A stretch of DNA of 64,000 nucleotides. It comes from a virus. Shown one piece after another: positions 1 to 64,000 of this stretch; positions within the stretch are counted from its first letter, which is position 1, and every line of letters begins with the position of its first letter. The position numbers and the translations under genes are program-made. The stretch is taken from IMG/VR virus record IMGVR_UViG_3300047388_000429, positions 6,426 to 70,425 of that record, one strand, 5' to 3'. A model generated the notes under the pieces. It worked only from the letters and a program-made list of their open reading frames with translations, did not search any database and was not told the origin of the DNA.

Positions 1-67
1 TAATATATATCCTTTCGGAAAAGGATATAATAGGGTAAAAAATCCTAAGTCAAATACCCATTCGGGC

Positions 68-99
68 AAAAAAACGCCGCCGGTGTATTCGGCGGCGTC
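68..99 (-). terminator. Intrinsic terminator of the leftward terD/gapR operon
   Basis: Minus strand GACGCCGCCG-AATACAC-CGGCGGCGT followed by a T run, just after the stop of ORF 124..402. Confidence 0.75.
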
Positions 100-123
100 C
101 TTCGCTTCGAATAATAGCGAGAA

Positions 124-402
124 TTACTTTTTTAACTTCTTCGGTTTTATTTGAGTTCTCTCCATAGGAACGATGATTTTTTTGTTCTTGAACTGAGCAT
201 TATAAAGCTTTCTCCCTTTGATGGCTAATTTGTAAAGCTTAACCTCAAGACGATGAGCTTTTAGTTGTGCAGATTGAGTCTTCTGATAGGCTCTTTGTGA
301 TTTCTGATATGCTTTATTATTTTTATCATTTGCTCCCTTCAAGAGAAGGGTTTGTTTTTGAAGCTCACGCAGGATTTTTATTTGAGTGTTTAATCGTCTC
401 AT
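124..402 (-). CDS. Hypothetical basic protein
   Basis: 92-aa ORF, last of a co-oriented chain, followed by a terminator. Confidence 0.55.
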   Translation of the reverse strand: MRRLNTQIKILRELQKQTLLLKGANDKNNKAYQKSQRAYQKTQSAQLKAHRLEVKLYKLAIKGRKLYNAQFKNKKIIVPMERTQIKPKKLKK

Positions 403-405
403 TAG

Positions 406-543
406 TTACTTTCCTTTATTCTTGTTTCTAAACTTCCACTTATCGATGAGCCCCCGATACATTGAACCCACGATGAATCCGATTATCAGGCCCACGGCGA
501 GTCCGGCCTCGATAAAGACCCCAACGCTGTATGTCGCGATCAT
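406..543 (-). CDS. Small membrane protein (MIATYSVGVFIEAGLAVGLIIGFIVG...)
   Basis: 45-aa ORF read manually; start overlaps the stop of the upstream ORF; one hydrophobic segment. Confidence 0.5.
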   Translation of the reverse strand: MIATYSVGVFIEAGLAVGLIIGFIVGSMYRGLIDKWKFRNKNKGK

Positions 544-737
544 ACTTCATCTATCCACTTCGAAAGTTGTGGCGCGATGTTTTTTAGCCAATGCGCGGCC
601 GCCTGGTCATCGACGACGATCAGAACAAGACCGATGTAAATGAACGTATGTGGCGGAAAGAAGAAAGCGCCGATGACCATTATCAGCCCCGCCCAGAAAG
701 AAACTTCGAGCAGTTGTTTTTTAAGCCAGTTTTTCAT
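540..737 (-). CDS. Small membrane protein
   Basis: 65-aa ORF with two hydrophobic stretches. Confidence 0.55.
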   Translation of the reverse strand: MKNWLKKQLLEVSFWAGLIMVIGAFFFPPHTFIYIGLVLIVVDDQAAAHWLKNIAPQLSKWIDEV

Positions 738-753
738 GAACCTGTCCCTTGAT

Positions 754-788
754 AAAAAAAAAGGGGTGGGCTCAACCGGCCCACCCCG
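754..788 (-). terminator. Intrinsic terminator after terD
   Basis: GGGGTGGGC-CGGTTGA-GCCCACCCC plus T9 on the minus strand. Confidence 0.75.
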
Positions 789-794
789 ATAGTG

Positions 795-1379
795 TTAGGC
801 TGCTTTCGCGACGTTGCCAGAGAACAGGTTCGCAAATCCCTCAATGGATTTCTTTCCATTGCCGGTCTTGTAGTATTGCGAAACATTCTGGAGAGTCCAA
901 CCAGCAGGAGTGCGGTGCAGTGTTGCTGCATGCAGAACTGTGTCACCGCCAGCAGCGTTGTCAGCCTTGACTTCAAACACTTGCGGGTCGGTTGCCGTCT
1001 GGCCGTTAACGATGCGGAAACGGAAGTTCTTGGCAGTTGCGAGATCTGCGCCGGAGTAAGCGCAAACGCCGATCGCGATGCTGTTAACATCGGCTTCAAC
1101 CTTTGTCAGGTCCATGACGATGCTCTCGTCATCGCCATCACCTTCGCCGGTTCTGTTGTCTTCGCTGAGTGTGATACCTGGCTCGGTCTTGTCATTGAAG
1201 TACACGAGACGTGTTGCGCTCGTCAATTTTCCGTCAACGAGGGCCGCGGCAACGAGATCGAGATCAACCGGTGCTCCGACCATGTCCCAGCCCGCGCCGA
1301 CATAGACTTTGTTAAAAGCGTTACCAGCCTTGTCCTTGATTTCCAGTGACACGCCTTTTTCTACGATTTGGATTTCCAT
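795..1379 (-). CDS. terD: TerD-family stress protein
   Basis: Motifs GAGWD, DLDL, LVYFN, DNRTGEGDGDDE; AAAGGAA RBS. Confidence 0.9.
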   Translation of the reverse strand: MEIQIVEKGVSLEIKDKAGNAFNKVYVGAGWDMVGAPVDLDLVAAALVDGKLTSATRLVYFNDKTEPGITLSEDNRTGEGDGDDESIVMDLTKVEADVNSIAIGVCAYSGADLATAKNFRFRIVNGQTATDPQVFEVKADNAAGGDTVLHAATLHRTPAGWTLQNVSQYYKTGNGKKSIEGFANLFSGNVAKAA

Positions 1380-1554
1380 TTATTAGTTCCTTTCAGTTTG
1401 CGTCCCGTGATCCGCCGGACGCTGCGCGGTAGAAAAAAAGTATATATCCGTCTGTCCCAAGTGTTTTAACTCCTCGCTTCTCGGGACGCCCATCAATGGA
1501 GTATGTCGCGCATGATAGCCCATGCAGGCGGATATAGTGTGGTGCTATGCTCTG

Positions 1555-1866
1555 TTAAAAATCCAATTCCATCTGAATTGCCGAGGCGTAAAGTTCTAAG
1601 AGTTCCCGTTCTTCATGCCGTTTTTCTTTGTTCTGTTTGCGGATCGAGACGAGCTTGCGGATAATCTTGGGTTCGAATCCTGTGCCCTTTGCCTCACTAT
1701 ATACATCGCGGATATCTTCGGCGATCGCAGTCTTTTCTTCCGTGAGATGTTCGATGCGCTCGATAAAGGATTTCAGCAGTGCGCCGGATACCCCGCCACT
1801 GTTATGACCGACACCAGCGGACTCTTCATCCGTTGTTTTAAGCTTTTCTTTTGCCATTTTTAACAT
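1555..1866 (-). CDS. gapR: GapR/DUF2312 nucleoid-associated protein
   Basis: GHNSG...LKSFIERIEHLTEEK...DVYSEAKGTGFEPKIIRKLV signature. Confidence 0.88.
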   Translation of the reverse strand: MLKMAKEKLKTTDEESAGVGHNSGGVSGALLKSFIERIEHLTEEKTAIAEDIRDVYSEAKGTGFEPKIIRKLVSIRKQNKEKRHEERELLELYASAIQMELDF

Positions 1867-2379
1867 CCTTCTCTCTTTGGGCTGTTACGATAGAATCGAG
1901 GAAATAGCTGGCGGAGCGATCTAACTCCTTCGCTTTTTTGGCAAGCCATTCCTGATTATCTGTGGATAAGTTGTAGCCGTTTACTGATTTTTTACTCATT
2001 AAAAACTCCTTTTAGGCACTTTCAGTGATTTTCACTCTGATGTCAAGAGGGGGCGCATAAAAAAATGTTGAAAATAGTTTAAAATACCCTTTGCGGGCGA
2101 TTCCGGTTTCGCCTATTATTGGGTCATCAGGCAATTCCGCCCGATAAAATCAGTCACGGAGAATCAACATGGAATACGAACTTAAAGAAAACGGAAAGGT
2201 GCAGGCCACCGGAACAGCCCAAGAATGCTGGGACGCCCTGCTCGAAATTTATGGGTGCAGCACCACCATCGGCGAGCTTGCGGCACGTAACATTATTATC
2301 GAACCCAAACAATAGGCTCGTGACTGAGGCGGCGGGGGCGGCCAATTCCCCCGCCTGCCAGTCACAGAAAGGAAAAAAC

Positions 2380-2801
2380 ATGAAAACCGCTTTCGCAGTC
2401 ATCCTGACAATCTCGGTGATGCTCAACATAAACACCTATTTCCCCTGCGCGCTCGCCCCACACGCGCAAAACCCTGCCGCAGCATCCGGCATAGAAATGG
2501 CGGCGCAGATGCCTTCCGAAGCGCCGCCCGCGTTTAACAGGCTGTTAAAGAACATGATCAGAGGGGCGCGGTAATGACCGGACATACAGACAGCCCAGCA
2601 ATGACACAAATAGAAGAAGCCTTCACAAGAAAACGCAAAGAAATGTATGGCGAGGCTTGGCAGGCATTCGATTTCTGGGGTGTTCCGGATCGCGAACTAC
2701 CCGAGGAACACCGTCAGGATCTATTGCGCTGGTTGCGCGTGTCCCTGAAATACGAATATGAAGATCATGTCCGGCGCGTCACCTGTTCACGCCGATTTTA
2801 A
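2380..2801 (+). CDS. Two small hypothetical early genes (2380..2574, 2574..2801)
   Basis: Overlapping stop/start; AAGGAA RBS before 2380. Confidence 0.5.
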
Positions 2802-2818
2802 ACAAGAGAGGAAACAAA

Positions 2819-3943
2819 ATGTCCACAGAACTTACCATCATTTCCATCCAAAATCCGTTGCAGGTATTCAGTACCCCGAACGGCCTAGATTCGATCATCG
2901 ATAAGATCGAAGCCGATGCCAAGAGCATCGATCGCGATATAAGCACCGAGGCTGGCCGCGATAACATTCGATCGCTGGCCTTCAAGCTCGCAAAATCAAA
3001 GACCTTCCTAGACAAAATGGGAAAAGACCTCACCGAAGAACAGCGCGCGCAGATCGCGGTCGTGAACGCCGAACGCAAGCGCGCGTGGGAACGCATGGAG
3101 GCCCTGCAGGAAGAGATCAGGAAGCCGCTGACAGAATGGGAGAACAGGGATAAACTGCGAATTCAGGCCCATGAAGATGCACTTCTGAAGATCGTCGACA
3201 ACGCCCTATTCATGCATGGATTGTCCGGAATATTCTATAATCCAGATAGCGGAACCATAAAATATCGGATTAATAAAATTCCAGAACTTATGAACCGCGA
3301 ATGGGAAGAATTTTCGGCGCGCGCAATTCAAAAGGCTGATGAGACGAGATTAAAACTCGATTCCTTGTATGACGATGTTCTTAAAAAAGAAGCGGACGCC
3401 GCAGAACTCGCCCGCCTTCGTGCCGAAGAAGAGGCACGCCAGCGTCGTGAACATGACGAACGAGTGGCCGCCGAGGCCACCCGCGCAGCAGAGGAAAAAG
3501 CCGCTCGCGATGCCGAGATAGAGCGCCAGCGGGTAGAAAAAGAACTGCATGATGCCGCAGATCGCCAGCGCCAGATCGAGGAAAAGGCGTTACGCGATAA
3601 AGCCGATGCAGAGGCCGCTCTTGCCGCCGCCGAAAAGAAAGCCGCAGACGATGCCGCGGCCGCAGCCAAGGCGCTCAAGGACGCCCAAGAGAAGGCGGAG
3701 CGCGACAAGCAGGCCGCGTTGAAAAAACAGCAAGACGATGCCGCGGCCGCTAAGGCCGCCGAAGACGCGGCGACGCGCAAGAGGGAGGCGGATCAGGCGC
3801 ATAAGAAGAAGATCAATAATGAGGCCATGACATGTATTCAGGCCGTAATTGACGAAGCTACTCGGCAGGGAGAAGATCCTGCAAAAATGATCATCATAGC
3901 CATAGCGAAAGGAGTGATAAACCATGTTAAAATTAGCTATTAG
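2819..3943 (+). CDS. Coiled-coil phage protein (common upstream of phage recombination genes)
   Basis: 374 aa, Ala/Glu/Lys-rich heptads, GAGGA RBS. Confidence 0.75.
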   Translation: MSTELTIISIQNPLQVFSTPNGLDSIIDKIEADAKSIDRDISTEAGRDNIRSLAFKLAKSKTFLDKMGKDLTEEQRAQIAVVNAERKRAWERMEALQEEIRKPLTEWENRDKLRIQAHEDALLKIVDNALFMHGLSGIFYNPDSGTIKYRINKIPELMNREWEEFSARAIQKADETRLKLDSLYDDVLKKEADAAELARLRAEEEARQRREHDERVAAEATRAAEEKAARDAEIERQRVEKELHDAADRQRQIEEKALRDKADAEAALAAAEKKAADDAAAAAKALKDAQEKAERDKQAALKKQQDDAAAAKAAEDAATRKREADQAHKKKINNEAMTCIQAVIDEATRQGEDPAKMIIIAIAKGVINHVKISY

Positions 3944-4102
3944 AGAAACGATGAACGACCGTCTCGCGAATAAGCGCGACTTCGTGGTCATCAGCAGCCA
4001 GCCTGGTTTTTGGGAACGATTCTACAAGATGACACCCGAGATCAGAAAAAGTGCGGCGCAAAAGTGGAACGACTTGGTAAATCAAAAAGAAGGATTAAGA
4101 AT

Positions 4103-5002
4103 ATGATAACATCTGCAGGAATTTACGATATTCCTTTTTCGCAATATCTCGGAAAGGCACTGACCCCGACGCCGCCACTTTCGGCGTCGACGATCAAAGC
4201 GATGCTCGATAAATCACCATGGCACGCCGCCTGTGCCCACCCCGACATCGGGGGGATCGATAAGGAAGATGAGGAAACGACTGTTTCCGGCATCGGAACC
4301 GTCGCCCATGCGCTGATCCTCAAGCAGGCCGACAAGCGGATAGCCGTAAGCCCATATCCTGAATTCAGGACCAACGAAGCCAAGGCATGGCGGGATAGCA
4401 ATCTTGCGGCCGGAAAGGTGGTCGTCAAGGAGGAAAACTTTCAGGCGGCCGTCCGCATGGCCGCCGCCTTCGAGCCGCAGATGTCGGAATTCGCCAAAGA
4501 GCTCGGAGAAGAGTTCACGACCGATCAGGTTGAAAAAACGGTGGTCGTTCAGATCAATGGCGTCTGGTGCAAGATCAGGATCGATGCGATCTGCAAGAGT
4601 CTCTGGGATATCAAGTCCACGGGTGCCGATTATACACCAGCCAAATGGATAAAAAACCAACTCTACGGCCTCGGCATGGACATCAGTGTCGCCTTTTACA
4701 AAAGGGTCTGGAAAGCGCTGGCGCAGGAGGACAAGCGGTTTATCTTGGCGGTCATCGAGCAAAGCGAGCCCCACGACGCATATCCGGTTATCCTCGGTGA
4801 AATTGGCCTCGACTTGGCGAACGAGAAAATAGACTGGGCCTTCGATACCTGGAAACGCGGGATCGAGACCGGCAAATGGGATGGCTATTCCCGCGGCCGC
4901 GTGATCTACGCATATCCGCCCGCGTGGGAACTCACGCAATGGGAAGAATTTAAAGAGCATGAAAAACAGCGTGCAGAAACACTGCAGCGGGAAGCGGCAT
5001 AA
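4103..5002 (+). CDS. RecE/exonuclease VIII-like PD-(D/E)XK nuclease
   Basis: LSAS, GTVAHALIL, KIRID, WDIKST motifs; ATG at 4103. Confidence 0.8.
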   Translation: MITSAGIYDIPFSQYLGKALTPTPPLSASTIKAMLDKSPWHAACAHPDIGGIDKEDEETTVSGIGTVAHALILKQADKRIAVSPYPEFRTNEAKAWRDSNLAAGKVVVKEENFQAAVRMAAAFEPQMSEFAKELGEEFTTDQVEKTVVVQINGVWCKIRIDAICKSLWDIKSTGADYTPAKWIKNQLYGLGMDISVAFYKRVWKALAQEDKRFILAVIEQSEPHDAYPVILGEIGLDLANEKIDWAFDTWKRGIETGKWDGYSRGRVIYAYPPAWELTQWEEFKEHEKQRAETLQREAA

Positions 5003-5004
5003 AA

Positions 5005-5604
5005 ATGACTACGAATGTGCCCACGGAAGCGCAGTTTCTTAAGGATGTTAGGGATCACAAGATGATCGTTGTCCTAGACAATGGCCTTCACCGGCATCTA
5101 CGATTCCGCGCCGATAAAAATTCCTTTAACCAATGGTTTGAAATCGTGACGTGGGATCAATGCCTGACCGTACACGGCGACATGGGAACCTATGTATTTT
5201 CTCGCGTCGAAGATATGCTCACGTTCTTTCGCGGCAAGAAAATCAACCCCGATTATTGGGCTGAAAAGATACAGTCGGACAGCAAGTTCGGGAACGGATC
5301 AAGGACGTTCAGTATCGATACCTACCGCAAAGATGTTCACTCCCACCTTGAAGGGTATGCCCTCAACAAGAAGAAGTTAAAGTCCATCAAGGAGGCACTG
5401 GAATCCGATGTTTTCTCTCTCGAATTTGAGACGGAACTTCGTAACGCCCTGTATGACTTTGAACATGAAGGATTCCGATTCGAGGAATCCGGTATGATCT
5501 CCGGCATGGATTGGACTTACCATTATATTTGGTGCCTCTACGCCATCGTCTGGGCGATCGAACAATACGACGCTTTTAAAACCCCAAAAGAGAAAGCAGC
5601 ATAA
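5005..5604 (+). CDS. Conserved hypothetical phage protein
   Basis: 199-aa ORF coupled to its neighbours. Confidence 0.7.
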   Translation: MTTNVPTEAQFLKDVRDHKMIVVLDNGLHRHLRFRADKNSFNQWFEIVTWDQCLTVHGDMGTYVFSRVEDMLTFFRGKKINPDYWAEKIQSDSKFGNGSRTFSIDTYRKDVHSHLEGYALNKKKLKSIKEALESDVFSLEFETELRNALYDFEHEGFRFEESGMISGMDWTYHYIWCLYAIVWAIEQYDAFKTPKEKAA

Positions 5605-6581
5605 TGTCATTCAGCTATAGCCCCAACGACTTCAAAGAAGCCACGCCGATCAACACCTACGTCAAAATGGCGCTCGCCGGTCCGCCGAACTCCGGCAAGA
5701 CCGTGTCGGCGCTCAGACTGGCCGCAGGATTTGGCGGTGAAACCGCAGTGATCGACACCCAGAACAAGCGGGCGATGCGATATGCCAACGCCTTCAAATT
5801 CAGGCACTTCGATTTGCAGCCCCCGTTCTCGGGAGAGCACTTCGGGGCGGCGATCAATGCGGCGGCCAAGGCGGGCTTTAATAACATCATCGTCGACGCC
5901 ATGAGCGACGAACATGAAGGCCCTGGCGGCCTCTTGGATTATTCGCATCAATTTCAGGAACGCAAAACCGCCGATATTGAAGATGGTCCGAAACGCGACA
6001 AGGCCAAAGAAAAATATCTTATGTCCTCGTTGATCGTCCCCAAGATGCAACGCACGAATTTAATTCAATTCGGGATCAGCCGTTTGGACGTCAATTTCAT
6101 CCTCTGCTTCCGCGCGAAGCCGAAGATTAAGATGGTCAAGGAAAAATGGGAAAACGCGTCGACCGGAAAATCTGGGGAGAAAAACGTCCCGACCGATCAG
6201 GGCATTCAACCGATTGGTGGAAACGAATTCTGGGGTGAAATGAACATCGTGGCGATCATGGACGAGGGTTCCAAAGGGGCTCCGGACTGGGAAGAACAGG
6301 CCTGCCGGATCAATGAATTTCCGCCCGCAGAACTCACGGCGTATCTTCACAGCGTAAAACAATTCGATGAAGAGTGCGGCCGGAGATTAGTTGAATTCAA
6401 CACGCCGGTACGGTTCATCTTGAAGACCAAGAGCGCCGAGAAGGCCTATCCGACGATGGACCGCTGGCGCGCGGCCGCCGCGGCATTGGTCTCCAAGATC
6501 ACGCCGGAACAAAAAGCGGAACTTATAAGCCTCAATCCGACATACATCGCGGAGTTCGAAAAGATGGAGGTTAAGTTATGA
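5604..6581 (+). CDS. AAA/RecA-fold ATPase (Sak4-like annealing protein)
   Basis: Walker A GPPNSGKT, VIDT, IIVD; near the exonuclease gene. Confidence 0.75.
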   Translation: MSFSYSPNDFKEATPINTYVKMALAGPPNSGKTVSALRLAAGFGGETAVIDTQNKRAMRYANAFKFRHFDLQPPFSGEHFGAAINAAAKAGFNNIIVDAMSDEHEGPGGLLDYSHQFQERKTADIEDGPKRDKAKEKYLMSSLIVPKMQRTNLIQFGISRLDVNFILCFRAKPKIKMVKEKWENASTGKSGEKNVPTDQGIQPIGGNEFWGEMNIVAIMDEGSKGAPDWEEQACRINEFPPAELTAYLHSVKQFDEECGRRLVEFNTPVRFILKTKSAEKAYPTMDRWRAAAAALVSKITPEQKAELISLNPTYIAEFEKMEVKL

Positions 6582-6760
6582 TCGACGTCGACAACTGGCA
6601 TTGGCCCCAATGGGGATGGGTGATCGGGGATTTTACAGTCCTTGTACTCTACGCCTTTGTCCACGGCAGAAAAATCAAGGAAAGATATAATTTCTTTGGG
6701 CGACTCGCGACCGTTGGAATGAATATTTATATTCTTGTACAGGGAGGATTTTTTAAATGA
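6578..6760 (+). CDS. Small membrane protein
   Basis: ATGA overlaps at both ends. Confidence 0.55.
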   Translation: MIDVDNWHWPQWGWVIGDFTVLVLYAFVHGRKIKERYNFFGRLATVGMNIYILVQGGFFK

Positions 6761-7968
6761 AGTATATCCATGAAGGCACGAAACACCCGATAAAGGCTTG
6801 GGTCGATCACGTTCCGATCGAGGACGTGGCATTGCAGCAGCTTAAGAACATCGCTGATCTCCCCTTCATTTACAAACACGTCGCGGTGATGCCGGACGTC
6901 CACTGGGGCATGGGAGCCACGGTCGGGAGCGTTATCGCCACGAAGGGCGCGATCTGTCCAGCCGCCGTCGGGGTGGATATCGGTTGCGGGATGATGGCCG
7001 TTAAGACGACGCTCACGGCTTCGCAGTTGCCGGAGAACCTGCAGGCGATCCGAAGCGAGATCGAGAAGGCGGTCCCGCACGGGAGGACCAACAACGGGGG
7101 AACCGGTGATCGCGGGGCCTGGCATGATATTCCGGATGAAGCAGCTGAAATCTGGGCGAATCAATTCGCTGATCGCTATGACCAGATCGTTGAAGGCCAC
7201 CAGAAGGCCCGCGCATATAATTCAGTCAATCATCTGGGTACCCTCGGAAGCGGCAATCACTTCATAGAATTATGCTTGGATACCGAACAGAACGTGTGGA
7301 TCATGCTTCACAGCGGCAGCCGCGGGCTCGGGAACAAGATCGGCATGTATTTCATCGAGCGCGCGCAGAATGAATGTGAGAAGTATTTTATCAACCTGCC
7401 GGATAAGGATCTGGCTTATCTTGTCGACGACACTCCGCTGTTCAGAGACTATGTTCTGGCCGTCGAAATGGCGCAGGAATTCGCGTATGCCAATCGTGGC
7501 CTGATGATGAAGAACGTGCTGGCGGCGATCCGCAAGCACATTCCGAACCTCAGGGTCACCGATATGGCGGTCAACTGTCACCACAACTATATTGCAAGGG
7601 AGGCCCATTTTGGACAAAACGTCATCGTCACCAGAAAGGGAGCTGTACGAGCGCGTGCGACAGACCTTGGAATCATTCCAGGCTCCATGGGGGCTAAGTC
7701 CTTCATCGTCCGCGGAAAGGGAAATGTTGATTCGTTCTGTTCATGCAGCCATGGTGCCGGTCGCGTGATGTCCCGCGGGCAGGCAAAGAAGCTGATTAGC
7801 ATGGAGGACCATATTCGCGATACCGCTGGCGTCGAATGTCGGAAGGACGCTGATGTCATCGACGAGAGCCCGAAGGCTTATAAGGATATTGAAAAAGTAA
7901 TGCTTTCGCAGGCTGATTTGGTTGAAATAGTATATGAACTCAAGCAGATCCTTTGCATTAAGGGGTAA
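6757..7968 (+). CDS. rtcB: RtcB RNA ligase
   Basis: MPDVH, VGVDIGCG, GTLGSGNHFIE, HSGSRG, HHNY, RKGA, PGSMG, SHGAGR motifs. Confidence 0.96.
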   Translation: MKYIHEGTKHPIKAWVDHVPIEDVALQQLKNIADLPFIYKHVAVMPDVHWGMGATVGSVIATKGAICPAAVGVDIGCGMMAVKTTLTASQLPENLQAIRSEIEKAVPHGRTNNGGTGDRGAWHDIPDEAAEIWANQFADRYDQIVEGHQKARAYNSVNHLGTLGSGNHFIELCLDTEQNVWIMLHSGSRGLGNKIGMYFIERAQNECEKYFINLPDKDLAYLVDDTPLFRDYVLAVEMAQEFAYANRGLMMKNVLAAIRKHIPNLRVTDMAVNCHHNYIAREAHFGQNVIVTRKGAVRARATDLGIIPGSMGAKSFIVRGKGNVDSFCSCSHGAGRVMSRGQAKKLISMEDHIRDTAGVECRKDADVIDESPKAYKDIEKVMLSQADLVEIVYELKQILCIKG

Positions 7969-7970
7969 TA

Positions 7971-8498
7971 ATGACCAAGACATTAAATCTATCTGGCAAA
8001 AAATTCGGAAAGTTATCTGTTATAAAGAGGGATAAAAACTATACTTATAATGACGATAAAGGAAAACTTCGTGTGGCGTTTTCCCAATGGAAATGCAAAT
8101 GCGAATGCGGGAAAATTGTAACCGTTGTCGGGAGAAGTCTTGTTGCAGGAAGAACAAAAAGCTGCGGATGTCTCAGATTTGAAACAAAATATCCAGAGGG
8201 AAAATCTTTTAATAAATTATTCCAAAGCTATAAAGGTAATGCAAAAAGACGCTCTATTCCTTTTAAGTTAACAGATAGAGAGTTTTCTAAGTTGGTCTTA
8301 TCACCATGTTTCTATACAGGATTATTACCGACAAAAAAATATAACGGTATAGACAGAAAAAATCCTAAACTCGGATACACGGTAAAAAATTGTGTCCCAT
8401 GCTGCTATAAGATCAACAGAGCTAAATCTGATATGCCAATTAAAGAATTTCTATCACTGATTGGTTTAGTGTCAAGACATCTACCAGTGAAAGGATAA
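7971..8498 (+). CDS. HNH-type homing endonuclease
   Basis: WKCKCECG...SCGC N-terminus; GIDRKN..GY..NCVPCC..NRAK; AT-rich. Confidence 0.8.
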   Translation: MTKTLNLSGKKFGKLSVIKRDKNYTYNDDKGKLRVAFSQWKCKCECGKIVTVVGRSLVAGRTKSCGCLRFETKYPEGKSFNKLFQSYKGNAKRRSIPFKLTDREFSKLVLSPCFYTGLLPTKKYNGIDRKNPKLGYTVKNCVPCCYKINRAKSDMPIKEFLSLIGLVSRHLPVKG

Positions 8499-8501
8499 AC
8501 G

Positions 8502-10689
8502 ATGGACGAACCAACGATCGTCGTAAATGGCACTACACTGTCCGTCGGCGAGGCGATGACCATGAGAGTCGCCTTAGCATCCTTCGCATCGGACCTAGCA
8601 CTGAAAGGCCTCGGTGATGATTACCATGGGCGAACGATGACAGACGCCTATATGAACAACATCAAGAAAATAAACGGGTACATGAAAAAATGACTAACAA
8701 AGCCGATAATGCGCTGAGCGACACCCTCCGCACCTACATAACCTCCACCGCAGGGCAGGGCGATGAAATAGAAGGTCTTAGAAACACGCTGAAAATCATA
8801 CAGCATGAAGGACAAAACCCATCGTCATGGCTTGCAGAACAAGCCCTCCAACTTCACCCCCCGCAGCCAGACAAATACAAGGAGGCAACATGAAAAAATT
8901 CATAGCATGGGTTGTAAAATGGCCTGATAACAAAATTTCGCGCACATATCATACAAAAGCCGAAGCAGTGGAAAGCGCATGTCGATTTTTCGAAGCCGGA
9001 CAAAAGGTAGTCAAGGTAGAAATTCGCGAGATCAAGAAGAGGAAAAAGAAATGAAAATCACCGAGGAAATGAAAAACGCTGCTTTAGATGAGTTAGAGAC
9101 ATCAATGGGGAGATGCTCTGTCATGTCTACGAAGGCGGTCTCTACAATCCGCGCCATCTTGCAGCCATCCCAGCAGCCTATTGCTATTGATTGGGACGGC
9201 CTGCACGCATTTAGAAAATATGTATTTAAGCGCGACACAAAAGTGGCCTCATTCCTTGAAAAATGGTTATACGATAATGAGACGCGTCCTGCTGGCGATA
9301 GCAAGCCATCCCCGCAGCCCGACCCCCATTGCAACATACACCACCAAGATTTATTCCGCAGAGGCTCTGCGCCGATACAATGGGTGTGCATGGACTGCGA
9401 GAAAGAGGCATATCATTATTTACAAGGACAGAAGCAGCCCGACACCGTGACAATATCGAGGGAGAAATGGCAAGAACTGGCTGATTTTCACTTTAATGAC
9501 ATTGATCTGCCAGAAAAGACACAGCTTTATTTAACCGGAATATCTGCGCTGGCTCTTGGTCTTATGCAGGAAACAAATGCCACAACGTTTACGGCTTCCG
9601 CAGAACTTCCGCACAAGGCAAGTGGCAAGCGATACAAGGCGGAGTTTAAATTATCCCTCCTCAACGCCGAAGGGAAGGTGTGAGGTGAGTGATGTTACAA
9701 AACGCCACTATGTTATTGTCGATAAGCAAGGAAACAAAATGATCTACGACCACGAGCTTTCTGTTTCAGAAATTGCGGAAGTGTTCAAAAAATTGGGTGA
9801 GGTAAGGGGCGCACGTTTGTATGTTTATCAACTGCAAAAAGTATATGGAGAGATATTAGAATGACGACACCCCCCGACAAGATCAGTAAGGCGATTACCA
9901 CATTAAGAAATACATTGTGGTTAGTAAGCGGACATGTATCGGGTAAAACGGATGAGAACGCACTTGAAGCACTCGAAACCCTCATCCAAGCCGCCGAACA
10001 AAACATCAGGCTCCACGCGCTGTTAAATGAATCCATCCTTATGAACGTTGAGCGCAGAAAAGAAATTGAAGCCCTCGGCAGGAACGAGGTTGTGGAGGTG
10101 ACGGTGGAGCAAGCGATTGATGAATGCCAGCTGTGGGCATTATGCGACAATATTATATCTCGCGAAATATTAAGGAAGATTGCCAAAAAATACGCAGGCA
10201 GGGCGATCAGGATCGTGGAGAAAAAATGAAAACCTACAACGTTACAGTAAAAGCCGCAATAAAAAGAAATTTTTTAGTTACGGCTAAAAACAAAAAAGAA
10301 GCTATTGAGGCCGCAAAGAAGACCGAGTTTTCTGATCACACCGATCTTTTAAAATATCATTGGGCAACAGCGAAAGTCAGCTTAGATGGAGGGTAGTCAT
10401 GACACTGGCAAAAGCGATTGAAGCGGTGAGGGAGCATTGTTGCGAAACCAAAGCGGCTCTTGACTACGCAGGATACACCAAAGATTACACTGGAGGTTCT
10501 TTAAAAGACGCCGTTCATCATATTGAACAAGCCCTCGCCGTGCTGCCGGAGCCGAAGACGGAGGAGGAGATAAAGAAAATTATCCACAACACTGTGGTCT
10601 CATCCATACGTGCCTTCGGTAAGTGGGAAGCTGCGGACATTGTTCGTGCTCTCCGTAACGCCAACGTGCTTTTTGTCAAGGAGGTGTGA
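8502..10689 (+). other. Cluster of small hypothetical early genes (8502..8693, 8690..8893, 8890..9054, 9051..9683, ~9686..9864, 9861..10229, 10226..10396, 10399..10689)
   Basis: Tightly coupled ORFs with ATGA overlaps and GGAG-type RBSs. Confidence 0.6.
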
Positions 10690-10972
10690 ACCATGCAAGT
10701 GATTTTATACGTTCTCGGAATACTGGTGGTGATCCAGGCATTTATTATTCAAGATCGTCAAACGATAATTTTTAGACTTGAGAAGCGTAATGCCGATCTC
10801 CTTAAACAAATCGAAACTTTAAAGAAGAAAAAATAATGCCCACAATAACAGAAGCACTTATCATCGCCGCCATCCAGACCCTCATAGTCGTCGCCGTCAT
10901 CTACGGGATCGTCGAGGGCATGCATAGCCTGATGAACTCCGGCCATGTCTTGTCGAACATCGTTCAGGCAAA

Positions 10973-11380
10973 TCAATGACGCCGGTCCGCGTCCAGCGCA
11001 AGCGCACCCGATGCCGTTGGGGTAAGATTAATAAGCCATTTTCTTACCAGAGATCTAAGTTCAGGAGTAATTATTTTTCCAGCATGAAGATCACGATGAC
11101 ATTGGCGACATACCCACAAAACATCGAGAGGTTTATTATAATCTTTATGATGCTTTTCCAGATTTTTAAATCCACCACAATTGAAGCATGGCCGAGGCTT
11201 AAGTTTACCAATTTGTTGATATCTATTAGCAAGAGAAACGGCTCTATGTTTTTTCTTTTCCAGATGAGTAAATTCAGAATATGGTTTTCTGGTCTCGCGC
11301 ATATAAGTATTATGGCACGTTCTACAATAACGTCCACATTTTCTTTGGGGATTTATCCCGCAATAAGAGCACAACTTCAT
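10973..11380 (-). CDS. HNH-like endonuclease, antisense to the early operon
   Basis: CxxC pairs; EKHHKDYNKPLDVLWVCRQCHRDLH; AT-rich. Confidence 0.7.
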   Translation of the reverse strand: MKLCSYCGINPQRKCGRYCRTCHNTYMRETRKPYSEFTHLEKKKHRAVSLANRYQQIGKLKPRPCFNCGGFKNLEKHHKDYNKPLDVLWVCRQCHRDLHAGKIITPELRSLVRKWLINLTPTASGALALDADRRH

Positions 11381-11428
11381 GAAACAATTATGTACCACAA
11401 CTAATAAAAAAAGTAATCCAGAATCGCA

Positions 11429-12148
11429 ATGAAAAAAGAAATTAAAATTGGAAATTGTACTTTGATTCATGGAGATAGCATCAGGGCATTACCAGAACTA
11501 GGACAATGCGCAAATCTAGTCATTACAGATCCCCCATATCGGTTGACCGCCGGAGGCTGCACCGAGGGCGGCCTTCACAAGCGCTTTGGGGGCGGTGGCG
11601 TGTACGATAATAGCGGGGAGATCGTTCCCTGCGATATCGACTGGCCTGATTTCATGCCCCTCTTATACGCCGCCCTAGGCCCTTCTACGCAGGCATATGT
11701 TATGTGTAATAATAGGCATATTCAGAACATGCTTGTCGCCGCCGAAAAGGCCGGATTTGATTTCCACAATATGCTGGTCTGGGACAAGGGGACAGCGACC
11801 CCGAATCGTTGGTACATGAAGAACTGCGAGTTCACGGGATTTTTCTACAAGAAGCCCGCCCGCGCGATCGCCGACTGCGGGGCCAAGCAGTTGATCAGCT
11901 GCCCGCAGGTGGACGTCACGGACCATCCGACGGAAAAGCCGGTTCCGCTGATGCGCCACTACATCGAACAGAGCAGCGCGCGCGGGGATATTGTCCTCGA
12001 TCCTTTCATGGGATCTGGGAGTACCGGCGTGGCTGCGGTGCAGTCTGGGCGTCGATTTATCGGCATAGAAAAAGATGAGCGTTTTTTCAACATGGCGGTC
12101 AGGCGTATTCTGGATGCCGTCGATAATTTTCAGGAGAGATTGATCTAA
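11429..12148 (+). CDS. DNA amino-methyltransferase (N6A/N4C, beta class)
   Basis: DPPY, HPTEKP, DPFMGSGST motifs. Confidence 0.92.
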   Translation: MKKEIKIGNCTLIHGDSIRALPELGQCANLVITDPPYRLTAGGCTEGGLHKRFGGGGVYDNSGEIVPCDIDWPDFMPLLYAALGPSTQAYVMCNNRHIQNMLVAAEKAGFDFHNMLVWDKGTATPNRWYMKNCEFTGFFYKKPARAIADCGAKQLISCPQVDVTDHPTEKPVPLMRHYIEQSSARGDIVLDPFMGSGSTGVAAVQSGRRFIGIEKDERFFNMAVRRILDAVDNFQERLI

Positions 12149-12570
12149 TGGCTAGGGCAGAAATGACGGAAGAGGAAATAGCAGCACATCTATCATGGAT
12201 GCCATCTGAAGAAGAAAATGCAGCTATGTGGGCCGAGTTTGCGCGACTTGAGGCGATAGAGAACAAAAAGCTTGAAGATATAAAACAGCGCGTGAAGGAA
12301 CTATGTGGACGCAAATTCTACACACTTTTTTTAGAATATCTTCAAAACATGAAAGAAATGTCCACACAGATTCATAGTTGGAAATTGACCACAGAAAAAC
12401 CCTATATAAAGAAAAAGCAGCGGATTGATGAGATCAGCTGTAATTCTCGTATAACGCATGAATATGTAGACCAGTACCGCAACGGCGGCATGGAGGGAGA
12501 TGATTTTGCGGGGCAGATATGGTTGCATATCAAAGGAAATCGTTACTTTAATTTTCACTATAGAATGTAA
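12148..12570 (+). CDS. Hypothetical protein
   Basis: 140-aa ORF coupled to the MTase stop. Confidence 0.6.
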   Translation: MARAEMTEEEIAAHLSWMPSEEENAAMWAEFARLEAIENKKLEDIKQRVKELCGRKFYTLFLEYLQNMKEMSTQIHSWKLTTEKPYIKKKQRIDEISCNSRITHEYVDQYRNGGMEGDDFAGQIWLHIKGNRYFNFHYRM

Positions 12571-12917
12571 AGGATGACAAAATAATGACCCCAGATTATG
12601 AAGCTCTTTACAAGGCGGCGCGCAAATACATCGACAAGTGCCCTTGCGATCCAGATATTAACAGAGATCAACTCGCGGCGTGGAATTCATTGATCAATTT
12701 GGAAGAGAGCATGGGGATCAAAAAATGAGTCGCGCCGATCGCGCCGCCGCCCTGATGCGCCTTGAGATCAATAATGCGAAAAAAACCGATACTTTCATAA
12801 ACCGGAACGTCGCCTTCGTGATCTGGGAGGACGGCCAGGAGCGCGTCATCCATCTTCCGTATATGAAATATTTCAGTTGGATTTGCCGGCAATAGTTTGT
12901 GGATGACGCCCGATAAG

Positions 12918-13289
12918 CTAGATCATGGATCGCGGCCGGATCGGGACCAGCATATGGATGCTCTCGAGCTTTATCCCTGCGCGGCTCGGGTGAGGATCGT
13001 GAGCCAGTTTTCCCTCAAAATAGATCACCGCATGATCGACGCCGCGGGGGCTCGGTCCAAAAGCGAGATAAAAGCATTCAGGGCATACGATCCGCCGCGG
13101 TTCGAAAGCTATATAACCGTGCTTTTCTAAGAAGTTATGATATCCAGTCCAGAACCCTTCAGGACAATCGTGGAAATTCGGGACCACGTCGATCGGCAAT
13201 TCGAGGATCGACGCCACGGCCGCCTGCAGGCAGTTTCCCTTCGATCCTTTTTCTTTATCGTAAAATTTGTCCTGATCAACGGGTTTCAT
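12918..13289 (-). CDS. Hypothetical phage protein (possible cysteine-peptidase fold)
   Basis: GNCLQAAVAS...HAVIY...HDPHP. Confidence 0.6.
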   Translation of the reverse strand: MKPVDQDKFYDKEKGSKGNCLQAAVASILELPIDVVPNFHDCPEGFWTGYHNFLEKHGYIAFEPRRIVCPECFYLAFGPSPRGVDHAVIYFEGKLAHDPHPSRAGIKLESIHMLVPIRPRSMI

Positions 13290-13752
13290 TTATTTTGTCC
13301 TTATTGACTTTTTGGCGGGTGGTCGCGCCGAACGCTGAAGGCTGATCTTCAGATTTGATCTCGTAAAAAAGGAAGGGCATCCTCCCCGTATGGGTGACCG
13401 CGCCAGGCTTCCCGATTTCAGGGGCACGGCCGGTCAGGATATCCGAGCAATCCCAAGCCCCACGGCTGCCGGTTCCTCTATGATAGGCCATTCCGGCCCC
13501 GCATTCACAGCGCACATATGCCGCATAAATCAGGTCCGTGTCTTTATAATATTTCCCAGCTTTATCGGCGCGCGCCTTGAGGATCGGCCAGAGAAAATTA
13601 TAAAAAAATCGGTTTTTAAGATTGTAGAACGGCTGCGAAATAAAAGGCCAAATCCTGTATTTGTATCTGTCGCCCGTCAGGTAATTGAGGATCTTACCGT
13701 GCGCCCAGCATGAGAAAAAACATGTTATAAAACCAAGGATAAACATTTTCAT
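13276..13752 (-). CDS. Hypothetical protein
   Basis: 158-aa ORF coupled to the spanin gene. Confidence 0.55.
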   Translation of the reverse strand: MKMFILGFITCFFSCWAHGKILNYLTGDRYKYRIWPFISQPFYNLKNRFFYNFLWPILKARADKAGKYYKDTDLIYAAYVRCECGAGMAYHRGTGSRGAWDCSDILTGRAPEIGKPGAVTHTGRMPFLFYEIKSEDQPSAFGATTRQKVNKDKINETR

Positions 13753-13997
13753 TTTATTTCGTGCCCCAAAAGAGCCCTGCAGCGATCGATGGACGCCCCT
13801 TGGTTTTCTACATACTCAGCGGCCTTCCCGTCCGTTATCGGGGCCGTCGGCCGCAGTGGATGGTCGCACTGATCCTCCGGATCACTTGGCGCGATTCGGA
13901 TGAGGCTGGGGCATCCCGCTAATGGCAGCACCAACAAGAGGACTGACAGGGCGCATAAAAATCGGACTTTCGTGCAACTTTTCATTAATAATTGCAT
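13749..13997 (-). CDS. o-spanin (Rz1-like lipoprotein)
   Basis: Hydrophobic signal with LAGC lipobox, Pro-rich, overlaps the i-spanin gene. Confidence 0.7.
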   Translation of the reverse strand: MQLLMKSCTKVRFLCALSVLLLVLPLAGCPSLIRIAPSDPEDQCDHPLRPTAPITDGKAAEYVENQGASIDRCRALLGHEIK

Positions 13998-14214
13998 ATT
14001 TATCTCCTATTTTTGCAATTTCGATCTGGGCCGCCACCTTCTGATTATCAGCTGCCGCCGTATATTCTGCCTTGCAGGCCGCTTCTCCGCTTTTAAAAAC
14101 ATGATGATGATACAAGAGCGCAGCCGTCGCGATGGCCGCGCAACATCCGAGCGTCAACCAGGTTGAAGTTGAAATGCCGACCGCGTCTTCCGCAACTTCA
14201 GTGACGATACCCAT
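13882..14214 (-). CDS. i-spanin (Rz-like)
   Basis: N-terminal TM plus helical region, directly after the endolysin. Confidence 0.7.
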   Translation of the reverse strand: MGIVTEVAEDAVGISTSTWLTLGCCAAIATAALLYHHHVFKSGEAACKAEYTAAADNQKVAAQIEIAKIGDKYAIINEKLHESPIFMRPVSPLVGAAISGMPQPHPNRAK

Positions 14215-14723
14215 TAGGAGCCCAATCCTTTCAAGCAAGCATTCATTTGTTCTTCTCGGCGCGTGACGATCCCGTAACAGTTATTTGCTTTTACACGGCA
14301 ATCTTTCCCAGCGACATAAACCCATCGAGGGAACTGTCGGCATGCGCCCGCAATATCGCCGGATTTAATGAGCCTGAGCATCGTTGATTTTTTAAAATTT
14401 CCCGCGCCGGCATTGAAGACTTCATCGACAAATACCTTTTTTGTCTCCGGCGGGATCTTCGCACCACCCGTCAGAAAATCCACAGTGGCAATCGCATTGA
14501 CGGTATCACTGTGCAAAAATTCCTTGCATTGCTCATCCGTGGCGACGTCGCCTTCTTTCACACCATCGGTGTGACCGGAGCATATCGTGTAAATACCGCC
14601 GGTATCTTTGTAAGCGTGGTGAACTATACCTTCGTGAGGTCTAATAAAATTCATGCAGCAGATGACGAATGCTGCGCTGGTGCCCGCTGCGATCTTGGAA
14701 AGACGTGGATTATTTCCCATCAC
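14214..14723 (-). CDS. Endolysin, GH24 lysozyme, probable SAR type
   Basis: HEG...AYKDTGGIYTICSGHT (E-D-T triad); weakly hydrophobic N-terminus. Confidence 0.9.
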   Translation of the reverse strand: MMGNNPRLSKIAAGTSAAFVICCMNFIRPHEGIVHHAYKDTGGIYTICSGHTDGVKEGDVATDEQCKEFLHSDTVNAIATVDFLTGGAKIPPETKKVFVDEVFNAGAGNFKKSTMLRLIKSGDIAGACRQFPRWVYVAGKDCRVKANNCYGIVTRREEQMNACLKGLGS

Positions 14724-14769
14724 CTTCCTCCAAAATAATCGCCGAGGGGACTGCCCTCGGCGATCAATG

Positions 14770-15018
14770 TCAGGCGCCCGTTACCTCTGTGGCAACTTCT
14801 GTCGCAGTTGTCTCCACCGTTTTTTCAACAGTTTCTGCGCCGGCCGCGACCGTAGTTTCGACGGCCGTTACTTCGATTTCTTTCTTTTCGACCGCAGCCT
14901 TTTCGTGCGCCAACAGCGCATCGATCTTGGCGTGAGCCTCAGCAAGGACAGCCTCGATTTCAGCCTTGAGATGTTCGCCTGCGGTTTCGACTTTTGTTAT
15001 CAGGTCTTGTAGGCTCAT
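14770..15018 (-). CDS. Hypothetical acidic protein
   Basis: AAGGA RBS; hairpin downstream. Confidence 0.6.
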   Translation of the reverse strand: MSLQDLITKVETAGEHLKAEIEAVLAEAHAKIDALLAHEKAAVEKKEIEVTAVETTVAAGAETVEKTVETTATEVATEVTGA

Positions 15019-15075
15019 GATCTATTTTCCTTTTTAAGATTTAAGACTTTGGTTTGTAGATTCGCGAGCTCCATC

Positions 15076-15477
15076 CTACGCTGCTGCGGAGGCAGACGCT
15101 GTATCTGTGCCATTGCCGTTTTGATCTCCCGCTGGACTGGCTACCACCGGAGGCGCTGATACCGCTACCTGAATAGCGGAAAGAACTCCGTTCGTTACCG
15201 CCTGTGCGATTACATTGGCGTCCTGATCAGTGATATCGATATTCAGAGACAGCGCCTGCGCCTTGATAAGCACGGCCGCCGATTGAATGGCCGCCTGCGG
15301 CTGTTGTCCGCCAGCGATGGTCGCGAGCGCCAACGTCGTCGGCTCAGTGAGATCAAGGGCGGAAAATTTGGTGACCAGGCCATTGAGCATCTCAATGTTG
15401 GCCTGCAGCAACGTATAAAGAGACGGGGCCGGTGCCTTGAAGAGCGGGATGACTTTATCGACTAAAGCAGTGGACAT
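15076..15477 (-). CDS. Hypothetical protein
   Basis: AAGGAAG RBS, 133 aa. Confidence 0.6.
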   Translation of the reverse strand: MSTALVDKVIPLFKAPAPSLYTLLQANIEMLNGLVTKFSALDLTEPTTLALATIAGGQQPQAAIQSAAVLIKAQALSLNIDITDQDANVIAQAVTNGVLSAIQVAVSAPPVVASPAGDQNGNGTDTASASAAA

Positions 15478-15559
15478 ATTACTTCCTTTCAGATTTTGAA
15501 TCCGCGGGGATGCGGTAAAAGAATCATGGCAGATATTTTTTTATTGCACAATCGAAAAG

Positions 15560-15633
15560 TGGTTCTGGGGGCACGGATCGAACGTGCATTACCTGATTCA
15601 AAGTCAGGGGGCCTACCATTAGCCGACCCCAGA
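15560..15633 (-). tRNA. tRNA-Gln(UUG)
   Basis: CCTGA-CT TTG AA-TCAGG arm, TTCGA T-loop, CCA. Confidence 0.92.
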
Positions 15634-15638
15634 AAAAG

Positions 15639-15711
15639 TGGGTTGTGCGCGGGATTTGAACCCGATACGCCGAGTCACAATCGGCTGCTTTGCCGTTAAG
15701 CTACGCACAAA
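15639..15711 (-). tRNA. tRNA-His(GUG), 4-bp T-stem
   Basis: GCCGA-TT GTG AC-TCGGC; C73-CCA. Confidence 0.85.
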
Positions 15712-15713
15712 CT

Positions 15714-15787
15714 TGGCAGAGGGCCTGTGAATCGAACACAGATTAGCCGTTTTGGAGGCGGCGAGCTTGCCATTAGCAGAGCCCTCT
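15714..15787 (-). tRNA. tRNA-Trp(CCA)
   Basis: GCCGC-CT CCA AA-ACGGC; G73-CCA. Confidence 0.88.
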
Positions 15788-15801
15788 AAATTGGTCGGCG
15801 A

Positions 15802-16209
15802 TCACTTGCCGTGTTTTAAATATTTCTCCCGTCGTACTCTCTGTTGTTTTTCCTTAGTCCATGTACTCCACTCATCTCTACGCCTTCCCGAGCGGGCAGC
15901 GTCCCTTTCTCCCTTAGACGCATAGAGTTGATTAGGCTTCGAAGCCGCAGAACAGTTGCAACTCAAATGCGAGAACGCGATGTTTTCTAGGTCAAAGAAA
16001 GATGCCAAAGGATCAGCCGCTCCCATCCATGCCTCCTTGTGCTCGATGGACATATCCGACGAAGATATGATCTCATTTTGACACCTGAAACACTTGTTAA
16101 GGCCAGCTTTACACACTAGTGAGAAAAGAACATTCTTTCTCAGTTTATGTGTGGCAGTACCTATGGGCATCCCGAGTAAGGACGCTTTCTTGTCGTTATG
16201 TTTGCTCAT
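15802..16209 (-). CDS. HNH-like endonuclease inserted at the 3' end of tRNA-Pro
   Basis: CFRC...SIEH...NIAFSHLSCN; GGAGG RBS. Confidence 0.75.
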   Translation of the reverse strand: MSKHNDKKASLLGMPIGTATHKLRKNVLFSLVCKAGLNKCFRCQNEIISSSDMSIEHKEAWMGAADPLASFFDLENIAFSHLSCNCSAASKPNQLYASKGERDAARSGRRRDEWSTWTKEKQQRVRREKYLKHGK

Positions 16210-16243
16210 CGTTTACCTCCGTATTTAATGTTGCAAACGAATG

Positions 16244-16319
16244 TCGGTACGGCAGGATTTGAACCTGCGATCCTCTGGTCCCAAGCCAGATGGGGACGGC
16301 CAGACTCCCCTACGTACCG
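16244..16319 (-). tRNA. tRNA-Pro(UGG), no encoded CCA
   Basis: TCTGG-CT TGG GA-CCAGA; C1:G72, A73. Confidence 0.9.
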
Positions 16320-16326
16320 TTTATTT

Positions 16327-16403
16327 TGGTGGGCCGCCTCGGACTTGAACCGAGAGAAAGCTTGTTCCTAAGACAAGTGCGTCTGCCATTCCGCCAGCAG
16401 CCC
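16327..16403 (-). tRNA. tRNA-Leu(UAG), short variable region
   Basis: CTTGT-CT TAG GA-ACAAG; Leu-type D arm; A73-CCA. Confidence 0.88.
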
Positions 16404-16404
16404 A

Positions 16405-16487
16405 TGGTGCGAGTAATCAGAATCGAACTGATACGCCGAAGCGAGCGATTTTAAGTCGCTTGCGTCTACCTATTCCGCCATACTCGC
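16405..16487 (-). tRNA. tRNA-Leu(UAA)
   Basis: AGCGA-CT TAA AA-TCGCT; variable arm; CCA. Confidence 0.92.
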
Positions 16488-16512
16488 TTATAAAATTCTC
16501 CTTTCGCGCAAT

Positions 16513-16544
16513 AAAAAAACCCCGCCTTGTTTAGGGGCGGGGTT
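16513..16544 (-). terminator. Attenuator terminator 3 (upstream of the Leu-Leu-Pro-Trp-His-Gln block)
   Basis: AACCCCGCC-CCTAAACAA-GGCGGGG followed by TTTTTTT. Confidence 0.88.
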
Positions 16545-16570
16545 CAGAGCTTTCGCACTCTTACCGTATA

Positions 16571-16642
16571 TTACCGCCCAAGCATAAAGGCTCCCAGTGG
16601 GAGTTGCTGTAAATGCCAGGGCTGTAACAAATTCTTTTTCAT
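16571..16642 (-). CDS. Leader peptide 3, MKKNLLQPWHLQQLPLGAFMLGR
   Basis: Codons 5-16 are only L/Q/P/W/H, matching the downstream tRNAs; stop 26 nt before the terminator. Confidence 0.85.
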   Translation of the reverse strand: MKKNLLQPWHLQQLPLGAFMLGR

Positions 16643-16648
16643 TGTTTT

Positions 16649-16677
16649 ACAATATGATGATTCTTTGAGAATTGCAA
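16649..16677 (-). promoter_or_regulatory. Sigma70-like promoter giving a leaderless leader-3 transcript
   Basis: TTGCAA-17 nt-TATTGT-6 nt-ATG. Confidence 0.7.
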
Positions 16678-16683
16678 GAGAAA

Positions 16684-16759
16684 TGGTCCGTCCAGAGAGA
16701 CTCGAACTCCCAGCCTGAAACTTAGAAGGTTCCTGCTCTTCCAATTGAGCTATGGACGG
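16684..16759 (-). tRNA. tRNA-Arg(UCU)
   Basis: GGAAC-CT TCT AA-GTTTC; CCA. Confidence 0.92.
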
Positions 16760-16760
16760 A

Positions 16761-16849
16761 TGGTGCATGGGGATGGATTTGAACCACCGATGTTAACCCA
16801 AAGGGACCTGATCTACAGTCAGGCGCATTCGCCGCTCTGCCACCCATGC
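16761..16849 (-). tRNA. tRNA-Tyr(GUA)
   Basis: CCTGA-CT GTA GA-TCAGG; long variable arm; CCA. Confidence 0.92.
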
Positions 16850-16858
16850 GTTATCTTT

Positions 16859-16947
16859 TGGCGGATGCTGAAGGGGTCGAACCTTCGTGAGCCAGCGAGG
16901 CTCCGCAGTTTAGCAAACTGCTCGTTTTACCATTCACGCAAGCATCC
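16859..16947 (-). tRNA. tRNA-Ser(GCU)
   Basis: GCAGT-TT GCT AA-ACTGC; long variable arm; G73. Confidence 0.92.
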
Positions 16948-16955
16948 AGAAAAAT

Positions 16956-17043
16956 TGGCGGAGGGTAAAGGAGTCGAACCATCAGCGCATTCAAGGCTGG
17001 CGACAGTTTTCAAGACTGTTTGTCCCCGCGGACGCTACCCTCC
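16956..17043 (-). tRNA. tRNA-Ser(UGA), probable 8/4 fold
   Basis: ACAGT-CT TGA AA-ACTGT; acceptor GGAGGGTA/TACCCTCC (8 bp). Confidence 0.85.
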
Positions 17044-17117
17044 GGACTCACGAACCGGACTCGAACCGGCATAAGCGATTTTGCAGACCGCTGCATAACC
17101 TTTCTGACCACCGCGAG
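17044..17117 (-). tRNA. tRNA-Cys(GCA)
   Basis: GCGGT-CT GCA AA-ATCGC; U73; ends in CC and abuts G1 of tRNA-Ser. Confidence 0.85.
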
Positions 17118-17123
17118 AGAAAT

Positions 17124-17205
17124 TGGCACGCCCGACAGGAGTTGAACCTGCATCTTCCATCCGATTACCTTTGTCGGCGTTCGTAGCACCGAGGGTTACG
17201 GGCGT
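17124..17205 (-). tRNA. Rearranged tRNA-Arg(ACG) lacking a conventional D arm
   Basis: Acceptor ACGCCCG/CGGGCGT-G-CCA and canonical T arm; anticodon arm CGGTG-CT ACG AA-CGCCG comes right after the acceptor 5' strand. Confidence 0.7.
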
Positions 17206-17206
17206 A

Positions 17207-17282
17207 TGGTACGACGAACCGGAGTCGAACCGGCACCCTGCGGGTCCGGAACCCACCGCTCTTCCAGTTGAGCTTCCGTCGT
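17207..17282 (-). tRNA. tRNA-Arg(CCG)
   Basis: GTGGG-TT CCG GA-CCCGC; CCA. Confidence 0.9.
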
Positions 17283-17286
17283 AAAT

Positions 17287-17361
17287 TGGCGATCCTTGGG
17301 GGTGCTGCCCCCCCGACCTCCGCCGTGACAAGGCGGCGCTCTGCCGTTGAGCTAAAGGACC
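17287..17361 (-). tRNA. tRNA-Asp(GUC) with atypical T-loop
   Basis: CCGCC-TT GTC AC-GGCGG; T-loop GGCAGCA; G73. Confidence 0.85.
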
Positions 17362-17367
17362 ATGAAT

Positions 17368-17454
17368 TGGTGCCAGCCACAGGATTCGAACCTGCGATGA
17401 TCTTGCGATGACGGTTTACAAAACCGTTGCCTTCAACCACTCGGCAAAGCTGGC
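17368..17454 (-). tRNA. tRNA-Thr(UGU) with long variable arm
   Basis: ACGGT-TT TGT AA-ACCGT; G1:C72, C2:G71. Confidence 0.82.
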
Positions 17455-17789
17455 AATTTTATTATTCCAGCGTGAACTTTACGATGACAATTAGAGCAAA
17501 GAACAACGCACTTCTTTAATTCTTTTTCAACTTTTTTAAGAGAATGATTTGTAAAATTACTGATATTTATATTCATATCTTTTTTCTTTGGATCTAGATG
17601 ATGGAAGTCCAAACAATAAGGTTCTTTCTCTCCGCAAACCTTACATTTAAGTTTTTTCTTCATCTCTCTAAATTCTAACCGTCGTCTTTTTCTCCACGCA
17701 TTATTCAATTCCATGCGACGTTTTTTATTACGTGGATACCAGATTTCCCGATGGTATTTGGCGATTTCGCCTTTTGTTTTGTAACTCAT
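17433..17789 (-). CDS. HNH endonuclease within the tRNA array
   Basis: CKVCG...LDFHH...CVVLCSNCHRKVH; stop lies inside the tRNA-Thr D-loop. Confidence 0.8.
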   Translation of the reverse strand: MSYKTKGEIAKYHREIWYPRNKKRRMELNNAWRKRRRLEFREMKKKLKCKVCGEKEPYCLDFHHLDPKKKDMNINISNFTNHSLKKVEKELKKCVVLCSNCHRKVHAGIIKLPALPSG

Positions 17790-17818
17790 AAAAACACTAT
17801 ATAGCATGTTACAAAAAT

Positions 17819-17897
17819 TGGTAGCAGAGATCGGATTCGAACCGATGATAACAGCGTTATGAGCACCGTGCTTTGGGCCAGACTAAGCTACTCTGCG
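17819..17897 (-). tRNA. tRNA-Met(CAU), elongator-like (Ile2 not excluded)
   Basis: CGGTG-CT CAT AA-CGCTG; G2:C71, C3:G70; C11:G24; C1xU72 mismatch. Confidence 0.82.
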
Positions 17898-17903
17898 TCA
17901 ATT

Positions 17904-17978
17904 TGGTGCGCTGGCAGGGAGTTGAACCCTGTCCTCAAGCTTGGAAGGCTCGCATGCACCCACCAACAACTCCAGCGC
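17904..17978 (-). tRNA. tRNA-Gly(UCC)
   Basis: CGAGC-CT TCC AA-GCTTG; weak D stem; A73. Confidence 0.82.
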
Positions 17979-17985
17979 ATTATCT

Positions 17986-18060
17986 TGGCGGGGAACTGTG
18001 GAATTGAACCACATACGCGCGGACCTTCAAACCGCCGCTCTACCGATGAGCTAGATCCCC
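17986..18060 (-). tRNA. tRNA-Phe(GAA)
   Basis: GCGGT-TT GAA GG-TCCGC (U31xU39); G73. Confidence 0.82.
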
Positions 18061-18126
18061 AAAGTTAAACACGCGGCCGTGTGAGTTTCGGCTCTTACAC
18101 CATCGTGGCAGACGGGTTGCGTGAAT

Positions 18127-18202
18127 TGGCTCCCGAGAGTGGACTCGAACCACTGACAACTTGATTAACAGTCAAGGACTCTACCAACTGAGCTACTCGG
18201 AA
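18127..18202 (-). tRNA. tRNA-Asn(GUU)
   Basis: CTTGA-CT GTT AA-TCAAG; G73-CCA. Confidence 0.93.
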
Positions 18203-18213
18203 TAATTTTTATT

Positions 18214-18299
18214 TGGCCGGCGGGGCAGGACTTGAACCTGCGACCTCTTCATCCAGTGCGCATGGCATGAAGCGCTCTAACCAACTGAGCTACCCGCCG
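18214..18299 (-). tRNA. tRNA-like RNA with elongated anticodon arm, identity undetermined
   Basis: Canonical acceptor, D and T arms and CCA, but 16 nt (TGCCATGCGCACTGGA) replace the 7-nt anticodon loop. Confidence 0.75.
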
Positions 18300-18331
18300 A
18301 AAAATCATCATATCAACAATGTTCAATAACC

Positions 18332-18366
18332 AAAACAAAAACCCCGCTTCTTTTAGGAGCGGGGCT
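18332..18366 (-). terminator. Attenuator terminator 2 (upstream of the 14-gene tRNA block)
   Basis: AGCCCCGCTCCT-AAA-AGAAGCGGGG followed by TTTTTGTTTT. Confidence 0.85.
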
Positions 18367-18393
18367 TTGTGTTTTTAACAGGGAGAAAAAGAT

Positions 18394-18468
18394 TTACACA
18401 AATAGCCCCTCGCCGCTTCTTCCGAAGCCGCGGTCATAGGACATATTTGATGTGCATATCGTTTTCAT
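18394..18468 (-). CDS. Leader peptide 2, MKTICTSNMSYDRGFGRSGEGLFV
   Basis: Codons 5-19 use only C/T/S/N/M/Y/D/R/G/F, which are all ten amino acids of the downstream block. Confidence 0.85.
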   Translation of the reverse strand: MKTICTSNMSYDRGFGRSGEGLFV

Positions 18469-18474
18469 TCTTTC

Positions 18475-18503
18475 AGTATCTATCAGATTCGCTAAAAAGT
18501 CAA
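18475..18503 (-). promoter_or_regulatory. Sigma70-like promoter giving a leaderless leader-2 transcript
   Basis: TTGACT-17 nt-GATACT-6 nt-ATG. Confidence 0.7.
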
Positions 18504-18504
18504 A

Positions 18505-18578
18505 TGGTACTCGGTGAAGGAATCGAACCATCGTCAACTGCATGTAAGGCAGCCACTCTCCCATTGAGCTAACCGAGC
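18505..18578 (-). tRNA. tRNA-Val(UAC)
   Basis: GCTGC-CT TAC AT-GCAGT; CCA. Confidence 0.9.
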
Positions 18579-18628
18579 ACATCCGGCGCAGCGATTGTTT
18601 GGGCCATGACAGTCGCTGCGCCGAAACT

Positions 18629-18705
18629 TGGTGGACCCTGCGAGAATCGAACTCGCCTCAGTCTGCTTGCAAAGCAGTCTCGCCCCCCTTGGTACATGAG
18701 AGCCC
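18629..18705 (-). tRNA. tRNA-Ala(UGC)
   Basis: CTGC-TT TGC AA-GCAG; G3:U70; atypical D arm. Confidence 0.85.
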
Positions 18706-18712
18706 ACATATT

Positions 18713-18787
18713 TGGTCGGTGCGATGGGAATTGAACCCATTTTATACGCCTTAAAAGGGCGCTGCCTGACCGGCCGGCTCCGCACCG
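18713..18787 (-). tRNA. tRNA-Lys(UUU)
   Basis: GCGCC-CT TTT AA-GGCGT; CCA. Confidence 0.88.
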
Positions 18788-18791
18788 TAAT

Positions 18792-18866
18792 TGGTTGAGG
18801 CGAAGGGAATCGAACCCCACGTCTAACGGTTATCAACCGCTTGCACTGCCATTGTGCTACACCTCA
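18792..18866 (-). tRNA. tRNA-Ile(GAU)
   Basis: AGCGG-TT GAT AA-CCGTT; CCA. Confidence 0.9.
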
Positions 18867-18890
18867 GAAATCTGTTTCCTCCCGCATAAT

Positions 18891-18916
18891 AAAAAACCCG
18901 CCTTTGTGGGGCGGGT
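18891..18916 (-). terminator. Attenuator terminator 1 (upstream of the Ile-Lys-Ala-Val block)
   Basis: ACCCGCC-CCACAAA-GGCGGG followed by TTTTTT. Confidence 0.85.
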
Positions 18917-18944
18917 GCAAAATTCAAGACGAATTTGACCAGCC

Positions 18945-18998
18945 CTATTTGTCGGGTTTAATCGCTTTCGCCACAATCTTTACAGTCTCTCGTCTCAT
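18945..18998 (-). CDS. Leader peptide 1, MRRETVKIVAKAIKPDK
   Basis: GAGGA RBS; codons 6-14 are only V/K/I/A, matching the downstream tRNAs; too short to appear in the ORF track. Confidence 0.85.
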   Translation of the reverse strand: MRRETVKIVAKAIKPDK

Positions 18999-19016
18999 CT
19001 CGTTCTTCCTCTACTT

Positions 19017-19090
19017 TGGCGCGGCCAACGGGAATTGAACCCGTGTTGTCCGATTGAAAGTCGGCTTTCCTGCCGTTAGAAGATGGCCGC
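19017..19090 (-). tRNA. tRNA-Glu(UUC)
   Basis: CCGA-CT TTC AA-TCGG; G73-CCA. Confidence 0.9.
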
Positions 19091-19187
19091 TTAAAGTAGG
19101 CTAAGCCATCTGTATTTTTCAGGGGTTTGCTACGCTGGCCCCCTGCGGCCTCTGTACGTCCCAAACCGTTAAGTGAGGGACCAAAAT

Positions 19188-19262
19188 TGGTTGCGAAGCT
19201 TGGAATTGAACCAAGTACCTGCTGCTTATGAGGCAGCCGAGCTACCGATGCTCTACTCCGCG
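19188..19262 (-). tRNA. Initiator-like tRNA-fMet(CAU)
   Basis: C1xA72, A11:U24, CAT anticodon; anticodon stem GCTGC/GCAGC. Confidence 0.85.
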
Positions 19263-19268
19263 ATTTTC

Positions 19269-19297
19269 ACTTTATAGGAGTTGTAATTTTATTTCAA
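19269..19297 (-). promoter_or_regulatory. Sigma70-like promoter at the head of the tRNA array
   Basis: TTGAAA-17 nt-TAAAGT, 6 nt before tRNA-fMet. Confidence 0.7.
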
Positions 19298-19306
19298 GAG
19301 AAAAGT

Positions 19307-19729
19307 TTAGGCGAGCACGCGCGCGGCCGCGGCCTCGAAAACCGCCTCTTCATACCAGAACGGCAACGCCGAATCGGGACACGTCCCTTGTTCATGAAGG
19401 ACAATCGCTTGTGTCAAGCGAATCAGGTTGTCGGGGACTTCGATATCAAAATAATCCGTTTGATCGACGCCGCAATGACGGCAAACATCAAGGACACAGA
19501 CAGCGGCCTTGTCCGGCGAGGAATAACGAGCAATAAAAGCCGCGATGTGCTCGAGGTCATCTTTTCGCTGAAAAGATAAAAGAGTTTTCATGAGCGCGGC
19601 GATTCCGCTGACGGGGCTATCAAAACGAATTAACCTTGGATCATCTTGCAGCGTGCTTTGGGCTACGCATGCTCTCCCATTGTGCTCGAGCTTGCCAGGA
19701 TTGTTGAGAATGATAGACCACGGTGTCAT
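19307..19729 (-). CDS. Putative lysozyme-like virion/lysis protein
   Basis: NNPG motif, F.SP..GI.A, AI..HEQG. Confidence 0.55.
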   Translation of the reverse strand: MTPWSIILNNPGKLEHNGRACVAQSTLQDDPRLIRFDSPVSGIAALMKTLLSFQRKDDLEHIAAFIARYSSPDKAAVCVLDVCRHCGVDQTDYFDIEVPDNLIRLTQAIVLHEQGTCPDSALPFWYEEAVFEAAAARVLA

Positions 19730-19974
19730 CTATGGCCTCCCTCGAGCCATGCCAGGACCAGCGTCCATGCCGTTGAAAAGACTCCCATGACGCCGGTTCC
19801 TATCCACATGATTTTTTGATGGCGCTCGACCTTTGGTTTTATTTCTTTGATGGCCGCCTGAGCGACGGCGAGATCAGACGTTAACTTTGGAATAGTAGAT
19901 GTATTTTTTTCAATGTTGCTTACGCTGCTCTGCAGCTGGCCTAGGACTCTAAATATTTCATCATTGCTCGACAT
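19726..19974 (-). CDS. Holin-like or other membrane protein
   Basis: Coiled coil plus C-terminal TM segment. Confidence 0.5.
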   Translation of the reverse strand: MSSNDEIFRVLGQLQSSVSNIEKNTSTIPKLTSDLAVAQAAIKEIKPKVERHQKIMWIGTGVMGVFSTAWTLVLAWLEGGHR

Positions 19975-19975
19975 G

Positions 19976-20344
19976 TCACGGCACCGTCAGTTGTTTCCTA
20001 AAAACTATTTGACCAGGTGAAAGAAGCATATCTGCATTTGAAACCGTATAAACATTTCCGATCGGTGAAGTTATTGTCGGCTCCCATTTATAGGTTCCGG
20101 TGACCAGATCAACGGTTTGCGTTCTCAGGATTTTAAATTGAAATGCTCCCCTGTTCGTCGTCTGATTGGGGATGGTAACGGTATGATCACCAGTCGTGTA
20201 TGTCGCAATAATTGAACCGTCTAAATTAAAAAGCTCGACCTTGATCGTGTAACCCGTCAAATCGATTAAAGAATTATCGCTTCTGTTCCTGACCAAGGAC
20301 TGAATGGGGATGTCATTATTGGTGATCGCTGAAAAGTTCAACAT
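19976..20344 (-). CDS. Ig-like virion accessory protein
   Basis: IDLTGYT...GTYKWE pattern; tail region. Confidence 0.5.
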   Translation of the reverse strand: MLNFSAITNNDIPIQSLVRNRSDNSLIDLTGYTIKVELFNLDGSIIATYTTGDHTVTIPNQTTNRGAFQFKILRTQTVDLVTGTYKWEPTITSPIGNVYTVSNADMLLSPGQIVFRKQLTVP

Positions 20345-20356
20345 TTTTTTATGATA

Positions 20357-21352
20357 TTAGTCATCTATTATTCCGTCAAGTTTTACTTGGTCGGCGACGC
20401 TTCCGGATACATCGACCTGTTCTTCGATGATCCCGTCTCCATCAAACTCTGGCAGAGCGGAACCAAAATTATTAATGAGGTCTGAGACCATGCCCTCAGA
20501 CAAGATATTATTCTGAATATAACCGTTAACGATTAAATAAACGACGATGGCCTGCGCGCCGACTGCAGTCATCATATCCGACTGCTCGACCATCGATCCA
20601 GCGGCACTGAATTTAAGGACGGCAGATGCGTTCATCAAATCGGGGTTTTCAATCATCGTCCCTTGGACAAAGATCGGGCCGATACCAACTCCCTGCATTA
20701 AATCGTGCTGCTCGACGACGGCCATGGACGCAGAGAATGTCAGGATACCGGCACCGGAAGATACGTCATGACCTTCCGATATCGACGCCGATCCGATAAA
20801 TTTCTGGACAACGGATCCACCCATGATATCAGGTCTTTCCGTGGCCGCCATGGACCCCGAGAACTTCAAAACGGAATGGCCGGCCGCGATATCATGACGC
20901 TCAATGGACGCCATTGATGCCCTGATATCGAGCTCCGCGACACCGCCCATGGTGTCATGTCTTTCATGAGCCGCCGCCGATCCTTTGAAGGTCAGGACCC
21001 CTGCAATGCTCGATGAATCATGGCGTTCTGTTGCGGCCCCAGAGGCTTTAAAACTCAACACGCCAGCGGCATTAGATGAGTCATGCCGCTCCGTAGAATT
21101 CATGGCCGCGGAAAATTTCAAGACGCCTGTTATGTTTGAAGAATCGTGCCTTTCCGTCGGAGAACCGCTTGCGCGGAAAGAAAGGACACCAGACGCAGAC
21201 ATGGAATCATGGCGTTCGACTGCGGCCGCAGCCGCCGAGAATGTAAGGACCCCCGCTATCGATGATGTATCGTGACGCTCTGTGGCGGCAATTGCCCCAC
21301 TATTTGATGCCGCAGTTCGGGGAACACCAAAAAGACCTAGCCGTGTGGCCAT
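20357..21352 (-). CDS. Repeat-rich virion protein (~21-aa ERHD repeats)
   Basis: About a dozen E(R)HDxxxxGVLxF units. Confidence 0.7.
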   Translation of the reverse strand: MATRLGLFGVPRTAASNSGAIAATERHDTSSIAGVLTFSAAAAAVERHDSMSASGVLSFRASGSPTERHDSSNITGVLKFSAAMNSTERHDSSNAAGVLSFKASGAATERHDSSSIAGVLTFKGSAAAHERHDTMGGVAELDIRASMASIERHDIAAGHSVLKFSGSMAATERPDIMGGSVVQKFIGSASISEGHDVSSGAGILTFSASMAVVEQHDLMQGVGIGPIFVQGTMIENPDLMNASAVLKFSAAGSMVEQSDMMTAVGAQAIVVYLIVNGYIQNNILSEGMVSDLINNFGSALPEFDGDGIIEEQVDVSGSVADQVKLDGIIDD

Positions 21353-21361
21353 TTTTCCCCC

Positions 21362-23293
21362 TTAAAATATATCGAAGGTATCACCGTTTGAAGGTGCGGC
21401 ACCTGTTGAGGTCGGCAAGTAAGTGATGACCTTTGTCGTCCCGTTATAAGCGGTAATCGTCGCCTGCGCGCCCGCCAGAACTCCGGAGCTCCATATAATG
21501 GTTCTTCCATTCCAGAGGTTATCTATTGAGCTCGAGGCGTTCCCACTGCACGACATCTGAGTACTTGACAGAGTTCCAGTTATCGCTGTCCCAGACGTAA
21601 TTGAAAGTGCTCCAGCAGAAAGAAGGGTGGCCGCTGTCGCGGATCCAGCTATTTGATCAGAATTTGCGGTCACTCTCGCCGTCACGGAGCCGACGGAGCC
21701 GACGACGTTGCCACCGACGTTTCCGGTGACGGAACCGACCGCTCCCGTGACACTCGCCGGAGTCGCGGCGTTGAGAGAAGTCTTCATAGTAGTTGTAAAG
21801 TCACCGTTCGACGGCGCGTTCGTCAAGTTTGTTGCCGTGGTCGCGGTCGTAACCGTTGAGAGCGTGCCGACAATCGTGCTCGCCGTGATCGCGCCGCCCG
21901 TTCCAGCAAGTATGCACTCAAGTCCGGAGCCGTTGGAAGTACCTGTCAGTTTTAGGCCATCAGCGGTTGAGGAAACGGTATTCGTGCCGCCGCCCGTGAT
22001 GGTCGCCCCTGAAGCTGCTCCGTTTGTTGAGGCTGCGCCAGAACCGCCAGTAATTAATAATCCGTTTGCCGCTGTACCACCGGCGCTTGTATTTGCATTT
22101 CCACCTTTAGCCCAAATACCAGTTCCAGCAGGAGTGGAAGAATTTGCTAAACCTCCTAAAGCATGAATACCATCACCGGACTGCCCACCAGCACAATATA
22201 ATCCATGTTGAGAAACACCCGCACCAGCTATTGCAAGACCATAACCTAAAGTTCCCGCTTGTATTTGCATTCCATATCCGGAGGTTGCCCCACCATTAAA
22301 GTCTGCGCCATCTCCTGTCGCGCCACCAGTAACCGTCATACCAGCGCTTGAGCCATGTCCCGTAACAGATAATCCATTCCCGTTGGTAGCATTTGAAACT
22401 GCGTTTAGTCCATTACCTGTCGCGCCAGCCCCAGACTCACAGTCCAGACCATGTCCCGTACTTGTACCAGAAACCTTCAATCCTGTTGCAGTTGAGGCAA
22501 CGGTATTTGTGCCTCCACCCGTTATTGTTGCTCCAGAAGCTGCACCATTCGTTGACGCCGCTCCCGCGCCTCCAACGATCTTAAGACCCTCAGAAGCTAC
22601 ACCGCCACCAGTTGTTGATGCTGCGCCACCCGTAATCGTTAGGGCAGCAACAGCAGGAGTCGCTCCAGAAGCGGCAGTTCCGACAAACGATGTCGCCGCA
22701 TTTGTGCCAGCGATGAGGATACCGCCCGCCGCACCAGGTGTAGCCGCAGCGACGTTATTAATATTTTTGATATTTACATCTTGAATTCCAGCCGTTGCTG
22801 GCGTGCTATAAATCGTTCCAAGTAAATATTTATCATCCACAATTGGAACGCCGGCAACGTTTGGAGTCGCTACATTGCTGCTATTCCATTGAATGACGTT
22901 CGCTGTGACGTTCGTCAGGCCGCCAGTTGCGCTCTGCGTGCTCGTGACCGTGAGATCGATTTCGAGTGGACAGTCGACCATGTTTGTAGCGCCACGCAGC
23001 ATGATATCCACGAAAGTGCCGGAGGCCAGTGCCGCGTTCGGGAGATCCAGACGATACCAACCAGGCATGTTCACGCTATCGATCTCGACGAATCCGCCGC
23101 TCGACCACGCGCCGGTCACAGTCTGCGTCGCGAGAGTGATGGCCACCGATGCTGCACGGGGGAGAACATAGTAAGCGGTCAGGCCAGAAGTATTATAAGC
23201 AAGGCCCGTCAATCCGACGCCAGTTATGGTGCTTCTTATATAGACGTTTTGAGTTATAGAGGTTGTGCCCGCCTGAATAGAAGATTTAGCCAT
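21362..23293 (-). CDS. Gly-rich tail fibre/adhesin
   Basis: 643 aa; N-terminus paralogous to 25064..25798. Confidence 0.7.
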   Translation of the reverse strand: MAKSSIQAGTTSITQNVYIRSTITGVGLTGLAYNTSGLTAYYVLPRAASVAITLATQTVTGAWSSGGFVEIDSVNMPGWYRLDLPNAALASGTFVDIMLRGATNMVDCPLEIDLTVTSTQSATGGLTNVTANVIQWNSSNVATPNVAGVPIVDDKYLLGTIYSTPATAGIQDVNIKNINNVAAATPGAAGGILIAGTNAATSFVGTAASGATPAVAALTITGGAASTTGGGVASEGLKIVGGAGAASTNGAASGATITGGGTNTVASTATGLKVSGTSTGHGLDCESGAGATGNGLNAVSNATNGNGLSVTGHGSSAGMTVTGGATGDGADFNGGATSGYGMQIQAGTLGYGLAIAGAGVSQHGLYCAGGQSGDGIHALGGLANSSTPAGTGIWAKGGNANTSAGGTAANGLLITGGSGAASTNGAASGATITGGGTNTVSSTADGLKLTGTSNGSGLECILAGTGGAITASTIVGTLSTVTTATTATNLTNAPSNGDFTTTMKTSLNAATPASVTGAVGSVTGNVGGNVVGSVGSVTARVTANSDQIAGSATAATLLSAGALSITSGTAITGTLSSTQMSCSGNASSSIDNLWNGRTIIWSSGVLAGAQATITAYNGTTKVITYLPTSTGAAPSNGDTFDIF

Positions 23294-23541
23294 TTATTTC
23301 ACCCCACCACAAGCGTAAGTATTATTCCCTCTCGGATAGCAAGTGACCTCTTTTTGTCCGTCAGTAACAACGATTGAACCATCAGGATTTTCTTTTATAG
23401 TTCCCCATACAGTGGCGGTTATATGCCCCGTAACGGATTGCGCCCATGCCGCGCTCGTGCAAAAGCAACAAACCGTAGCAAGATATCTAAAGCCCTGTTT
23501 CGAGATCAATCTCATCACTGATCGCCCCCCAAAGAAATCTG

Positions 23542-23943
23542 TTAAGGATTTCCCTCGGTGATCGTCAGAGAAGTAACGGACACCTGCGCGCCGGCCGCGA
23601 TAGCCGTGCTGTTAAAATTCAGATCAGCACCGGAGGTCCCGCATGATCCTTGGATTTGAGCGTTTCCGAGGCTGTCGGTGATCCTGAAGAAAGTTGCCGT
23701 TCCGGTACCATCAGCGGATGATTCTGTGGCGATCGCATTGGCCGTTAAAAGACCCGCTGATGATGCCGGTGCAAAGGGCGTTCCGCAAGTCAGCTGCGCC
23801 AGAAGAGTGGCCCCACCAAGAGATGCGCCGACATTCGCCGGAACGGAACCGCCGTAAATCTTCAGGATTCCAGCGTTTCCAATCGCGGCAGAAAGTACAT
23901 CAAGGCGCGCATCTCTTTCGGTCGTCGTGTAACTAAGCGTCAT
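23542..23943 (-). CDS. Tail-fibre-associated structural protein
   Basis: GTATFFRI...QGSCG pattern. Confidence 0.6.
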   Translation of the reverse strand: MTLSYTTTERDARLDVLSAAIGNAGILKIYGGSVPANVGASLGGATLLAQLTCGTPFAPASSAGLLTANAIATESSADGTGTATFFRITDSLGNAQIQGSCGTSGADLNFNSTAIAAGAQVSVTSLTITEGNP

Positions 23944-24224
23944 ATTTTATCTCCCCTATTATGATTTCACATGGTTGTAGTTTCTCAGGCAGCGTCTTGA
24001 AATTAAAACTCAAGACGTTGTATCTGTTTTTTAATTGATTTGCGATTCGATCACAGAGATCGTTGACCGATGAAATCTGGTGATGTCTTTCATGACCGTC
24101 CGGATATTTGACGATCGAGAATTCTGGATTTACGCTGACAACTGATATTTTCAGCTCTTCACCAGATAACATTATTTTTTTGGAGAGCCCGTGGGAAGAA
24201 ACAATCGCTTGTCCTATTGGCATT

Positions 24225-25067
24225 TTATACCTCTATATATGTTGATGATACACCGGCCGGTCTCGGCAGGATATCGATATTATTAAATATGTATATCATG
24301 TCAGCTGTCAATGTGAAATTGAACACGTAGGTTTGAGTCATGTCGTGATTGTCGATGAGCCATGCCGGACCGTAGTCTCTAAAAACATAGGCGAGCATTC
24401 TATTCGTTTCAGGAACCGTCCCGCTGCTGACAAGTTGAAATGCTCTGAGCTGGAGGAGGATGCGCGCCGCCGAAAGCGGCAAGGCATACGAACCACCGGC
24501 ACCGCCAGCAAAATTACCCTGAGTGAAGTCCACATTATTGGTCCCGAACCCCCATGGGATCTGACCAGGATTTGCAGCATTGTTGAAAACAATGGGCTGT
24601 CCGAGAATAATTGACCACACCGATAGACCGAAAATATTTGCGGTCTGAAGGTTGAAAACATCTCGATACCAATTTTCCCAGAATTGAGTCTGGTTGGCGT
24701 CGTACCAAGCCTGTTTATTTTTGACTATCGCCTGAAGATTAACGGCTTCGTTGTACTGCCAGAGCAGAGCCTGCTGGACGTCCACCGTATAATCGAATTC
24801 TTGAATTATCAGATGGGTATCAAGGGGAAAGACTGCCACAGCACCGGCCTGCATGGAATCCCCGCGTTCTTCCACAGCACTATCGCCGATAAATTCCAAG
24901 AGAACCGATGATCCCATTCCATCGGCTCCCTCGATCATCGCCGCGGATCCATCATGCCCGCTGATGACGTAAGCGCCCATAGAATCGGAACCCTCAGTCA
25001 TTGCGCCATTTATAATGGTGCCTGAAGGAGCCGTGAATGGGACGCCGAGTATAGTTAACCTTGTCAT
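24225..25067 (-). CDS. DUF2612-like baseplate protein with N-terminal repeat extension
   Basis: LLWQYN...FNLQTAN.FGL.VW..ILG...LPRPAGV. Confidence 0.75.
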   Translation of the reverse strand: MTRLTILGVPFTAPSGTIINGAMTEGSDSMGAYVISGHDGSAAMIEGADGMGSSVLLEFIGDSAVEERGDSMQAGAVAVFPLDTHLIIQEFDYTVDVQQALLWQYNEAVNLQAIVKNKQAWYDANQTQFWENWYRDVFNLQTANIFGLSVWSIILGQPIVFNNAANPGQIPWGFGTNNVDFTQGNFAGGAGGSYALPLSAARILLQLRAFQLVSSGTVPETNRMLAYVFRDYGPAWLIDNHDMTQTYVFNFTLTADMIYIFNNIDILPRPAGVSSTYIEV

Positions 25068-25798
25068 ACTATAACGAATGTATCCGTGTTACTGGGGGCC
25101 GTCGTAAAGGGTTGAATTGTCGTGATCTGTCCGGTGTTACTGTAGGCGGCAATAGTTTGCGCCTGCTGTATAAGAGCTCCGGACGTGAAGAGAATGAACC
25201 GACCAACATAAGCGCCGGTGACCGTGCTGGCGAGATTGGTCGTGAACACAGATGATGTGAGCGTTCCGGTGACGGCCGCACCAGACTGCATGGTCTGCGC
25301 AGACGTGCTTAAGTTAGTGGCCGCAGTTGTCGAACCCGCAATTTCATCGACGTTCGCGGTCACCCGCGCCGTGACGGAGCCGACGGAGCCGACGACGTTT
25401 CCACCGACGTTGCCGGTGACGCTCGATACGGCACCAGTAGTGGCGTTCCATCCTGTGAGTTCAATTTCGTCTATATAATTGATCATGTTGTTGGCCCCGA
25501 GAAGGGAAATGTCCACGAAAGTGCCGGAGGCCAGCGCAGCATTCGGGAGATCCAGACGATATAAACCAGGCGATTTCACGCTATCGATTTCAACGAATCC
25601 GCCGCTCGACCACGCGCCGGTCACAGTCTGGGTGGCGAGCGTGATCGCGACGGGAGCCGACAAAGGCAGCGTATAGAATGCCGAGAGTCCAGCAGAGTTA
25701 TAGACGAGTCCTGTTAACCCTTCGCCGGTGATTGTGCTGCGGATGTAGACGTTGATCGTTTTACTCGTTGATCCGACTTGAATAGAAAGTTTTGCCAT
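25064..25798 (-). CDS. Short paralog of the 21362..23293 fibre
   Basis: Shared N- and C-terminal domains. Confidence 0.7.
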   Translation of the reverse strand: MAKLSIQVGSTSKTINVYIRSTITGEGLTGLVYNSAGLSAFYTLPLSAPVAITLATQTVTGAWSSGGFVEIDSVKSPGLYRLDLPNAALASGTFVDISLLGANNMINYIDEIELTGWNATTGAVSSVTGNVGGNVVGSVGSVTARVTANVDEIAGSTTAATNLSTSAQTMQSGAAVTGTLTSSVFTTNLASTVTGAYVGRFILFTSGALIQQAQTIAAYSNTGQITTIQPFTTAPSNTDTFVIV

Positions 25799-25801
25799 TT
25801 T

Positions 25802-27745
25802 TTATATCCCTAAGTTTGGAGGAGCCGTTGCTGCAATTGTTAGAGCGCCTGCGCTGAATGTCGGTACTCCGCCATAACTCACAGCGCCAGCGTTCGTCAC
25901 GTTGAACCCCGTGGCGAAAGAGTGTGATGTGGCCGCAGGAAGTTTAAGTGTTCCACCGCTCGCCGTAAGCGTTGATCCAATGGTAAGTTTATCAATCGTG
26001 GATGTCCCGCCCGAAAATGCCATAGTCGTTCCGGATTTAAGTTCTGCGCTGTTTCCCGTGGAATTTATTGTCCCGCTGGATACAGCGACAGCCCCCGTTC
26101 CCCAAAGCTGGGCCGCGAGATTTATAACGGCTGGAGCAATGGCGGAATCTACCGTGACAGCACCTGTGCTTTTTAAATTATCGTTCACATTGGTCGTGCC
26201 GCCGGAGAACGTGATGGCGCTAAATTGGTGATTAAAGCCGTTAGTGTTGAACGTGCAGTAGTCGTAGACGATCAGAGTATTAGTCGAGGTGATCGCGTCC
26301 AGCGGGGAAATTGTGCGATTACTTCCGAACGTCATGGGCCACGGGATACTCTTTCCGGCGGTTGTTATGTGCGTTGTTCCTGCCCCGCCCTCAAAGTTCA
26401 ATGCGCTGGTGCCCGATAGAGTCATTGCACTTATCAGCGTTAGGTCGCCATATAGTTCTGTGCTGGCATTTATATTAAGTGTCGGTGTATTCGTCGCGCC
26501 AGTGAAATCTAAAGCCCCGATTCTTGCCACATTATTTGTTACAACAATTGATCCCGTCGAAAAAGCATTCGCGTCAAATTTTCCCGTGTCCTGTGGGAGC
26601 GGAACCCGTGCCACGACTGATCCCCCTGATGTCGTCTTCCATGGCAGACCATCAATATTCCCACTCGTCGTCATCTTCGCAAAAACGGTTGCCGGAGTGG
26701 TAAAGGTGATGCCGCTGTTGTTTCCGCAGTCTCCAGAAAGTCCCGTGATCGCAGAAAGATTCCAGCTCGCCGATCCCGATGCCGCAATATCTTTCAGGTT
26801 TAGATATTGAGCGGTAACGGTTCCGTTACATACGATATTAGCTTGGACTCCATAGGCCGCGGAGTGAACGAAGAGCCTTGTATTTTGCGAGAAAACGTTC
26901 CCGTTCATTGTGAGCGTGCCGTTGACGGTGATCCCGCCATTGATACTGAAGCTGCTCGACACGTTTACAGATGGAAGGGTGAAATTATTAAATGTAGGAG
27001 TACCGGTGATTGTTGGACCATATGCTCCAGCATTTCCTTGAGAATAATCGTGATATGTCTGGTCACCCATTGTTGGACCAGCAGAATTAAAAGGCTGCGA
27101 GAACGTCGATGTGCCGCCGTTAATAGTCAGACCCGTGGAAAGATTACCGACACTGAATCCTCCATTGTTTGTAAAGGTTCCAGAGCCCATATTAAAGACT
27201 CTTGTTCCGCCAGTATTCGAAGTGAAATTAATAGCTGTAAGATTGAAGCCGTTCATATCCAAGGTGCCGTTGGTCAGCGTCATGAATGGCGCAGTGCCAG
27301 CGAACATCACCGTGTTGGATTGCAGCAGCCAGCTGCCGCCGACACCGTTGAAAACCATATTTGAAGTTTGTTTTCCACCCCAATCCATCGTGTTTCCGGA
27401 GTGAGTAGATATAAAATTCCAGAAAGATGCCGCGTCAGTCGGGAAGGCAAAAGTCATGCCGGAAACTAATTTAAAGTTCCCGCCATTCGCATCACCGACG
27501 TTGACTTGCTTTCCTGTACCGGAAGCGGTAAGGGTACCGGTAAATCCAGTGCAGTCCAAAGATTGACAAAGGCTTGGTGATCCCGTCGTGCCATCAATGG
27601 TGATCGTTTTTACGCCAGTGGCGGCATTTAAAAAGACTCTATCTGCGCTTGTCGGCGGACCAGCGCCAGGCGAGCCGCCAGATGATAAAGACCATGTTCC
27701 AGTTGATGACCAGTTACCGGTTGCTACTGCAAAAAGATCCGTCAT
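25802..27745 (-). CDS. Beta-rich tail spike/adhesin
   Basis: 647 aa, G/T/S/N-rich; GNWSSTGTWS...GG start. Confidence 0.65.
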   Translation of the reverse strand: MTDLFAVATGNWSSTGTWSLSSGGSPGAGPPTSADRVFLNAATGVKTITIDGTTGSPSLCQSLDCTGFTGTLTASGTGKQVNVGDANGGNFKLVSGMTFAFPTDAASFWNFISTHSGNTMDWGGKQTSNMVFNGVGGSWLLQSNTVMFAGTAPFMTLTNGTLDMNGFNLTAINFTSNTGGTRVFNMGSGTFTNNGGFSVGNLSTGLTINGGTSTFSQPFNSAGPTMGDQTYHDYSQGNAGAYGPTITGTPTFNNFTLPSVNVSSSFSINGGITVNGTLTMNGNVFSQNTRLFVHSAAYGVQANIVCNGTVTAQYLNLKDIAASGSASWNLSAITGLSGDCGNNSGITFTTPATVFAKMTTSGNIDGLPWKTTSGGSVVARVPLPQDTGKFDANAFSTGSIVVTNNVARIGALDFTGATNTPTLNINASTELYGDLTLISAMTLSGTSALNFEGGAGTTHITTAGKSIPWPMTFGSNRTISPLDAITSTNTLIVYDYCTFNTNGFNHQFSAITFSGGTTNVNDNLKSTGAVTVDSAIAPAVINLAAQLWGTGAVAVSSGTINSTGNSAELKSGTTMAFSGGTSTIDKLTIGSTLTASGGTLKLPAATSHSFATGFNVTNAGAVSYGGVPTFSAGALTIAATAPPNLGI

Positions 27746-27756
27746 TTATTTTCTCC

Positions 27757-28845
27757 TTACGTTGGACCGATAGCAACCCACAACATTGGTTTGCTTGGCC
27801 CTGAACCTTGATGTTGAGCATAAAATTGTGTTGACGAGATGTTATTTACGTTCGGCGTAAATTGCGTTCCTGTAGTAAAGGCAGGAGGTGCGGATCCAAC
27901 TGTCAATATAAAATTGACGTAGTACGGCGTTCCGCTAAACGCGGTCGGAAAGACATTTAATCCACCGGCATTGTGATAGAATTCTGAAGATATTCCCGTT
28001 CCCCATTGAAGAGTTACCCCGCCTTCAAAATCGATCTTTCCATTAGCCCCAGCGGTCGTCGATAATATTTTTAACCATGTGCCAGCAGCACCGAGAACTT
28101 TTCCAGCCGCCGCATCGCCGGCCGCCGGAGCCGGAACGAGTCCAGCCCTACCACCCGATCCAGAATCCCCGACAAAGTTCAAGGGCGTGGGGTTTTGAAT
28201 CACCCAAAAACCAGTCGTAGAATTATAAACCAGAGAATAGATCCCAGTTGGAATAATCGTCCCCGCTGCCGGATCCTGATTAGCCAATGTTTTAATGGCC
28301 GTTGTTGGCGTGCTGTTTACAGTCAAATCACAGGCACCGGTATTTGCAAAGGTCGGCCGCATCTGGACGACAGCGCCATTTAACAAAGATCCCAGCGCAG
28401 GATTTGGGGCGATCACGTAATGATTTGCTGATCCCGTGTCGGTGGCTAAGTTAAAATATAAAAGATTGTTTGAACCGATAACTTGCCAGTTTGCGCTCGG
28501 GGGAGTGTCCGTATTATTTGACACCAGAGAACGATAGGGGACTCCGTTATGCCACACAGAGGCGCCCTGTGCATATTGAAATGCTACACCGCCATTGGCG
28601 GCCGCGGTAATCCATGACGGAAATCCCGTTTGCTGTATTTGCTGGATGGCTCCTGTCGTATCGAACATGAGCTGGTTGAATTGATCACGCGGAACCGGAA
28701 GATAACCAGGCGCGGTATTTGCGAGTTCATACCCGATAGGAAATCCAGATTCGTAACTCACCGTTCCGCTGATCTGCGTCGGGTTTGGTATCGGCGTGAG
28801 ATTTCCGCTGATGCCAAAAGGAAAAAGAAAATAATGTTCCGTCAT
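27757..28845 (-). CDS. Tail fibre protein
   Basis: PFG..G...VSY..GF...Y N-terminus; LQWG C-terminal domain. Confidence 0.8.
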   Translation of the reverse strand: MTEHYFLFPFGISGNLTPIPNPTQISGTVSYESGFPIGYELANTAPGYLPVPRDQFNQLMFDTTGAIQQIQQTGFPSWITAAANGGVAFQYAQGASVWHNGVPYRSLVSNNTDTPPSANWQVIGSNNLLYFNLATDTGSANHYVIAPNPALGSLLNGAVVQMRPTFANTGACDLTVNSTPTTAIKTLANQDPAAGTIIPTGIYSLVYNSTTGFWVIQNPTPLNFVGDSGSGGRAGLVPAPAAGDAAAGKVLGAAGTWLKILSTTAGANGKIDFEGGVTLQWGTGISSEFYHNAGGLNVFPTAFSGTPYYVNFILTVGSAPPAFTTGTQFTPNVNNISSTQFYAQHQGSGPSKPMLWVAIGPT

Positions 28846-28879
28846 GTCAAAACCTCATAAGTTGATCGTACATCAGATA

Positions 28880-30064
28880 TCATGGGAGCACCAATGTTAT
28901 ATCGCTGGGGTTGGAAAATCCGATTTGATTCACAGCGATCGGCAAAACTGCTGTTCCGAATTCTATGCTCGATGCGTAGGAAATCTGGACTTGATTGATG
29001 ATCATATACGGATATTGAGAAAGTAGAGCACCCGCGATTTCAAAAGCGGAAATGGGTTGCCCGACAGACCATGCCGGATAATTTGCGACATTCCCTGCGA
29101 TATAGTTTGCGATACCCGTTTGGATATCAGCGATCGCGGCATTCGCTGACGTTACCTGAATGGCTATTTCTATCGGTGCCGGACGATCAAAAAGAACGGT
29201 ATATATCTGGCCGCTCGTCGGTTCGGTGACGCTGACGCTAGTATTTCCATTCCATGCGCATCCCGAAGATTTGTTCTCGAGCATTGCGGCCGCGACGTTC
29301 AGATCGGATCCGCCGTTGACGCACACGTAAATAGAATGGCCCACCATAGTGATATCTTTTATGACCTGAGTGGTCGCAGATATATTTTCCTGAAAAAATA
29401 AGCTCTGTACACCAGGAACGGCGAATAGCGCGGAAGTTATACTCTCCGCAAGCGATACACCCTGAAAGGCGAGTGTATTGCTGCGGAGAGCGCGTGCGCC
29501 GATGTCCGACTGTGTAGTCGTTCCCACAACACCAGCGACGCTGTTATTTACTGTTTCCCAGCCCAGAACATTGGTGACCGGAATATTGAGTGCCGATGCC
29601 AAGCACGGAATGGGCCCGAAGGCAACGGAAACAAAATCCACCGTCGCCTGTCCGTTGGCGGCCAAGGTCACCGGTGAAAGAGTCGCGAATATATCTCCCA
29701 CTGCAGTTTTTGCCTGAGCGCCTTCAGGGATTACCGTTCCAGGAACGCCATTTAGAGTTACCCCCTTGACTAAAGTTTGAGTCGCGGGTGTTCTCTGCAT
29801 TCCGGTGAGGGCAAGAATAGCATCAAGAAAAACGCCGCCTGCGATGTTCGGATTTATTTGATTGGCAAGAGCCGCGTTATTTTGGACGACCTGAGAGCGC
29901 GCCAGAGCTTCGGCGGCGATCAGAACTCCTTGAGGAGAATCTGGGGTTAATTGGAGATCGGTCCCGAAAATTGTCTGGTATTCGGCGTTGATGCCACTGA
30001 GAATTTCACTGGTATCTGGAACGATCGTACCCGTGCTGTTTATAAACTCATATGGATTTGTCAT
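28880..30064 (-). CDS. Baseplate J-like wedge protein
   Basis: P.SPQG.LI, G.FLD motifs; position in the tail module. Confidence 0.82.
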   Translation of the reverse strand: MTNPYEFINSTGTIVPDTSEILSGINAEYQTIFGTDLQLTPDSPQGVLIAAEALARSQVVQNNAALANQINPNIAGGVFLDAILALTGMQRTPATQTLVKGVTLNGVPGTVIPEGAQAKTAVGDIFATLSPVTLAANGQATVDFVSVAFGPIPCLASALNIPVTNVLGWETVNNSVAGVVGTTTQSDIGARALRSNTLAFQGVSLAESITSALFAVPGVQSLFFQENISATTQVIKDITMVGHSIYVCVNGGSDLNVAAAMLENKSSGCAWNGNTSVSVTEPTSGQIYTVLFDRPAPIEIAIQVTSANAAIADIQTGIANYIAGNVANYPAWSVGQPISAFEIAGALLSQYPYMIINQVQISYASSIEFGTAVLPIAVNQIGFSNPSDITLVLP

Positions 30065-30423
30065 GTCGTTAAGCTCCCTTTAATTTCTGCTGCCCCGAAT
30101 TCAGAGGCGATCGTTGCCGTGTAAGACAGAATTCCGTTCTCTGTATTGGTGACCACAGATTCAACGGAATTTACGCCGATAACATTATTTAAGGCCGTGA
30201 TCAGGAATGATTGCCACAGCGAGTAATTTGGACTGCCGATCCAGATCGATTCAAAATTCGGGATCCCGAGACCTGTTTCTAGTACCGCCTCTCCGAGTTG
30301 CAGTTTACTTGCCGTCGCGCAGCATTGCTCAACGGCTGGCAGCCCACTGAGGACCACGATGTTTCCGGAGACGTCTAAAAATAAGTCGTTGGTATCCGCT
30401 GTCGTCGCAAGGGTTTTCGTCAT
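30061..30423 (-). CDS. Baseplate/sheath-initiator protein
   Basis: GE...GIP.F motif; synteny. Confidence 0.65.
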   Translation of the reverse strand: MTKTLATTADTNDLFLDVSGNIVVLSGLPAVEQCCATASKLQLGEAVLETGLGIPNFESIWIGSPNYSLWQSFLITALNNVIGVNSVESVVTNTENGILSYTATIASEFGAAEIKGSLTT

Positions 30424-30929
30424 GTTGCCCTCGCGAATTCACCAAACATTTTTTTTGAAGCCTCTGAATAAGCCATTAACGCTTCTTCTTTTGTTTCAAA
30501 ATATCCAAGATGGATATTTCTTTTTATCATTGCCCTGTATCTATTGCCTACAGCATGGACACCCTTGACTCCGCACTTGTTATTATTTGGACAAGCGCGA
30601 TTAGATTGATTTTGTGAATCATTGGCTTCTCTCAGATTATCCCACCTGTTATTTGATGGATTCATGTCCCTGTGATCTATGAGATTCTCAGGCCATTCAT
30701 CGGTCATAAATATCCAAGCTATTCTGCTTGCTAAATAACTTTTGTTATTAATTTTTAAAACAATTCTTTTTTTATTATCTGTTTTTCCCGCAATTCTTCC
30801 TGCATATCTCGCGTTCCATCTTTTCGGAACATCACTGCGGTTTTTCCAAGAAAAAATTCCCATCTCAGGATCGTAATCAAGGATTGATCTTATATATTCT
30901 GCAGTCAGGTCATTACTGAACTTTCTCAT
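30420..30929 (-). CDS. HNH-AP2 homing endonuclease
   Basis: IDHRDMNPSNNRWDNLREA; HLGYF...A..AY. Confidence 0.88.
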   Translation of the reverse strand: MRKFSNDLTAEYIRSILDYDPEMGIFSWKNRSDVPKRWNARYAGRIAGKTDNKKRIVLKINNKSYLASRIAWIFMTDEWPENLIDHRDMNPSNNRWDNLREANDSQNQSNRACPNNNKCGVKGVHAVGNRYRAMIKRNIHLGYFETKEEALMAYSEASKKMFGEFARAT

Positions 30930-30931
30930 TT

Positions 30932-31687
30932 TTATACAGGGGGACCAGAATCCCCGCCTCCTGTTTGAACGCCGCTATGAACGTGCGTATGTAAAGATGT
31001 GCCCGCGCCCGTGATGTTTCCGTTTGCCGTAATTGAGCCGCTGAACGTCGCGGCCCCACCGCCGTCGCCGCCGGATTCCAGCAGCCCTGTAATCTTCGTC
31101 AGGGGGCTGTCCAGAGTGATGGACCCCGAGGCCTTGCAAAGTATGGTCGGAGCCACGACTTCAACTGTAGGGGCCGTTATTTTGACTTTGTCGGGCCATA
31201 TGGCGACGCGGGTGGTCCCGTCGAGTGTTTGAATGATGAGGTTCCCCTCATCTTCCTCGTTTATGACAACATTCTTAAACATCGTGTCCGGTATGAACAT
31301 CGCGTTTTCAAAGCTATGGAGCCTTCCGGTATTCGGCGGCGAGTTCTGCAAGAATTTCAAAAACAGGGAAATATCGCGATCGTTGGCCTTGATCCATCCC
31401 AGATCGCCAGGCTTAAGCGGGCACGAGATCACAAATCCGCCGCCTCCGATCTGGAGGACCGGTATCGCCGCGAGGACCCCGCGCTGGACGAGAGTGTTAT
31501 TCGTGGTCACGATCGAGATCATGGGCTGGATCGTCGCGAGATTTGTCGACCTGTCATAGGAGACGACCTGCGCGGGAAGCATGTCATCAGTCTTCTGCAG
31601 CCACTTCGTCAAAATGAATCTCACGATCCCCGAGAAATCTCCGCGACTGGCTGGGTTCAGTGATGGGGGGAAATTATTTGTCGTCAT
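30932..31687 (-). CDS. Baseplate central spike (gpV/gp138-like)
   Basis: C-terminal HTHVHSGV; DRDIS motif. Confidence 0.85.
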   Translation of the reverse strand: MTTNNFPPSLNPASRGDFSGIVRFILTKWLQKTDDMLPAQVVSYDRSTNLATIQPMISIVTTNNTLVQRGVLAAIPVLQIGGGGFVISCPLKPGDLGWIKANDRDISLFLKFLQNSPPNTGRLHSFENAMFIPDTMFKNVVINEEDEGNLIIQTLDGTTRVAIWPDKVKITAPTVEVVAPTILCKASGSITLDSPLTKITGLLESGGDGGGAATFSGSITANGNITGAGTSLHTHVHSGVQTGGGDSGPPV

Positions 31688-32547
31688 GGCGTCACCCCAC
31701 CAGAAGAGTATTTATTAGTGAGCGTCAAATTGTAGAAGAATGGTTCATCCCGATTTGAAATATCAAAAGCAATCTGGCTGATCCGATATTTTCCATTAAC
31801 CGACGGATTTACGATGCTGTCGACGGTAACGAGATCACCGATATTAACGCCAGCCGTGGCAAGCATTTGAGCCGTGCATCCGGATTCCGTTGCCTGCGGG
31901 AGGCCAACAAGCGTTTTATTTTTTAAGCTGAGAACAAATCCATTGTCTTCATTAAATCCGTTGACGTCCCTGACGATAAGGATCCCGTTGTTTACTGTCG
32001 CGACGATCCCGCCGATATCATTCAGGCGTGGTATCAGATCATTCGTGTTCGCCGGAAATGAAAAGTTTGCGACTTGAATGTCGTTCGTGACCCTGAAAGA
32101 AAGGGATAATTTTGGATTTGAATTGTCAGCCACGTATTGAGCGATGACGCTCAATTTTGTCAGCGGGCCAAAGCTCGTCGGCTGCAGCGCGGACGCCAAT
32201 CCGCTGCTATCGAGGCTCCTGAACATGATCCCTATATCCGGCGGCGGCATAACTGTGCTCGTGTAACAGGTGCCTTCAAAGAGCCTGAACAATCCTTTTG
32301 ATTGCCTGCCGACGTCAACGGTGATATACGCGGGTTTTACATTGTTAGCCAATACCGGCGTCGCGTTCGTCAACAGCCAGTGGCGTTGATCGCGGGTCAA
32401 GTTCGATATCTTGATCGTGCAAAACGCCGATGTCGCGCTGAAAAATCTTTGTCCTTGGATGTGAATGTCCAGATCCTGAAAATAGGTGGTCACCCCATCG
32501 ATCAGGATACCGACTCTCAAAAGACGAGGATCAAACGCCGCTGTCAT
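31684..32547 (-). CDS. Baseplate hub protein
   Basis: Synteny; I.NL...PPD pattern. Confidence 0.7.
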   Translation of the reverse strand: MTAAFDPRLLRVGILIDGVTTYFQDLDIHIQGQRFFSATSAFCTIKISNLTRDQRHWLLTNATPVLANNVKPAYITVDVGRQSKGLFRLFEGTCYTSTVMPPPDIGIMFRSLDSSGLASALQPTSFGPLTKLSVIAQYVADNSNPKLSLSFRVTNDIQVANFSFPANTNDLIPRLNDIGGIVATVNNGILIVRDVNGFNEDNGFVLSLKNKTLVGLPQATESGCTAQMLATAGVNIGDLVTVDSIVNPSVNGKYRISQIAFDISNRDEPFFYNLTLTNKYSSGGVTP

Positions 32548-33092
32548 TGACCCTCCGTAAAGTAGAATCCGAGGCCGTCTTCGGTGATATAAAGCGGATT
32601 CGTTTCGGTCACATAATTACTTGTCCCAGCCTCATCGACATAGTTGTGAGTCCCTGCCTCATCGACAAAATTATTCGGGATCTCGGCTTCATAATTAGAT
32701 GCCTGTGTATATCCCTGTGGAAATATCCGGAGTGGCAGTGCCGCATTTGGATCAAAATAAGCGGCAGTCAGAACCGGCGGCGGGGGAACGCGAATAAGCG
32801 CGAGCTCTGCGGCGCTCAAGTAAACAAGTTGCTGACCGGTACCAAACTGAGTGTAATCTGGAACTTCCTGATCGATGGTCACCAGAACGAAGTTACCGGC
32901 CTCTTCATATTCAGAGGGGATGATCCGAGCCCCACCAGCGATATTCAGGCCAGAAATGATGACGTTCCCGTTCAAGGCCAAAGTTACCGCTATACCATCA
33001 TTGACGACCTCGATCGTCCAAGCCCACTGATTATTGTCGAGTTGGACTGAAAAACTTTGGTTTGGGAGTGCCTGGATGGGTAATAATTGCAT
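32544..33092 (-). CDS. Baseplate plug-like protein with acidic C-terminal repeats
   Basis: PNQSFSVQLD N-terminus; VDEAGT repeats. Confidence 0.65.
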   Translation of the reverse strand: MQLLPIQALPNQSFSVQLDNNQWAWTIEVVNDGIAVTLALNGNVIISGLNIAGGARIIPSEYEEAGNFVLVTIDQEVPDYTQFGTGQQLVYLSAAELALIRVPPPPVLTAAYFDPNAALPLRIFPQGYTQASNYEAEIPNNFVDEAGTHNYVDEAGTSNYVTETNPLYITEDGLGFYFTEGQ

Positions 33093-33706
33093 TATATTCC
33101 TACCCCGAAAACAGTTCCTGCGTGGAGATAACTCAATCCCGAAGACGTCAAATTGGTCGCCGATATAAGGCCGCTTTGAACATTCGTGCTGTTCTTCGGG
33201 TTGGCCGGTGAAAAGTTGGAGACCGTTCCGGCCGGCGCTGTTGAAGAAGGCGCGATCATGATGACTTCGCGCAGTTTAATATAAATCGTGATCGCCGTGA
33301 AAAGTTCTGAATCTTCTTTGTGCGGCAATTCCTCGATGATCATGTTTTTATAGGTTCCGACACGGGTCTGAACAGATAAAAGAGTCGCAGCCTGCCATGC
33401 GTTTCTGATCGCAATGAAATCCGTCGCGTAAGATGCAGACGGAATAATGCAGAGTAAGCTGATCTCTGTCGGCATGCTGATCCGGTGATCGGAGAGCGTG
33501 ACTCCGGTTTCTACCGGATAATTCATGACCTTCGCATATTCCTTGATCTCCGCCTGCAGCGGCCGCGCGCCACTAAAAATCTGTGTCAGCGTCTGCTGAT
33601 CAAGGACTTGAACCTGATCCGTTTTCGTCAGCGTCGATAAAATGCTTCCGACGGATCCTGTGTTGGATAAAATAGACGCTGGCGTGATGTTAAGAGGCAG
33701 GGTCAT
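33092..33706 (-). CDS. Tail tube initiator/Dit-like protein
   Basis: YPVETG...SDH...P; Y.NM.I motif. Confidence 0.7.
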   Translation of the reverse strand: MTLPLNITPASILSNTGSVGSILSTLTKTDQVQVLDQQTLTQIFSGARPLQAEIKEYAKVMNYPVETGVTLSDHRISMPTEISLLCIIPSASYATDFIAIRNAWQAATLLSVQTRVGTYKNMIIEELPHKEDSELFTAITIYIKLREVIMIAPSSTAPAGTVSNFSPANPKNSTNVQSGLISATNLTSSGLSYLHAGTVFGVGI

Positions 33707-35151
33707 CTTACTTGTCCATTGTCAATGGTACTGGATAGGAATCCCAGAGCCGAATAAATCTCGTCCTTGAGTGCCCCAGCAATACCCGTTGCGATATCGT
33801 TCGCATTATTGGCCTGCGTTACGACCTCTACTTTATCAATCTTCACGTTCGTCGTTCCACCGCTAGGGGCCGGTGATAGTTGAGATGCCGTGGAGAGCAC
33901 GGACTTGGCGCGCGCTATATGATCATTCAGGGGGAGTTTTATTCCCTTGATTCTCTCACCCAGATCATCGCTCGATCCCAGATCACCACTTCTTTTATTG
34001 ATATGGTTGTCGATATCCAAGATCGCCTTTTGCATCGGATCATCGATCGATGATTTTTTGGTCTGTGCAGATTTATATAACGGAGCTTTGCTTATGATAT
34101 CGGCGGTCATGTTTTTTACGATCTGGGCCTCAATGTAGGGGCTCCACAGATCGGCCAATTTTTTGAACCCGTATAGGATTTCTCCGCCGCCGAGGAAGGC
34201 TGCGGCTCCGGCGGCACCTGTCGCTGCCGTCGCGGCACCGGTTGCGCCTCCAAGATCGACGGCACCCCAATCGCCCATGGCAACCTTACCGGCCGCAACT
34301 TCTCCAGCCGTCGCCTTACCTGCAGTTTTTCCCAGAAATTTTGTAATGGCTTTTGTACCCAGCCACCCTGCGAGCGTCGTTCCACCAATAACTGCAGCTG
34401 AGCCTGCCGCTGGACCGGTCATCCCTATAAGGGCGGCAAAGCGATCCAAGAATCTATTTAGGGGGCCCGAAATGGTCGTCAATAATCTGTTAAAAAATCC
34501 CTGTTGTGATGCATCGACTCCGACTTGAGCTTTATTAGCCTCATATGCCGCGAGCGCTGCCTTATTCGTATCTTTCGATAAGAAATTGGCTCTCTTCATG
34601 TTGGCTTCGAACTCGCCACCAGACATCGTGGTCAATTCGCGTCTTGTGAATTCGTCGGTGATCCCGAATTGATTTAATAGACCCTGTTGCTGTGTCGGTG
34701 TTTTTCCGGTCAGCATTCTTCTCAGATTTCGGATATTTTGTTCTGGATCACCGGAGGCAAGGCCCGCAGCTCGGTTTGCCTGCGCCATTTTGATCGCATT
34801 GCCGACGCCGGTTCCAAAATCCCCGCCCGCCAATTGCGTCGCAAGACCGGCCGCCCGCAGCTTCTCCGCGGTTGTCCCGTAATTGTCGGCCAAGACCTTC
34901 AAATTGGTATTGAGATCGATCGCCTGCTGGATGCCGGATTTCAGGATCTCGAAACCGCTGATCGCGCCAATGGCGCTGGCCGCCGACTCCGCCATCTTGA
35001 CGAAGTTCAATCCAACTTCTTGAGTGGTATCACGGGTATTCTTTAAAGCCTGTTCTGTATCTTTTGTAGATTTTTCAACAGCTTTATTGCCTTTGATAAC
35101 ATCATCTGCATTGGACTTGAACAACAGATAGAATGTTTGAAAAGCACTCAT
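33703..35151 (-). CDS. Tape measure protein
   Basis: Ala/Gly-rich helical protein following the tail chaperones. Confidence 0.7.
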   Translation of the reverse strand: MSAFQTFYLLFKSNADDVIKGNKAVEKSTKDTEQALKNTRDTTQEVGLNFVKMAESAASAIGAISGFEILKSGIQQAIDLNTNLKVLADNYGTTAEKLRAAGLATQLAGGDFGTGVGNAIKMAQANRAAGLASGDPEQNIRNLRRMLTGKTPTQQQGLLNQFGITDEFTRRELTTMSGGEFEANMKRANFLSKDTNKAALAAYEANKAQVGVDASQQGFFNRLLTTISGPLNRFLDRFAALIGMTGPAAGSAAVIGGTTLAGWLGTKAITKFLGKTAGKATAGEVAAGKVAMGDWGAVDLGGATGAATAATGAAGAAAFLGGGEILYGFKKLADLWSPYIEAQIVKNMTADIISKAPLYKSAQTKKSSIDDPMQKAILDIDNHINKRSGDLGSSDDLGERIKGIKLPLNDHIARAKSVLSTASQLSPAPSGGTTNVKIDKVEVVTQANNANDIATGIAGALKDEIYSALGFLSSTIDNGQVR

Positions 35152-35695
35152 TATTTTCCTGCGGCTTTTTTAGATGCCTGATATTCATTATATTTTGAAA
35201 CCATGATAATTTCCCAAAGCTGCATCGCTTCCTCTAAGTCCAAGCATGTTTTCAACTCTGTAAGGCTTGCTTTTCCGTGGGAGATGATTGTACCGATGAG
35301 AGCATCAACATTTCTGACACCTTCCTCGCCACCATCTGAGTTAAATTTTCTAAGAAATCTAAGCTCCTCCCATCGCGAAAAAAACTGCAGTTTTTCTCCA
35401 TCATCGCCATTTCGATCTTCATCAGCTCTTCGAAGCCAGGGCAATGATTGTTAATCAAGTCCTTGGTCGATAGGCGTGTCTCGACGGGACCGTTTTTGAC
35501 GGCCACGTAAGACATCAACTTGATCATTATTTCTTCGCTCTCTTTGTAGTCTCCAATTTTCGGCATATTCGCGGCGATATATTTGGAGACGATCTCACGG
35601 CCGTCAACGGCTGGAAAGTTGGAAAGTATGTAGGTCCTTTCCTTTCCGTCCTCGCATTTCAATACCAGTGGGATTGGCTTGATGAGTTCAGGCAT
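35151..35695 (-). CDS. Tail assembly chaperone (35252..35695) and -1-frame extension (to 35151)
   Basis: Overlapping ORFs between tube and tape measure; T7 slippery site. Confidence 0.7.
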
Positions 35696-36138
35696 TAGTT
35701 CACCGTTCCGAACATGAAGCTATAGGTGTGCGTTTTCAGGCGGCCGTTGCTGCCGATCCCCTTGCCGAATTGAGCGTCAGTGATGACCCCGCTTCCGAGG
35801 GATGCGACACTCTTATCCGGATAGGTAAGATTCGCGGTGATGATGTCATTCGCCCCGTTTTTTCCCTGAGATACGCGGTTGGCCTTGGCGAGCGCCTGCA
35901 GGTTGAGATCGTCGATGCTGCCAGGAATAACCGTCAGCGTCATCGGGATCATGACCGCGCGCGACCAGACGATCGCATCGCCGTTGACACCCATTGCGGC
36001 GTCCCCGAACTTTACGCTCGGAAAATCCACGGCGTCCGCATCATCGGAGGCCTGCGTGAACGTGAATCCGACCGGAAATGTATTGCTCGCGATGATCGAG
36101 AGTACAAATCCAAAGCCTGTTACATTATTTGTCGACAT
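35695..36138 (-). CDS. Tail tube protein
   Basis: Follows the sheath; 147 aa. Confidence 0.75.
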   Translation of the reverse strand: MSTNNVTGFGFVLSIIASNTFPVGFTFTQASDDADAVDFPSVKFGDAAMGVNGDAIVWSRAVMIPMTLTVIPGSIDDLNLQALAKANRVSQGKNGANDIITANLTYPDKSVASLGSGVITDAQFGKGIGSNGRLKTHTYSFMFGTVN

Positions 36139-36151
36139 TTTTTATCCTCCG

Positions 36152-37663
36152 TTAAATTAAGATATCGCTTCCGTTGATCTGTCTGATGACGTCATCTTTG
36201 CTGTAAATTAGCGTGTACTGCGCGATGAACTCGTTTTGTCCGTCGACAACAGTCGGAACGAATTCGATCCCGAGCCAGTAACCGATGTTCTGAACCTGTT
36301 TCCATGCGTTCGGGTCATCTGTAGTCGTGGTGATAAAGCTTTTCTGGACATTCGTGAGCAGCTTGCCGACGCTTATCGTGCCATTCAGGAGCGCCTGATC
36401 GACGACCCCCTGCATGATGTTCAGGATCTGGGCCTGTCCGGCAAGATTCGCCGATACCTTCCCGAGTGCCAGAAGAAGGGTCATCAGGGCGGCCCCCAGA
36501 GCGTCCTTCAGCCAGATTTCATTGGCATACGTGTTCTGGTCGAGAGGATCTGTTGAAGTCCCCCACATGATGCCACGCTGATAGAAGTTGATGATCTGAC
36601 CGGCTGTTTGGGTGTTCCCGTAGTAGTTGATGCGGAGGCCATCGTAGGTGTTGGCATCAGCATCCGTGGTGACGGACGCCGAAAGGGTCGGGAAGACCTG
36701 AAACATGTAATTCTGCGTCGAATTGGCCGCCGCATAGTTGGTGGCCGCCAAAATCTGCATGGGCTCCTGTTCCGGATATTGATTTACGAGCACTGGGTCC
36801 AACGTCGCTGCAGTCCCGCCGATGGCACTAAGAGCCGTAAACCATGACGAAGCATTCGAGGCGATAACCGGCAAGCAGTACATGAACATCACGTTCTGCG
36901 CTTCATTCCATGTCGCGATTTCCGTGACCTGCGTTAAATTGAGGGCCGCGCCGTTCATGAAACCGAAGCTTCCGAAATTGTTGTTCGCCGCCGCAGATTG
37001 AGTCAGGCAGGCCGTCAGTGTCTGAACGCCCGCACCGTCTCCGATGATCGTGTCCGCGCTCGCCCATCCCAGAGTTGAAAGGATGTCATTTGAGACACCA
37101 GCGGTCACCGAAATAACGGCTGCCCCCGTCGCTCCGCCGAGCAGGTTAAATTGCTGGGTCGTCGAGTCCCAGACTACGGTCGCGCCAGTCCATAAGGAAC
37201 CGCCGCCGCTGATCGCCTGGATCGCCGATTGGAGGATCGTCGCGACCGCCGACAGGCTGCCTGCGCCGCTGAAATCCAGACCGCTAAAGGTGTGCGAGGT
37301 CGTCCCCATCTGAAGGGTAAAGGCACCGGCGGTGATCGCCGTCCATGTGGACAGAAGTTGCGGGGCCTTGTGACCGAAGATCACCGGCGCGCAGGCCACG
37401 CTGTTCCAGCGCGCGAAACTCAGGGCCTTCGGTGACGTAATGTTTTTGCTCACCCAGCCAAAATACTGGACGGCACGGTGATATTCTTCACCGGTTCCGA
37501 AGTATGACAGAACATCCGCGGCGCTATTGAACGTGACCTGTGAATTCGACGGGATCAGGGCGTTGTCATCGAAAAAACGGCCGATTAGCTGACGGGTGCT
37601 CACATTATTTGCGGCCCCGACTCCTGAAACGATATCGATGTAACGTTGAAGACTGATAGGCAT
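36152..37663 (-). CDS. Tail sheath protein (DUF3383-like)
   Basis: NYYG.TQ.AG...FYQRG, YANE.WLK motifs. Confidence 0.85.
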   Translation of the reverse strand: MPISLQRYIDIVSGVGAANNVSTRQLIGRFFDDNALIPSNSQVTFNSAADVLSYFGTGEEYHRAVQYFGWVSKNITSPKALSFARWNSVACAPVIFGHKAPQLLSTWTAITAGAFTLQMGTTSHTFSGLDFSGAGSLSAVATILQSAIQAISGGGSLWTGATVVWDSTTQQFNLLGGATGAAVISVTAGVSNDILSTLGWASADTIIGDGAGVQTLTACLTQSAAANNNFGSFGFMNGAALNLTQVTEIATWNEAQNVMFMYCLPVIASNASSWFTALSAIGGTAATLDPVLVNQYPEQEPMQILAATNYAAANSTQNYMFQVFPTLSASVTTDADANTYDGLRINYYGNTQTAGQIINFYQRGIMWGTSTDPLDQNTYANEIWLKDALGAALMTLLLALGKVSANLAGQAQILNIMQGVVDQALLNGTISVGKLLTNVQKSFITTTTDDPNAWKQVQNIGYWLGIEFVPTVVDGQNEFIAQYTLIYSKDDVIRQINGSDILI

Positions 37664-37675
37664 TTTTTATCTCCT

Positions 37676-38209
37676 TTATACTCTGTCTAAGATTATTTCG
37701 ACTTCCGAGACTATCGGGGCCGTTGAAGTGGTAATTTGTTTATGTTGGACAATGAAATCCAAAGAAGGTGAATATTCATTGCGCCCGAAGTCATCGCTGA
37801 ATGGAACGTTCCTGATCTCATGCACTCTGAGCATCCCGACTCCTTGCGCGGCAAGGGTCGCAATGGTGTTGCTGCTCTGCAGGATCGATCGGATCAAATT
37901 CAATATATCACTCGCCGTATATTGAGATTGATTGGTCGGACTCTGTATCGAGAGCGCGCTGATCTGGAATGTCGTTTCGTAATCCTGAGTCTCGACGTGG
38001 ACGATCATTGGGTCCGTCCACGTGTCCGACCTTTGGGGAGATCCCAGCGCAATGTCTCCGACCTTGTACATAAATGCCGATGCCGTTTTTGGCACACCCT
38101 GTTGCGTCGGCTGGAAAGCCTGCTGGATCGGAGATCCAGCTATTCCAGCGTCTGCTTCACCGGCAATTATGGTCGAGATCAGAAGAGTTATGAGCTGGTT
38201 GTCGAGCAT
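37676..38209 (-). CDS. Tail terminator/neck protein
   Basis: Synteny upstream of the sheath. Confidence 0.65.
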   Translation of the reverse strand: MLDNQLITLLISTIIAGEADAGIAGSPIQQAFQPTQQGVPKTASAFMYKVGDIALGSPQRSDTWTDPMIVHVETQDYETTFQISALSIQSPTNQSQYTASDILNLIRSILQSSNTIATLAAQGVGMLRVHEIRNVPFSDDFGRNEYSPSLDFIVQHKQITTSTAPIVSEVEIILDRV

Positions 38210-39063
38210 TATGATGTCGCCGCGCTAAATGGTGTTGTCGGCGTCGTGCCGGCCGAGAATGTTCCGGTGACTTCAGCTAGATTCGCCGCGATGTCCTTGA
38301 TGAAGTATCGGTCACCGACGAGGCCCCCGCTCGGTTGAGTTCCCGCAAAAGGCATCTGCAGAGAGTGGTTGGTCGCCGCCGGAGATTGAAACATCAGAGG
38401 CGTGCCCCCGTTCTGGCCGATCGCGTTCCCGATAAAGAAGTCGGACACGGAGTTCGCGAGAACTTTGTGGGCATTGCTGGTCGCCGCCGTTGTGACGATG
38501 ACCTCGAAAACCGCACCACTTCCGGTCATCGCTGGAAGAGTCAGAACCGAACCGGCTGCGGTGTTCAGGAGATAGGTACCGCCAACAGAAGCCGACAGAG
38601 AAGCGCCGACAGCTATCGGAGCGACGGCCGTCAAGGCGATGGTGCCGTTCGCGGCCTGCAGGTGCTGGGTATAGTTCGTGGCGCTCGAGTTGTCAGAGGT
38701 AACGGTCGTCTTTCCCGTCGACGATCCGAGCATCGCAAGATCCGAATTGGTGAACGTCTGCAGGGCCGTCCATGTCTGGGCGAGATTGAGCTCCGCGATC
38801 GTTCCTGTGTTCGCCGGAAGGGTCGCGACATAGTTTGATGCTCCAGCGTTCGCGGACTCGAGCAGCGTGTGGCCCGTGGATGACCCGAGCAGCGAAAGGT
38901 TGCCGTTATTGAACGTCTGGACTGCTGTCCAGATCTGAGCAAGATCAAGTGCGACCGGAGTCGTCAGCAAATCCGTGGTTCCACTGCGGACCGTTACGAT
39001 CTTGTCGGTTGCGCCTGCGACTGCTCCGCCATCTGCGATTTCAGAAAGTTTTGTGTTAGCCAT
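38209..39063 (-). CDS. Putative head fibre/spike protein
   Basis: Internal repeat LAQxWTAxQTFxN; follows the spike-base-like gene. Confidence 0.55.
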   Translation of the reverse strand: MANTKLSEIADGGAVAGATDKIVTVRSGTTDLLTTPVALDLAQIWTAVQTFNNGNLSLLGSSTGHTLLESANAGASNYVATLPANTGTIAELNLAQTWTALQTFTNSDLAMLGSSTGKTTVTSDNSSATNYTQHLQAANGTIALTAVAPIAVGASLSASVGGTYLLNTAAGSVLTLPAMTGSGAVFEVIVTTAATSNAHKVLANSVSDFFIGNAIGQNGGTPLMFQSPAATNHSLQMPFAGTQPSGGLVGDRYFIKDIAANLAEVTGTFSAGTTPTTPFSAATS

Positions 39064-39069
39064 TTTATT

Positions 39070-39276
39070 TTATCCTTCCGTTGAGTAATTATTTAAGCCG
39101 TCTTCAGTCACATAATTCCATTCTGGTATGTAACTATTTGCCAGTGCTTCGTCGACATACGTGTCGGTTCCCGCCTCATCGACAAAATTAAATTCTGGTC
39201 CGTACAGGTGTATGACCGCGTCCTGCTCTTGGAACATCGTGGAAATTTCAGTGATGGCAAGACCAAGACCGAGCAT
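39070..39276 (-). CDS. Small virion protein (MLGLGL start, VDEA repeats)
   Basis: 68-aa ORF coupled to the upstream gene. Confidence 0.55.
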   Translation of the reverse strand: MLGLGLAITEISTMFQEQDAVIHLYGPEFNFVDEAGTDTYVDEALANSYIPEWNYVTEDGLNNYSTEG

Positions 39277-39572
39277 TAGTTGTATAACCCTATTACTGTG
39301 GCGCTTGTACCGGACGCGAATACGCGCGCGACCTGAATTGGTATGATGTATCCGACAGGTAGATTTCCAAGTGCGACTGCAGTCGTATTTCCCTGCACGT
39401 ATTCGGCGATCGGGAGCACACTAACCGTGCCGGCGGCGGTGACCATCAGGGCCTTTGCGTACACTGGAAGGTCTACGGTATCGCTGGGCGTGATCGCGGC
39501 GGCCCCGCGGGCCTGCGATGAAATCTCCGTTGATCTCTGTGCGTAGGGGTCGCTCGCTGCGGTATAAGTCAT
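39276..39572 (-). CDS. Head spike-base-like protein
   Basis: AITPSDTVDL...IPIQV.RV..SGT.AT pattern resembling the RcGTA spike base. Confidence 0.65.
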   Translation of the reverse strand: MTYTAASDPYAQRSTEISSQARGAAAITPSDTVDLPVYAKALMVTAAGTVSVLPIAEYVQGNTTAVALGNLPVGYIIPIQVARVFASGTSATVIGLYN

Positions 39573-39584
39573 TTTCTATCTCCT

Positions 39585-39947
39585 TTAAGGCACTAGAATC
39601 GTTAAAATCTGTATCCAGCCATCGATCCCGAACCACGGGGTTTTCGACAGCGCCTGAAAATTGTTTCCCTGAAACTGGAACATATCTCCTGACACATCTC
39701 TCGTGACGTCCATCGCGTCTTGTTGCATGAAAAAATTGTAATAGGACTTCTGAAAGTCCAGACCATTAACGGCATAGAGTGATCTCGGGACCGGCTGAAC
39801 GGAGCCCATGATTTGCTGGGTCAGATCGTAGGTCGCCGCCCAGTTGCCGTTCGGCATCAGAGTTCTCGTCACATAAGGAATATACGTGAACTGCTGCTGT
39901 GCAATCACTCTGGTTGCCATCGCCATGATGTTTCCACCTGGAATCAT
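39585..39947 (-). CDS. Head-tail joining protein
   Basis: MIPGGN...GSVQPV; synteny. Confidence 0.65.
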   Translation of the reverse strand: MIPGGNIMAMATRVIAQQQFTYIPYVTRTLMPNGNWAATYDLTQQIMGSVQPVPRSLYAVNGLDFQKSYYNFFMQQDAMDVTRDVSGDMFQFQGNNFQALSKTPWFGIDGWIQILTILVP

Positions 39948-40492
39948 GTTTGTCTGGCCTCCCCGATTACACCGAGGATCATCTGCTCGGTATCGATCAG
40001 CGGCTTGTCGCTGGTGCCTGGCGGCTTTCCGCGGAGTTCGCCGGACTTCAGTTTTTCCGCGATCTCGCCGATAGTCTTTCCCGTTATCGGCCGACCGAGG
40101 GTCTTGCGGTAGTAGCGTGCCCAGAGCGTGATTTCGCTCAGTGGAGGTGATTTGACATCCGCGATAGACTGCTTGATATCCTCTGCGGCGAGCTTCGCGA
40201 TGTTCGTCATCGCGTCTTTTCCCGTTATTTTTCCGGAGATTATATTTTTCGCTTGGATCGCCGCGTAATCGTGCCATCTTTGGGCGTTCTTCTTTATCGC
40301 CGGACGCATGAACGGACGTGGCGGAATCGGCCCGTGCCCGAATTCTTGGATTTGCGCGATATACGCCACCTGCTGGCCCGCCGGATACTTATTATCCTCG
40401 GCCCAGCCGGTCAGGCCTTCCCAGCCTTGCAGGGCCTTTAATTTTAAATCCAGCTCCGCAAAGGCGTTTGGATTGCTGCGTTTGACATCCAT
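39944..40492 (-). CDS. Neck/tail completion protein
   Basis: EFG...IPPRPFMRP, KPLIDT motifs. Confidence 0.75.
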   Translation of the reverse strand: MDVKRSNPNAFAELDLKLKALQGWEGLTGWAEDNKYPAGQQVAYIAQIQEFGHGPIPPRPFMRPAIKKNAQRWHDYAAIQAKNIISGKITGKDAMTNIAKLAAEDIKQSIADVKSPPLSEITLWARYYRKTLGRPITGKTIGEIAEKLKSGELRGKPPGTSDKPLIDTEQMILGVIGEARQT

Positions 40493-40495
40493 ATG

Positions 40496-40918
40496 TCACC
40501 TCCGCAGCGTGTATGTTGTCGGGAACCCGCCGACGAAGAACCCGCCAGCGGCCGCGACCTGAAAGAGAGCAAGCAACTGCTGACCATACTGGGTCTGGTT
40601 CAGCCACCACTGCCATTGGTTGACCTCCGGCGGTGGAGTCAGCTGGACCGAGATTTTGTCGATCGTCGCGCCCTGAACGAGCCCCGCCTGCTGACCGGCG
40701 GCCGCCTGCGTGTTCAGGACCGCCAGATGCGCGGTCATCAGGTTGATCGCCCGATAACGCTGTTGCTGGGTCAGGCCTCCAGAGGCGGTATTATTGCTGA
40801 TGTATGCGGTGGCTTCATTCCAGTACAACTGCAAAGTTTGTTCAGGATACTGTACCGAGTTAGCAAACTGGGTATAATACTGGACAAATGTTGCATAATT
40901 GAACTGTAGGCATGTCAC
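40496..40918 (-). CDS. Head-tail adaptor (DUF4054-like)
   Basis: L.TAHL, WLNQT.YGQ motifs. Confidence 0.78.
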   Translation of the reverse strand: MTCLQFNYATFVQYYTQFANSVQYPEQTLQLYWNEATAYISNNTASGGLTQQQRYRAINLMTAHLAVLNTQAAAGQQAGLVQGATIDKISVQLTPPPEVNQWQWWLNQTQYGQQLLALFQVAAAGGFFVGGFPTTYTLRR

Positions 40919-41331
40919 TGCAACGCGGCTCCTCCACCGACTCTCATTTCTTTAGGAATCTCGAGGCGCCCGCCAGGCAGATAGTCTTTTTGCGTCAGCG
41001 GTGCATCTGGGCTCGTCGACATATCCGGCGCAACTTCTTCTCCGTCGATCTTCTTATCGAATCTTTTGACGGCCCCTGATTTCAGGTGTTGCTGGAAAGT
41101 TTGATCGCGGAGAAGAAATTCCATTTCTTCGTCCGTGACCTTTGTGACGATCCCATGCTGAGTGAAAAGACCGCGCGTGTCGTTTTTCTGAACAACGCCG
41201 TGTTTTCCCTTGATAAGGACGTGGTCCTTACCCGATGAGAGTTTTTCGGATACGTTAGGTCCGCCTGCCGGAGAGTTTTTCCAGTTGACATACTTAACAT
41301 CGGAAGTGTGGGTGCTTACGATATATGGCAT
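40915..41331 (-). CDS. Hypothetical virion-module protein
   Basis: ATG at 41331, directly after the capsid stop. Confidence 0.6.
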   Translation of the reverse strand: MPYIVSTHTSDVKYVNWKNSPAGGPNVSEKLSSGKDHVLIKGKHGVVQKNDTRGLFTQHGIVTKVTDEEMEFLLRDQTFQQHLKSGAVKRFDKKIDGEEVAPDMSTSPDAPLTQKDYLPGGRLEIPKEMRVGGGAALQ

Positions 41332-41333
41332 GT

Positions 41334-42497
41334 TTAGATCCCCGTCCAGCGAGTCATTGCGTAAGGACGTTTGCAGAGCGCGCCGGCCGAGGCGTGAACG
41401 TAATCTTCTTCGTATCCCTTGGCTTGGATGGCGACGCCTAGGAACTGAAGTTTTGCCGGAACGATCTGTGTCCATGTCTTGCGGTTGTCCGAAGAAACGC
41501 CATCGTCGACAACATCTGCGTGGATGTTGAAGACATTGGCACCGGAGTTCGCGGAGTTGAACTGCGGGGCGCTGACAACGCGGCACATCGGATATGCGGT
41601 CTTCAGCCAGCCGATGACCGAGATACCGAAGTCCGAGGTCTTTTTCAGGAACTCGATGCTGTTCGTCGGAACCGTCAGGGTCGTCGGTGTCTTCTCGGGG
41701 TCGACGAGGTCGTTGGTCTGCGTGCGGAGCTGCGCGAAGGCCGTGATCAGGTCGGACTGGATTTCTAGGAAGGTCTTGGCCGACCAGAGTTTCGAGCTCG
41801 AAACCGCTCCGGTGGCAACCGTCAGATATGCCAGAAGGTTCGGGTCCGTGAGGAATCCGTAGGTCTGGTTATTTCCGCTGTTGTAGCCGTAGAAGCCGAT
41901 CTGGTTACGCATGACCTCGAGCTGCAGGGCGCAGGAAGCGCGCTTCTGTTCGCCGCTGTCGACACGGACGCGGGCGCTCGTCGCCTGTTCCAGTTTGCCG
42001 ACGTGCATGCCGAGCTCGTTACGGACGACCGAACGCTGAACGAAGTTCAGGTTCCAGTCGGTGAGCGGGATATTCCCGTTGTCACTGTAAGGAACCGGAG
42101 CACCGGTCATTTCGAGAACTTGTTGGACGATCTGCACGTCTTCCCATGTCCCTACGGTATCGACACCGATGATCTCGTCGATTTTACGAGCGGCCGTGGC
42201 GATCGCGACGATGCCAGGCAGCCAGTTTTGCAGGAACTGAAGCGGGGCCGCGAGCGACGGCGTGGTCACCGGTTGCTGGATCGAACCAGCGTCCATCGCG
42301 AGATTGAACTGACGGGACTGATAAGCCCTGTTCATTTCGTCGAGGACGCCAGGCGCGAAGCCTACGCCGATGGCCTGCAATGTGCGGTCGAGAGACGCGT
42401 CCATCGCATATTCTTTGCCGACGGCCCAGCGATTGTGCTTTTCGATGAACGCGGGGCTAAAGCTGGCGTGGACTTTAGAAATTTCTGTCTGCATCAT
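41334..42497 (-). CDS. Major capsid protein (DUF2184-like)
   Basis: N.IGFYG...YGFL.DPNL; RPYA C-terminus. Confidence 0.88.
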   Translation of the reverse strand: MMQTEISKVHASFSPAFIEKHNRWAVGKEYAMDASLDRTLQAIGVGFAPGVLDEMNRAYQSRQFNLAMDAGSIQQPVTTPSLAAPLQFLQNWLPGIVAIATAARKIDEIIGVDTVGTWEDVQIVQQVLEMTGAPVPYSDNGNIPLTDWNLNFVQRSVVRNELGMHVGKLEQATSARVRVDSGEQKRASCALQLEVMRNQIGFYGYNSGNNQTYGFLTDPNLLAYLTVATGAVSSSKLWSAKTFLEIQSDLITAFAQLRTQTNDLVDPEKTPTTLTVPTNSIEFLKKTSDFGISVIGWLKTAYPMCRVVSAPQFNSANSGANVFNIHADVVDDGVSSDNRKTWTQIVPAKLQFLGVAIQAKGYEEDYVHASAGALCKRPYAMTRWTGI

Positions 42498-42505
42498 GGT
42501 TCTCC

Positions 42506-43492
42506 TTAATTGCTAAGTTGGATGACCGCAACGCCGCCGGTCGTATCAGCCTGATACTGGAATACGGTTGCATTCGGGACAAAGAGGTTCGATGGGCCGG
42601 TGACCGCGATGGCCGGTGTAATCGTGCCGACGGTCTGGTTGAGCGTGTAAGTTCCGGTGTTGCCCGTGCCGGTGCCAAGCGCCGTGACGACGGTATTAGC
42701 GGGAACCCCTGCGCCGAACACTTGCGTGCCGATCAGGATCTCACCCGAAGACACCGTGGCAACGGTCATGACGTTGGTCGCGAAGGTCGCCGTGCCAACG
42801 AATGCCGGAGCCGGTACGTTCGCCACACGAAGCGTATTCGTGCTCGAAACCGTCTGCTGGTTGATCGTGCTCAGATTGTAGGTGCCGGTGAAGCCGTTAC
42901 CGGTACCCAAGCTGATGATCGTCGCGGGTTCAACGCCGGTGCCGGTAACGATCTGACCAACGGCGAGTTTACCGCCGGTCGTCGCTACAGCGGTGACCGT
43001 CAGAACGTCGGCGACCCCTGCGCTGCCTCCAGCTGCGATCGAGCCGGTGAAAGCTACTACAGGAGGAACGCTGTTCAAGTTGCCGGTCAGCGGGTCGTAG
43101 GTAACGAGGTCGCCAGGGTTTGCCGGACCAGGAAGATTGACGAACACATAACCACGGCTCAGAAGCTGGCCTTGACCGTTGTCGGGGACCGCAAGAGTCG
43201 CCGCCAGCGGGTTGCCGCCGGTACCGAAGAGCGCGTTCTGCTTGATGTTGCAGAGGATGCCGCCCAGCGGGCCTGTGCCACCGACTTGCGCGATAGCGCC
43301 GTTCGGGGTTGCGCCACTCGGTGTCGCGGTCGCAGCCGTCTGTAACGTGAAGTAGTTACCGAACAGTTGCGGGACGCCGTTGGAATACAGGTTGTATTCC
43401 AGAGCGCGCTCTCCGCCATCGGAGAAAGCGAGATCACCGACGATTCCGAGAGCGTTGAAGATATTTACTGCTTGTTGAAATTGAGCTGTCAT
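42506..43492 (-). CDS. Head decoration/cement protein
   Basis: Between scaffold and capsid; repeated GTGxTGTYxL. Confidence 0.7.
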   Translation of the reverse strand: MTAQFQQAVNIFNALGIVGDLAFSDGGERALEYNLYSNGVPQLFGNYFTLQTAATATPSGATPNGAIAQVGGTGPLGGILCNIKQNALFGTGGNPLAATLAVPDNGQGQLLSRGYVFVNLPGPANPGDLVTYDPLTGNLNSVPPVVAFTGSIAAGGSAGVADVLTVTAVATTGGKLAVGQIVTGTGVEPATIISLGTGNGFTGTYNLSTINQQTVSSTNTLRVANVPAPAFVGTATFATNVMTVATVSSGEILIGTQVFGAGVPANTVVTALGTGTGNTGTYTLNQTVGTITPAIAVTGPSNLFVPNATVFQYQADTTGGVAVIQLSN

Positions 43493-43503
43493 TTCGTTTC
43501 CCC

Positions 43504-44864
43504 TTATTGGCTGTCAGCAAGAGTTTTGTCGATCAGACCAGTGCCGGTTGAGGCGCTGTCCGTAGCAAAAGCGAGACCGATGCGGGGCTTCGCGGTGTTG
43601 AGACCGTCGAGGTATGCATCAAGGACCACCGATTCCTGTCCCTTCGGTGCCTTTTTGCCCATCTTTTCCAGAGCGTAGGTCGCGACTTCTTCGGCGCTGG
43701 CCATCAGGGAGTGATCGAAGGTCCCGATGTGCGGCGTAACCTTGGCGACCAGCTTGTCGCGGTTCGCGATATCGCTGAGCATCGATTTGGTACCACGACC
43801 CTCAAGTGCTGCGATCTTCGCATTCAGCGGGGCCACTGCTTTTTCGATCGCGTTGGTGATTGCTGCATCCATTGCGCCTTTTTCCTTTTCCTTTTCGGAC
43901 TCGTCTTTGGCTTTGTCTTTGTCGGCCTCGTCCTTTGCCTTGTCGTCTTTCTTTTCTTCGGCGGCATCTTTGCCTTCTTTTTGCTCGCCTTCTTTTTCTT
44001 TGGTGTCGCCGTCCTTGGCGTCCTTGCCCTTGCCTTCGATTTCGGTTTCACCTTCTTTTTTGCTGTGTTCTTCCAGCATGTCACCGATCTTCTTCAGCAT
44101 CGGGAGGTTGTCCTTCATGAACTTGTGGACATCATCGAGGGATGCCTTTTGTTCTTCCTTCTGTTCTGTCGCCTCAGTCATTCCATCTTCTCCTTTTGAT
44201 TTACGGGCCTCGCTGTAGGCGATTGCCGCAGCTTGTTTTGGGTCTTTTCCGTGCTCGATCTCGGTCTTGATGTTCTCGGAAATCACTTCCTTCGATGAGC
44301 CTTCTTTTAATGGCATTTCATCACCGAGATTGATGTCGAAACTATCAAAGGCGAAACCGTGATCGAGAACGGCAACGTCGCAGCGAGCCTTGTCGACGAG
44401 CGCGATATGATTGCCGCGCAGGCCGCGCTGAATGAAATCATACGGGATTCCATTCCAAGAGCCTTTTTTTTTTCCCATTCACGGACTCGGTATCCCAGCG
44501 AGAGTTCTTTCTTGCCGGCCTCGATAAGGCGCTTCAGAGTCTCCGAGAAAATCTTGAGAGGCGCATAAAGGATGCCGCCTTCGAACATCAGTTTCTCGCC
44601 GGTCGTCCCGTGCGCGCCCTTTTCTTCTGTGGGCGTGAATCCCGTGCCGAGCATCGTGTGGTCGTTGACCAGCGGGACGAGCTCAAAACTTTTCATGGCC
44701 TCGGGATCAGCGAGTTCCTCGGGCGGCCGATAGACGTTGTAAACTTTTTCTGGTTCGCACTCTTCGGATATATTCTTTCCGAGGTATGGAAAGACGCCAA
44801 CGCGAGAGATCGGATTTTTCTCTATCGTAATAAAACCGTTCTCATCGATTTCTCTGGCTGTCAT
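43504..44864 (-). CDS. Prohead protease-scaffold (DUF2213-like), split by a -1 frameshift at A10
   Basis: N-part 44307..44864 (GVFPYLG, ELSLGY) and C-part to 43504 (NHIALVD.AR) join by a -1 shift at 44463-44473. Confidence 0.8.
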
Positions 44865-44982
44865 CGGTGCTCCCTTACTTATCAGGAACACGAAGAACAA
44901 AATCCGTCAAAAAGTTTTCGGATTGACAAAGGTGACCGGCGGTGATTAGAGTAGATGGACGGTTACAGAAGGTAATATAAAT

Positions 44983-45165
44983 ATGATCGAAGCCGAGAAT
45001 TTCTATACGACAGCTGAAGTCGCAGATTTTCTGAACATCAAGACCTCGACTCTTAAAAAGTGGCGTCACATCAAAAAATTCAATCCCCCGCATTTCAAAT
45101 TTGGTGGGGGCGTCCGTTACAAGGGCGCTGATTTGCTGTCTTGGATAGAGAGAAATAAAAAATGA
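44983..45165 (+). CDS. Excisionase-like HTH protein
   Basis: YTT.EVA.FL...TL.KWR...P...VRY; TTGACA box upstream. Confidence 0.8.
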   Translation: MIEAENFYTTAEVADFLNIKTSTLKKWRHIKKFNPPHFKFGGGVRYKGADLLSWIERNKK

Positions 45166-45416
45166 GAACCCATTCAAATCCCGAAGAATCGCCGTACTAC
45201 GCAACGGAGCAGGACCACGAGAAGGCGTTCATCAAATACTGGAAAGAACGGGGAATCAACGTCGGAACAAAAATAGAAGAGACGTCCATGCGCCACTTCA
45301 CGAGCTATAACCTGAGATCCGATCTTGTCATGCGCGTCCCGCGCGCGCCGCACCCGCGCGTCTACGGGATCGACCGGACGGAGATCAAGCTGCGTCATCA
45401 AAGGAAATGGGGATGA
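45162..45416 (+). CDS. Hypothetical protein
   Basis: Coupled to the HTH gene. Confidence 0.55.
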   Translation: MRTHSNPEESPYYATEQDHEKAFIKYWKERGINVGTKIEETSMRHFTSYNLRSDLVMRVPRAPHPRVYGIDRTEIKLRHQRKWG

Positions 45417-45570
45417 AGATTCGAGCTCTGGCTTGGGTGGCCGCCGCATTAATGTCTTGGAGCCGATATCCCACTTGGTCGTCAGGTAATATTAAAGAAG
45501 TAACCGCAGATGCCGACACATTGTTATCAGAATTTGATAAAAGATTCGATAGCAATGGAGACCGCAAAAA

Positions 45571-46422
45571 TTAGTCCTTCTGCGGCCGGATGACCGCGAC
45601 CGCGCGGCAGCGGCAATTGATGGCCGTCCCTGGAAATCCGTACATCGCCGGTTGAGACTTCGTCGCCTTCTGGACTAGCACGGGTGTATCAAAACGGAAG
45701 ACCCGTCCGTCGTAGTCGATGTGGAGCTCCCGCGGTTCCACGGATCCGCTGGTATGCCGCCATGTGTATTCCTCGATCCCCTCATCCTGGTACCGGACGC
45801 GCGATAGCGTCTGCGTGGTCTTGCGCGTCTGGTCGAGGGCAATGATCTCCGCGCGCCGCATCGATACCGCTTTGTGGGCCCTGATTTCCTTGGTCAGCTG
45901 CGAGAGCCCTGTCCCCTGCGTGATCGACCGCATGACGCTCCCGTTGACCTGCGCGAGATATTGCTGGCCGATCGATTTAATCAAGTTCACGTTCTCGGTG
46001 ACGATCGCGCTCAAGTTCTCGTTCAGGTGCTCGCTCAAGTTCTCGCGGGGGACCGCAAATTGGAGACTCATCTTTTTCAGGCTCTCTCGGACCGCCGCCT
46101 TATTCGCCTTGTCCGATTGGCCGGTGAATTTCTCGGCCAGCGGCTTCGCCCGCTTATTGAAGAGCCTGATGAATTTCCGCGACAGATAATTCGTGAGAAT
46201 CCGCGCCTGCGCCGACGGGCTGTCGTCCTGCGCGAAGAACGCCTGCACGTCCTCGTGGGCAAAAAGCTTCTTGATCTCGCGTTCGTACTCGTCGGACATC
46301 CGCGTGATCAGCGCCTGCAGCTCGGCCTTATAGCGCGCGGCCACTCCGGCCGGCGGGGTGATGACGTGGCCTTCAATGAATTTCTGCTGGAGTCTAGGTC
46401 GCCATTTTTCTTTGCGCGCCAT
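45571..46422 (-). CDS. Minor head protein (Mu gpF/SPP1 gp7-like)
   Basis: RA..IA.DQT, PG..INCRC motifs. Confidence 0.88.
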   Translation of the reverse strand: MARKEKWRPRLQQKFIEGHVITPPAGVAARYKAELQALITRMSDEYEREIKKLFAHEDVQAFFAQDDSPSAQARILTNYLSRKFIRLFNKRAKPLAEKFTGQSDKANKAAVRESLKKMSLQFAVPRENLSEHLNENLSAIVTENVNLIKSIGQQYLAQVNGSVMRSITQGTGLSQLTKEIRAHKAVSMRRAEIIALDQTRKTTQTLSRVRYQDEGIEEYTWRHTSGSVEPRELHIDYDGRVFRFDTPVLVQKATKSQPAMYGFPGTAINCRCRAVAVIRPQKD

Positions 46423-46585
46423 CGGCCATCACTTGACTAGCCTGATGAAGTGCTCGCCCTTCGGCGGTTCTTCGGCGCGCTCTTCGAGGACAGGAATTCC
46501 CTGTTTTTTCATGATCTCGCGCGTCGCGGGAATCAGCCCCATTTCGCTTCTTCCATATTCTCTATGAAATCCGCCACTGGAATTC

Positions 46586-48535
46586 TCATGTATCATCTGA
46601 TTCTCCTTGATCTGGTGACCTCACCAACTGGGGGTCAGGGGTTCTGCGTGTGTGTGTCGGTGAGGTCGTAACTTTGTCCGCGCCGTCCGTGGCCTTGCGC
46701 GTCGCCGCGTTGAAAACGACTTCGCGCGGGAGATCCGTGGTGAAGATCGGGGCGTTGCCGGTCCGGACCGCCGCGGCGAGGCTGTGGTGGCCGTCGACGA
46801 TCATCCGGTAAAGCTTGCCTTGGTCCACAAATTCTGGGGTGACGTTGACCACGAAATCCCCGTTCTTGATCTTCTCCGCGACCTTCTTCTCATCCAAGTA
46901 CCGCTGGTGGGTGATCAGGCGCGCGCCCTGAAAGGTTCCGGCCGCGGCGTCGAAATCCCCGCAGAGATATCCATCCTCGGCGGTTCCCCCATCGCCGTCG
47001 CCGCCCCCTTCGGGCTCCCCTTCTTCGGCCGCGGGGTCGAACGGTTCATCGATTTCCTCGATCCCGTTGTACCCGCTGTCCTTGTCGGCGATGAGTCTCT
47101 TCCGGCTGTCCACGCCGTCAATGGATCCAGCGGTCGTCAGCGCGACGTCCGTGTCGGCCTTGATCTTGTTGATCTCCGCGAGCTCCTTGGCGGTCGGGCT
47201 GTCCGTGGGGTTCCAGATGATCTCTATGTTGACCGTCGGGGATATCCCGTGACTGCGTTGGCAGAGCTGGGTGTGGCGCTCGACGATCGGCGAGAGCTCG
47301 AGCTCCTGCACGCTCTCGAGGAATTCGTGATAGCTGTCCGAGTCGTAAGTTCCCTCGGAGCCGAGGCCACCCTTCGGGGATTTCCCGAGGAGTTTGGCCT
47401 CGGGCACCTCGGCCTCGGCTGCCACGAGTCCATATTGCGTCATAATCGTCTCGTTGAATTCAGCGAGCGACGTGTCGATCTGGTCGACCTTCTCGTCGGG
47501 GCCCAGAACCTTGAGTCCGAAGTTATTGATCAGCGCCATCCACTCGGTGAGCTTCGCCTTGAAGACTTCAAGGTTGTTCATCGCCTTTGTCGTGTCAGTG
47601 GTCAGGGTCAGCAGGCGCTTGGTCATCGCCAGCAGCGGGGCCTCGTTGGCCGTCCGCTCCGCCGCGTAGACGCGCTCGTATATGAGCTGGGCCGTCGAGA
47701 GCCCGCCATAAAAATATGAGGGCTTCAGGATGTCCGCGAGATCGTTGCCGTTCCGTGAGATCACGAAATGACTGCGGTGGAATTTTTTGCCGTTGATCAT
47801 CCACCACGTCGGGTTATAGAAGTTCTGACTCTGCGGGTTACTCGCGTCATCGAGGTCGAACATCGGGGCCAGCCAGTAAGGGTCGATCTGGGTCATCCCC
47901 TTGTAGGATCCTTCCTTGACGCCATCGATGTTGAACGGCAGCTCGTAGTCTATGCCGTCGACGAGAAAAAGGGTGTGCCGGATCCCGAAGACCCGCGCGA
48001 ACTTGTAGTGCTCGATCAAATTGTTTTTAAGCTTGTATCGCTTGTCGAGCGCCCGCAGTTTGTCGAAAGCATCGGGCGGGACTTCGACATCCTTGTTGAC
48101 CGTCCGCTCGAATCCGTGGCGCACTGCGTCTTGGCCTGGCATCTTGCAGGCCTTGTTGACCAGCCAGTTCTGGGCCAAGATCGCGCAGACCTGCCAGCCG
48201 ATGAACCCTTGATTTGAAAACCACTCGAGGACGTGGATCGGCAGGAATCCCTGATTGCTGGCCGCGAAAGATTTTACTTGCTGGATATTATTATCCATCA
48301 CCTCTTTCATCTGCGAGTCCATGGCGACTGCAGTCCCTCCGGCGGTCACGATCTGTAGATCCGCGTGGGTGCGCAGGAAGCTCTTCTTCATCGCCGCGTC
48401 ATGGCGACGCTGGAGTTCCATTGATGTGGTGAACCCGTCTTTTGCGACGGCCGTGAATCCCTTTGGATTCTCCACGGGCTCGGCCTTGACGTTCTCGGGG
48501 GACTCTGATTTGTTATTGAACGGCCAGAATTTCAT
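46586..48535 (-). CDS. Portal protein (DUF1073-like) with C-terminal ParB-like domain
   Basis: H.S....R, KLLG.SP.G motifs; C-terminal IVDGHHSLAAA. Confidence 0.85.
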   Translation of the reverse strand: MKFWPFNNKSESPENVKAEPVENPKGFTAVAKDGFTTSMELQRRHDAAMKKSFLRTHADLQIVTAGGTAVAMDSQMKEVMDNNIQQVKSFAASNQGFLPIHVLEWFSNQGFIGWQVCAILAQNWLVNKACKMPGQDAVRHGFERTVNKDVEVPPDAFDKLRALDKRYKLKNNLIEHYKFARVFGIRHTLFLVDGIDYELPFNIDGVKEGSYKGMTQIDPYWLAPMFDLDDASNPQSQNFYNPTWWMINGKKFHRSHFVISRNGNDLADILKPSYFYGGLSTAQLIYERVYAAERTANEAPLLAMTKRLLTLTTDTTKAMNNLEVFKAKLTEWMALINNFGLKVLGPDEKVDQIDTSLAEFNETIMTQYGLVAAEAEVPEAKLLGKSPKGGLGSEGTYDSDSYHEFLESVQELELSPIVERHTQLCQRSHGISPTVNIEIIWNPTDSPTAKELAEINKIKADTDVALTTAGSIDGVDSRKRLIADKDSGYNGIEEIDEPFDPAAEEGEPEGGGDGDGGTAEDGYLCGDFDAAAGTFQGARLITHQRYLDEKKVAEKIKNGDFVVNVTPEFVDQGKLYRMIVDGHHSLAAAVRTGNAPIFTTDLPREVVFNAATRKATDGADKVTTSPTHTRRTPDPQLVRSPDQGESDDT

Positions 48536-48644
48536 TTGTAGACCACGACTAAACCGGCGATGAAGAACATGAACAGAAGAGTCCCGATATACCAGTATGG
48601 AAAAAACTTTACAGCGCGGTCATCGGAAACGGATTTCTTCTTCT

Positions 48645-49889
48645 TCACATGAACCACCCATTTTTCTTCTTGATCAGGGGAGCAAGCGCGTATCGGCAGG
48701 CGTCGATCCCGTGGTCATATTTTGATATTATGTCCGGAAGCACATCGCGTGTCAATCTGTCGATCTTATACCGGTACGATCTCATTTCCTGAATAAGGTT
48801 AACGCAGCGCGGGTGGATCACGATATTGTAGCTCTTCATGATCGTGATCCCGTCCTCGACGCTCCCGCTCCATTTCTCTGCGGCCTCGATGTCGAACCCG
48901 CGGGCCTTGAGGTGCGCGATCGTCTCCGGCCGCGAGCAGTCGGCGCGTATTTTGTATCTCCGCGAGTCCGGAATCTTATCGTACATCTTCGGCATGTCGT
49001 CGAGCATGACGCCAATACCATATTCTTCATATTCGATGTAGAGATTCCTGTCCTTGATCCAGACCTTGACCAGCGTGTTCGGGTCCTGCGAGAACCCGAA
49101 GTCGGCCCCGAAGTACGGGCCATCCCAGTCCGGCTCGGGGGTAAAGCTCTCGACGCGATAACAGCCGGAGAAGATGATCGCGTCCGTGCGCCCGACCTCG
49201 ACTCCCATGTAGACGTGGGCGTGCTTCTCCGGCCGGTCTTTCTCCATGGCCGCCGCGTCCTTCAGGAATTGCGGGCCCAGCCATTCCGGCGGCGACTGCT
49301 TGTAATTGCTCTGGTGGACCAGCCGCGAGGGGTCGACGCGACGCGCCTCCTCGTTGATCCACGCGAAGGGCTCGGCCGGCGGGTTGTAGGTCACGAATTC
49401 CGTGAACACGGTGCCCCCACGGAGAACCGAGATCCGGACGCTCTCCATTTCCTCGAGATCCGTGTACTCCGCCCCTTCCTCGAACCACAGATATTTCAAA
49501 TACCCCTTTTTGGTCTTCACGGATTTCATCTTCTGCGCGTCGTCGAGGCCGCGGAGCATGATCTTCTGGCCGGTCGGCAGATACGTGATCTCGTCGTCGC
49601 TCTTGTGGGTCTTGAAGAACAAGGACCATCCGAGCTTGTCTATCGCCCACTCGAAGGTCGGGCGCACACTGTCCTTCAGGGACGCCGCGGTCTTTCTGAA
49701 AGCGATGCCGTTCGCCAGCGGGTCCTCGACTATCCCCTTCACGATCTCGATGGCCGTGAACGAGGACTTCAAGGACCCACGGCCGCCGCGCAGCCAGAAC
49801 GAAGAATAGACGTTAGCGCGTATCGCGTTGTGGACCCCGTAAAACGCGGGACCGATCAGGTCCGTGAGCTGGACACCATCACTCGACAT
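48645..49889 (-). CDS. terL: Terminase large subunit (PBSX-type)
   Basis: GGRGSLKS, WFEE, TYNP, DFGFSQDP, DH.IDA.RY. Confidence 0.93.
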   Translation of the reverse strand: MSSDGVQLTDLIGPAFYGVHNAIRANVYSSFWLRGGRGSLKSSFTAIEIVKGIVEDPLANGIAFRKTAASLKDSVRPTFEWAIDKLGWSLFFKTHKSDDEITYLPTGQKIMLRGLDDAQKMKSVKTKKGYLKYLWFEEGAEYTDLEEMESVRISVLRGGTVFTEFVTYNPPAEPFAWINEEARRVDPSRLVHQSNYKQSPPEWLGPQFLKDAAAMEKDRPEKHAHVYMGVEVGRTDAIIFSGCYRVESFTPEPDWDGPYFGADFGFSQDPNTLVKVWIKDRNLYIEYEEYGIGVMLDDMPKMYDKIPDSRRYKIRADCSRPETIAHLKARGFDIEAAEKWSGSVEDGITIMKSYNIVIHPRCVNLIQEMRSYRYKIDRLTRDVLPDIISKYDHGIDACRYALAPLIKKKNGWFM

Positions 49890-50283
49890 CGATCACCGCC
49901 GGAAGCGGAGCAGGGACGTCAATTATTTTTTGATCGGCCGGTATGTTGTCGATGACGACGACGCTCGGGAGCGCCGATGCGACGCCGCCGGTGTCGTCGC
50001 TGAATTTGAATTTCCGCTCCATGTACCGGTTGATCGTCAGGCTGTCACCGGCCTTGACGAGCTTCATCCAGCCCTTGAGGACCTCGGCGTCGACGATGGT
50101 CTCCGCGTTCTCGAGTTCGCGCGCGTAATGCTTATAGAGCGTGGGCTTCGTGATATTCAGGGCCGCGCAGATCCGGTGATGAGGGATCCGGAACGCCGAG
50201 AGCATGGTCACGGCCCCGCGCGTTCCCTCATTTGGAATGTGCGCGTTCCCGTGTTTTTTGTTCTGCTCTTCTTCATCCTGCAC
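49879..50283 (-). CDS. terS: Terminase small subunit
   Basis: HTH (ITKPTLYKHY..EL) overlapping the terL start. Confidence 0.75.
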   Translation of the reverse strand: MQDEEEQNKKHGNAHIPNEGTRGAVTMLSAFRIPHHRICAALNITKPTLYKHYARELENAETIVDAEVLKGWMKLVKAGDSLTINRYMERKFKFSDDTGGVASALPSVVVIDNIPADQKIIDVPAPLPAVIDVE

Positions 50284-50285
50284 GT

Positions 50286-51867
50286 CTACGCTCCGGCCTC
50301 TACGATTTGATTCTTGACCGCCAATCCTTTGTTGTACGCGCGGACGAGGACGGCGACCATCCCGCGGGCTGTCGAGTCCGCCTGGCTCCCGTAATTCGGA
50401 TCGCAGGCGCGGCGCTTGAACAGCGCATGATTGTTTTTAAGGATTTCGGCGCGACGAGTCGTATCTTTGAACCTGAACTCGTTTTCGTTCATGTCACCTG
50501 ACCACACACAGATCGGCCACGGTTTTCAGGAGCGCCGCCGTGATCATCCCGAAATACTTGTTTCCCGCGGCGTCCACGAATTGAATGTCCACGGTGTCGT
50601 TGCCCGCACAGGTCCCGTTGCGGACGATCACCGCTTTTTGTAGCGACACTTCGCTGAACCCTTCTCCGCCGCGGGTTCCGTTCCGGTAATCCGGTGCGAC
50701 CTCGGAGCTCTCGCAGATCTGGATGTCGATGCAGTTCGTTCCCATGTTATTCCTTCTCGCCGCTGAGTTCGCTGATCTTTTGACGGAGATCCACGTTCTC
50801 TGATTCATAGACACCGTTTTCGGTCTTAAGGTCCTCACATGATTTACGGAGGTCCGTGTTCTCCTGCGTCAGCTTGGCCTCCGTGGCCTCGAGGTCGGCG
50901 ACCTGCTTCTTCAGAGCAGCGAGTTCTTCCTGCAGGACCGTCGATTGTTTTTCCGGTCCGGCGCTCGCGCTTTGAATCATGGCGCTGCAAATAATATGCT
51001 CAGGCGTTCCGGCGCTGAATTTGTTTAGGCCGGCTTGAGCCAAGTGGACGGCAGCGTTCATGTCGATTTTTTTAGTCATGTTATTTTCCCTTCTAGGTTT
51101 ACAGTAAATAATTCAGCACATTGTGCAGACATCGGTTTGCTTTTTTCTTTCTGGGCGTTTGCCAAGACTTCAAGAGCATCCGCGAGGCGCCCGACGTTTT
51201 TGGTCAGCGAAAATATTTCGGTGAGCGCCGCCTTAAGAAGTGGCTTATCCGCTTCAGGTTGATCGCTGATAAGATAATAAATGAATTTATCAGTTTCCGT
51301 GAATTCAGTCATAATCACCTCTTTAGGTAAGCGGCTTCGAGATTGCTGATGCCGTCGAGCACCTTTTTGATCGTCGCTCGGTTACATTTGTCGAATTCAT
51401 AATAATTGTAGCCACATAGTTTGCGCAAACGCCGATTCCAAGAGTGCCAGCCTATCCGACATAGAAATTTCATTTTATCTCCACGCATGAATACGTTATT
51501 TCTCCGCCCATGATATCAGGGAGCGCTTCTTTGGCGGCGATGATGCCCGCTGAAAGACAGGTCGGCTGTGACTTGAAATCAGGAACCTGTGTAATAGCTA
51601 CGCCCGTATGAGTGGTTACGACAAGGATCAAGGTCCAATGGATCATTTCTGCCCCCGCAGGTGGCCGTTATAACGCTTCGGAAGCTGATAAACGTCGGCG
51701 CGAACCGGCTCCGGCGGCCGTTTTATCTCGGGGGCGGTCGCTAAAACCCTAAAAATGCCGTTTTCTCGATAAAAAACGGCCGTAAAATCGGATCCACGCG
51801 CGAAATCCGCGGATATTGTCGGTATTCTTGCCGATTCTTCGATGCAATTCCCTGTTATTTTGCTCAT
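50286..51867 (-). other. Small hypothetical genes (50286..50507, 50494..50745, 50747..51079, 51076..51318, 51643..51867 and shorter ones)
   Basis: Co-oriented, coupled ORFs. Confidence 0.55.
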
Positions 51868-52152
51868 ACTGCGGTCTCCGCCGTGAATGGCGCGCCGGAT
51901 ACGGCGTGGACCGCGCGCTCGCCGGTCAGCTTCTCCCAGCGGGAGACGATGATATCCACATAAGCGGGGTTGAGCTCGCAGCCGTAACAGACGCGTCCCG
52001 AGGTCTCGGCGGCGATGACCGTGGTGCCGGATCCCAAAAACGGGTCGTAGACGAGCGCGCCAGGCTCCGAGTTATTGAGCATCGGGATCCGCATGCAGTC
52101 GACGGGCTTTTGGGTGCTGTGGCCGGTCTCGCTCTTCTGCGACTCGCCGGTC
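51864..52152 (-). pseudogene. Orphan C-terminal fragment of a DNA methyltransferase
   Basis: HSTQKP...DPFLGSGTT...GCEL.P.Y; no motif IV and no start of its own. Confidence 0.75.
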
Positions 52153-52596
52153 TTAGATTGTTTGGAGAAATTTATCGAACGAGAAATCGTCGATGTATGG
52201 GGCGATGTATCCAGAATTTTGTTTGTAAGTGCAGCGGCGATCACGGAGAATGATCGTCTTAGCCACTTCTTTTTTGAACGGCACATAGGCGACTTGTTTT
52301 GTGTCCAGCGCAACGAGCGCAAATCCATCGAATTCGCCGACCTCATAATTCCGCTCGCCTTTCTTTCCGGCACGCCGAACATGGAACAGATAAGTTGGTG
52401 TCCTATATGTGAGATTGATGTGGCGTGGTTGAAGCGTGGCTTTGACCTGAAAACGGAATAACCGTCTTTCAGTATCAACGACAAGATCGTAATTACATCC
52501 TTGATCTGTGAGAAAGCATTTGCGTTTCTGCAGAATGAGATCGGCCATGACGATAAATTCACCGGCGCGCCCGATATTGAGTTCGTGACTTTCCAT
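52153..52596 (-). CDS. PD-(D/E)XK homing-type endonuclease
   Basis: GRAGE, YDLVVD, FQVKAT motifs. Confidence 0.8.
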   Translation of the reverse strand: MESHELNIGRAGEFIVMADLILQKRKCFLTDQGCNYDLVVDTERRLFRFQVKATLQPRHINLTYRTPTYLFHVRRAGKKGERNYEVGEFDGFALVALDTKQVAYVPFKKEVAKTIILRDRRCTYKQNSGYIAPYIDDFSFDKFLQTI

Positions 52597-52627
52597 GATT
52601 TAATGGTTACATGGGACGTAATCATTG

Positions 52628-53806
52628 TCAAGCAGACTCCTTCCAAGGTAATCCGGTTACGACATGAAATGCTTCTTTTCCGGTCAGAGCCATCCAGCGT
52701 TTGATGATCACATCGCAGTAATGCGGCACAAGCTCTATTATCCGGCATTGGCGATTCATCTTCTCGCAAGCGATAAGAGTTGATCCGCTGCCGCCGAACA
52801 TATCGAGAATGATATTGCAATCCTCGCCATATTTTTCGATACACCACTCAGCGAGAGCCACAGGTTTCTGTGTGGGATGGACACGTTTTTCTCCGTGTTC
52901 GGATTTTTTAAGCATCCCCATCCATTGATGTCTGAAAATTCTGACCGCCGATTTTTGATTCGTCCAGGCAAGCTCGGCGTCAGCAAAATCAGTCGTGCTG
53001 TTTTCTTTGTCCCAGACAACCCAGCAATTGCTATCCGGTAAGTGACTGGCGTAATAATTGCCACCCCAGATTATTTCTGTTTTTGCCCGGAGCGTCTTAA
53101 TCACATGGATGGCCTCGACAGCGACATCAACGGAATCATCTCCAGCCACTGGCGCATACGTTCCGGTTTTGGCTAGTTTTCCGGTGCCAATTTTCCCTCG
53201 TTTTGAAACTATACTAATTCCGTAAGGTAGGTCTGTGTAAACCATATCCACTTTGTCACCGGCCAATAATTTCTCAACATCGGTCACCGATGTCGAATCC
53301 CCGCAGGCCACACGATGGGCCCCGAGTTGCCAGATGTCCCCCAGCACGGAGACGGGCACAACGGGCGGCTCCGGTAGATCATCCTCGGCGACCTCTGCGG
53401 TCCCGAGTCCGCTTATTTTCCCGATTTCTAAACCGGTGAAGCCGGTTAAATCCATGTTGAACCCCATGGCCGCGATTCCCGACAATTCGGCGGCCAGAAT
53501 ATCGTCGTCCCATTCCGCATCAAGAGCTGAACGGTTGTCCCAGATCACTAAAGCCCTTTTCTGAACTTCAGTAAGTCCTGATATCCGAACGGCCGGCGCA
53601 ATAGGAATTTCGGCTTTAATCGCCGCCTTCTGGCGCGCGTGTCCGGCGAGAATCATATCGTTCTCATCGATGATGATAGGGGCTGTCCAACCGTATTCTT
53701 TGATTCCGCGCACAAGCTTGTCGATCTGCTCATCGCTGTGCTTGCGGCTGTTCTTGTCATATGGTTTTAAAGTATTAACGTAAACTTCACAGTTCTCGCG
53801 GTTCAT
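52628..53806 (-). CDS. ParB-N-domain DNA methyltransferase
   Basis: ILAGHAR ParB motif; DLPY; HPTQKP; DMFGGSGST. Confidence 0.88.
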   Translation of the reverse strand: MNRENCEVYVNTLKPYDKNSRKHSDEQIDKLVRGIKEYGWTAPIIIDENDMILAGHARQKAAIKAEIPIAPAVRISGLTEVQKRALVIWDNRSALDAEWDDDILAAELSGIAAMGFNMDLTGFTGLEIGKISGLGTAEVAEDDLPEPPVVPVSVLGDIWQLGAHRVACGDSTSVTDVEKLLAGDKVDMVYTDLPYGISIVSKRGKIGTGKLAKTGTYAPVAGDDSVDVAVEAIHVIKTLRAKTEIIWGGNYYASHLPDSNCWVVWDKENSTTDFADAELAWTNQKSAVRIFRHQWMGMLKKSEHGEKRVHPTQKPVALAEWCIEKYGEDCNIILDMFGGSGSTLIACEKMNRQCRIIELVPHYCDVIIKRWMALTGKEAFHVVTGLPWKESA

Positions 53807-54107
53807 TTTTATCCTCCATAGCTCGTCTGTTTTCTTGCCTCGTCTTGCCCCCTAATCGCCCCGCACAGCGATTGCACATCTCGCTCTTGCTATCCTTGCG
53901 CACCAGTTTTTGTTTACCGCACCCAGCGCAGATTATAGGCTTTTTAGGGCGTATTTTGGGAATGGTTAACCGTTTGGCCATGAGAATTATCCTTCAATTA
54001 TTGATTATGCACGATTTTATTTTTCTGTCTGCAAAAATCGTTTACCGAACGGTTAAGGAATAAATGGAGATTATGGGATAGTGCGCATTGTCTAATATTT
54101 ATGTAAC

Positions 54108-54400
54108 ATTTCGACACGCATTCGACACCTCTTTCGACATACTAAGTATTTGATTTAATTTAACGATTAAGAGAATGTCGAAATGTCGAAGCTTTTTTCG
54201 CACCACAAGAGCTATGAATACGTAGAAATGTAATAACATAAATACAGATTTTTATCTTTTCTCATGTATATATATATTTCTTTAGACATATTAGACAATA
54301 CAACAAGAGAGCAGGTAAGTATTTTAAATCACTAAGAAAAAGATGTCGAAAAAGATGTCGAAACTAATAGCATAATCATTCGACATTTTCGACATTTTGT
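54108..54400. repeat. Iteron-like TCGACA/TGTCGA repeats in an AT-rich spacer; candidate replication origin
   Basis: Nine exact plus two degenerate (TAGACA) copies in both orientations, next to the helicase-like gene. Confidence 0.65.
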
Positions 54401-54485
54401 CCCTTGACCACTATCAAATTCAATTTATACTGATCCTTGTTGATCGCCGTCAAAGCCAGTTCTTGGCAAAAATAGTGGGTTTTAA

Positions 54486-56354
54486 GTGTCAGATTCGAAT
54501 CAAGATGGTGCTGCGCAAGCAAGCATCGATCCAGACCGGACGCCTTTTGCAGCGCAACCCGCCGCAGATGACGATCAACACCGGTCTGGATCACCTTTTG
54601 GGGATGGCTGGGAACTCGACTACGGGCCCGCCGAAGAAGTAATTATAGAAAAAACGGACTGGCCTTTCAAATGTCTGGGATACGACCATGGCCAATATTA
54701 TTTTTTATCCAAAGCCTCAAATCAGATCCTGCACTTTCCGGCATCTGGGCTCGTCAAAGCAAATTTGCGCTCAATAGCGCCGCTGGAATGGTGGTACGAG
54801 TTTTTTCCAAAGAAGGATAAAAAGAAGAACGATAAGGGCGAACTCGAGGATGTCGTAGTCGGCATCAACTGGGACCAGGCCGTCAATGATATTCTGGATA
54901 AATCCCATAAGGCAGGAGTATTCCACGCCGACAACAGACAACGCGGATGCGGGGTCTGGGCTGAAAAACGGGGTCCCCTTATCCATTGCGGAAATAAGCT
55001 GATATACCTCGGCCAAGAATATACGGCATTCGATTATGAGTCCCATTTCATCTATGAGGCGGCACCCCCACGATTCAGGATCGCCGCCAAAGGATTGACC
55101 ACCGAAGAATCGCGGCTGCTCTATAAAATTTGCACCGAGGCTTCGTGGAAGGACCCCAAGAGCGGGAAGATCCTTGCCGGATGGATCGTCGCCTCGATCG
55201 TGGGTGGCTGCCTGAAATGGCGTCCCCATATCTGGATCATGGGCGAAAAAGGAAGCGGCAAGAGCTGGATAATCACGGATGTCCTTACCAAGGTTTTTGG
55301 AAATCTCGCTTTTTTCCTCGGGGCCGGAAGCACAGAGGCGGGGATCCGCCAGAGCCTGCAGCACGACTGCCTTCCGGTGATCATGGATGAAATGGAGGGC
55401 GAGAGTCTCAAGGATAGCGAGATCCTTCAATCCATCATAACAATGTCCAGACGCTCATCGAGCGGCCAACGGATGGCCAAGGGAACCGCCGATGGTATAG
55501 CCCAGAGCTTTACCCTGCAGTCATCATTTTGTTTTGCGTCCATCAACCATTCTATTTCGCAAGGAGCCGACCAAAGCCGGATCAGTATCCTTGAATCACA
55601 AAAAGATGAACGGGATCCCGCGATATTCTCGGCCCTGGATAAATTGGCAACTAAGACCCTGACTCCCGAATATTCGGAACGTCTGCTGCGTCGTGTCATC
55701 GATGATCTGCCTAACATTTTGAAAAACATCACGACTTTCATGGAGGAGATCAGGGAGAAAATGAAGGACGCCCGTGCCTCTCAACAACTGGCACCACTTC
55801 TTGCCGGCATATTCTCTTTACAAAACGGGGGCCTTATTACCAGCGCAGCGGCAAGAAAATGGCTGGATAAAAATGATTTCAAATCCTATACGGCGACCGA
55901 GGCGCAAAAAGATTGCGAGCGCGCCTTTGATTTTCTGATGACCACACGTATCCGTGTAATAGGTGCAAAAAAACAATTTGATGTCCAGATCGGAAAGGCC
56001 ATTTCAGTGGCGCTCGGAACCTCCGATGAAGAAGGATACACGAATAAAGAGGCGCGCGCCGCTCTCGATGCTATTGATATAAAGGTCAGAGAATATGTGT
56101 GGATCAGAAAACCATCCCAGCATATCAGTAAAATTTATAAGAACACGCCATGGGCAATTTCATGGGCAAACTCACTTAGACTCAACGATTTTATAGGTGC
56201 CAGCGAATCATCCTGCAGAATAGGCAGCGGGACCGCACACGTTCTTATAATTGATCCAGCGAAATTTTCTGAGGATATCAAACATTCGATAAAATCTGAG
56301 GAAGAGATAGCTCGGGAAAACTTGGCTAATGAACCAGATATACCTTTTAATTGA
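54486..56354 (+). CDS. Replicative AAA+ helicase/primase-associated protein
   Basis: Walker A GEKGSGKS, Walker B VIMDE, AD.SR; DIPF tail. Confidence 0.75.
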   Translation: MSDSNQDGAAQASIDPDRTPFAAQPAADDDQHRSGSPFGDGWELDYGPAEEVIIEKTDWPFKCLGYDHGQYYFLSKASNQILHFPASGLVKANLRSIAPLEWWYEFFPKKDKKKNDKGELEDVVVGINWDQAVNDILDKSHKAGVFHADNRQRGCGVWAEKRGPLIHCGNKLIYLGQEYTAFDYESHFIYEAAPPRFRIAAKGLTTEESRLLYKICTEASWKDPKSGKILAGWIVASIVGGCLKWRPHIWIMGEKGSGKSWIITDVLTKVFGNLAFFLGAGSTEAGIRQSLQHDCLPVIMDEMEGESLKDSEILQSIITMSRRSSSGQRMAKGTADGIAQSFTLQSSFCFASINHSISQGADQSRISILESQKDERDPAIFSALDKLATKTLTPEYSERLLRRVIDDLPNILKNITTFMEEIREKMKDARASQQLAPLLAGIFSLQNGGLITSAAARKWLDKNDFKSYTATEAQKDCERAFDFLMTTRIRVIGAKKQFDVQIGKAISVALGTSDEEGYTNKEARAALDAIDIKVREYVWIRKPSQHISKIYKNTPWAISWANSLRLNDFIGASESSCRIGSGTAHVLIIDPAKFSEDIKHSIKSEEEIARENLANEPDIPFN

Positions 56355-56376
56355 AAACACAAGAAGGAGAACGAAG

Positions 56377-56586
56377 ATGAAAATTGAAGAAGTTATAGCT
56401 GCTAGTGAACTTATAAAAAATTATAAAGAACTAACCGACTGGGATGGATGTTTAGTCGGCTATCGTCCCGTCATCGAATGGGGTGACTTAAGATTTGAAA
56501 TAACTCAAGAAGAAGCCGATATTCTTTTAAAAAATAGAATCGCTGTCCTTGCGGAGACGCTTAGAAGCAAGGGGGTTGAGGTTTGA
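56377..56586 (+). CDS. Hypothetical protein
   Basis: AAGGAG RBS. Confidence 0.6.
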   Translation: MKIEEVIAASELIKNYKELTDWDGCLVGYRPVIEWGDLRFEITQEEADILLKNRIAVLAETLRSKGVEV

Positions 56587-56620
56587 ATTTATCATCTCTA
56601 TCTATACTTGTTGAGCCCAC

Positions 56621-57463
56621 ATGAATAAAGTGAAACGCCCCACAGTAACAGCCGAAATGGTCGCCCCTATACTGGCGCAAATGGATCCCAAAGAAGGAGA
56701 CACGATAGCGGTCTGGTTTTCATGTGGAGCAGCGAGTGCCGTTGCGCTAAAGAAAACGCAGGAAAGGTATGGAAATCTCTGTTCTATTAGAGCGATAAAT
56801 AATCCAGTGATGGAAGAACATCCCGACAATAGAAGATTTTTAAAGGATGTTTCAAAATGGGTGGGCATAGAAATTGAAGAAGCTAAAAATCCTGAATGGC
56901 CGAACGCCAGTGCAAGAGAAGTCTGGGAAAAACGTAAATTTATGTCAGGTAAGGAAGGCGCTCCATGTACCGGCGCTCTCAAGCGCGAGGCGCGCCATTT
57001 GTGGGAATGCATTAATAAGACCGAATGGCTTGTCATGGGGTTCACAGAAGAAGAAACAAGAGATAGGTATTGGCCTTTTATATTTTTTGAACGGAGAAAC
57101 ACGCTCCCTATTTTACAGGATGCCAGGGTTTCAAAAGCAGACTGTTTTGAAATAGTGGGTGCTGCCGGAATTAAACTTCCTGAAATATATGATCTGGGAT
57201 ATCCGAATGCAAATTGTATCGGGTGCGTAAAGGCATCAAGTCCCGCCTATTGGAATCACGTAAGAAAAATGCATCCCGAGGTTTTTAAAGATCGAGCCGA
57301 GCAATCCAGAAGGCTGGCAACCGGAAATTCCGGATACGGTAATAAGCTTGTCAGATATAAAGGAAAACGTATTTTTCTTGATGAACTACCAGAAGACGCG
57401 GTCGGAAGACCGATGAAAACCATGCAAACAGAATGCGGGATATTTTGTCCAACATTTAAATAA
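56621..57463 (+). CDS. PP-loop/PAPS-reductase-like protein
   Basis: WFSCGAASAVA; NANCIGCVK; ECGIFC. Confidence 0.75.
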   Translation: MNKVKRPTVTAEMVAPILAQMDPKEGDTIAVWFSCGAASAVALKKTQERYGNLCSIRAINNPVMEEHPDNRRFLKDVSKWVGIEIEEAKNPEWPNASAREVWEKRKFMSGKEGAPCTGALKREARHLWECINKTEWLVMGFTEEETRDRYWPFIFFERRNTLPILQDARVSKADCFEIVGAAGIKLPEIYDLGYPNANCIGCVKASSPAYWNHVRKMHPEVFKDRAEQSRRLATGNSGYGNKLVRYKGKRIFLDELPEDAVGRPMKTMQTECGIFCPTFK

Positions 57464-57474
57464 AGGAGAACGAG

Positions 57475-58233
57475 ATGCCTATCGAACTATTGAACGGAAA
57501 ATTTGAGACCTTTGCCTTCAGCGGCGGGGAGATCCACGTCAGAGTCACCGAGCACAATCCGCTGTCGAATATCCGAGCGATCCTCAAGACGCCATCGGAT
57601 ATCATGACGCTGCTCCTGCTCGCCGACGCCCTTAAACGTCTGAATAGCATTATCGTAAGCTTGGAGATCCCGTATTTCCCTTACGCGCGGCAGGACAGGG
57701 TCTGCAATAAAGGCGAATCATTGGCGGTCAAGGTCATGGCCGACCTGATTAACGGCATTGGAGCCGAACGGGTGTCCGTCGCTGATCCGCATTCGGACGT
57801 CATGTGCGCGCTGATCAATAATTGCCAGGTTATCAACGTCTATTACTCCCTGAAGAAGTTGATCGGCGACAAGCTGATCATTTGTCCGGACGCCGGTGCA
57901 GAAAAAAGGATCTCGAAGCTGCAGCTCCCGTATGTAATGGCCACGAAGGTCCGCGATCCCATGACCGGTCAGATCCTGAGAACCCAGCTTTATGATGAAA
58001 GCGGGACTGTCCGAGACAGGGCTTGCCTAATCGTCGATGACATCTGCGACGGCGGCCGGACCTTCACGGAACTCGCGAAGGTCCTGCGCGACCACGGGGC
58101 GGCCTCGGTTGAGCTGTACGTCACCCACGGAATCTTTTCTAAAGGACTAGAGGTATTTAAGGGCCTCATTAACAACGTCTACAACTACGACTACAACACA
58201 GGAGAAATAATATGCACAAGAACAATGGAGTGA
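57475..58233 (+). CDS. Ribose-phosphate pyrophosphokinase-like protein (Adps-like)
   Basis: F.GGE, PYARQDR, DPHS, PDAGA, IVDDICDGGRTF, THGIFS. Confidence 0.9.
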   Translation: MPIELLNGKFETFAFSGGEIHVRVTEHNPLSNIRAILKTPSDIMTLLLLADALKRLNSIIVSLEIPYFPYARQDRVCNKGESLAVKVMADLINGIGAERVSVADPHSDVMCALINNCQVINVYYSLKKLIGDKLIICPDAGAEKRISKLQLPYVMATKVRDPMTGQILRTQLYDESGTVRDRACLIVDDICDGGRTFTELAKVLRDHGAASVELYVTHGIFSKGLEVFKGLINNVYNYDYNTGEIICTRTME

Positions 58234-58237
58234 TCTG

Positions 58238-58798
58238 ATGCTGTCTCCTGCACAAAAGCGCGCTCAACTAAAATATCGCTCCTCTGAAAAAGGAATCGCT
58301 ACTCGCAATAATTACGAGAAAAGTAAAAAAGGCAGAGAACTTGCAAGCCGGAGAAGAAACAAACCTGCGGCGAAAATATACATGAAAAAGTACATGCAAA
58401 AATATCAACGAGATCCAGAAAATATAAAAAATAAAAGACGTTGGACTTTTAGCTGGGAGGGAAAAGCTTTTCAGCTTTTACAAGGGATGCGAGAAAGCAC
58501 AAGACGTAAAAATCTTGGAAAGATAGAGTGGACATCTTCTGAAATATTGGAAAAAATAAAAGATAAAAGATGCTGCAAAACTGGAATTGACTTTACCTTG
58601 CAAGATGAAAATACCCCGCCACATACAAGAAATCCGTTCGCTCCGAGTCCAGATAGAATCGATAATAATAAGGGATATACGAAGAAAAACGTTCAGTGGG
58701 TTTGCTGGATGTACAATCAAATGAAAGGACAGGCCACAGAAAAAGAAATTAAAAAGTTTCTAACCGCTATTAACAATTTCACAGGAGAAAAGATATGA
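58238..58798 (+). CDS. HNH-like endonuclease
   Basis: SPDRIDNNKGY...NVQWVC..YN.MK; AT-rich. Confidence 0.75.
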   Translation: MLSPAQKRAQLKYRSSEKGIATRNNYEKSKKGRELASRRRNKPAAKIYMKKYMQKYQRDPENIKNKRRWTFSWEGKAFQLLQGMRESTRRKNLGKIEWTSSEILEKIKDKRCCKTGIDFTLQDENTPPHTRNPFAPSPDRIDNNKGYTKKNVQWVCWMYNQMKGQATEKEIKKFLTAINNFTGEKI

Positions 58799-60393
58799 TG
58801 CACATCAACCCATTACACGCGATTGACTTTTACAAGTCAGCACACCGTAAGCAGTACCCGCAGAACACGACTCTCATCTATTCGAACTTCACGCCGCGCA
58901 GCAATAAATTAAGCAACCTGCCGGACAAGAACGACAAGATCGTTTTCTTCGGACTCCAGTACTTCATCAAAGATTTCCTGATCAACGCGTGGAATGAAAA
59001 CTTCTTCCTGCTCCCTAAAGAACAGGTGGTCGCCGAATACAGGAGGCGCATGGACACTTCTCTGGGCAAGGACGTGATTCCCGTCGATCACATAGAGGCC
59101 CTGCATGACCTCGGCTATCTGCCGATCGAAATCAGGGCGCTTGCCGAGGGCGCGGAAGTCGACATGAAGGTCCCGTGCCTGACGATCCACAACACCCACC
59201 CAGATTTTTTCTGGATCGTCAATTATCTTGAATCCGTGATGTCCTGTTATCTTTGGAAAACCTGCGTGTCCGCGACGACCGCCCGCTGGTACAGAAAAAC
59301 CCTTGAGGCATATGCGGACGCCACTGGGGCCGACAAGGGATTTGTCCAATTCCAAGGCCATGATTTTTCTTTCCGAGGTATGTCGGGGCTCGCCGATGCC
59401 GCGGCATCCGGTGCCGGTCATCTTTTATCTTTCGTTGGCACCGACACGGTACCGGCCATCGATTTCATGGAGCAATTCTATGGCGCTGATGCCGAGAAGG
59501 AATTGATCGGCTGCTCGGTACCGGCGACCGAACACAGTGTTATGTGCATGGGCGGCAAGGACGATGAGATCGGGACGTTCCGTCGCCTGATCGTCGACAC
59601 CTACCCGAAGGGCATCCTCTCGATCGTCTCCGATACATGGGACTTTTGGAAGGTCGTCACCGAGTACGTGCGGGAGCTCAAGCCCCAGATCATGGCGCGC
59701 GCCGGTAAAGTCGTGATCCGGCCGGACAGCGGGGATCCCGTGAAGATCGTCTGCGGGACCGCCTATAAACTGATGGACAGCGTCGAAGCCGACCAGCCGC
59801 ACCTTGAAAAGATGGTGGACGCCGGTTTCGAGTTCTTTGAACACCGCGGGACATATTTCCAAATCGAGGCGACAAAGCGATATGGAGGCGGATATAAATG
59901 CTCGTTCACGGAGGTCAGGTCGACTCCTGAAATGAAGGGCGCAATAACATGCCTCTGGGAAATCTTCGGCGGGACCACTAACGCTAAAGGGTTCAAGGAA
60001 TTGGACAGTCACATCGGCCTGATCTACGGGGACTCGATAACTCCGGCGCGCGCGCTCGCGATCATGAACGGCCTGCGCGCCAAGGGATTCGCGTCGACGA
60101 ATGTCGTCTTCGGAATCGGATCTTTCACCTATCAGTATACGACTCGCGACACCTACGGATTCGCGGTCAAGGCCACTTATGGGGAGATCAACGGCGTCGG
60201 ACAGGCGATTTTCAAGGATCCGGCGACCGACAGCGGGATCAAGAAATCGGCGAAGGGGATCCTCGCGGTCAGGGACGGAAAGCTCTATGACGAGCAGCCG
60301 AGTCTGGACGTCCAGAGCGAGCTCCTGCCGGTCTTCAAGGACAGCCAGATTTTATTGGAGACCACACTCGCGGAAATGAGGGCCCGCGCATGA
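58795..60393 (+). CDS. Nicotinamide phosphoribosyltransferase-like protein (Namat-like)
   Basis: DFYK..H..QYP, HDFS.RG, PATEHSVM, VSDTWD, IRPDSGDP, KKSAKG. Confidence 0.92.
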   Translation: MMHINPLHAIDFYKSAHRKQYPQNTTLIYSNFTPRSNKLSNLPDKNDKIVFFGLQYFIKDFLINAWNENFFLLPKEQVVAEYRRRMDTSLGKDVIPVDHIEALHDLGYLPIEIRALAEGAEVDMKVPCLTIHNTHPDFFWIVNYLESVMSCYLWKTCVSATTARWYRKTLEAYADATGADKGFVQFQGHDFSFRGMSGLADAAASGAGHLLSFVGTDTVPAIDFMEQFYGADAEKELIGCSVPATEHSVMCMGGKDDEIGTFRRLIVDTYPKGILSIVSDTWDFWKVVTEYVRELKPQIMARAGKVVIRPDSGDPVKIVCGTAYKLMDSVEADQPHLEKMVDAGFEFFEHRGTYFQIEATKRYGGGYKCSFTEVRSTPEMKGAITCLWEIFGGTTNAKGFKELDSHIGLIYGDSITPARALAIMNGLRAKGFASTNVVFGIGSFTYQYTTRDTYGFAVKATYGEINGVGQAIFKDPATDSGIKKSAKGILAVRDGKLYDEQPSLDVQSELLPVFKDSQILLETTLAEMRARA

Positions 60394-60911
60394 ACTATCA
60401 GGAAGAGCTCTTTCTTTTTGATGACGAACGGGCCTATCAGTATTTGAAGAAGCTCGGCTGTCCATCGATCGACGATCGGTGGGCGGCCGCGGCTAACGTC
60501 CTTTTCATCGGCGAGCGCTGGGAACCCACGCGCGACGCCGGTGAGGACGCCATGGTTTTTCCGGTCTTCAGCTACAATTGGGAGGTCGTCAACCTTGTGG
60601 CCTGGCGGCCGCGGCAGCCCGACAAGTGGTATCTCCGCAAATGCGATGACTCCATGCTCGGGCGCGATCGATTCAATGCCGCTCGCTGCTGGCGGGGATC
60701 CGAGGTCCTTAAAGTCTTCGATAACCCGATGGCGTGGCTTCTCGGCGGCCAGAAAGGATGCTGCCCGCTCACCGAGGACGCGCTCCTGAATTTCGTGGAC
60801 CTCCGGCATGACCTGCGGACGCCCATTAAAATCGACTGTTCTGATGCGATGATCGCGCGGATCGCGGCGGCCCGTGATAACGCTTATCCGATGCCGAAGA
60901 GGGTAAAATAA
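60390..60911 (+). CDS. Hypothetical protein
   Basis: Coupled ORF, 173 aa. Confidence 0.65.
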   Translation: MNYQEELFLFDDERAYQYLKKLGCPSIDDRWAAAANVLFIGERWEPTRDAGEDAMVFPVFSYNWEVVNLVAWRPRQPDKWYLRKCDDSMLGRDRFNAARCWRGSEVLKVFDNPMAWLLGGQKGCCPLTEDALLNFVDLRHDLRTPIKIDCSDAMIARIAAARDNAYPMPKRVK

Positions 60912-61259
60912 TGCTGCACGATGATATATATTCAATCATAAAAAACAATCACCATCGTGTGATCGGCGATAGTATGCAGCTGCAACATATAGAGCTGATT
61001 TTGAGAAAAAAGCCCGTCGGAATTTACTTTGATAATACTGTTAAAGAAAATTCTCAATTATATGAAACGGCCAAAGAATTTTTTTATAATGGATTTCTCA
61101 CATTTCCATTCGATGATTTGATATTTCATGTCAAAGATTTTTTTGTAGATGAAAGCGACACTGGAACAAAAGATTTAACTATATGGGTGACAAAAGAAGA
61201 TAATATTTATGTATGTTCATATGTTTATAAAAGAACAAAAGATTTCGGACATGTACGCA

Positions 61260-62180
61260 TTAGGGCTTGACCGCAAGTGATAACAGATTTCCGAACGCAT
61301 TTTCATTTTTCCTTTCATTAAATCTGAAAACAATTTCGTCGATATAAAGCCTCAAGTATTTTTTCGAGACGTGGTGAAACTGCCCGTAAATCGCACGTTT
61401 GACCAAAGCCCAGAAGCCTTCGATGTTGTTGGTGTGAATGTTCCCGTATTGTGCGGAGAACATATCACTTTCTGAATAGACCACGCTGTGATTAATGCGG
61501 CGGTGAATTATAAAGCTGTTCAGCGCATTATAGCCGTTAAACTCATCGGTGTTGATAACCGCTTGCGGTGCATCGACAAGGCGGCGAACGAGTGCCGAGA
61601 TGTAGTCCATAGTCATTTCGGACTTTTCAACTGGCATGGCGCGAACGTTGCCGCCACGCTCTATCACGCCGATAATGGCCTCTTTGTCAGTGCCGCGACC
61701 ACGCTTGGATTTGTCGCCGCCCTTCGGGTCATCGTCACGGCGGTTCTTTTTGCGCGGCTTCCCGCCGATAAAAGTCTCATCCATCTCGACAATGCCAGCC
61801 AGCAGCTTGCCATCATCGTGCATAGCCGCACGGATGCGGTGCATCATGCTCCATACGGTAGGGCGGCGCATTTCAAGATGCCGTGCGGCTTGCATGGCAG
61901 ACAGTCCTTTTTTTGCCGAAAACATAAGTGAAATCAAAAGGAACCAGCGTTGCAGATCAACATGGGAATTGTGAAAAATCGTGCCAACGGTCACACTGAA
62001 CGACTTGTGGCATGTCCAGCATTGAAGGCGCGGCCTGCGGTCAGGGTCAACCTTCTTGCAAACAGTATCAGCCCCGCAATAGGCGCAGAACGGCTTTTCG
62101 CCCCACCGCACCTTCTCAAGGTGGGCGAGGCAATCGGCTTGTGTAGGCCAGCGTTTATAAATTTCGATGATCGAGGTCAT
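61260..62180 (-). CDS. IS1595-family DDE transposase
   Basis: Zn ribbon, GTIFH.S, EMDETFIGG, TD..Y, HTN.IEG.W, Y..E..FR.N. Confidence 0.93.
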   Translation of the reverse strand: MTSIIEIYKRWPTQADCLAHLEKVRWGEKPFCAYCGADTVCKKVDPDRRPRLQCWTCHKSFSVTVGTIFHNSHVDLQRWFLLISLMFSAKKGLSAMQAARHLEMRRPTVWSMMHRIRAAMHDDGKLLAGIVEMDETFIGGKPRKKNRRDDDPKGGDKSKRGRGTDKEAIIGVIERGGNVRAMPVEKSEMTMDYISALVRRLVDAPQAVINTDEFNGYNALNSFIIHRRINHSVVYSESDMFSAQYGNIHTNNIEGFWALVKRAIYGQFHHVSKKYLRLYIDEIVFRFNERKNENAFGNLLSLAVKP

Positions 62181-62688
62181 GCGCGTTCCTCAATTCTGAA
62201 ATCATTCGGAAAATCGCGCATATGAGCATGTAACTTCGCGGCAGCATCCGTGGCGGAGTCATGGGCTACGTCGATGCCCTCTTGTTGGCATCCTTCGCGG
62301 ATGCGCTTCATAACGCGCTTATCGGCCTCATGCGCCTTGTTTATAAGGCGTTTGGCGGTGGCCGTGAGCGGGATTGTTGCATATGACATTTTATTAACCT
62401 TTCTTAACAGAATTGCGAGAAGGCGAAGTCACGCGCTTCTTTATATGTTGCGAAGAATTCCGTAACATTGTTATTGTCGGTTACTTCCCAAACTGCGCCT
62501 TTGCCATTCTCGGCGCATGCTGTGATAAAGGCGGGGTCGAGATCGGTAGGGTCGTTGCCTAAAGTGGCATTTAAACGCTCTGTGAGCGTCCAGCGGGCGA
62601 TGGTGTAGTCAGTTCCGAAGCGGCACTCCTTGTCGGACGAGACGCGGACTGTGTTGCGGCCAAATGCTTTTCTGTATGTTTGGGTCAT
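62177..62688 (-). CDS. Two IS passenger ORFs (62177..62389, 62404..62688)
   Basis: AGGAG and AAGG RBSs; inside the TIRs, upstream of the transposase. Confidence 0.65.
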
Positions 62689-63315
62689 TTTCTTTCTCCT
62701 AAATTATAAAGTTGAACAATTTCAACCTTATAACTCCATTATAACTGATCTATAGGGATTGTCAAGCCCTAAAGTGTACAATTCCGAAAGATTTAGCGGT
62801 TGACGGATTTACGGCTCTTTTAGATATGGAAGGAAAAAGATGCGGCAGCCGTATATATAAAAAAGGAGAGGAACTATTAAAAGAAGACGAATACAGGATT
62901 CAAAATCTTATATCTTGGATACTTATTTTCCTCCTGACAATTAATCATCCTGCATACGAAAAGAAAGAGGAGGAACCCGATTCTGCGTTGCAACGATCAC
63001 GAATCAAACGCGGGAAGGAAACTCTTTCCAAATATGTCTATGTTCGTATGAAACCCCATATAAAAGCGGCACTGTCCGCCGGAGACGGCACAATTCGGGC
63101 TCCGCACTGGCGGCGGGGGCACGTCAGAAGGCTCGCCGACGGCCGTGTCGTGCCCGTACAGGCCTGTCTGGTGAACTGGGAGGGGGATCCCGAGGATCCG
63201 GCGGCACCGGCTAAGAAAATCTATGTAGTTTGAAAATAGTTGAAATTTCTTGTTGACATCTATCAAAGATGAATTATTGTAACAATTGTTACTTTAAATA
63301 GACAAGGAGAGAAAA

Positions 63316-64000
63316 ATGACGATAGAAAAAATAACCGCTTATAAGGCATTTGATAAAGATTTAAAATGTCGCGATTTTCAATATGAGATCGGGAAAGAAT
63401 ATGTTCATAAAGGAACGGTTAAGCCATGTGAATCCGGCTTTCATGTCTGTAAAGAGCCGATTGATGTCCTGAATTATTATAATATTTGCGACAGTCGATT
63501 TGCTGAAGTTGAAGTTTATGGTGATGTAAAGGATCATCCAGAAGATTCCAAACTCGCAGCGAGTCATTTAAGAATCAAGGCAGAAATAACGGTTGGACAA
63601 TTCATTAAAGCGTCTGTTGATTACGTATTTAATGGTTGGTTCAAAAAAACCATGCTGGAAAAGAATGACGGTGATTTAGTGCAGGCCTCCAGCGGCGACA
63701 ACGCCCAGCAGGCCTCCAGCGGCGACAACGCCCAGCAGGCCTCCAGCGGCGACAACGCCCAGCAGGCCTCCAGCGGCGACAACGCCCAGCAGGCCTCCAG
63801 CGGAAATTACGCCAAGCAGGCCTCCAGCGGCGACAACGCCCAGCAGGCCTCCAGCGGCGACAACGCCCAGCAGGCCTCCAGCGGATATTACGCCAAGCAG
63901 GCCTCCAGCGGCGACAACGCCCAGCAGGCCTCCAGCGGCGACAACGCCCAGCAGGCCTCCAGCGGAAATTACGCCAAGCAGGCCTCCAGCGGCGACAACG
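63316..64000 (+). CDS. Phage protein with 9-aa tandem repeats (runs off the window)
   Basis: MTIEKITAYKAFDKDLKCRDFQYEIG...C.SGFH, then QASSGDNAQ repeats; AAGGAG RBS; TTGACA box upstream. Confidence 0.85.
   Translation, partial: MTIEKITAYKAFDKDLKCRDFQYEIGKEYVHKGTVKPCESGFHVCKEPIDVLNYYNICDSRFAEVEVYGDVKDHPEDSKLAASHLRIKAEITVGQFIKASVDYVFNGWFKKTMLEKNDGDLVQASSGDNAQQASSGDNAQQASSGDNAQQASSGDNAQQASSGNYAKQASSGDNAQQASSGDNAQQASSGYYAKQASSGDNAQQASSGDNAQQASSGNYAKQASSGDN
63682..64000 (+). repeat. 27-bp coding tandem repeat, 11 full units plus a partial 12th
   Basis: CAGGCCTCCAGCGGCGACAACGCCCAG, with variant units encoding GNYAK/GYYAK. Confidence 0.95.

What the first reader, a model, noticed from the sequence alone, without database searches (positions are those of the whole stretch)
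15560..19297. Phage tRNA array split into three leader-peptide attenuator modules that sense the tRNAs they supply
Seen in sequence: the minus-strand array reads promoter - fMet - Glu - [leader 1 + terminator] - Ile, Lys, Ala, Val - [promoter + leader 2 + terminator] - 14 genes (Asn, Phe, Gly, Met, Thr, Asp, Arg x3, Cys, Ser x2, Tyr, one unassigned) - [promoter + leader 3 + terminator] - Leu x2, Pro, Trp, His, Gln. Each terminator lies upstream of a tRNA block, 26-28 nt after the stop of a short ORF. The central codon run of each ORF contains every amino acid of its own block and none from the other blocks: VKIVAKAIK; CTSNMSYDRGFGRSG; LLQPWHLQQLPL. The three sets are non-overlapping and cover 19 amino acids; Glu and fMet sit before the first terminator. 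In each module, sequence around the leader stop is complementary to the 5' arm of the terminator. Established: this is the layout of ribosome-mediated transcription attenuation (trp, his, thr, ilv, pheST). Inference: stalling at any listed codon, caused by host anticodon nucleases, tRNA-modifying toxins or starvation, would switch on the block carrying the replacement tRNA. I know of no description of leader-peptide attenuation controlling tRNA genes, but I could not search the literature.
Basis: partly seen in the sequence, partly recalled or inferred. Interest (0 to 1): 0.97.

Follow-up and report, generated by a model that had tools for sequence, protein, structure and literature searches.

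The report
Leader-peptide attenuators gating phage tRNA blocks
A soil phage splits its tRNA genes into blocks, each placed behind a tiny test gene spelled in exactly the amino acids that block serves plus a transcription stop signal, so it probably makes a tRNA set only when ribosomes run short of it.

Summary
Observation confirmed. In a complete 70-kb soil myovirus, the minus-strand array of 26 tRNA genes is cut by exactly three intrinsic terminators. Each lies 25-28 nt behind a 17-24-codon ORF and 29-38 nt ahead of the next tRNA. The ORF cores (9, 15 and 12 codons) use only, and all of, the amino acids of the block behind them. No reshuffling of amino acids among blocks equals this (0 of 200,000).

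One relative keeps all three modules. 14 of 15 changed core positions stay in the set (P about 1e-6), and stems carry compensatory changes. Masked-ribosome folding predicts the expected switch in 6 of 6 modules.

Best reading: trp/ilv-type ribosome-mediated attenuation applied to tRNA genes, giving a three-channel decoding homeostat.

Limits: there are no expression data. Promoter calls for leaders 2 and 3 are weak. Antiterminator complementarity beats shuffles only in module 2. Two possible bypass promoters sit in block 2.

Ten literature searches found no description. This scan noted the same kind on other phages before. I re-checked phiCbK and found one clear unit. T5 and four other arrays lack the layout.

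The parts
19269..19297 (-). Promoter P1 (TTGAAA-17-TAAAGT). Its -10 hexamer ends 6 nt before the 5' end of the initiator-type tRNA.
   Evidence: 9 of 12. The same geometry occurs in relative L003 (6508-6536, 6 nt before its tRNA-Met).
19017..19262 (-). Unregulated block 0: tRNA-Met(CAT, initiator type) at 19188-19262 and tRNA-Glu(TTC) at 19017-19090.
   Evidence: The same two genes precede leader 1 in L003 and L005.
18945..19011 (-). Leader 1: Shine-Dalgarno GAGGAAG at 19005-19011 and ORF at 18945-18998 (MRRETVKIVAKAIKPDK). The core VKIVAKAIK lies at 18957-18983.
   Evidence: unique run of 9. All 9 core codons are read by block-1 anticodons under strict wobble. A 27-nt core is identical in three phages.
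18890..18916 (-). Terminator 1 (7-bp GC-rich stem, U tract), 29 nt before tRNA-Ile.
18505..18866 (-). Block 1: tRNA-Ile(GAT), Lys(TTT), Ala(TGC), Val(TAC).
18475..18503 (-). Promoter P2 (TTGACT-17-GATACT). Its -10 hexamer ends 6 nt before the ATG of leader 2, which implies a leaderless mRNA.
   Evidence: 9 of 12. The L003 counterpart is below the scan's threshold.
18394..18468 (-). Leader 2 ORF (MKTICTSNMSYDRGFGRSGEGLFV). The core CTSNMSYDRGFGRSG lies at 18412-18456. The 5' strand of the antiterminator lies at 18396-18409.
   Evidence: the only run with all 10 residues. L003 has the same 10 residues in another order.
18330..18372 (-). Terminator 2 (stem 18338-18368, U tract). The 3' strand of the 12-bp antiterminator helix lies at 18361-18372.
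   Evidence: Duplex of -20.0 kcal/mol, equalled by 2 of 3000 shuffles. Compensatory changes in L003.
18300..18329 (-). Conserved spacer element (17-mer at 18313-18329, then TATGAT 7 nt before the first gene of block 2). Its role is unknown; it may be an extended -10 promoter.
   Evidence: unique in the window; present in L003.
16684..18299 (-). Block 2, 14 genes: one with a lengthened anticodon arm, Asn, Phe, Gly, Met, Thr, Asp, Arg(CCG), a non-canonical Arg(ACG)-like gene, Cys, Ser(TGA), Ser(GCT), Tyr, Arg(TCT). An HNH endonuclease gene at 17433-17807 is inserted.
16649..16677 (-). Putative promoter P3 (TTGCAA-17-TATTGT, 8 of 12). Its -10 hexamer ends 6 nt before the ATG of leader 3.
   Evidence: Read; not flagged. 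The same geometry is seen in L003.
16571..16642 (-). Leader 3 ORF (MKKNLLQPWHLQQLPLGAFMLGR). The core LLQPWHLQQLPL lies at 16595-16630. A hairpin pairs the core with the ORF end.
   Evidence: z -4.0; unique run of 12.
16510..16545 (-). Terminator 3 (stem 16517-16545, U tract), 29 nt before tRNA-Leu.
   Evidence: An A-U to C-G double change at 16543/16519 occurs in a metagenomic variant.
15560..16487 (-). Block 3: tRNA-Leu(TAA), Leu(TAG), Pro(TGG), an inserted HNH gene at 15802-16209, then Trp(CCA), His(GTG), Gln(TTG).

Best explanation
Three ribosome-mediated transcription attenuators each gate one block of phage tRNA genes.

How it would work (inferred steps marked):
- RNA polymerase starts at P1 (then passes fMet and Glu into leader 1), or at P2 or P3 (directly at the AUG of leaders 2 and 3).
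- A ribosome translates the leader while the terminator is being made.
- If all core codons are decoded quickly, the ribosome reaches the stop codon. There it covers the strand that would otherwise pair with the terminator's 5' arm. The terminator forms and the block is not transcribed.
- If any core codon is slow because its charged tRNA is scarce, the ribosome stalls upstream. The strand near the stop codon is free and sequesters the 5' arm, and polymerase reads into the block that encodes exactly the missing tRNAs.
- The new tRNAs relieve the stall, so each block is under negative feedback.
- The initiator tRNA, which every leader needs, sits outside the control.

Shown here: the layout, the codon-to-block match, conservation, and the alternative pairings in silico. 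Inferred: translation of the leaders, regulated read-through, and the physiological trigger. The trigger could be any loss of decoding capacity, such as host tRNA cleavage or decay, or phage codon demand.
For: 1. Codon-to-block match
- 41 of 61 leader residues are own-block, equalled in 0 of 200,000 amino-acid-to-block shuffles.
- The core runs are unique in six-frame scans of the window.
- Core codons read by own-block anticodons under strict wobble: 9 of 9, 11 of 15 and 10 of 12.

2. Layout
- The array holds exactly 3 terminators outside tRNA genes, 25-28 nt after the leader stops.
- They are 3 of only 8 strong terminators in 64 kb.
- Only 29, 38 and 29 nt separate each stem from the next tRNA.

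3. Conservation
- All three modules are present in L003, whose flanking protein is 60% identical. Module 1 is present in the partial contig L005.
- 14 of 15 changed core positions stay in the set, exact P = 1.3e-6.
- Leader 2 keeps all 10 residues in a new order.
- Metagenomic variants change V to K and V to A in leader 1 (both in set) and make one synonymous change in leader 3.

4. RNA structure
- There are compensatory changes in terminator 2 and terminator 3.
- In module 2, a matched one-base insertion on each strand keeps the antiterminator helix in register.

5. Switch test
- The terminator 5' arm is sequestered by 0.40-0.59 more with the ribosome on the core than on the stop, in 6 of 6 modules. 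Shuffled leaders equal this in 0-3 of 60 trials each.

6. Context and an independent lineage
- The phage encodes RtcB.
- phiCbK gp083 lies before a terminator and a Pro/Lys/Leu/Ala/Ser block. 31 of its 44 residues are in that set, the top of 4,537 windows in the locus.
Against: - There is no RNA or ribosome data of any kind for this phage, and the host is unknown.
- Duplex complementarity between the stop region and the terminator 5' arm is not above shuffles in modules 1 and 3 (323, 886, 162 and 1101 of 2000; 687, 1824, 152 and 1255 of 3000).
- Promoter calls are weak. Promoter-like sites are no more frequent than in shuffles (6 against 4.0 +/- 2.1; 5 against 5.6 +/- 1.9). P3 and both L003 counterparts fall below threshold. 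The leaderless start of leaders 2 and 3 therefore rests on geometry alone.
- Two possible bypass promoters exist in block 2. One is TTGTCA-18-AATAAT at 17490-17461, 6 nt before tRNA-Thr. The other is the conserved TATGAT element 6-7 nt before the block's first gene.
- 20 of 61 leader residues belong to other blocks, so early stalls could cross-talk.
- Under strict wobble TCC, CGC, GGC (twice), CCC and CTC are not read by block tRNAs. No CGG codon is present although tRNA-Arg(CCG) is.
- In L003 and L005 the first core residue of leader 1 is Asn, which is out of set.
- In L003 modules 1 and 3 the no-ribosome state is predicted to be as antiterminated as the stalled state.
- A 6.8-kb contig in run X3 seems to place tRNA-His directly behind tRNA-Val. 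I could not read it, and it may be an exception.
Confidence: 0.72

Rival explanations
1. The leaders are translated and sense decoding, but the output is not intrinsic-terminator read-through. Ribosome position could instead control Rho access, RNase processing, or the stability of the precursor. Alternatively the terminators could merely insulate blocks while the leader peptides do something else.
For: Antiterminator complementarity is not significant in modules 1 and 3. Possible bypass promoters exist in block 2. No terminator follows blocks 1 and 2, so insulation of the units is needed anyway.
Against: The switch test is positive in 6 of 6 modules. The terminators are canonical, with U tracts, and lie 29-38 nt before the tRNAs. 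Stem changes are compensatory.
Confidence: 0.12
2. Direct RNA-tRNA sensing without translation. The codon run would act as a string of specifier codons that bind the anticodons of uncharged or charged tRNAs, in the manner of a T-box, and so shift the terminator/antiterminator balance.
For: The run is a list of codons cognate to the downstream anticodons. Leaders 2 and 3 lack a Shine-Dalgarno sequence.
Against: No T-box or other riboswitch match appears at E up to 1 in the region. In all relatives the runs are in frame between an ATG and a stop. Leader 1 has a Shine-Dalgarno sequence in 3 of 3 phages. The runs lie inside hairpin stems, not in specifier-type loops. The residue order is scrambled while the set is kept, which fits decoding and not a fixed RNA fold.
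Confidence: 0.05
3. Ordinary constitutive terminators, with chance or non-functional small ORFs. The array would simply be three transcription units with leaky stops that set tRNA dosage.
For: There are no expression data. Five of seven unrelated phage arrays examined have no such units, so arrays work without them.
Against: The match of ORF content to block content has permutation and six-frame support. It survives 15 substitutions between relatives.
Confidence: 0.04

Closest known systems
Multivalent leader-peptide attenuators of enterobacterial amino-acid operons (ilvGMEDA: Ile/Val/Leu; thr: Thr/Ile; also trp, his, leu, pheA). Recalled textbook knowledge, not retrieved here.
   Same: A short translated leader with a run of regulatory codons. 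An intrinsic terminator with a competing upstream pairing whose availability depends on where the ribosome sits. More than one amino acid sensed by one leader.
   Different: The regulated genes are tRNAs, not enzymes. A leader samples up to 10 amino acids, each once or twice, rather than repeating one to three. Three such units partition 19 amino acids in one array. Two leaders appear to be leaderless mRNAs. The system lies in a virus. There is no sequence membership: the Rfam Thr_leader model scores 22-24 bits against a cut-off of 55.
pheST (pheM leader) attenuator of E. coli and T-box riboswitches of Firmicutes (recalled).
   Same: Both sense tRNA charging or decoding capacity to control a component of the translation apparatus through a terminator/antiterminator choice.
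   Different: Both control aminoacyl-tRNA synthetase or related genes, one amino acid per element. T-boxes bind tRNA directly and need no ribosome, and no T-box match was found here.
Long tRNA array (trn operon) of Anabaena sp. PCC 7120, silent until translation is impaired (PMC8421152, passages read; PMC10272220, term search only).
   Same: An accessory tRNA array is expressed on demand under translational stress, and rtcB belongs to the same response. The phage here also carries RtcB.
   Different: Control there acts at the promoter, through direct repeats and the repressor TrcR. Both texts hold 0 occurrences of 'attenuat' and 'leader'. The array is a single unit with no codon-matched sensor.
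Leaderless polycysteine short ORFs acting as cysteine-responsive attenuators in mycobacteria (bioRxiv 10.1101/834739; search listing and abstract start only).
   Same: A leaderless short ORF whose codon content senses the supply of an amino acid and controls downstream genes.
   Different: One amino acid, metabolic target genes, a bacterial chromosome.
Earlier notes of this scan on other phages (phiCbK-like Caulobacter phages, giant phages, a marine Bacteroidota phage).
   Same: The same idea: a mini-ORF spelled in the amino acids of the tRNA block behind its terminator.
   Different: They concern different, unrelated phages. Here three units in one array partition the amino acids without overlap. 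I re-checked only phiCbK, which has one clear unit and one weak one.

Membership tests
Leader-peptide (ribosome-mediated) transcription attenuator | A short ORF with a plausible translation start lies upstream of the regulated genes. | tested here: met
   All three ORFs start with ATG and have 17-24 codons. Leader 1 has a GAGGAAG Shine-Dalgarno sequence 6 nt upstream, in 3 of 3 phages. In leaders 2 and 3 the ATG lies 6 nt after a -10-like hexamer. This is weak promoter evidence.
Leader-peptide (ribosome-mediated) transcription attenuator | The leader's regulatory codons correspond to the product of the regulated genes. | tested here: met
   The correspondence is kept in L003 through 14 of 15 substitutions.
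Leader-peptide (ribosome-mediated) transcription attenuator | An intrinsic terminator lies between the leader and the regulated genes, with no promoter in between. | tested here: inconclusive
   Terminators are present in all three modules. The 29-nt spacers before blocks 1 and 3 leave no room for a sigma-70 promoter. Block 2 has a conserved TATGAT element and an internal promoter-like site before tRNA-Thr.
Leader-peptide (ribosome-mediated) transcription attenuator | An antiterminator pairing excludes the terminator and is controlled by ribosome position. | tested here: inconclusive
   The positional switch is positive in 6 of 6 modules against shuffles. Duplex strength is above shuffles only in module 2 (2 of 3000 and 21 of 3000). 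Modules 1 and 3 are not.
Leader-peptide (ribosome-mediated) transcription attenuator | The leader is translated, and read-through rises when cognate charged tRNA is limiting. | not testable with these tools
   No RNA run holds the stretch, and there is no isolate of the phage.
T-box riboswitch | Stem I with a specifier loop, and the conserved T-box sequence in an antiterminator bulge that pairs with the tRNA 3' end. | tested here: not met
   The Rfam scan of 15000-20000 at E up to 1 lists no T-box match.
Known Rfam amino-acid operon leaders (Thr_leader and others) | A score at or above the family's gathering threshold. | tested here: not met
   Thr_leader scores 23.9 and 22.0 bits against a cut-off of 55, with E of 0.28 and 0.83. 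No other leader family is listed.

The most novel reading that the evidence does not exclude
The phage carries a three-channel decoding-capacity homeostat that works as an inducible counter-defence.
- Each tRNA block is switched on independently, within one round of leader translation, whenever any one of its amino acids' codons becomes slow. Host anticodon nucleases or tRNA decay during infection could cause this.
- RtcB repairs cut tRNAs in parallel.
- The 5'-terminal AUGs of leaders 2 and 3 make only transcripts started at P2 or P3 translatable. Transcripts running on from an upstream block are therefore terminated, and the channels stay insulated.
- The constitutive initiator tRNA feeds the sensors.
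- Together with the other phage lineages noted by this scan, this would make codon-matched leader attenuation a widespread, undescribed way for viruses to regulate tRNA genes.
Probability: 0.45. Interest if true: 0.93.

Novelty: new variant of a known kind. Interest (0 to 1): 0.88.

Why it matters
Why phages carry tRNA genes, and how those genes are expressed, is an open question. Current answers are codon-usage compensation, host tRNA decay, and escape from tRNA-cutting defences. A sensor written in the codons of the tRNAs it controls would show that at least some phages measure decoding capacity codon by codon and supply tRNAs on demand.

It would also extend a textbook mechanism, leader-peptide attenuation, from amino-acid supply to tRNA supply. 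It offers a natural 'OR gate' reading up to ten amino acids in one leader. The non-overlapping partition into three channels makes a sharp, testable prediction: starvation or tRNA depletion should induce only the matching block. The modules are small (about 150 nt) and could serve as compact reporters of codon-specific translation stress.

Tried and rejected
Search for relatives
- The two flanking proteins, singly and as alignments, found only one IMG/VR relative.
- They found nothing real in metagenome or genome contigs.
- A degenerate leader-1 pattern found that relative again (as L004) and the partial contig L005 in IMG/VR. Its 11 metagenome hits have no tRNA array beside them and are chance.
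- A 19-nt spacer motif gave 7 chance hits in genome contigs, none with tRNAs.
- A tRNA-Gly pattern found only the known relative.
- A portal alignment found a 4-kb fragment and a 26%-identical provirus, neither with tRNAs.
- A protein search listed three further close homologues of the downstream flanking protein (P0002, P0003, P0005).
- Because the blocks of the window and of L003 hold the same amino-acid sets, co-variation of leader content with block content could not be tested inside this lineage. Only retention of the set could be tested.

Expression
- No RNA holder is listed for the stretch.
- The three DNA holders are soil metagenomes, and one may be the source of this DNA. Parts of the stretch without cover in X2 and X3 say nothing.

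Structure statistics
- Simple duplex tests of the stop region against the terminator 5' arm were not significant for modules 1 and 3.
- Whole-module folds of module 1 are not more stable than shuffles (z -1.06 and -1.19).

Survey of other arrays
- T5, Pseudomonas phage Amme-3, Arthrobacter phage Atuin, Streptomyces phage Liandry and Xanthomonas phage XaC1 have no terminator directly before a tRNA block by my criteria.
- Vibrio phage D480 has one, before all 25 tRNAs, which is uninformative.
- The automated version of the survey depends on ARAGORN calls. It understates the window's own module 2 and L003's module 1 because it misses Asp and Ala.

Literature
- Ten searches gave no paper describing leader-peptide attenuation of tRNA genes.

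Rejected readings: a functional small peptide, a T-box, and a chance ORF (see the rival explanations).

Correction: one search's simulation used a wrong threshold (15 or more of 16). One search gives the corrected figure (14 or more of 15, P = 1.3e-6).

Full report
WHAT THE DNA IS. The window is bases 6426-70425 of a 70,425-bp IMG/VR virus record with direct terminal repeats, rated complete. It encodes a tail sheath, a portal and a large terminase. Its portal is only 42-46% identical to those of 60-73-kb myoviruses of Pantoea, Burkholderia, Xanthomonas, Escherichia and Pseudomonas. Near-identical DNA occurs in soil metagenomes. The host is unknown.

THE OBSERVATION. ARAGORN finds 23 tRNA genes, all on the minus strand, between 15560 and 19262. 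Rfam adds Asp(GTC) at 17290-17361 and a Ser(TGA)-type gene at 16960-17043. A further gene-like element at about 17118-17206 has an acceptor stem, a T arm and an ACG anticodon arm but no normal D arm, and neither program calls it. That makes 26 genes covering all 20 amino acids.

My hairpin-plus-U-tract scan finds exactly three terminators in the array outside tRNA genes, at 18916-18896, 18368-18338 and 16545-16517. Each starts 28, 25 or 25 nt after the stop of a short ATG-ORF. They are three of only eight such strong terminators in the 64-kb window.

The ORFs read MRRETVKIVAKAIKPDK, MKTICTSNMSYDRGFGRSGEGLFV and MKKNLLQPWHLQQLPLGAFMLGR. The blocks behind the terminators are:
- Ile, Lys, Ala, Val;
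- the 14 genes serving Asn, Phe, Gly, Met, Thr, Asp, Arg, Cys, Ser, Tyr;
- Leu (two genes), Pro, Trp, His, Gln.

IS IT MORE THAN CHANCE? Of 61 leader residues (start Met excluded), 41 belong to the block behind them. The off-diagonal counts are 1-6. Shuffling the 20 amino acids among blocks of the same sizes reached neither 41 nor the summed core length of 36 in any of 200,000 trials.

In all six frames of the window (123,473 residues), the 9-residue run in {I,K,A,V} and the 12-residue run in {L,P,W,H,Q} are unique, with next-longest runs of 7 and 8. Runs as long as 15 in the 10-residue set do occur (maximum 18). None of them holds more than 7 distinct residues, whereas the leader holds all 10.

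At codon level, strict wobble lets own-block anticodons read 9 of 9, 11 of 15 and 10 of 12 core codons. With four-way reading by U34 this becomes 9, 14 and 12. CGC would need the ACG anticodon of the non-canonical gene. In each leader, every amino acid of the set appears within the first 5, 11 or 6 core codons, and the later core codons are repeats.

RELATIVES. One IMG/VR contig (L003, 67 kb; flanking protein 60% identical, portal 76%) has the same array on three modules. Its leaders are MLRETNKIVAKAIKPIK, MKTISTSMYSSDRTFNRGCGAGHLV and MKTNLLQLWHQPLPQLGVFVLGRM.
- Between the two phages, 15 core positions differ and 14 remain in the block's set. The set frequencies in the phage proteome are 0.28, 0.49 and 0.19, so the exact probability is 1.3e-6.
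- Leader 2 keeps all ten residues in a different order. This is what selection on content, not on a peptide, would give.
- A partial contig (L005) carries fMet-like, Glu, leader 1 (MRRETNKIVAKAIKPDR), terminator, Ile, Lys, and then a homing-endonuclease-like ORF at the contig end.
- A 27-nt stretch of leader 1 is identical in all three phages, synonymous sites included.

Contigs of a soil run (X3) add variants.
- A contig about 4% diverged has a single synonymous change in leader 3. It also has a double change at 16543 and 16519 that turns an A-U pair of terminator 3 into C-G.
- Two low-depth contigs change Val to Lys and Val to Ala inside the core of leader 1, both within the set.
- A 6.8-kb contig of the same run seems to join tRNA-His directly to tRNA-Val. 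I could not read it. It may be a relative with another block order and is an open test.

RNA STRUCTURE. Modules 2 and 3 fold far better than shuffles (z -5.9 and -4.0 in the window; -3.8 and -4.4 in L003). Module 1 does not (z about -1.1).

In module 3 the core codons pair with the end of the ORF, and that end (GGGCGG at the last two sense codons) can pair with CCGCCC of the terminator's 5' arm.

In module 2 a 12-bp helix joins the ORF end (18396-18409) to the terminator's 5' flank and arm (18361-18372).
- Its energy of -20.0 kcal/mol is equalled by 2 of 3000 shuffles. The L003 counterpart (-17.0) is equalled by 21 of 3000.
- The two phages differ there by a one-base insertion on each strand that keeps the helix in register.
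- For modules 1 and 3 the same duplex test is not significant.

A test aimed at the mechanism worked better. I folded each RNA as it exists before the terminator's 3' arm is made, with a 28-nt ribosome footprint masked. I then compared how much the 5' arm is paired upstream when the A site is on the core codons and when it is on the stop codon. The difference is 0.40-0.59 in all six modules. Shuffling the leader and spacer gives a mean of about 0 and equals the real value in 1, 1, 0, 0, 0 and 3 of 60 trials. The partner of the terminator's 5' arm therefore lies where a terminating ribosome would cover it and a stalled one would not.

A weakness: in L003 modules 1 and 3 the no-ribosome state is predicted to look like the stalled state.

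PROMOTERS AND STARTS. P1 (19297-19269) ends 6 nt before the initiator-type tRNA. P2 (18503-18475) ends 6 nt before the ATG of leader 2. A weaker hexamer pair (8 of 12) has the same geometry before leader 3.

L003 repeats the geometry, but only its P1 passes the scan. Promoter-like sites are no more frequent than in shuffles in either phage. Leaders 2 and 3 have no Shine-Dalgarno sequence and may be leaderless mRNAs. Leader 1 has no promoter of its own but has GAGGAAG 6 nt upstream of its ATG in 3 of 3 phages.

If the leaderless reading is right, only transcripts started at P2 or P3 would be translated. Run-on from the previous block would be terminated, which would insulate the channels (inference).

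Two features could bypass attenuator 2. One is a 10-of-12 promoter-like site with TG at 17490-17461, 6 nt before tRNA-Thr and inside the inserted HNH gene. The other is a conserved, window-unique element ending in TATGAT, 6-7 nt before the first gene of block 2.

MECHANISM. The best-supported reading is classical ribosome-mediated attenuation with tRNA genes as the output, run three times in parallel, with fMet and Glu outside the control. Since more tRNA cannot cure a lack of amino acid, the design fits sensing of tRNA supply better than sensing of amino-acid supply (inference). The phage's RtcB ligase (PF01139, E 1.8e-129) fits a setting in which tRNAs are cut. The trigger is not shown.

COMPARISON WITH WHAT IS KNOWN. 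It works like the multivalent ilv and thr leaders and like the pheST leader (recalled). It is not a member of any Rfam leader family or of the T-box family.

The nearest published case of on-demand tRNA-array expression that I could find is the Anabaena trn operon. It is controlled at the promoter by repeats and TrcR, with rtcB in the same response. Both papers hold no occurrence of 'attenuat' or 'leader'. A preprint on leaderless polycysteine ORF attenuators in mycobacteria is a partial parallel (listing only). Ten full-text searches found no account of leader-peptide attenuation of tRNA genes.

GENERALITY. Notes of this scan report the same kind of unit on other phages. They are leads, not support. 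I checked one, and then surveyed other arrays.
- In phiCbK (JX100813), annotated terminators precede tRNA blocks.
- The 45-codon gp083 before the Pro/Lys/Leu/Ala/Ser block has 31 of 44 residues in that set, the top of 4,537 six-frame windows of the locus.
- A second phiCbK unit is weak: 10 of 15 residues, matched by 34 of 9,021 windows.
- Of seven unrelated arrays examined, five (T5, Amme-3, Atuin, Liandry, XaC1) have no terminator directly before a tRNA block, and one (Vibrio D480) is uninformative.

The layout is thus a minority design, apparently arisen more than once.

VERDICT. It is a new variant of a known kind of control, not found in print, and of high interest. The main gaps are the absence of any expression data, the weak promoter evidence, and the lack of relatives with different block contents.

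Noticed in passing
window 6757-7968 (+): An intact RtcB RNA ligase (PF01139, E 1.8e-129) lies in the plus-strand gene cluster. It fits repair of cut tRNAs, and in Anabaena rtcB is co-regulated with a tRNA array (PMC8421152).
   Followed up: partly
window 18214-18299 (-): The first gene of block 2 has a normal tRNA body (Rfam 58.4 bits), but its anticodon arm is lengthened to about 9 pairs with a 7-nt loop lacking U33. ARAGORN gives no identity. The gene is absent from relative L003.
   Followed up: partly
window about 17118-17206 (-): A tRNA-like gene with an acceptor stem, a T arm and an ACG (Arg) anticodon arm but no normal D arm. Neither ARAGORN nor Rfam calls it. L003 has a canonical Arg(ACG) instead.
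   Followed up: partly
window 19188-19262 (-): The initiator-type tRNA has a C1-A72 mismatch, but the three pairs next to its anticodon loop are not the usual G-C pairs (read).
   Followed up: no
window 17433-17807 and 15802-16209 (-); L003 7941-8362: HNH homing-endonuclease genes are inserted inside blocks 2 and 3, and at a different place in L003. L005 has an endonuclease-like ORF after tRNA-Lys.
   Followed up: partly
window 18868-18882 and 16492-16503 (-): Shine-Dalgarno-like purine tracts (GGAGGAAAC and AAGGAGAA) lie between terminators 1 and 3 and the first tRNA. They are conserved in L003 and no ORF follows them. Their role is unknown.
   Followed up: no
window 18300-18329 (-): A conserved 17-mer plus TATGAT lies between terminator 2 and block 2. 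It is unique in the window. It may be an extended -10 promoter or a processing signal.
   Followed up: partly
window 19091-19187 (-): A 97-nt spacer separates the initiator tRNA from tRNA-Glu, with no call by ARAGORN or Rfam. It was not examined.
   Followed up: no
L003 8946-9256 (+): The relative has an extra small gene with its own strong terminator inserted between block 2 and the promoter of leader 3. This shows that the modules are separable units.
   Followed up: no
run X3, contig record 17: A 6.8-kb soil contig aligns to Glu and the start of leader 1, and then to tRNA-Val joined directly to tRNA-His. It may be a relative with another block order. It could not be fetched.
   Followed up: no

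Follow-up and report, generated by a model that had tools for sequence, protein, structure and literature searches.

A candidate leader-peptide attenuator upstream of a Leu, Pro, Trp, His and Gln tRNA block in a soil phage

The tRNA array and its third leader element

The window, i.e., the whole stretch of 64,000 nucleotides which was analysed here, is part of an IMG/VR record that is complete, comprises 70,425 bp and carries direct terminal repeats. PHROG matches to a portal or minor head protein, a large terminase, a tail sheath and an endolysin identify it as a tailed phage with a contractile tail. By portal protein, the nearest cultured relatives are 42-46% identical, namely Pantoea phage Kyle, Burkholderia Bm1, Xanthomonas Carpasina, Wifcevirus and PB1-like phages, and no close DNA relative of the window was found in the phage collection. 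The public runs matching the stretch are all soil metagenomes (three DNA runs, contigs), and no RNA run matched it.

A tRNA array extends from 19262 to 15560 on the minus strand, between tail-fibre-like genes and the lysis region. ARAGORN identified 23 tRNA genes in it, all of them on the minus strand. To this list Rfam adds a tRNA at 17361..17290 (anticodon GTC, read here as Asp) and one of type II at 17043..16960; with its threshold relaxed, ARAGORN reports the latter as Ser(tga). The set is close to a minimal complete one, with one tRNA per amino acid and mostly U at the wobble position, and would therefore suit a phage that is sometimes obliged to replace the host pool. The first two tRNAs of the array stand without a leader. 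They are a CAU tRNA and a tRNA-Glu; the former has a C1-A72 mismatch and would, by our own reading of its sequence, be an initiator-like tRNA-Met. Two tRNA-like genes with enlarged anticodon loops were also observed, and in contig 17 of soil run X3 the tRNA-Val appears to be joined directly to the tRNA-His.

Three leader elements, numbered 1 to 3 in the direction of transcription, divide the remaining array into blocks. The third one and the genes behind it comprise the following features:

16649..16677, minus strand: putative sigma-70-type promoter of leader 3 (TTGCAA 16677..16672, 17-nt spacer, TATTGT 16654..16649, 6 nt to the ATG)
16642..16571, minus strand: leader ORF 3, 23 codons plus stop, encoding MKKNLLQPWHLQQLPLGAFMLGR
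16595..16630, minus strand: regulatory run, codons 5-16, LLQPWHLQQLPL, at the same time strand 1 of the 1:2 helix
16591..16603, minus strand: hairpin CUCCCACUGGGAG followed by the U-rich CCUUUAUG, inside leader ORF 3
16579..16574, minus strand: strand 2, GGGCGG, the last two sense codons, directly 5' of the UAA stop
16546..16561, minus strand: internal hairpin AGAGU-GCGAAA-GCUCU, predicted to close the antiterminator loop
16513..16542, minus strand: intrinsic terminator (5' arm CCCCGCCCC 16542..16534; 3' arm GGCGGGG 16526..16520; U7 16519..16513)
15560..16487, minus strand: putatively gated block after element 3, with Leu(UAA), Leu(UAG), Pro(UGG), HNH ORF, Trp, His and Gln
16487..16405, minus strand: tRNA-Leu(taa), ARAGORN
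16403..16327, minus strand: tRNA-Leu(tag), ARAGORN
16319..16243, minus strand: tRNA-Pro(tgg), ARAGORN
16209..15802, minus strand: HNH endonuclease ORF between tRNA-Pro and tRNA-Trp, an insertion absent in the related phage contig G001 (see below)
15787..15714, minus strand: tRNA-Trp, ARAGORN
15710..15639, minus strand: tRNA-His, ARAGORN
15633..15560, minus strand: tRNA-Gln, ARAGORN
15477..15076 and 15018..14770: two small ORFs downstream of tRNA-Gln, with the lysis region beyond them

The features of element 3 named in the original prediction are all present at the positions where it had placed them, and the strand is minus. Leader ORF 3 reads ATG AAA AAG AAT TTG TTA CAG CCC TGG CAT TTA CAG CAA CTC CCA CTG GGA GCC TTT ATG CTT GGG CGG TAA. 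Its stop codon is separated by 28 nt from the terminator stem, and 25 nt lie between the terminator and tRNA-Leu(UAA). The twelve consecutive codons which had been noticed for their restricted composition are codons 5-16 (16630..16595); they do encode only L, Q, P, W and H, and the tRNA genes of the block behind the leader serve just these five amino acids (Leu, Gln, Pro, Trp, His).

The match between this run and the block is far beyond chance. In the six frames of the 64-kb window, five runs of at least eight codons consist exclusively of {L,P,W,H,Q}; the run of element 3 has 12 codons, the other four have 8 each, and only the former contains all five residues. When the window was shuffled 40 times by mononucleotide, the longest run reached 7.8 codons on average and 11 at most. 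An automated scan, which took as input the ARAGORN tRNA calls, the hits of a generic terminator finder and every ORF ending at most 90 nt upstream of a terminator, assigned a run probability of 2.7e-7 to the ORF of element 3. At the codon level, the anticodons of the block read 10 of the 12 codons by standard wobble and 12/12 with four-way wobble, which is demanded by CCC and CUC from the UGG and UAG anticodons, respectively.

The terminator has the layout CCCCGCCCC-UAAACAA-GGCGGGG-U7, and its stem, CCCCGCC(CC)...GGCGGGG followed by U7, has a predicted energy of -13.6 to -18 kcal/mol. The complementarity claimed between GGGCGG in the last two sense codons and CCGCCC in the terminator 5' arm is present, so strand 2 has two alternative partners, strand 1 or the terminator 5' arm. 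In the full-length minimum free energy (MFE) fold of the element, the matched codons UGUUACAGCCCUGGCAU pair with AUGCUUGGGCGGUAAUA to form the 1:2 helix, and the terminator is formed as well. Two further hairpins had been proposed. The AGAGT/GCTCT hairpin (16561..16546) forms as described. The CTCCCA-C-TGGGAG hairpin also exists (CTCCCACTGGGAG, 16603..16591), but it folds with 5 bp and a 3-nt loop rather than with the proposed 6 bp and 1-nt loop. Together with the U-rich tract behind it, this CUCCCA/UGGGAG hairpin looks like a candidate RNA polymerase pause hairpin.

Sister elements and their conservation in related phages

The two other elements of the array are built in the same way:

18890..18998, minus strand: sister element 1 (L1), with Shine-Dalgarno sequence GAGGAAG, ORF 18998..18945 encoding MRRETVKIVAKAIKPDK and terminator 18916..18896 plus T-run
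18338..18503, minus strand: sister element 2 (L2), with promoter TTGACT-17-GATACT 18503..18475, ORF 18468..18394 encoding MKTICTSNMSYDRGFGRSGEGLFV and terminator 18368..18338

L1 precedes the genes for tRNA-Ile, Lys, Ala and Val. With 9 codons, its run VKIVAKAIK exceeds all other {I,K,A,V} runs of the window, the next of which has 7; the scan p is 6.7e-6. L2 is located upstream of a block for 11 amino acids, composed of Asn, Phe, Gly, a CAU-tRNA, Thr, Asp, Arg, Cys, Ser, Ser, Tyr and Arg. Among the 47 runs of at least 13 codons for this set in the window, the 17-codon run of L2 is the only one holding all 11 residues. Its codons UCC and GGC demand four-way wobble, CGC is unreadable by the Arg tRNAs of the window (CCG, UCU), and its AUA codon is matched only if the CAU tRNA of the block is of the Ile2 type. 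Each of the array-internal terminators (3/3) is thus preceded by a block-matched ORF. The three runs split 19 amino acids exactly like the tRNA blocks do, for which the random-partition probability is about 8.6e-8.

The initiation signals differ between the elements. L1 has a Shine-Dalgarno sequence (GAGGAAG) 7 nt upstream of its start and, judging from the sequence, would be translated from mRNA that starts at the array promoter (19297..19269). At L2 and L3 no Shine-Dalgarno sequence was found. Their starts each lie exactly 6 nt past a -10-like hexamer, which is separated by 17 nt from the -35 element that precedes it. Of the two pairs, that of L2 (TTGACT-17-GATACT) was called by the promoter scan; the promoter-like pair of L3 matches 8 of 12 consensus positions, is below the scan threshold and was not called. 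As both lack a Shine-Dalgarno sequence and have the ATG 6 nt after a -10-like hexamer, the L2 and L3 mRNAs are probably leaderless or near-leaderless. We infer that each block forms its own promoter-attenuator-tRNA unit.

The same array is carried by G001, an IMG/VR contig of 67,376 bp whose portal protein is 74% identical. It has leaders at the same three places, in order MLRETNKIVAKAIKPIK, MKTISTSMYSSDRTFNRGCGAGHLV and MKTNLLQLWHQPLPQLGVFVLGRM, the last one being L3 (p = 2.6e-7). Between the window and G001, 15 residues of the runs differ, and 14 of these 15 remain within the set of their block (6/6 in L3, 8/8 in L2, 0/1 in L1); the L1 run of G001 opens with Asn, which is outside {I,K,A,V}. 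In L3, half of the run (6/12 residues) is changed and the restriction to the set is kept. The amino-acid sets per block are identical in both full genomes. Composition is therefore conserved while residue order and peptide are not. This is consistent with selection acting on the identity of the codons read, and it speaks against a peptide with a function.

The signals around L3 are retained as well. The promoter geometry is kept in G001 (TTGCTT-17-TATCGT-6-ATG), and a strong terminator lies directly upstream of this promoter-like region, so a local promoter would be needed there. G001 also has a pause-like hairpin, GCUCCCACAACUGGGAGU followed by UUUUGUG, and an internal hairpin at the same place with another sequence (AAUAACU/AGUUAUU), i.e., the structure is kept and the sequence is not. 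Furthermore, Shine-Dalgarno-like motifs are conserved just past the L1 and L3 terminators.

Partial copies were found in shorter sequences. An 11-kb fragment (L031) contains L1 again (MRRETNKIVAKAIKPDR), followed by Ile-like and Lys tRNAs and then by the contig end. A soil-metagenome contig about 96% identical over 16243..16983 encodes the same L3 peptide with one synonymous change, and the pair at the base of its L3 terminator stem is changed from A-U to C-G in a compensatory manner. An L1 variant from a soil metagenome at low depth, MRRETKKIAAKAIKPDK, has lost both Val codons; it is known here from the leader alone.

Searches starting from the surroundings of the array led mostly back to the same phages. 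The protein just upstream of the array has no relative in IMG/VR; the IMG/VR relative of the one just downstream is G001 only, and this protein had no match in metagenome contigs. The search with the portal protein gave 5 loci, of which only G001 is close, and among the three records checked only G001 has tRNAs. The back-translated L1 core, used as a DNA pattern, matched G001 and L031, while the L1 pattern in GTDB genomes gave 7 matches, none of them (0/7) with tRNAs. A 17-nt motif behind the stop codon was found in G001, in L031 and in two chance matches without tRNAs, and a 19-nt motif after the L2 terminator matched only G001. For the pattern of the L3 hairpin plus strand 2, metagenome contigs yielded 11 matches, about the number expected by chance, and 0/11 were accompanied by tRNAs.

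Ribosome position and the proposed mechanism

The dependence of the folds on the ribosome was analyzed by constrained folding, in which the nascent RNA was cut just after the terminator 5' arm and the nucleotides covered by the ribosome were forced to be single-stranded. For element 3, the state of the terminator 5' arm was as follows:

A site at codons 4-16: 8/9 arm bases paired with the GGGCGG region, braced by the AGAGU/GCUCU hairpin
A site at codon 18: 5/9 arm bases paired, partial
A site at codon 20: 2/9 arm bases paired, mostly free
A site at codon 22 and at the stop: 0/9 arm bases paired, free
No ribosome: 2/9 arm bases paired; the 1:2 helix forms and the arm is nearly free

The stall window favouring antitermination (codons 4-16) overlaps the matched codons (5-16), and the same holds for all six leaders (three elements in two phages). 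In 6/6 of these leaders the constrained folds alternate between the 1:2, 2:3 and 3:4 helices with the same dependence on position. The unmatched codons at the C-terminal end are located where stalling no longer gives antitermination. The nascent folds are more stable than those of shuffled sequences, with z from -2.4 to -4.1. When the upstream segment was shuffled, 16-33 of 300 shuffles paired equally well or better with the arm for five of the leaders, and 141/300 did so for L2 of the window. The 2:3 helix is short and consists of 5-6 G-C pairs and a few flanking pairs. When L3 and L2 were folded at full length and at equilibrium, the terminator prevailed in every case, hence the switch must be kinetic, as in trp. 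The MFE fold of L3 from G001 already shows the antiterminator without a ribosome.

The original prediction of an attenuator gating the Leu/Leu/Pro/Trp/His/Gln block is thereby supported in silico by the codon match, the conservation in G001 and the mutually exclusive folds depending on ribosome position. In light of these models, element 3 is quite likely to be a ribosome-mediated leader-peptide transcription attenuator of the trp/his/ilv type which controls tRNA genes. The local promoter would start transcription, probably of a leaderless mRNA. With RNA polymerase pausing at the CUCCCA/UGGGAG hairpin, a ribosome would meanwhile translate the leader of 23 codons. If codons 5-16 are read quickly, the ribosome at the UAA stop would cover GGGCGG, so that the terminator (3:4) could form and transcription would stop before tRNA-Leu. 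If any codon for Leu, Gln, Pro, Trp or His is decoded slowly, the ribosome would stall on strand 1. This would free GGGCGG to pair with CCGCCC of the terminator 5' arm (2:3, braced by AGAGU/GCUCU), and the resulting read-through would allow the transcription of the Leu, Leu, Pro, Trp, His and Gln tRNAs. More tRNA would lead to fast translation of the leader and restore termination, which closes a negative feedback loop. The sister elements would apply the same logic to Ile/Lys/Ala/Val and to the 11-amino-acid block. Translation, leaderless start, pausing, stalling and conditional read-through are steps that we infer.

Several other explanations of these ORFs and terminators have to be weighed. 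The leaders could sense general translation capacity or amino-acid supply and mainly serve to time or gate downstream genes or to insulate the blocks, and not tRNA homeostasis. A stall sensor is indeed blind to the difference between low tRNA and low amino acid. In addition, no strong terminator is present between tRNA-Gln and the next ORFs (15477..15076, 15018..14770), the nearest one being located at about 14767..14736, so that read-through of attenuator 3 would probably transcribe these ORFs, too. However, nothing but tRNAs and HNH insertions lies behind elements 1 and 2, which speaks against a gating of downstream genes. This explanation, which we consider unlikely, also gives no reason for the restriction of every leader to precisely the amino acids of its own block, with those of the other blocks left out. 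It is also conceivable that the ORFs act without any control of termination, in that leader translation or a T-box-like codon-anticodon pairing affects processing or stability of the pre-tRNA or sequesters tRNAs. The leader RNA is by construction complementary to the anticodons of the downstream tRNAs, and the conserved Shine-Dalgarno-like motifs just past the L1 and L3 terminators stay unexplained. Direct pairing with tRNAs would not account for the fact that the matched triplets are all in one frame which is bounded by an ATG and a stop codon on strand 2, and an action apart from termination is at odds with the canonical terminator and position-dependent antiterminator of 6/6 leaders. Moreover, no T-box features were seen, and Rfam gave no T-box match at E up to 1 (15000-20000 of the window, 600-4100 of L028), which makes this possibility very unlikely.

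The elements might, in the simplest case, be plain unconditional terminators separating transcription units, with small ORFs that are due to chance or non-functional. Units are often separated by terminators, the pairing of the short antiterminator is sometimes equalled by shuffles, and eight other phage arrays work without such leaders. Chance ORFs are nevertheless strongly disfavoured by the run statistics (2.7e-7, 2.6e-7 and 6.7e-6), the partition match (8.6e-8) and the 14/15 substitutions that stay in the set, and also by the fact that two or three phages retain the start, the stop and the frame, so that plain terminators are highly improbable. That the ORFs are conserved as ORFs in two phages would fit functional micropeptides as well, but the residue order is scrambled between the phages while the composition is kept, the opposite of what a structured or binding peptide would show. 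The micropeptide explanation was rejected on this ground and can hardly be considered probable at all.

Beyond attenuation by element 3 alone, it is possible, and we propose it tentatively, that the three modules are self-contained combinations of sensor and effector. In each, a leaderless mini-ORF would sample how well the cell decodes precisely those amino acids which the tRNAs of its module serve, and it would switch on replacement tRNAs as soon as one of these is in short supply, for example upon host tRNA decay or cleavage by host anticodon nucleases. The array would then act as a closed-loop tRNA homeostat and represent the first leader-peptide attenuation of tRNA genes. If this holds, the modules together with the unregulated initiator-like tRNA-Met and tRNA-Glu would span all 20 amino acids, the phage tRNA arrays of this lineage would be demand-regulated, and the genetic code would fall into three modules, each sensed independently of the others. 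The timing of phage tRNA synthesis would become directly testable, and the elements would be a compact natural template from which synthetic sensors of the decoding capacity for selected codons could be designed. For other genomes, they provide a search image, namely a terminator-linked mini-ORF with a composition equal to the downstream tRNA set.

Comparison with known attenuators, T-boxes and phage tRNA arrays

Leader-peptide attenuation is a textbook mechanism that is tied to amino-acid biosynthesis, a few aminoacyl-tRNA synthetases and resistance genes. To our knowledge, it has not been tied to tRNA genes. Phage tRNA arrays are usually regarded as constitutive codon-usage helpers or as spares against host defence. 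No report on leader-peptide attenuation of tRNA genes was found in the literature searched outside subscription journals.

Amino-acid operons of Proteobacteria are controlled by the attenuators trpL, hisL, leuL and pheL and by the multivalent thrL and ilvL. The phage elements share with them a short leader ORF with regulatory codons and a stop next to strand 2, the 1:2 / 2:3 / 3:4 helices and a terminator consisting of a GC-rich hairpin and a U-run. Mixed regulatory codons occur in ilvL and thrL, too; the runs of the phage mix 4, 5 or 11 amino acids and are matched to a tRNA block. They differ from the amino-acid operon attenuators in that the regulated genes are tRNAs, the tRNA produced would feed directly back on decoding, and the elements are located in a phage. 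Furthermore, two of the three leaders are probably leaderless mRNAs, and there is no sequence homology. L3 of the window had no match to the Rfam families Trp_leader and Thr_leader. Sub-threshold scores were obtained for L3 of G001 with Trp_leader (RF00513; 22.4 bits vs. a cut-off of 41) and for L2 of the window with Thr_leader (RF00506; 22 bits vs. a cut-off of 55). Background on ribosome-mediated attenuators is given in PMC2965389 and PMC1183508.

Attenuators of synthetase genes are similar to the phage elements as well. In pheST, aminoacyl-tRNA synthetase genes are controlled by leader-peptide attenuation through the pheM leader. The same type of control by a His leader upstream of hisS/hisZ in bacilli is described in PMC2965389. 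As in the phage, attenuation acts here on a component of the translation apparatus which serves the sensed amino acid. The pheST and hisS systems regulate a synthetase for one amino acid, whereas the phage elements would regulate tRNA genes for many amino acids together.

T-box riboswitches act without a ribosome and bind one uncharged tRNA directly, for which they use a specifier codon and the T-box loop. They resemble the phage elements in sensing the status of tRNA and in switching between terminator and antiterminator upstream of translation-related genes. In contrast, the phage elements contain an ORF with start and stop and have no T-box motif; a T-box-like element was rejected on the Rfam result given above.

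Other phage arrays, such as those of the T5-like EscoHU1, the Felixounavirus EF202P1, P. putida phage KoPa-4, Vibrio phage PVA8 and others, comprise 5-27 tRNA genes. Their tRNA clusters are often interrupted by HNH homing endonuclease ORFs, as is the case here. In the 8 arrays sampled, a small number analysed with a crude terminator finder, no terminator-linked leader matched to the downstream tRNAs was detected; six were without any candidate and the best p among the rest was 0.48. The elements described here would represent a novel application of an established mechanism, which has so far been observed in a single small lineage of soil phages.

Sequences downstream of the terminators and of tRNA-Gln

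A strong terminator directly 3′ of tRNA-Gln is absent (window 15559..14736, minus strand), and the first one past this gene lies near 14767..14736, 3′ of an ORF of 82 aa. The ORFs 15477..15076 and 15018..14770 (minus strand) adjoin the endolysin gene on its upstream side. Since no strong terminator follows tRNA-Gln, read-through at attenuator 3, which precedes the tRNA-Leu/Leu/Pro/Trp/His/Gln block, may also transcribe these two ORFs.

Sequences behind the terminators of the leader ORFs L1, L2 and L3 are shared by the window and the related phage contig G001 (locus L028):

Window 16505..16490 and 18885..18870 (minus strand), L028 3550-3565 and 975-990: SD-like motifs 3′ of terminators L3 and L1
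Window 18333..18301 (minus strand), L028 1495-1528: conserved stretch, about 33 nt long, 3′ of terminator L2

The SD-like motifs (AAGGAGAA and GGAGGAAACAG) are located directly 3′ of the L3 and L1 terminators, 10-20 nt upstream of the first tRNA of the block, and no plausible start codon was found 3′ of them. The stretch behind the L2 terminator (GGTTATTGAACATTGTTGA..TATGATGATTTT) is near-identical in both phages, whereas the surrounding L2 leader has diverged. This stretch may serve as a promoter or as a signal for processing.

In G001, the interval between block 2 and L3 (L028 3079-3390) contains an additional small ORF and, 3′ of it, a strong terminator (GCTGGGGG..CCCTCAGC and a T-run); both are missing from the window.

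Unusual tRNA and tRNA-like genes

Only the array's first tRNA, which has a CAU anticodon (window 19262..19188, minus strand), and tRNA-Glu are encoded without a leader. The spacer between them measures 97 nt in the window versus 25 nt in G001. By eye, this CAU tRNA carries a C1-A72 mismatch, a hallmark of initiator tRNAs.

Two tRNA-like genes have apparently enlarged anticodon loops. The one at window 18299..18214 (minus strand), without counterpart at the corresponding position of G001, scores 58.4 bits as a tRNA in Rfam, is reported by ARAGORN as 'tRNA-???' with a two-letter anticodon, and has a loop of about 14-16 nt by eye. The G001 gene (L028 1852-1926) scores 31.5 bits, is called Thr(tgt) by ARAGORN only at a relaxed threshold, and visually seems to contain additional bases 5′ of CUUGUAA.

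Furthermore, the 89 nt that separate tRNA-Arg(ccg) from tRNA-Cys (window 17206..17118, minus strand) resemble a degenerate tRNA on visual inspection, with acceptor stem, T arm and CCA end; no tRNA call was made there by ARAGORN or Rfam.

Insertions and metagenomic relatives

HNH homing-endonuclease ORFs interrupt both arrays:

Window 17807..17433 and 16209..15802: two HNH ORFs inside the tRNA array
L028 about 2072-2490: HNH ORF at the Asp/Arg junction of the G001 array

In the window, one lies between the CAU tRNA and Thr, the other between Pro and Trp. Because the positions differ between the two arrays, the insertions are independent.

Relatives are present in a public soil-metagenome run (X3):

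Run X3, contigs 17, 21 and 22: soil-metagenome relatives

On a 6.8-kb contig of this run, tRNA-His apparently follows directly after tRNA-Val, and an L1 variant without Val codons was pieced together from two low-depth contigs. Both the apparent Val-His junction and the Val-less variant would be informative for comparing leaders with the blocks they precede.

What the first reader, a model, noticed from the sequence alone, without database searches (positions are those of the whole stretch)
18332..18503. Attenuator 2: a ten-amino-acid sensor peptide
Codons 5-19 (TGC ACA TCA AAT ATG TCC TAT GAC CGC GGC TTC GGA AGA AGC GGC) sample all ten amino acids of the block. They include both Ser boxes (TCN and AGC, matching UGA and GCU) and two Arg boxes (CGC and AGA, matching ACG and UCU). 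There is no CGG codon although tRNA-Arg(CCG) is present. GGGGCTATTTGTGT at the ORF end pairs with ACACAAAGCCCC in the terminator 5' arm, and GCTTC-GGAA-GAAGC may be a pause/protector hairpin. Classical leaders use runs of codons for one to three amino acids; single codons for many amino acids suggest sensing of severe tRNA loss rather than mild starvation (inference).
Basis: partly seen in the sequence, partly recalled or inferred. Interest (0 to 1): 0.85.

Follow-up and report, generated by a model that had tools for sequence, protein, structure and literature searches.

The report
Leader-peptide switch gating phage tRNAs
A soil phage places 14 of its tRNA genes behind a tiny test gene, spelled with exactly the ten amino acids those tRNAs carry and joined to a switchable transcription stop, so it probably makes these tRNAs only when ribosomes run short of them.

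Summary

- **The element.** On the minus strand, 18468-18394 is a 24-codon ORF. Codons 5-19 use only, and all of, the ten amino acids of the tRNA block behind the terminator at 18364-18332.
- **Rarity.** Such a 15-codon stretch occurs once in the six-frame translation of the 64-kb window (per-position P about 3e-7).
- **Relative.** The only relative found (G001, capsid 80% identical) changes 7 sensor codons and adds one. Every new residue stays in the set and all ten remain.
- **Folding.** A stop-proximal segment pairs with the terminator's 5' arm when a ribosome sits on codons 2-16. It is covered when the ribosome reaches the stop.
- **System.** Two sister leaders in the array match their own blocks (Ile/Lys/Ala/Val; Leu/Pro/Trp/His/Gln).
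- **Generality.** Four cultured phages of Alphaproteobacteria (CcrKarma, Lacusarx, XM05, vB_EliS-L02) show leader-block matches with different amino-acid groupings. Five other arrays show none.
- **Prior record.** Ten literature searches found no published account. This scan has noted the same device on other phage DNA.
- **Caveats.** Folding alone is weak (15 of 300 shuffles), the promoter is weak, and one tRNA is non-canonical.

The parts
18475..18503 (-). Candidate promoter of leader 2 (-35 hexamer 18503-18498, 17-nt spacer, -10 hexamer 18480-18475). The ATG lies 6 nt after the -10, so the mRNA would be leaderless.
   Evidence: 9 of 12 consensus matches, but 8 sites were found in the region against 4.8 +/- 2.5 in shuffles, so this is weak. 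The -35 start lies 35-36 nt before the ATG in leaders 2 and 3 of both genomes. It was not flagged in G001.
18394..18468 (-). Leader ORF 2: 24 codons plus TAA.
   Evidence: The only indel against G001 inside the ORF is one whole codon.
18412..18456 (-). Sensor stretch, codons 5-19: only and all of the ten amino acids of block 2.
   Evidence: unique in the six-frame translation; P 2.7e-7; label shuffles.
18438..18456 (-). Region 1 (nt 13-31 of the transcript), predicted to pair with region 2 when no ribosome is present.
   Evidence: Full-length minimum-energy fold, -53.4 kcal/mol, is 1:2 plus terminator. The same arrangement appears in G001.
18411..18432 (-).
   Evidence: Predicted in every fold where it is not masked. 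A hairpin of different sequence sits at the same place in G001 (nt 36-59). The pause role is inferred.
18396..18409 (-). Region 2: 5' strand of the antiterminator; covers the last four codons and the first base of the stop.
   Evidence: pairs with nt 97-108 whenever it is not masked.
18361..18372 (-). Region 3: 3' strand of the antiterminator; overlaps the first four bases of the terminator's 5' arm.
   Evidence: One both-sided change against G001 keeps the pairing (read).
18332..18364 (-). Intrinsic terminator: 5' arm 18364-18358, 9-nt loop, 3' arm 18348-18342, U-run 18341-18332.
   Evidence: Two both-sided compensatory changes in the stem against G001. The simple scanner flagged the hairpin only as read on the + strand.
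18300..18331 (-). Conserved spacer between the terminator and the first tRNA. Its last 14 nt are the inverted partner of 16652-16665.
   Evidence: Nearly identical in G001; inverted repeat found in both genomes. Function unknown.
16684..18299 (-). Block 2, the gated genes: odd tRNA, Asn, Phe, Gly, Met, HNH ORF (17433-17807), Thr, Asp, Arg-CCG, Arg-ACG-like, Cys, Ser-UGA, Ser-GCU, Tyr, Arg-UCU.
18880..18998 (-). Sister leader 1 with terminator: nine sensor codons drawn from Ile/Lys/Ala/Val, ahead of those four tRNAs.
16505..16642 (-). Sister leader 3 with terminator: twelve sensor codons drawn from Leu/Gln/Pro/Trp/His, ahead of those tRNAs.

Best explanation
**What it is.** Region 18503-18332 (minus strand) is a ribosome-mediated transcription attenuator of the trp/his/ilv type. 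It controls tRNA genes rather than biosynthetic genes.

**How it would work.**
1. A short, probably leaderless mRNA starts at or near the ATG at 18468.
2. If every aminoacyl-tRNA needed for its 24 codons is plentiful, the ribosome runs to the stop. There it covers the stop-proximal segment (region 2, 18409-18396).
3. The terminator hairpin (18364-18342) then forms, and polymerase stops at the U-run before the 14 genes of block 2.
4. If any one of the ten sampled amino-acid/tRNA supplies is short, the ribosome stalls on codons about 5-16.
5. Region 2 stays free and pairs with 18372-18361, tying up the terminator's 5' arm. Polymerase reads through and the whole block is made.
6. With no translation, region 1 pairs with region 2 and the default is termination.

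The result is a ten-input OR gate with negative feedback, since the products relieve the stall. Together with leaders 1 and 3 it splits the phage's tRNA set for all 20 amino acids into separately gated cassettes.

**Shown:** the sequence pattern, its rarity, its conservation with reshuffled order, the predicted alternative pairings, and recurrence in other phages.

**Inferred:** translation of the ORF, stalling, termination and read-through, and the physiological trigger. The trigger could be host tRNA cleavage or loss during infection, or demand outrunning supply.
For: **1. Rarity.**
- The pattern occurs once in six frames of 64 kb, with per-position P 2.7e-7.
- All three leaders reach their observed runs together in 0 of 200,000 label shuffles, in the window and in G001.

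**2. Specificity.**
- Each of 9 leaders (3 window, 3 G001, 3 XM05) matches its own block and neither of the other two.

**3. Selection on composition, not sequence.**
- Against G001 the sensor has 16 base changes and one added codon. All 8 new residues lie in the set and 10 of 10 amino acids are kept. Cys and Asn sit at different positions.
- Random substitution at that level keeps both properties in about 3 of 100,000 trials.
- The frame is preserved.

**4. Switch logic.**
- Before the 3' arm exists, the 5' arm is held by region 2 with the A site on codons 2-16 (window) or 2-17 (G001). It is free with the ribosome at the stop.
- Leaders 1 and 3 behave alike.
- Two both-sided changes keep the terminator stem and one keeps the antiterminator.

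**5. Context.**
- An RtcB tRNA ligase is encoded in the same genome.

**6. Generality, with different groupings of amino acids.**
- CcrKarma gp083 has a 32-codon run of Ala/Lys/Leu/Pro/Ser/Thr ahead of an annotated terminator and exactly those tRNAs (corrected P 1e-10). Further matching leaders occur in Karma, Lacusarx, vB_EliS-L02 and XM05.
- Label shuffles reach the observed best P in 0 of 300 for window, G001, XM05, EliS-L02 and Karma, and in 2 of 300 for Lacusarx.
Against: - **No expression evidence.** No RNA, ribosome or termination data exist for this phage.
- **One homologue only.** Only one homologous leader 2 could be found.
- **Large set.** The ten-amino-acid set covers half of amino-acid usage. 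Composition alone gives P 5e-3 and the label shuffle for the window gives 1,440 of 200,000.
- **Folding is weak alone.** The on/off folding behaviour appears in 15 of 300 (window) and 20 of 300 (G001) dinucleotide shuffles of the upstream part. Leaders 3 fail the strict 'free at stop' rule.
- **Partial sequestration.** The antiterminator covers only 4-6 of the 7 bases of the terminator's 5' arm.
- **No-ribosome case.** Without a ribosome, the fold of the transcript cut off before the 3' arm already favours the antiterminator. Default termination therefore relies on region 1:2 forming first.
- **Codons 17-19.** Stalls there would mask region 2.
- **Promoter.** The match is 9 of 12 in a region where such matches are not enriched, and none was flagged in G001.
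- **Wobble.** 3 of 15 sensor codons need non-standard U34:C reading by the block's tRNAs.
- **Arg(ACG).** The Arg(ACG)-like gene fails ARAGORN and Rfam.
- **Terminator scan.** The minus-strand terminator (7 bp, 9-nt loop) was not flagged by the simple scanner.
Confidence: 0.74

Rival explanations
1. The ORF is a real, translated sensor of the same tRNAs, but its output is not intrinsic termination. Ribosome position would instead control Rho access, RNase processing, or stability of the tRNA precursor.
For: The analogous third leaders of XM05, vB_EliS-L02 and Lacusarx are followed by a strong hairpin without a U-run. A conserved inverted repeat brackets block 2 and could form a processing stem. 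The antiterminator overlaps only part of the terminator arm.
Against: Here the GC-rich stem is followed by a U-run in both genomes. The stem is kept by two both-sided changes. All six leaders of the two genomes have stem plus U-run.
Confidence: 0.12
2. The region is only a terminator for block 1 plus a promoter for block 2, and the small ORF is a chance reading frame.
For: tRNA arrays often contain internal promoters and terminators. The folding switch alone is found in 5-7% of shuffles. The ten-amino-acid set is large.
Against: The pattern is unique in the six-frame translation. All three leaders match their blocks in 0 of 200,000 label shuffles. Composition is kept through 16 base changes and a codon insertion. 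The pattern recurs in four cultured phages and is absent in five others.
Confidence: 0.03
3. The ORF encodes a small protein with a function of its own, or the RNA binds tRNAs directly (T-box-like) without translation.
For: Small phage peptides are common. T-box leaders also couple tRNA status to a terminator.
Against: 7 of 15 aligned sensor residues differ from G001 while only the composition is kept, which is unlike a folded or binding peptide. No T-box or other leader family reaches its threshold in Rfam; the best hits are chance-level terminator hits. Indels respect the reading frame.
Confidence: 0.04

Closest known systems
Multivalent leader-peptide attenuators of enterobacterial amino-acid operons (thr leader: Thr+Ile; ilvGMEDA leader: Ile+Leu+Val; also trp, his, leu, phe). 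These names are recalled textbook knowledge. The pheL mechanism was read in passages of PMC3082878.
   Same: A short translated ORF rich in the relevant codons. A stop-proximal segment chooses between antiterminator and terminator. There is a 1:2 pairing as the default-off state, and a GC stem plus U-run lies before the regulated genes.
   Different: The regulated genes are tRNAs, not enzymes. Ten amino acids are sampled, mostly by one to three scattered codons each, instead of runs for one to three amino acids. The mRNA is probably leaderless. The products (tRNAs) act directly on the sensor, which gives a very short feedback loop.
pheST (phenylalanyl-tRNA synthetase) leader attenuator (recalled; not checked in any call)
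   Same: Attenuation by a leader peptide applied to a gene of the translation machinery.
   Different: It has a single amino acid and a protein product. No tRNA gene is controlled. My recollection that E. coli tRNA-Phe genes pheV/pheU carry such a leader was not borne out. In K-12 only about 105 nt without a Phe-rich ORF precede pheV, and nothing is annotated before pheU.
T-box riboswitches
   Same: They sense tRNA status and choose between terminator and antiterminator.
   Different: T-boxes bind one uncharged tRNA directly, need no ribosome, and regulate synthetase or amino-acid genes. No T-box match was found here.
Stress-inducible long tRNA array of Anabaena PCC 7120 (PMC8421152; abstract and passages read)
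   Same: An extra, normally silent tRNA array switched on when translation is impaired. It is linked with rtcB and a homing endonuclease.
   Different: Control there is ascribed to direct repeats in the promoter. The words 'attenuat', 'leader peptide' and 'terminator' each occur 0 times in the text. It is a bacterial element, not a phage.
Leader-gated tRNA arrays noted by this scan on other phage DNA (e1-5618024, e1-5381190, e1-5326844, e1-5989972 and others; AI notes)
   Same: The same device: a test ORF spelled in the amino acids of the following tRNA block, plus a switchable terminator.
   Different: Those are other, mostly giant, uncultured phages. Here the genome is a 70-kb PB1-like myovirus relative (capsid 43-46% identical to cultured ones). 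The leader studied has one of the widest sensor sets, at ten amino acids.

Membership tests
Ribosome-mediated (leader-peptide) transcription attenuator | Short ORF with start and in-frame stop directly upstream of the regulated genes | tested here: met
   24 codons, 18468-18394; the frame is kept in G001.
Ribosome-mediated (leader-peptide) transcription attenuator | ORF enriched in codons for the amino acids tied to the regulated genes | tested here: met
   15 consecutive codons cover 10 of 10 block amino acids, once in six frames; P 2.7e-7; label shuffles reach it in 1,440 of 200,000.
Ribosome-mediated (leader-peptide) transcription attenuator | Intrinsic terminator (GC-rich stem plus U-run) between the ORF and the regulated genes | tested here: met
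   7-bp stem, 9-nt loop, U-run 18341-18332; two both-sided changes against G001. The simple scanner flagged it only on the + strand.
Ribosome-mediated (leader-peptide) transcription attenuator | Antiterminator that excludes the terminator, with its 5' strand covered by a ribosome at the stop codon | tested here: met
   In silico only. The 5' arm is held with the A site on codons 2-16 and free at the stop. The same holds in G001. The control shows this behaviour in 15 of 300 shuffles.
Ribosome-mediated (leader-peptide) transcription attenuator | Region 1:2 pairing that gives termination when the leader is not translated | tested here: inconclusive
   The full-length minimum-energy fold has 1:2 plus the terminator. 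The transcript cut off before the 3' arm folds into the antiterminator without a ribosome, so the outcome depends on folding order.
Ribosome-mediated (leader-peptide) transcription attenuator | Leader is translated, and stalling raises read-through | not testable with these tools
   Needs RNA-end mapping, ribosome profiling or reporters.
Ribosome-mediated (leader-peptide) transcription attenuator | Regulated genes are amino-acid biosynthesis or synthetase genes (as in all described members I know of) | tested here: not met
   The regulated genes are 14 tRNA genes plus an HNH ORF. This is the point of novelty, not a mechanistic failure.
T-box riboswitch | Match to the T-box leader model (stem I, specifier loop, T-box sequence) | tested here: not met
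   Rfam search at E up to 1 over 14000-21000 listed no T-box hit.
Anabaena-type stress-induced tRNA L-array | Conserved direct repeats over the -10 box and start site of the array promoter | not tested
   Only passages of PMC8421152 were read; no repeat search against that motif was made.

The most novel reading that the evidence does not exclude
Phages carry a modular, self-tuning tRNA supply. Each cassette of tRNA genes is gated by its own translated 'test sentence' that reports, codon by codon, whether the cell can still decode those amino acids. The phage switches on replacement tRNAs, alongside an RtcB repair ligase, exactly when host defences or infection destroy the host's tRNAs. Leader 2 would be the broadest natural attenuator known, a ten-input OR gate. 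The device is widespread and present in cultured phages of Caulobacter, Sphingobium and Erythrobacter, so it can be tested at once.
Probability: 0.5. Interest if true: 0.92.

Novelty: new variant of a known kind. Interest (0 to 1): 0.82.

Why it matters
**An open question becomes testable.** Why phages carry tRNA genes is a long-standing question; the usual answers are codon-usage matching or replacement of tRNAs destroyed by host defences. A sensor wired in front of the tRNA genes states what the phage itself 'asks' before making them: is decoding of these particular codons slow?

**What it would add if it works as inferred.**
- It extends leader-peptide attenuation, a textbook mechanism known for amino-acid and synthetase genes, to tRNA genes.
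- It extends attenuation to a ten-amino-acid sensor built from scattered single codons.
- It shows that a complete 20-amino-acid tRNA set can be split into independently gated cassettes.

**A practical route.** The same pattern was found here in cultured phages with genetically tractable hosts, notably the phiCbK-like phage CcrKarma of Caulobacter crescentus. The idea can therefore be tested directly. The leaders could also serve as compact natural reporters of the charging or abundance of chosen tRNAs.

Tried and rejected
**Searches for more homologues of leader 2**
- No close relative exists among 50,697 GenBank phages.
- A neighbouring 643-aa protein gave 3 loci in IMG/VR, none a close relative (best 44% identity over about 50 residues).
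- The capsid protein gave G001 and G002, and a capsid profile gave 75 loci.
- Of six further records searched for tRNAs (G002 to G007), G002 gave one match below the cut-off and the other five gave none.
- Two exact DNA patterns from the leaders found only G001.
- The 133-aa protein beside the array has 4 relatives in the large protein collection. Its profile found nothing in metagenome contigs or genome contigs, and only G001 in IMG/VR.
- A degenerate DNA pattern in metagenome contigs gave one unrelated 1,868-bp contig without tRNAs.
The 8,484-bp contig with the 86%-identical neighbour protein, which may hold a third leader 2, could not be read.

**Sequencing runs**
- Three soil-metagenome holders were listed and no RNA holder.
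- Laid contigs: X1 is identical and may be the source of this DNA.
- X2 has identical pieces.
- X3 holds diverged relatives over leaders 1 and 3 and several tRNAs, but no listed piece covers leader 2. No variation data for leader 2 were gained.

**Recalled lead not borne out**
- I recalled that E. coli pheV/pheU carry a Phe-rich leader. This was not supported in K-12.
- The 1985 paper I recalled was not held under the DOI I tried.

**Weak or negative scans**
- Promoter scans are not above chance.
- Generic scan of other tRNA arrays: Amme-3 56, Minot 67, pf16 42, phiPMW 22 and OneUp 18 small ORFs. That is 205 in all, with the best corrected P 0.047.
- The nine cultured arrays examined were not a random sample. 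Six were tRNA-similarity hits, and three were hits to XM05's array. The four positives are therefore partly related to each other.

**Literature**
- Ten full-text searches found no account of leader peptides or attenuators before tRNA genes.
- The phiCbK-family paper (PMC3556154) and the Lacusarx paper (PMC5648845) were read as passages only. Each holds 'attenuat' 0 times.
- Supplements were not opened. Subscription journals are outside the library.
Full report
**What is there**

The window is most of a complete 70,425-bp virus record with direct terminal repeats. It has myovirus-type structural genes and an RtcB tRNA ligase. Its capsid protein is only 43-46% identical to those of cultured PB1-like and related myoviruses.

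Minus-strand positions 19262-15560 hold a tRNA array:
- ARAGORN genes and 24 at a relaxed setting.
- Rfam adds an Asp gene.
- One Arg(ACG)-like gene is seen only by eye and by folding.

The array is cut by three gaps. Each gap holds a small ORF followed by a GC-rich stem and a U-run.

The finding is the middle gap. Its parts are:
- ATG at 18468.
- 24 codons, with the stop at 18396-18394.
- Terminator stem at 18364-18342.
- U-run at 18341-18332.
- The first tRNA starts at 18299.

**The match to the block**

Behind the terminator lie an odd tRNA, Asn, Phe, Gly, Met, an HNH ORF, Thr, Asp, Arg-CCG, Arg-ACG-like, Cys, Ser-UGA, Ser-GCU, Tyr and Arg-UCU. That makes ten amino acids. Codons 5-19 use only these ten and use all of them, and eleven codons (5-15) already hold all ten.

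How rare this is:
- In the six-frame translation of the whole window, such a 15-codon stretch occurs once, here.
- The analytic per-position probability is 2.7e-7.
- The ten amino acids make up half of usage, so composition alone is modest (18 of 23 residues, P 5e-3).
- Shuffling tRNA labels along the array reaches a run of 15 in 1,440 of 200,000 trials.

The other two leaders are sharper:
- Leader 1 has nine codons from Ile/Lys/Ala/Val before those four tRNAs.
- Leader 3 has twelve codons from Leu/Gln/Pro/Trp/His before Leu, Leu, Pro, Trp, His, Gln.
- Each pattern is unique in the window.
- All three together are reached in 0 of 200,000 label shuffles.

With Met and Glu ahead of leader 1, the blocks cover all 20 amino acids.

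Under standard wobble, 12 of the 15 sensor codons are readable by the block's own anticodons. TCC and the two GGC need U34 to read C. There is no CGG although tRNA-Arg(CCG) is present. G001 lacks that tRNA, so it may be a recent gain that is not yet sensed.

**The one homologue**

Only one relative with the array could be found: IMG/VR record G001, whose capsid is 80% identical. It has all three leaders.

In leader 2 the first four codons, the last part and the spacer after the terminator are conserved, but the sensor is not:
- There are 16 base changes and one added codon.
- 7 of the 15 aligned residues are replaced.
- All 8 new residues belong to the ten.
- All ten are still present in a 16-codon run. 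Cys and Asn sit at opposite ends compared with the window.

Random substitution at that density keeps 'all in the set' in 0.14% of trials and 'all in the set and all ten present' in about 0.003%. The only indel within the ORF is a whole codon. This is the signature of selection on composition in a fixed reading frame. Leader 3 shows the same reshuffling, while leader 1 is nearly unchanged.

**How the switch would work**

Numbering runs from the ATG.
- The full transcript folds (-53.4 kcal/mol) into a long pairing of nt 13-31 with nt 60-74, plus the terminator.
- Cut off just before the terminator's 3' arm, nt 60-73 instead pair with nt 97-108. That holds the first 4-6 bases of the 7-base 5' arm.
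- A 28-nt ribosome mask was moved codon by codon. The antiterminator persists with the A site on codons 2-16 (window) or 2-17 (G001). It is lost from codon 17 (window) or codon 19 (G001) to the stop.
- Leaders 1 and 3 behave alike. In leader 1 the change falls right after the last sensor codon.

Comparison with G001:
- The terminator stem shows two both-sided changes and the antiterminator one.
- An inner hairpin sits at the same place in both genomes with different sequence.

Controls and weak points:
- With the upstream part dinucleotide-shuffled, the same on/off behaviour appears in 15 of 300 (window) and 20 of 300 (G001) trials. Leaders 3 miss the strict criterion. Folding is therefore supportive, not decisive.
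- The last three sensor codons may be too close to region 2 to signal.
- Default termination without translation depends on region 1:2 forming first.

**Start of the message**
- A 9-of-12 promoter match ends 6 nt before the ATG, but such matches are not enriched in the region.
- G001 keeps only the -35 hexamer.
- The -35 hexamer starts 35-36 nt before the ATG in leaders 2 and 3 of both genomes, and no Shine-Dalgarno sequence is present.
- The third leaders of XM05, vB_EliS-L02 and Lacusarx show the same spacing from a consensus -35.
- A leaderless mRNA is a reasonable inference.

**Generality**

I wrote a scanner that tests every small ORF in the gaps of a tRNA array against the amino acids of the next 1-16 tRNAs.

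Five cultured phage arrays gave nothing. These were Amme-3, Minot, pf16, phiPMW and OneUp, with 205 ORFs and a best corrected P of 0.047.

Four phages of Alphaproteobacteria gave clear matches, with groupings of amino acids different from those in the window.

| Phage | Leader | tRNAs that follow | Statistic |
|---|---|---|---|
| CcrKarma | annotated gp083 (JX100811.1 49065-49202), 32-codon run of Ala/Lys/Leu/Pro/Ser/Thr, then an annotated terminator | Pro, Pro, Thr, Lys, Lys, Leu x3, Ala, Ser x3 | corrected P 1e-10 |
| CcrKarma | second leader (from 51466), annotated terminator | Phe/Val/Ile/Gln/Arg tRNAs | 7e-5 |
| Lacusarx (KY629563.1) | from 68710 | Lys/Gly/Asp/Glu/Arg/Phe tRNAs | 9e-6 |
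| Lacusarx | from 70037 | Ser/Leu/Thr/His/Gln/Cys/Trp tRNAs | 5e-4 (scored only against the first two tRNAs, Ser and Leu) |
| vB_EliS-L02 (OL955261.1) | from 74032 | Ser, Tyr, Leu, Leu, Thr, His, Gln, Gln, Ser, Cys, Trp | run of 19, 8 of 8 amino acids, 1e-7 |
| vB_EliS-L02 | from 72501 and from 70928 | their own blocks | 3e-4 and 1e-2 |
| XM05 (PV416404.1) | minus strand from 2302, 1247 and 151820 | their own blocks | 4e-3, 1e-4, 2e-2 |

- Label shuffles reach the observed best value in 0 of 300 for window, G001, XM05, EliS-L02 and Karma, and in 2 of 300 for Lacusarx. They reach it in 97 to 300 of 300 for the three negative arrays tested (Amme-3, Minot, pf16).
- Most of these leaders are followed by a stem plus U-run. 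The third leaders of XM05, EliS-L02 and Lacusarx have a strong stem without a U-run.
- The leader composition therefore follows the block content across lineages.
- The nine arrays were not a random sample, and the four positives are partly related.

**What is known**

The mechanism is that of classical leader-peptide attenuation. Multivalent cases with two or three amino acids are textbook knowledge (recalled). The pheL model was read in PMC3082878.
- Ten full-text searches found no description of such control for tRNA genes.
- The genome papers of the phiCbK family and of Lacusarx do not mention it ('attenuat' 0 times each; passages only).
- The nearest idea in print that I read is the stress-induced tRNA array of Anabaena. 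It is co-regulated with rtcB, and control is ascribed to promoter repeats.
- This scan's own notes describe the same device on at least eight other phage genomes. The kind is not new to the scan, although I found no published account.

**Verdict**

The attenuator reading is the best explanation (about 0.74). What remains unshown is translation, termination, read-through and the natural trigger. I class it as a new variant of a known kind: ribosome-mediated attenuation turned onto tRNA genes, here with a ten-amino-acid sensor.

Noticed in passing
window 18300-18313 and 16652-16665; L029 1515-1526 and 3406-3417: An inverted repeat brackets block 2 in both genomes: 14 nt at 93% complementary in the window, 12 nt at 100% in G001. 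One arm lies just before the first tRNA and the other lies in the spacer of leader 3's promoter. It could be a long-range processing stem of the block-2 precursor or a shared protein-binding site.
   Followed up: partly
window 18214-18299 (-): The first gene after the terminator is a tRNA-like RNA (Rfam tRNA, 58 bits) with a much lengthened anticodon arm and no normal 7-nt anticodon loop. ARAGORN gives no identity. It is absent from G001, where tRNA-Asn follows the spacer directly.
   Followed up: partly
window 17121-17205 (-); L029 2923-3006: Two Arg tRNA-like genes, ACG-like in the window and UCU-like in G001, fold as cloverleaves. In both, the anticodon arm comes straight after the acceptor strand and a D-like hairpin follows it. 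The window copy fails ARAGORN and Rfam, and the G001 copy scores 33.6 bits.
   Followed up: partly
window 17433-17807 (-); L029 about 2073-2490: HNH-type endonuclease ORFs interrupt block 2 at different places in the two genomes: after Met in the window and after Asp in G001. This suggests independent insertions that left the tRNA set and the leader untouched. A further ORF (15802-16209) splits block 3 in the window only.
   Followed up: no
window 18457-18459 (codon 4 of leader 2) and tRNA 17819-17897: Codon 4 is the rare Ile codon ATA in both genomes, and block 2 holds a second CAU-anticodon tRNA. If that tRNA is a lysidine-type tRNA-Ile rather than elongator Met, ATA would be an eleventh sensed codon.
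   Followed up: no
window 6757-7968 (+) and 58795-60393 (+): RtcB tRNA ligase and nicotinamide phosphoribosyltransferase genes. RtcB also lies near the leader-gated arrays of XM05, vB_EliS-L02 and Lacusarx.
   Followed up: partly
run X3 laid on window 15637-19110: A 6,779-nt contig of a diverged relative carries the start of leader 1. After a 10-nt replaced stretch inside the sensor it jumps to tRNA-Val and later to tRNA-His, so it has a shorter, differently composed array. Its letters could not be read. It would be a natural test of leader/block co-variation.
   Followed up: no
L120 6219-6356 (JX100811.1 49065-49202): The leader of the Pro/Thr/Lys/Leu/Ala/Ser block of Caulobacter phage CcrKarma is annotated in GenBank as hypothetical protein gp083. 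This shows that such leaders are already in databases, filed as ordinary small genes.
   Followed up: partly
window 18320-18379 (+): On the opposite strand a 19-codon ORF starts in the conserved spacer and runs through the terminator. Its first four codons are conserved in G001, probably only because the DNA is conserved.
   Followed up: no
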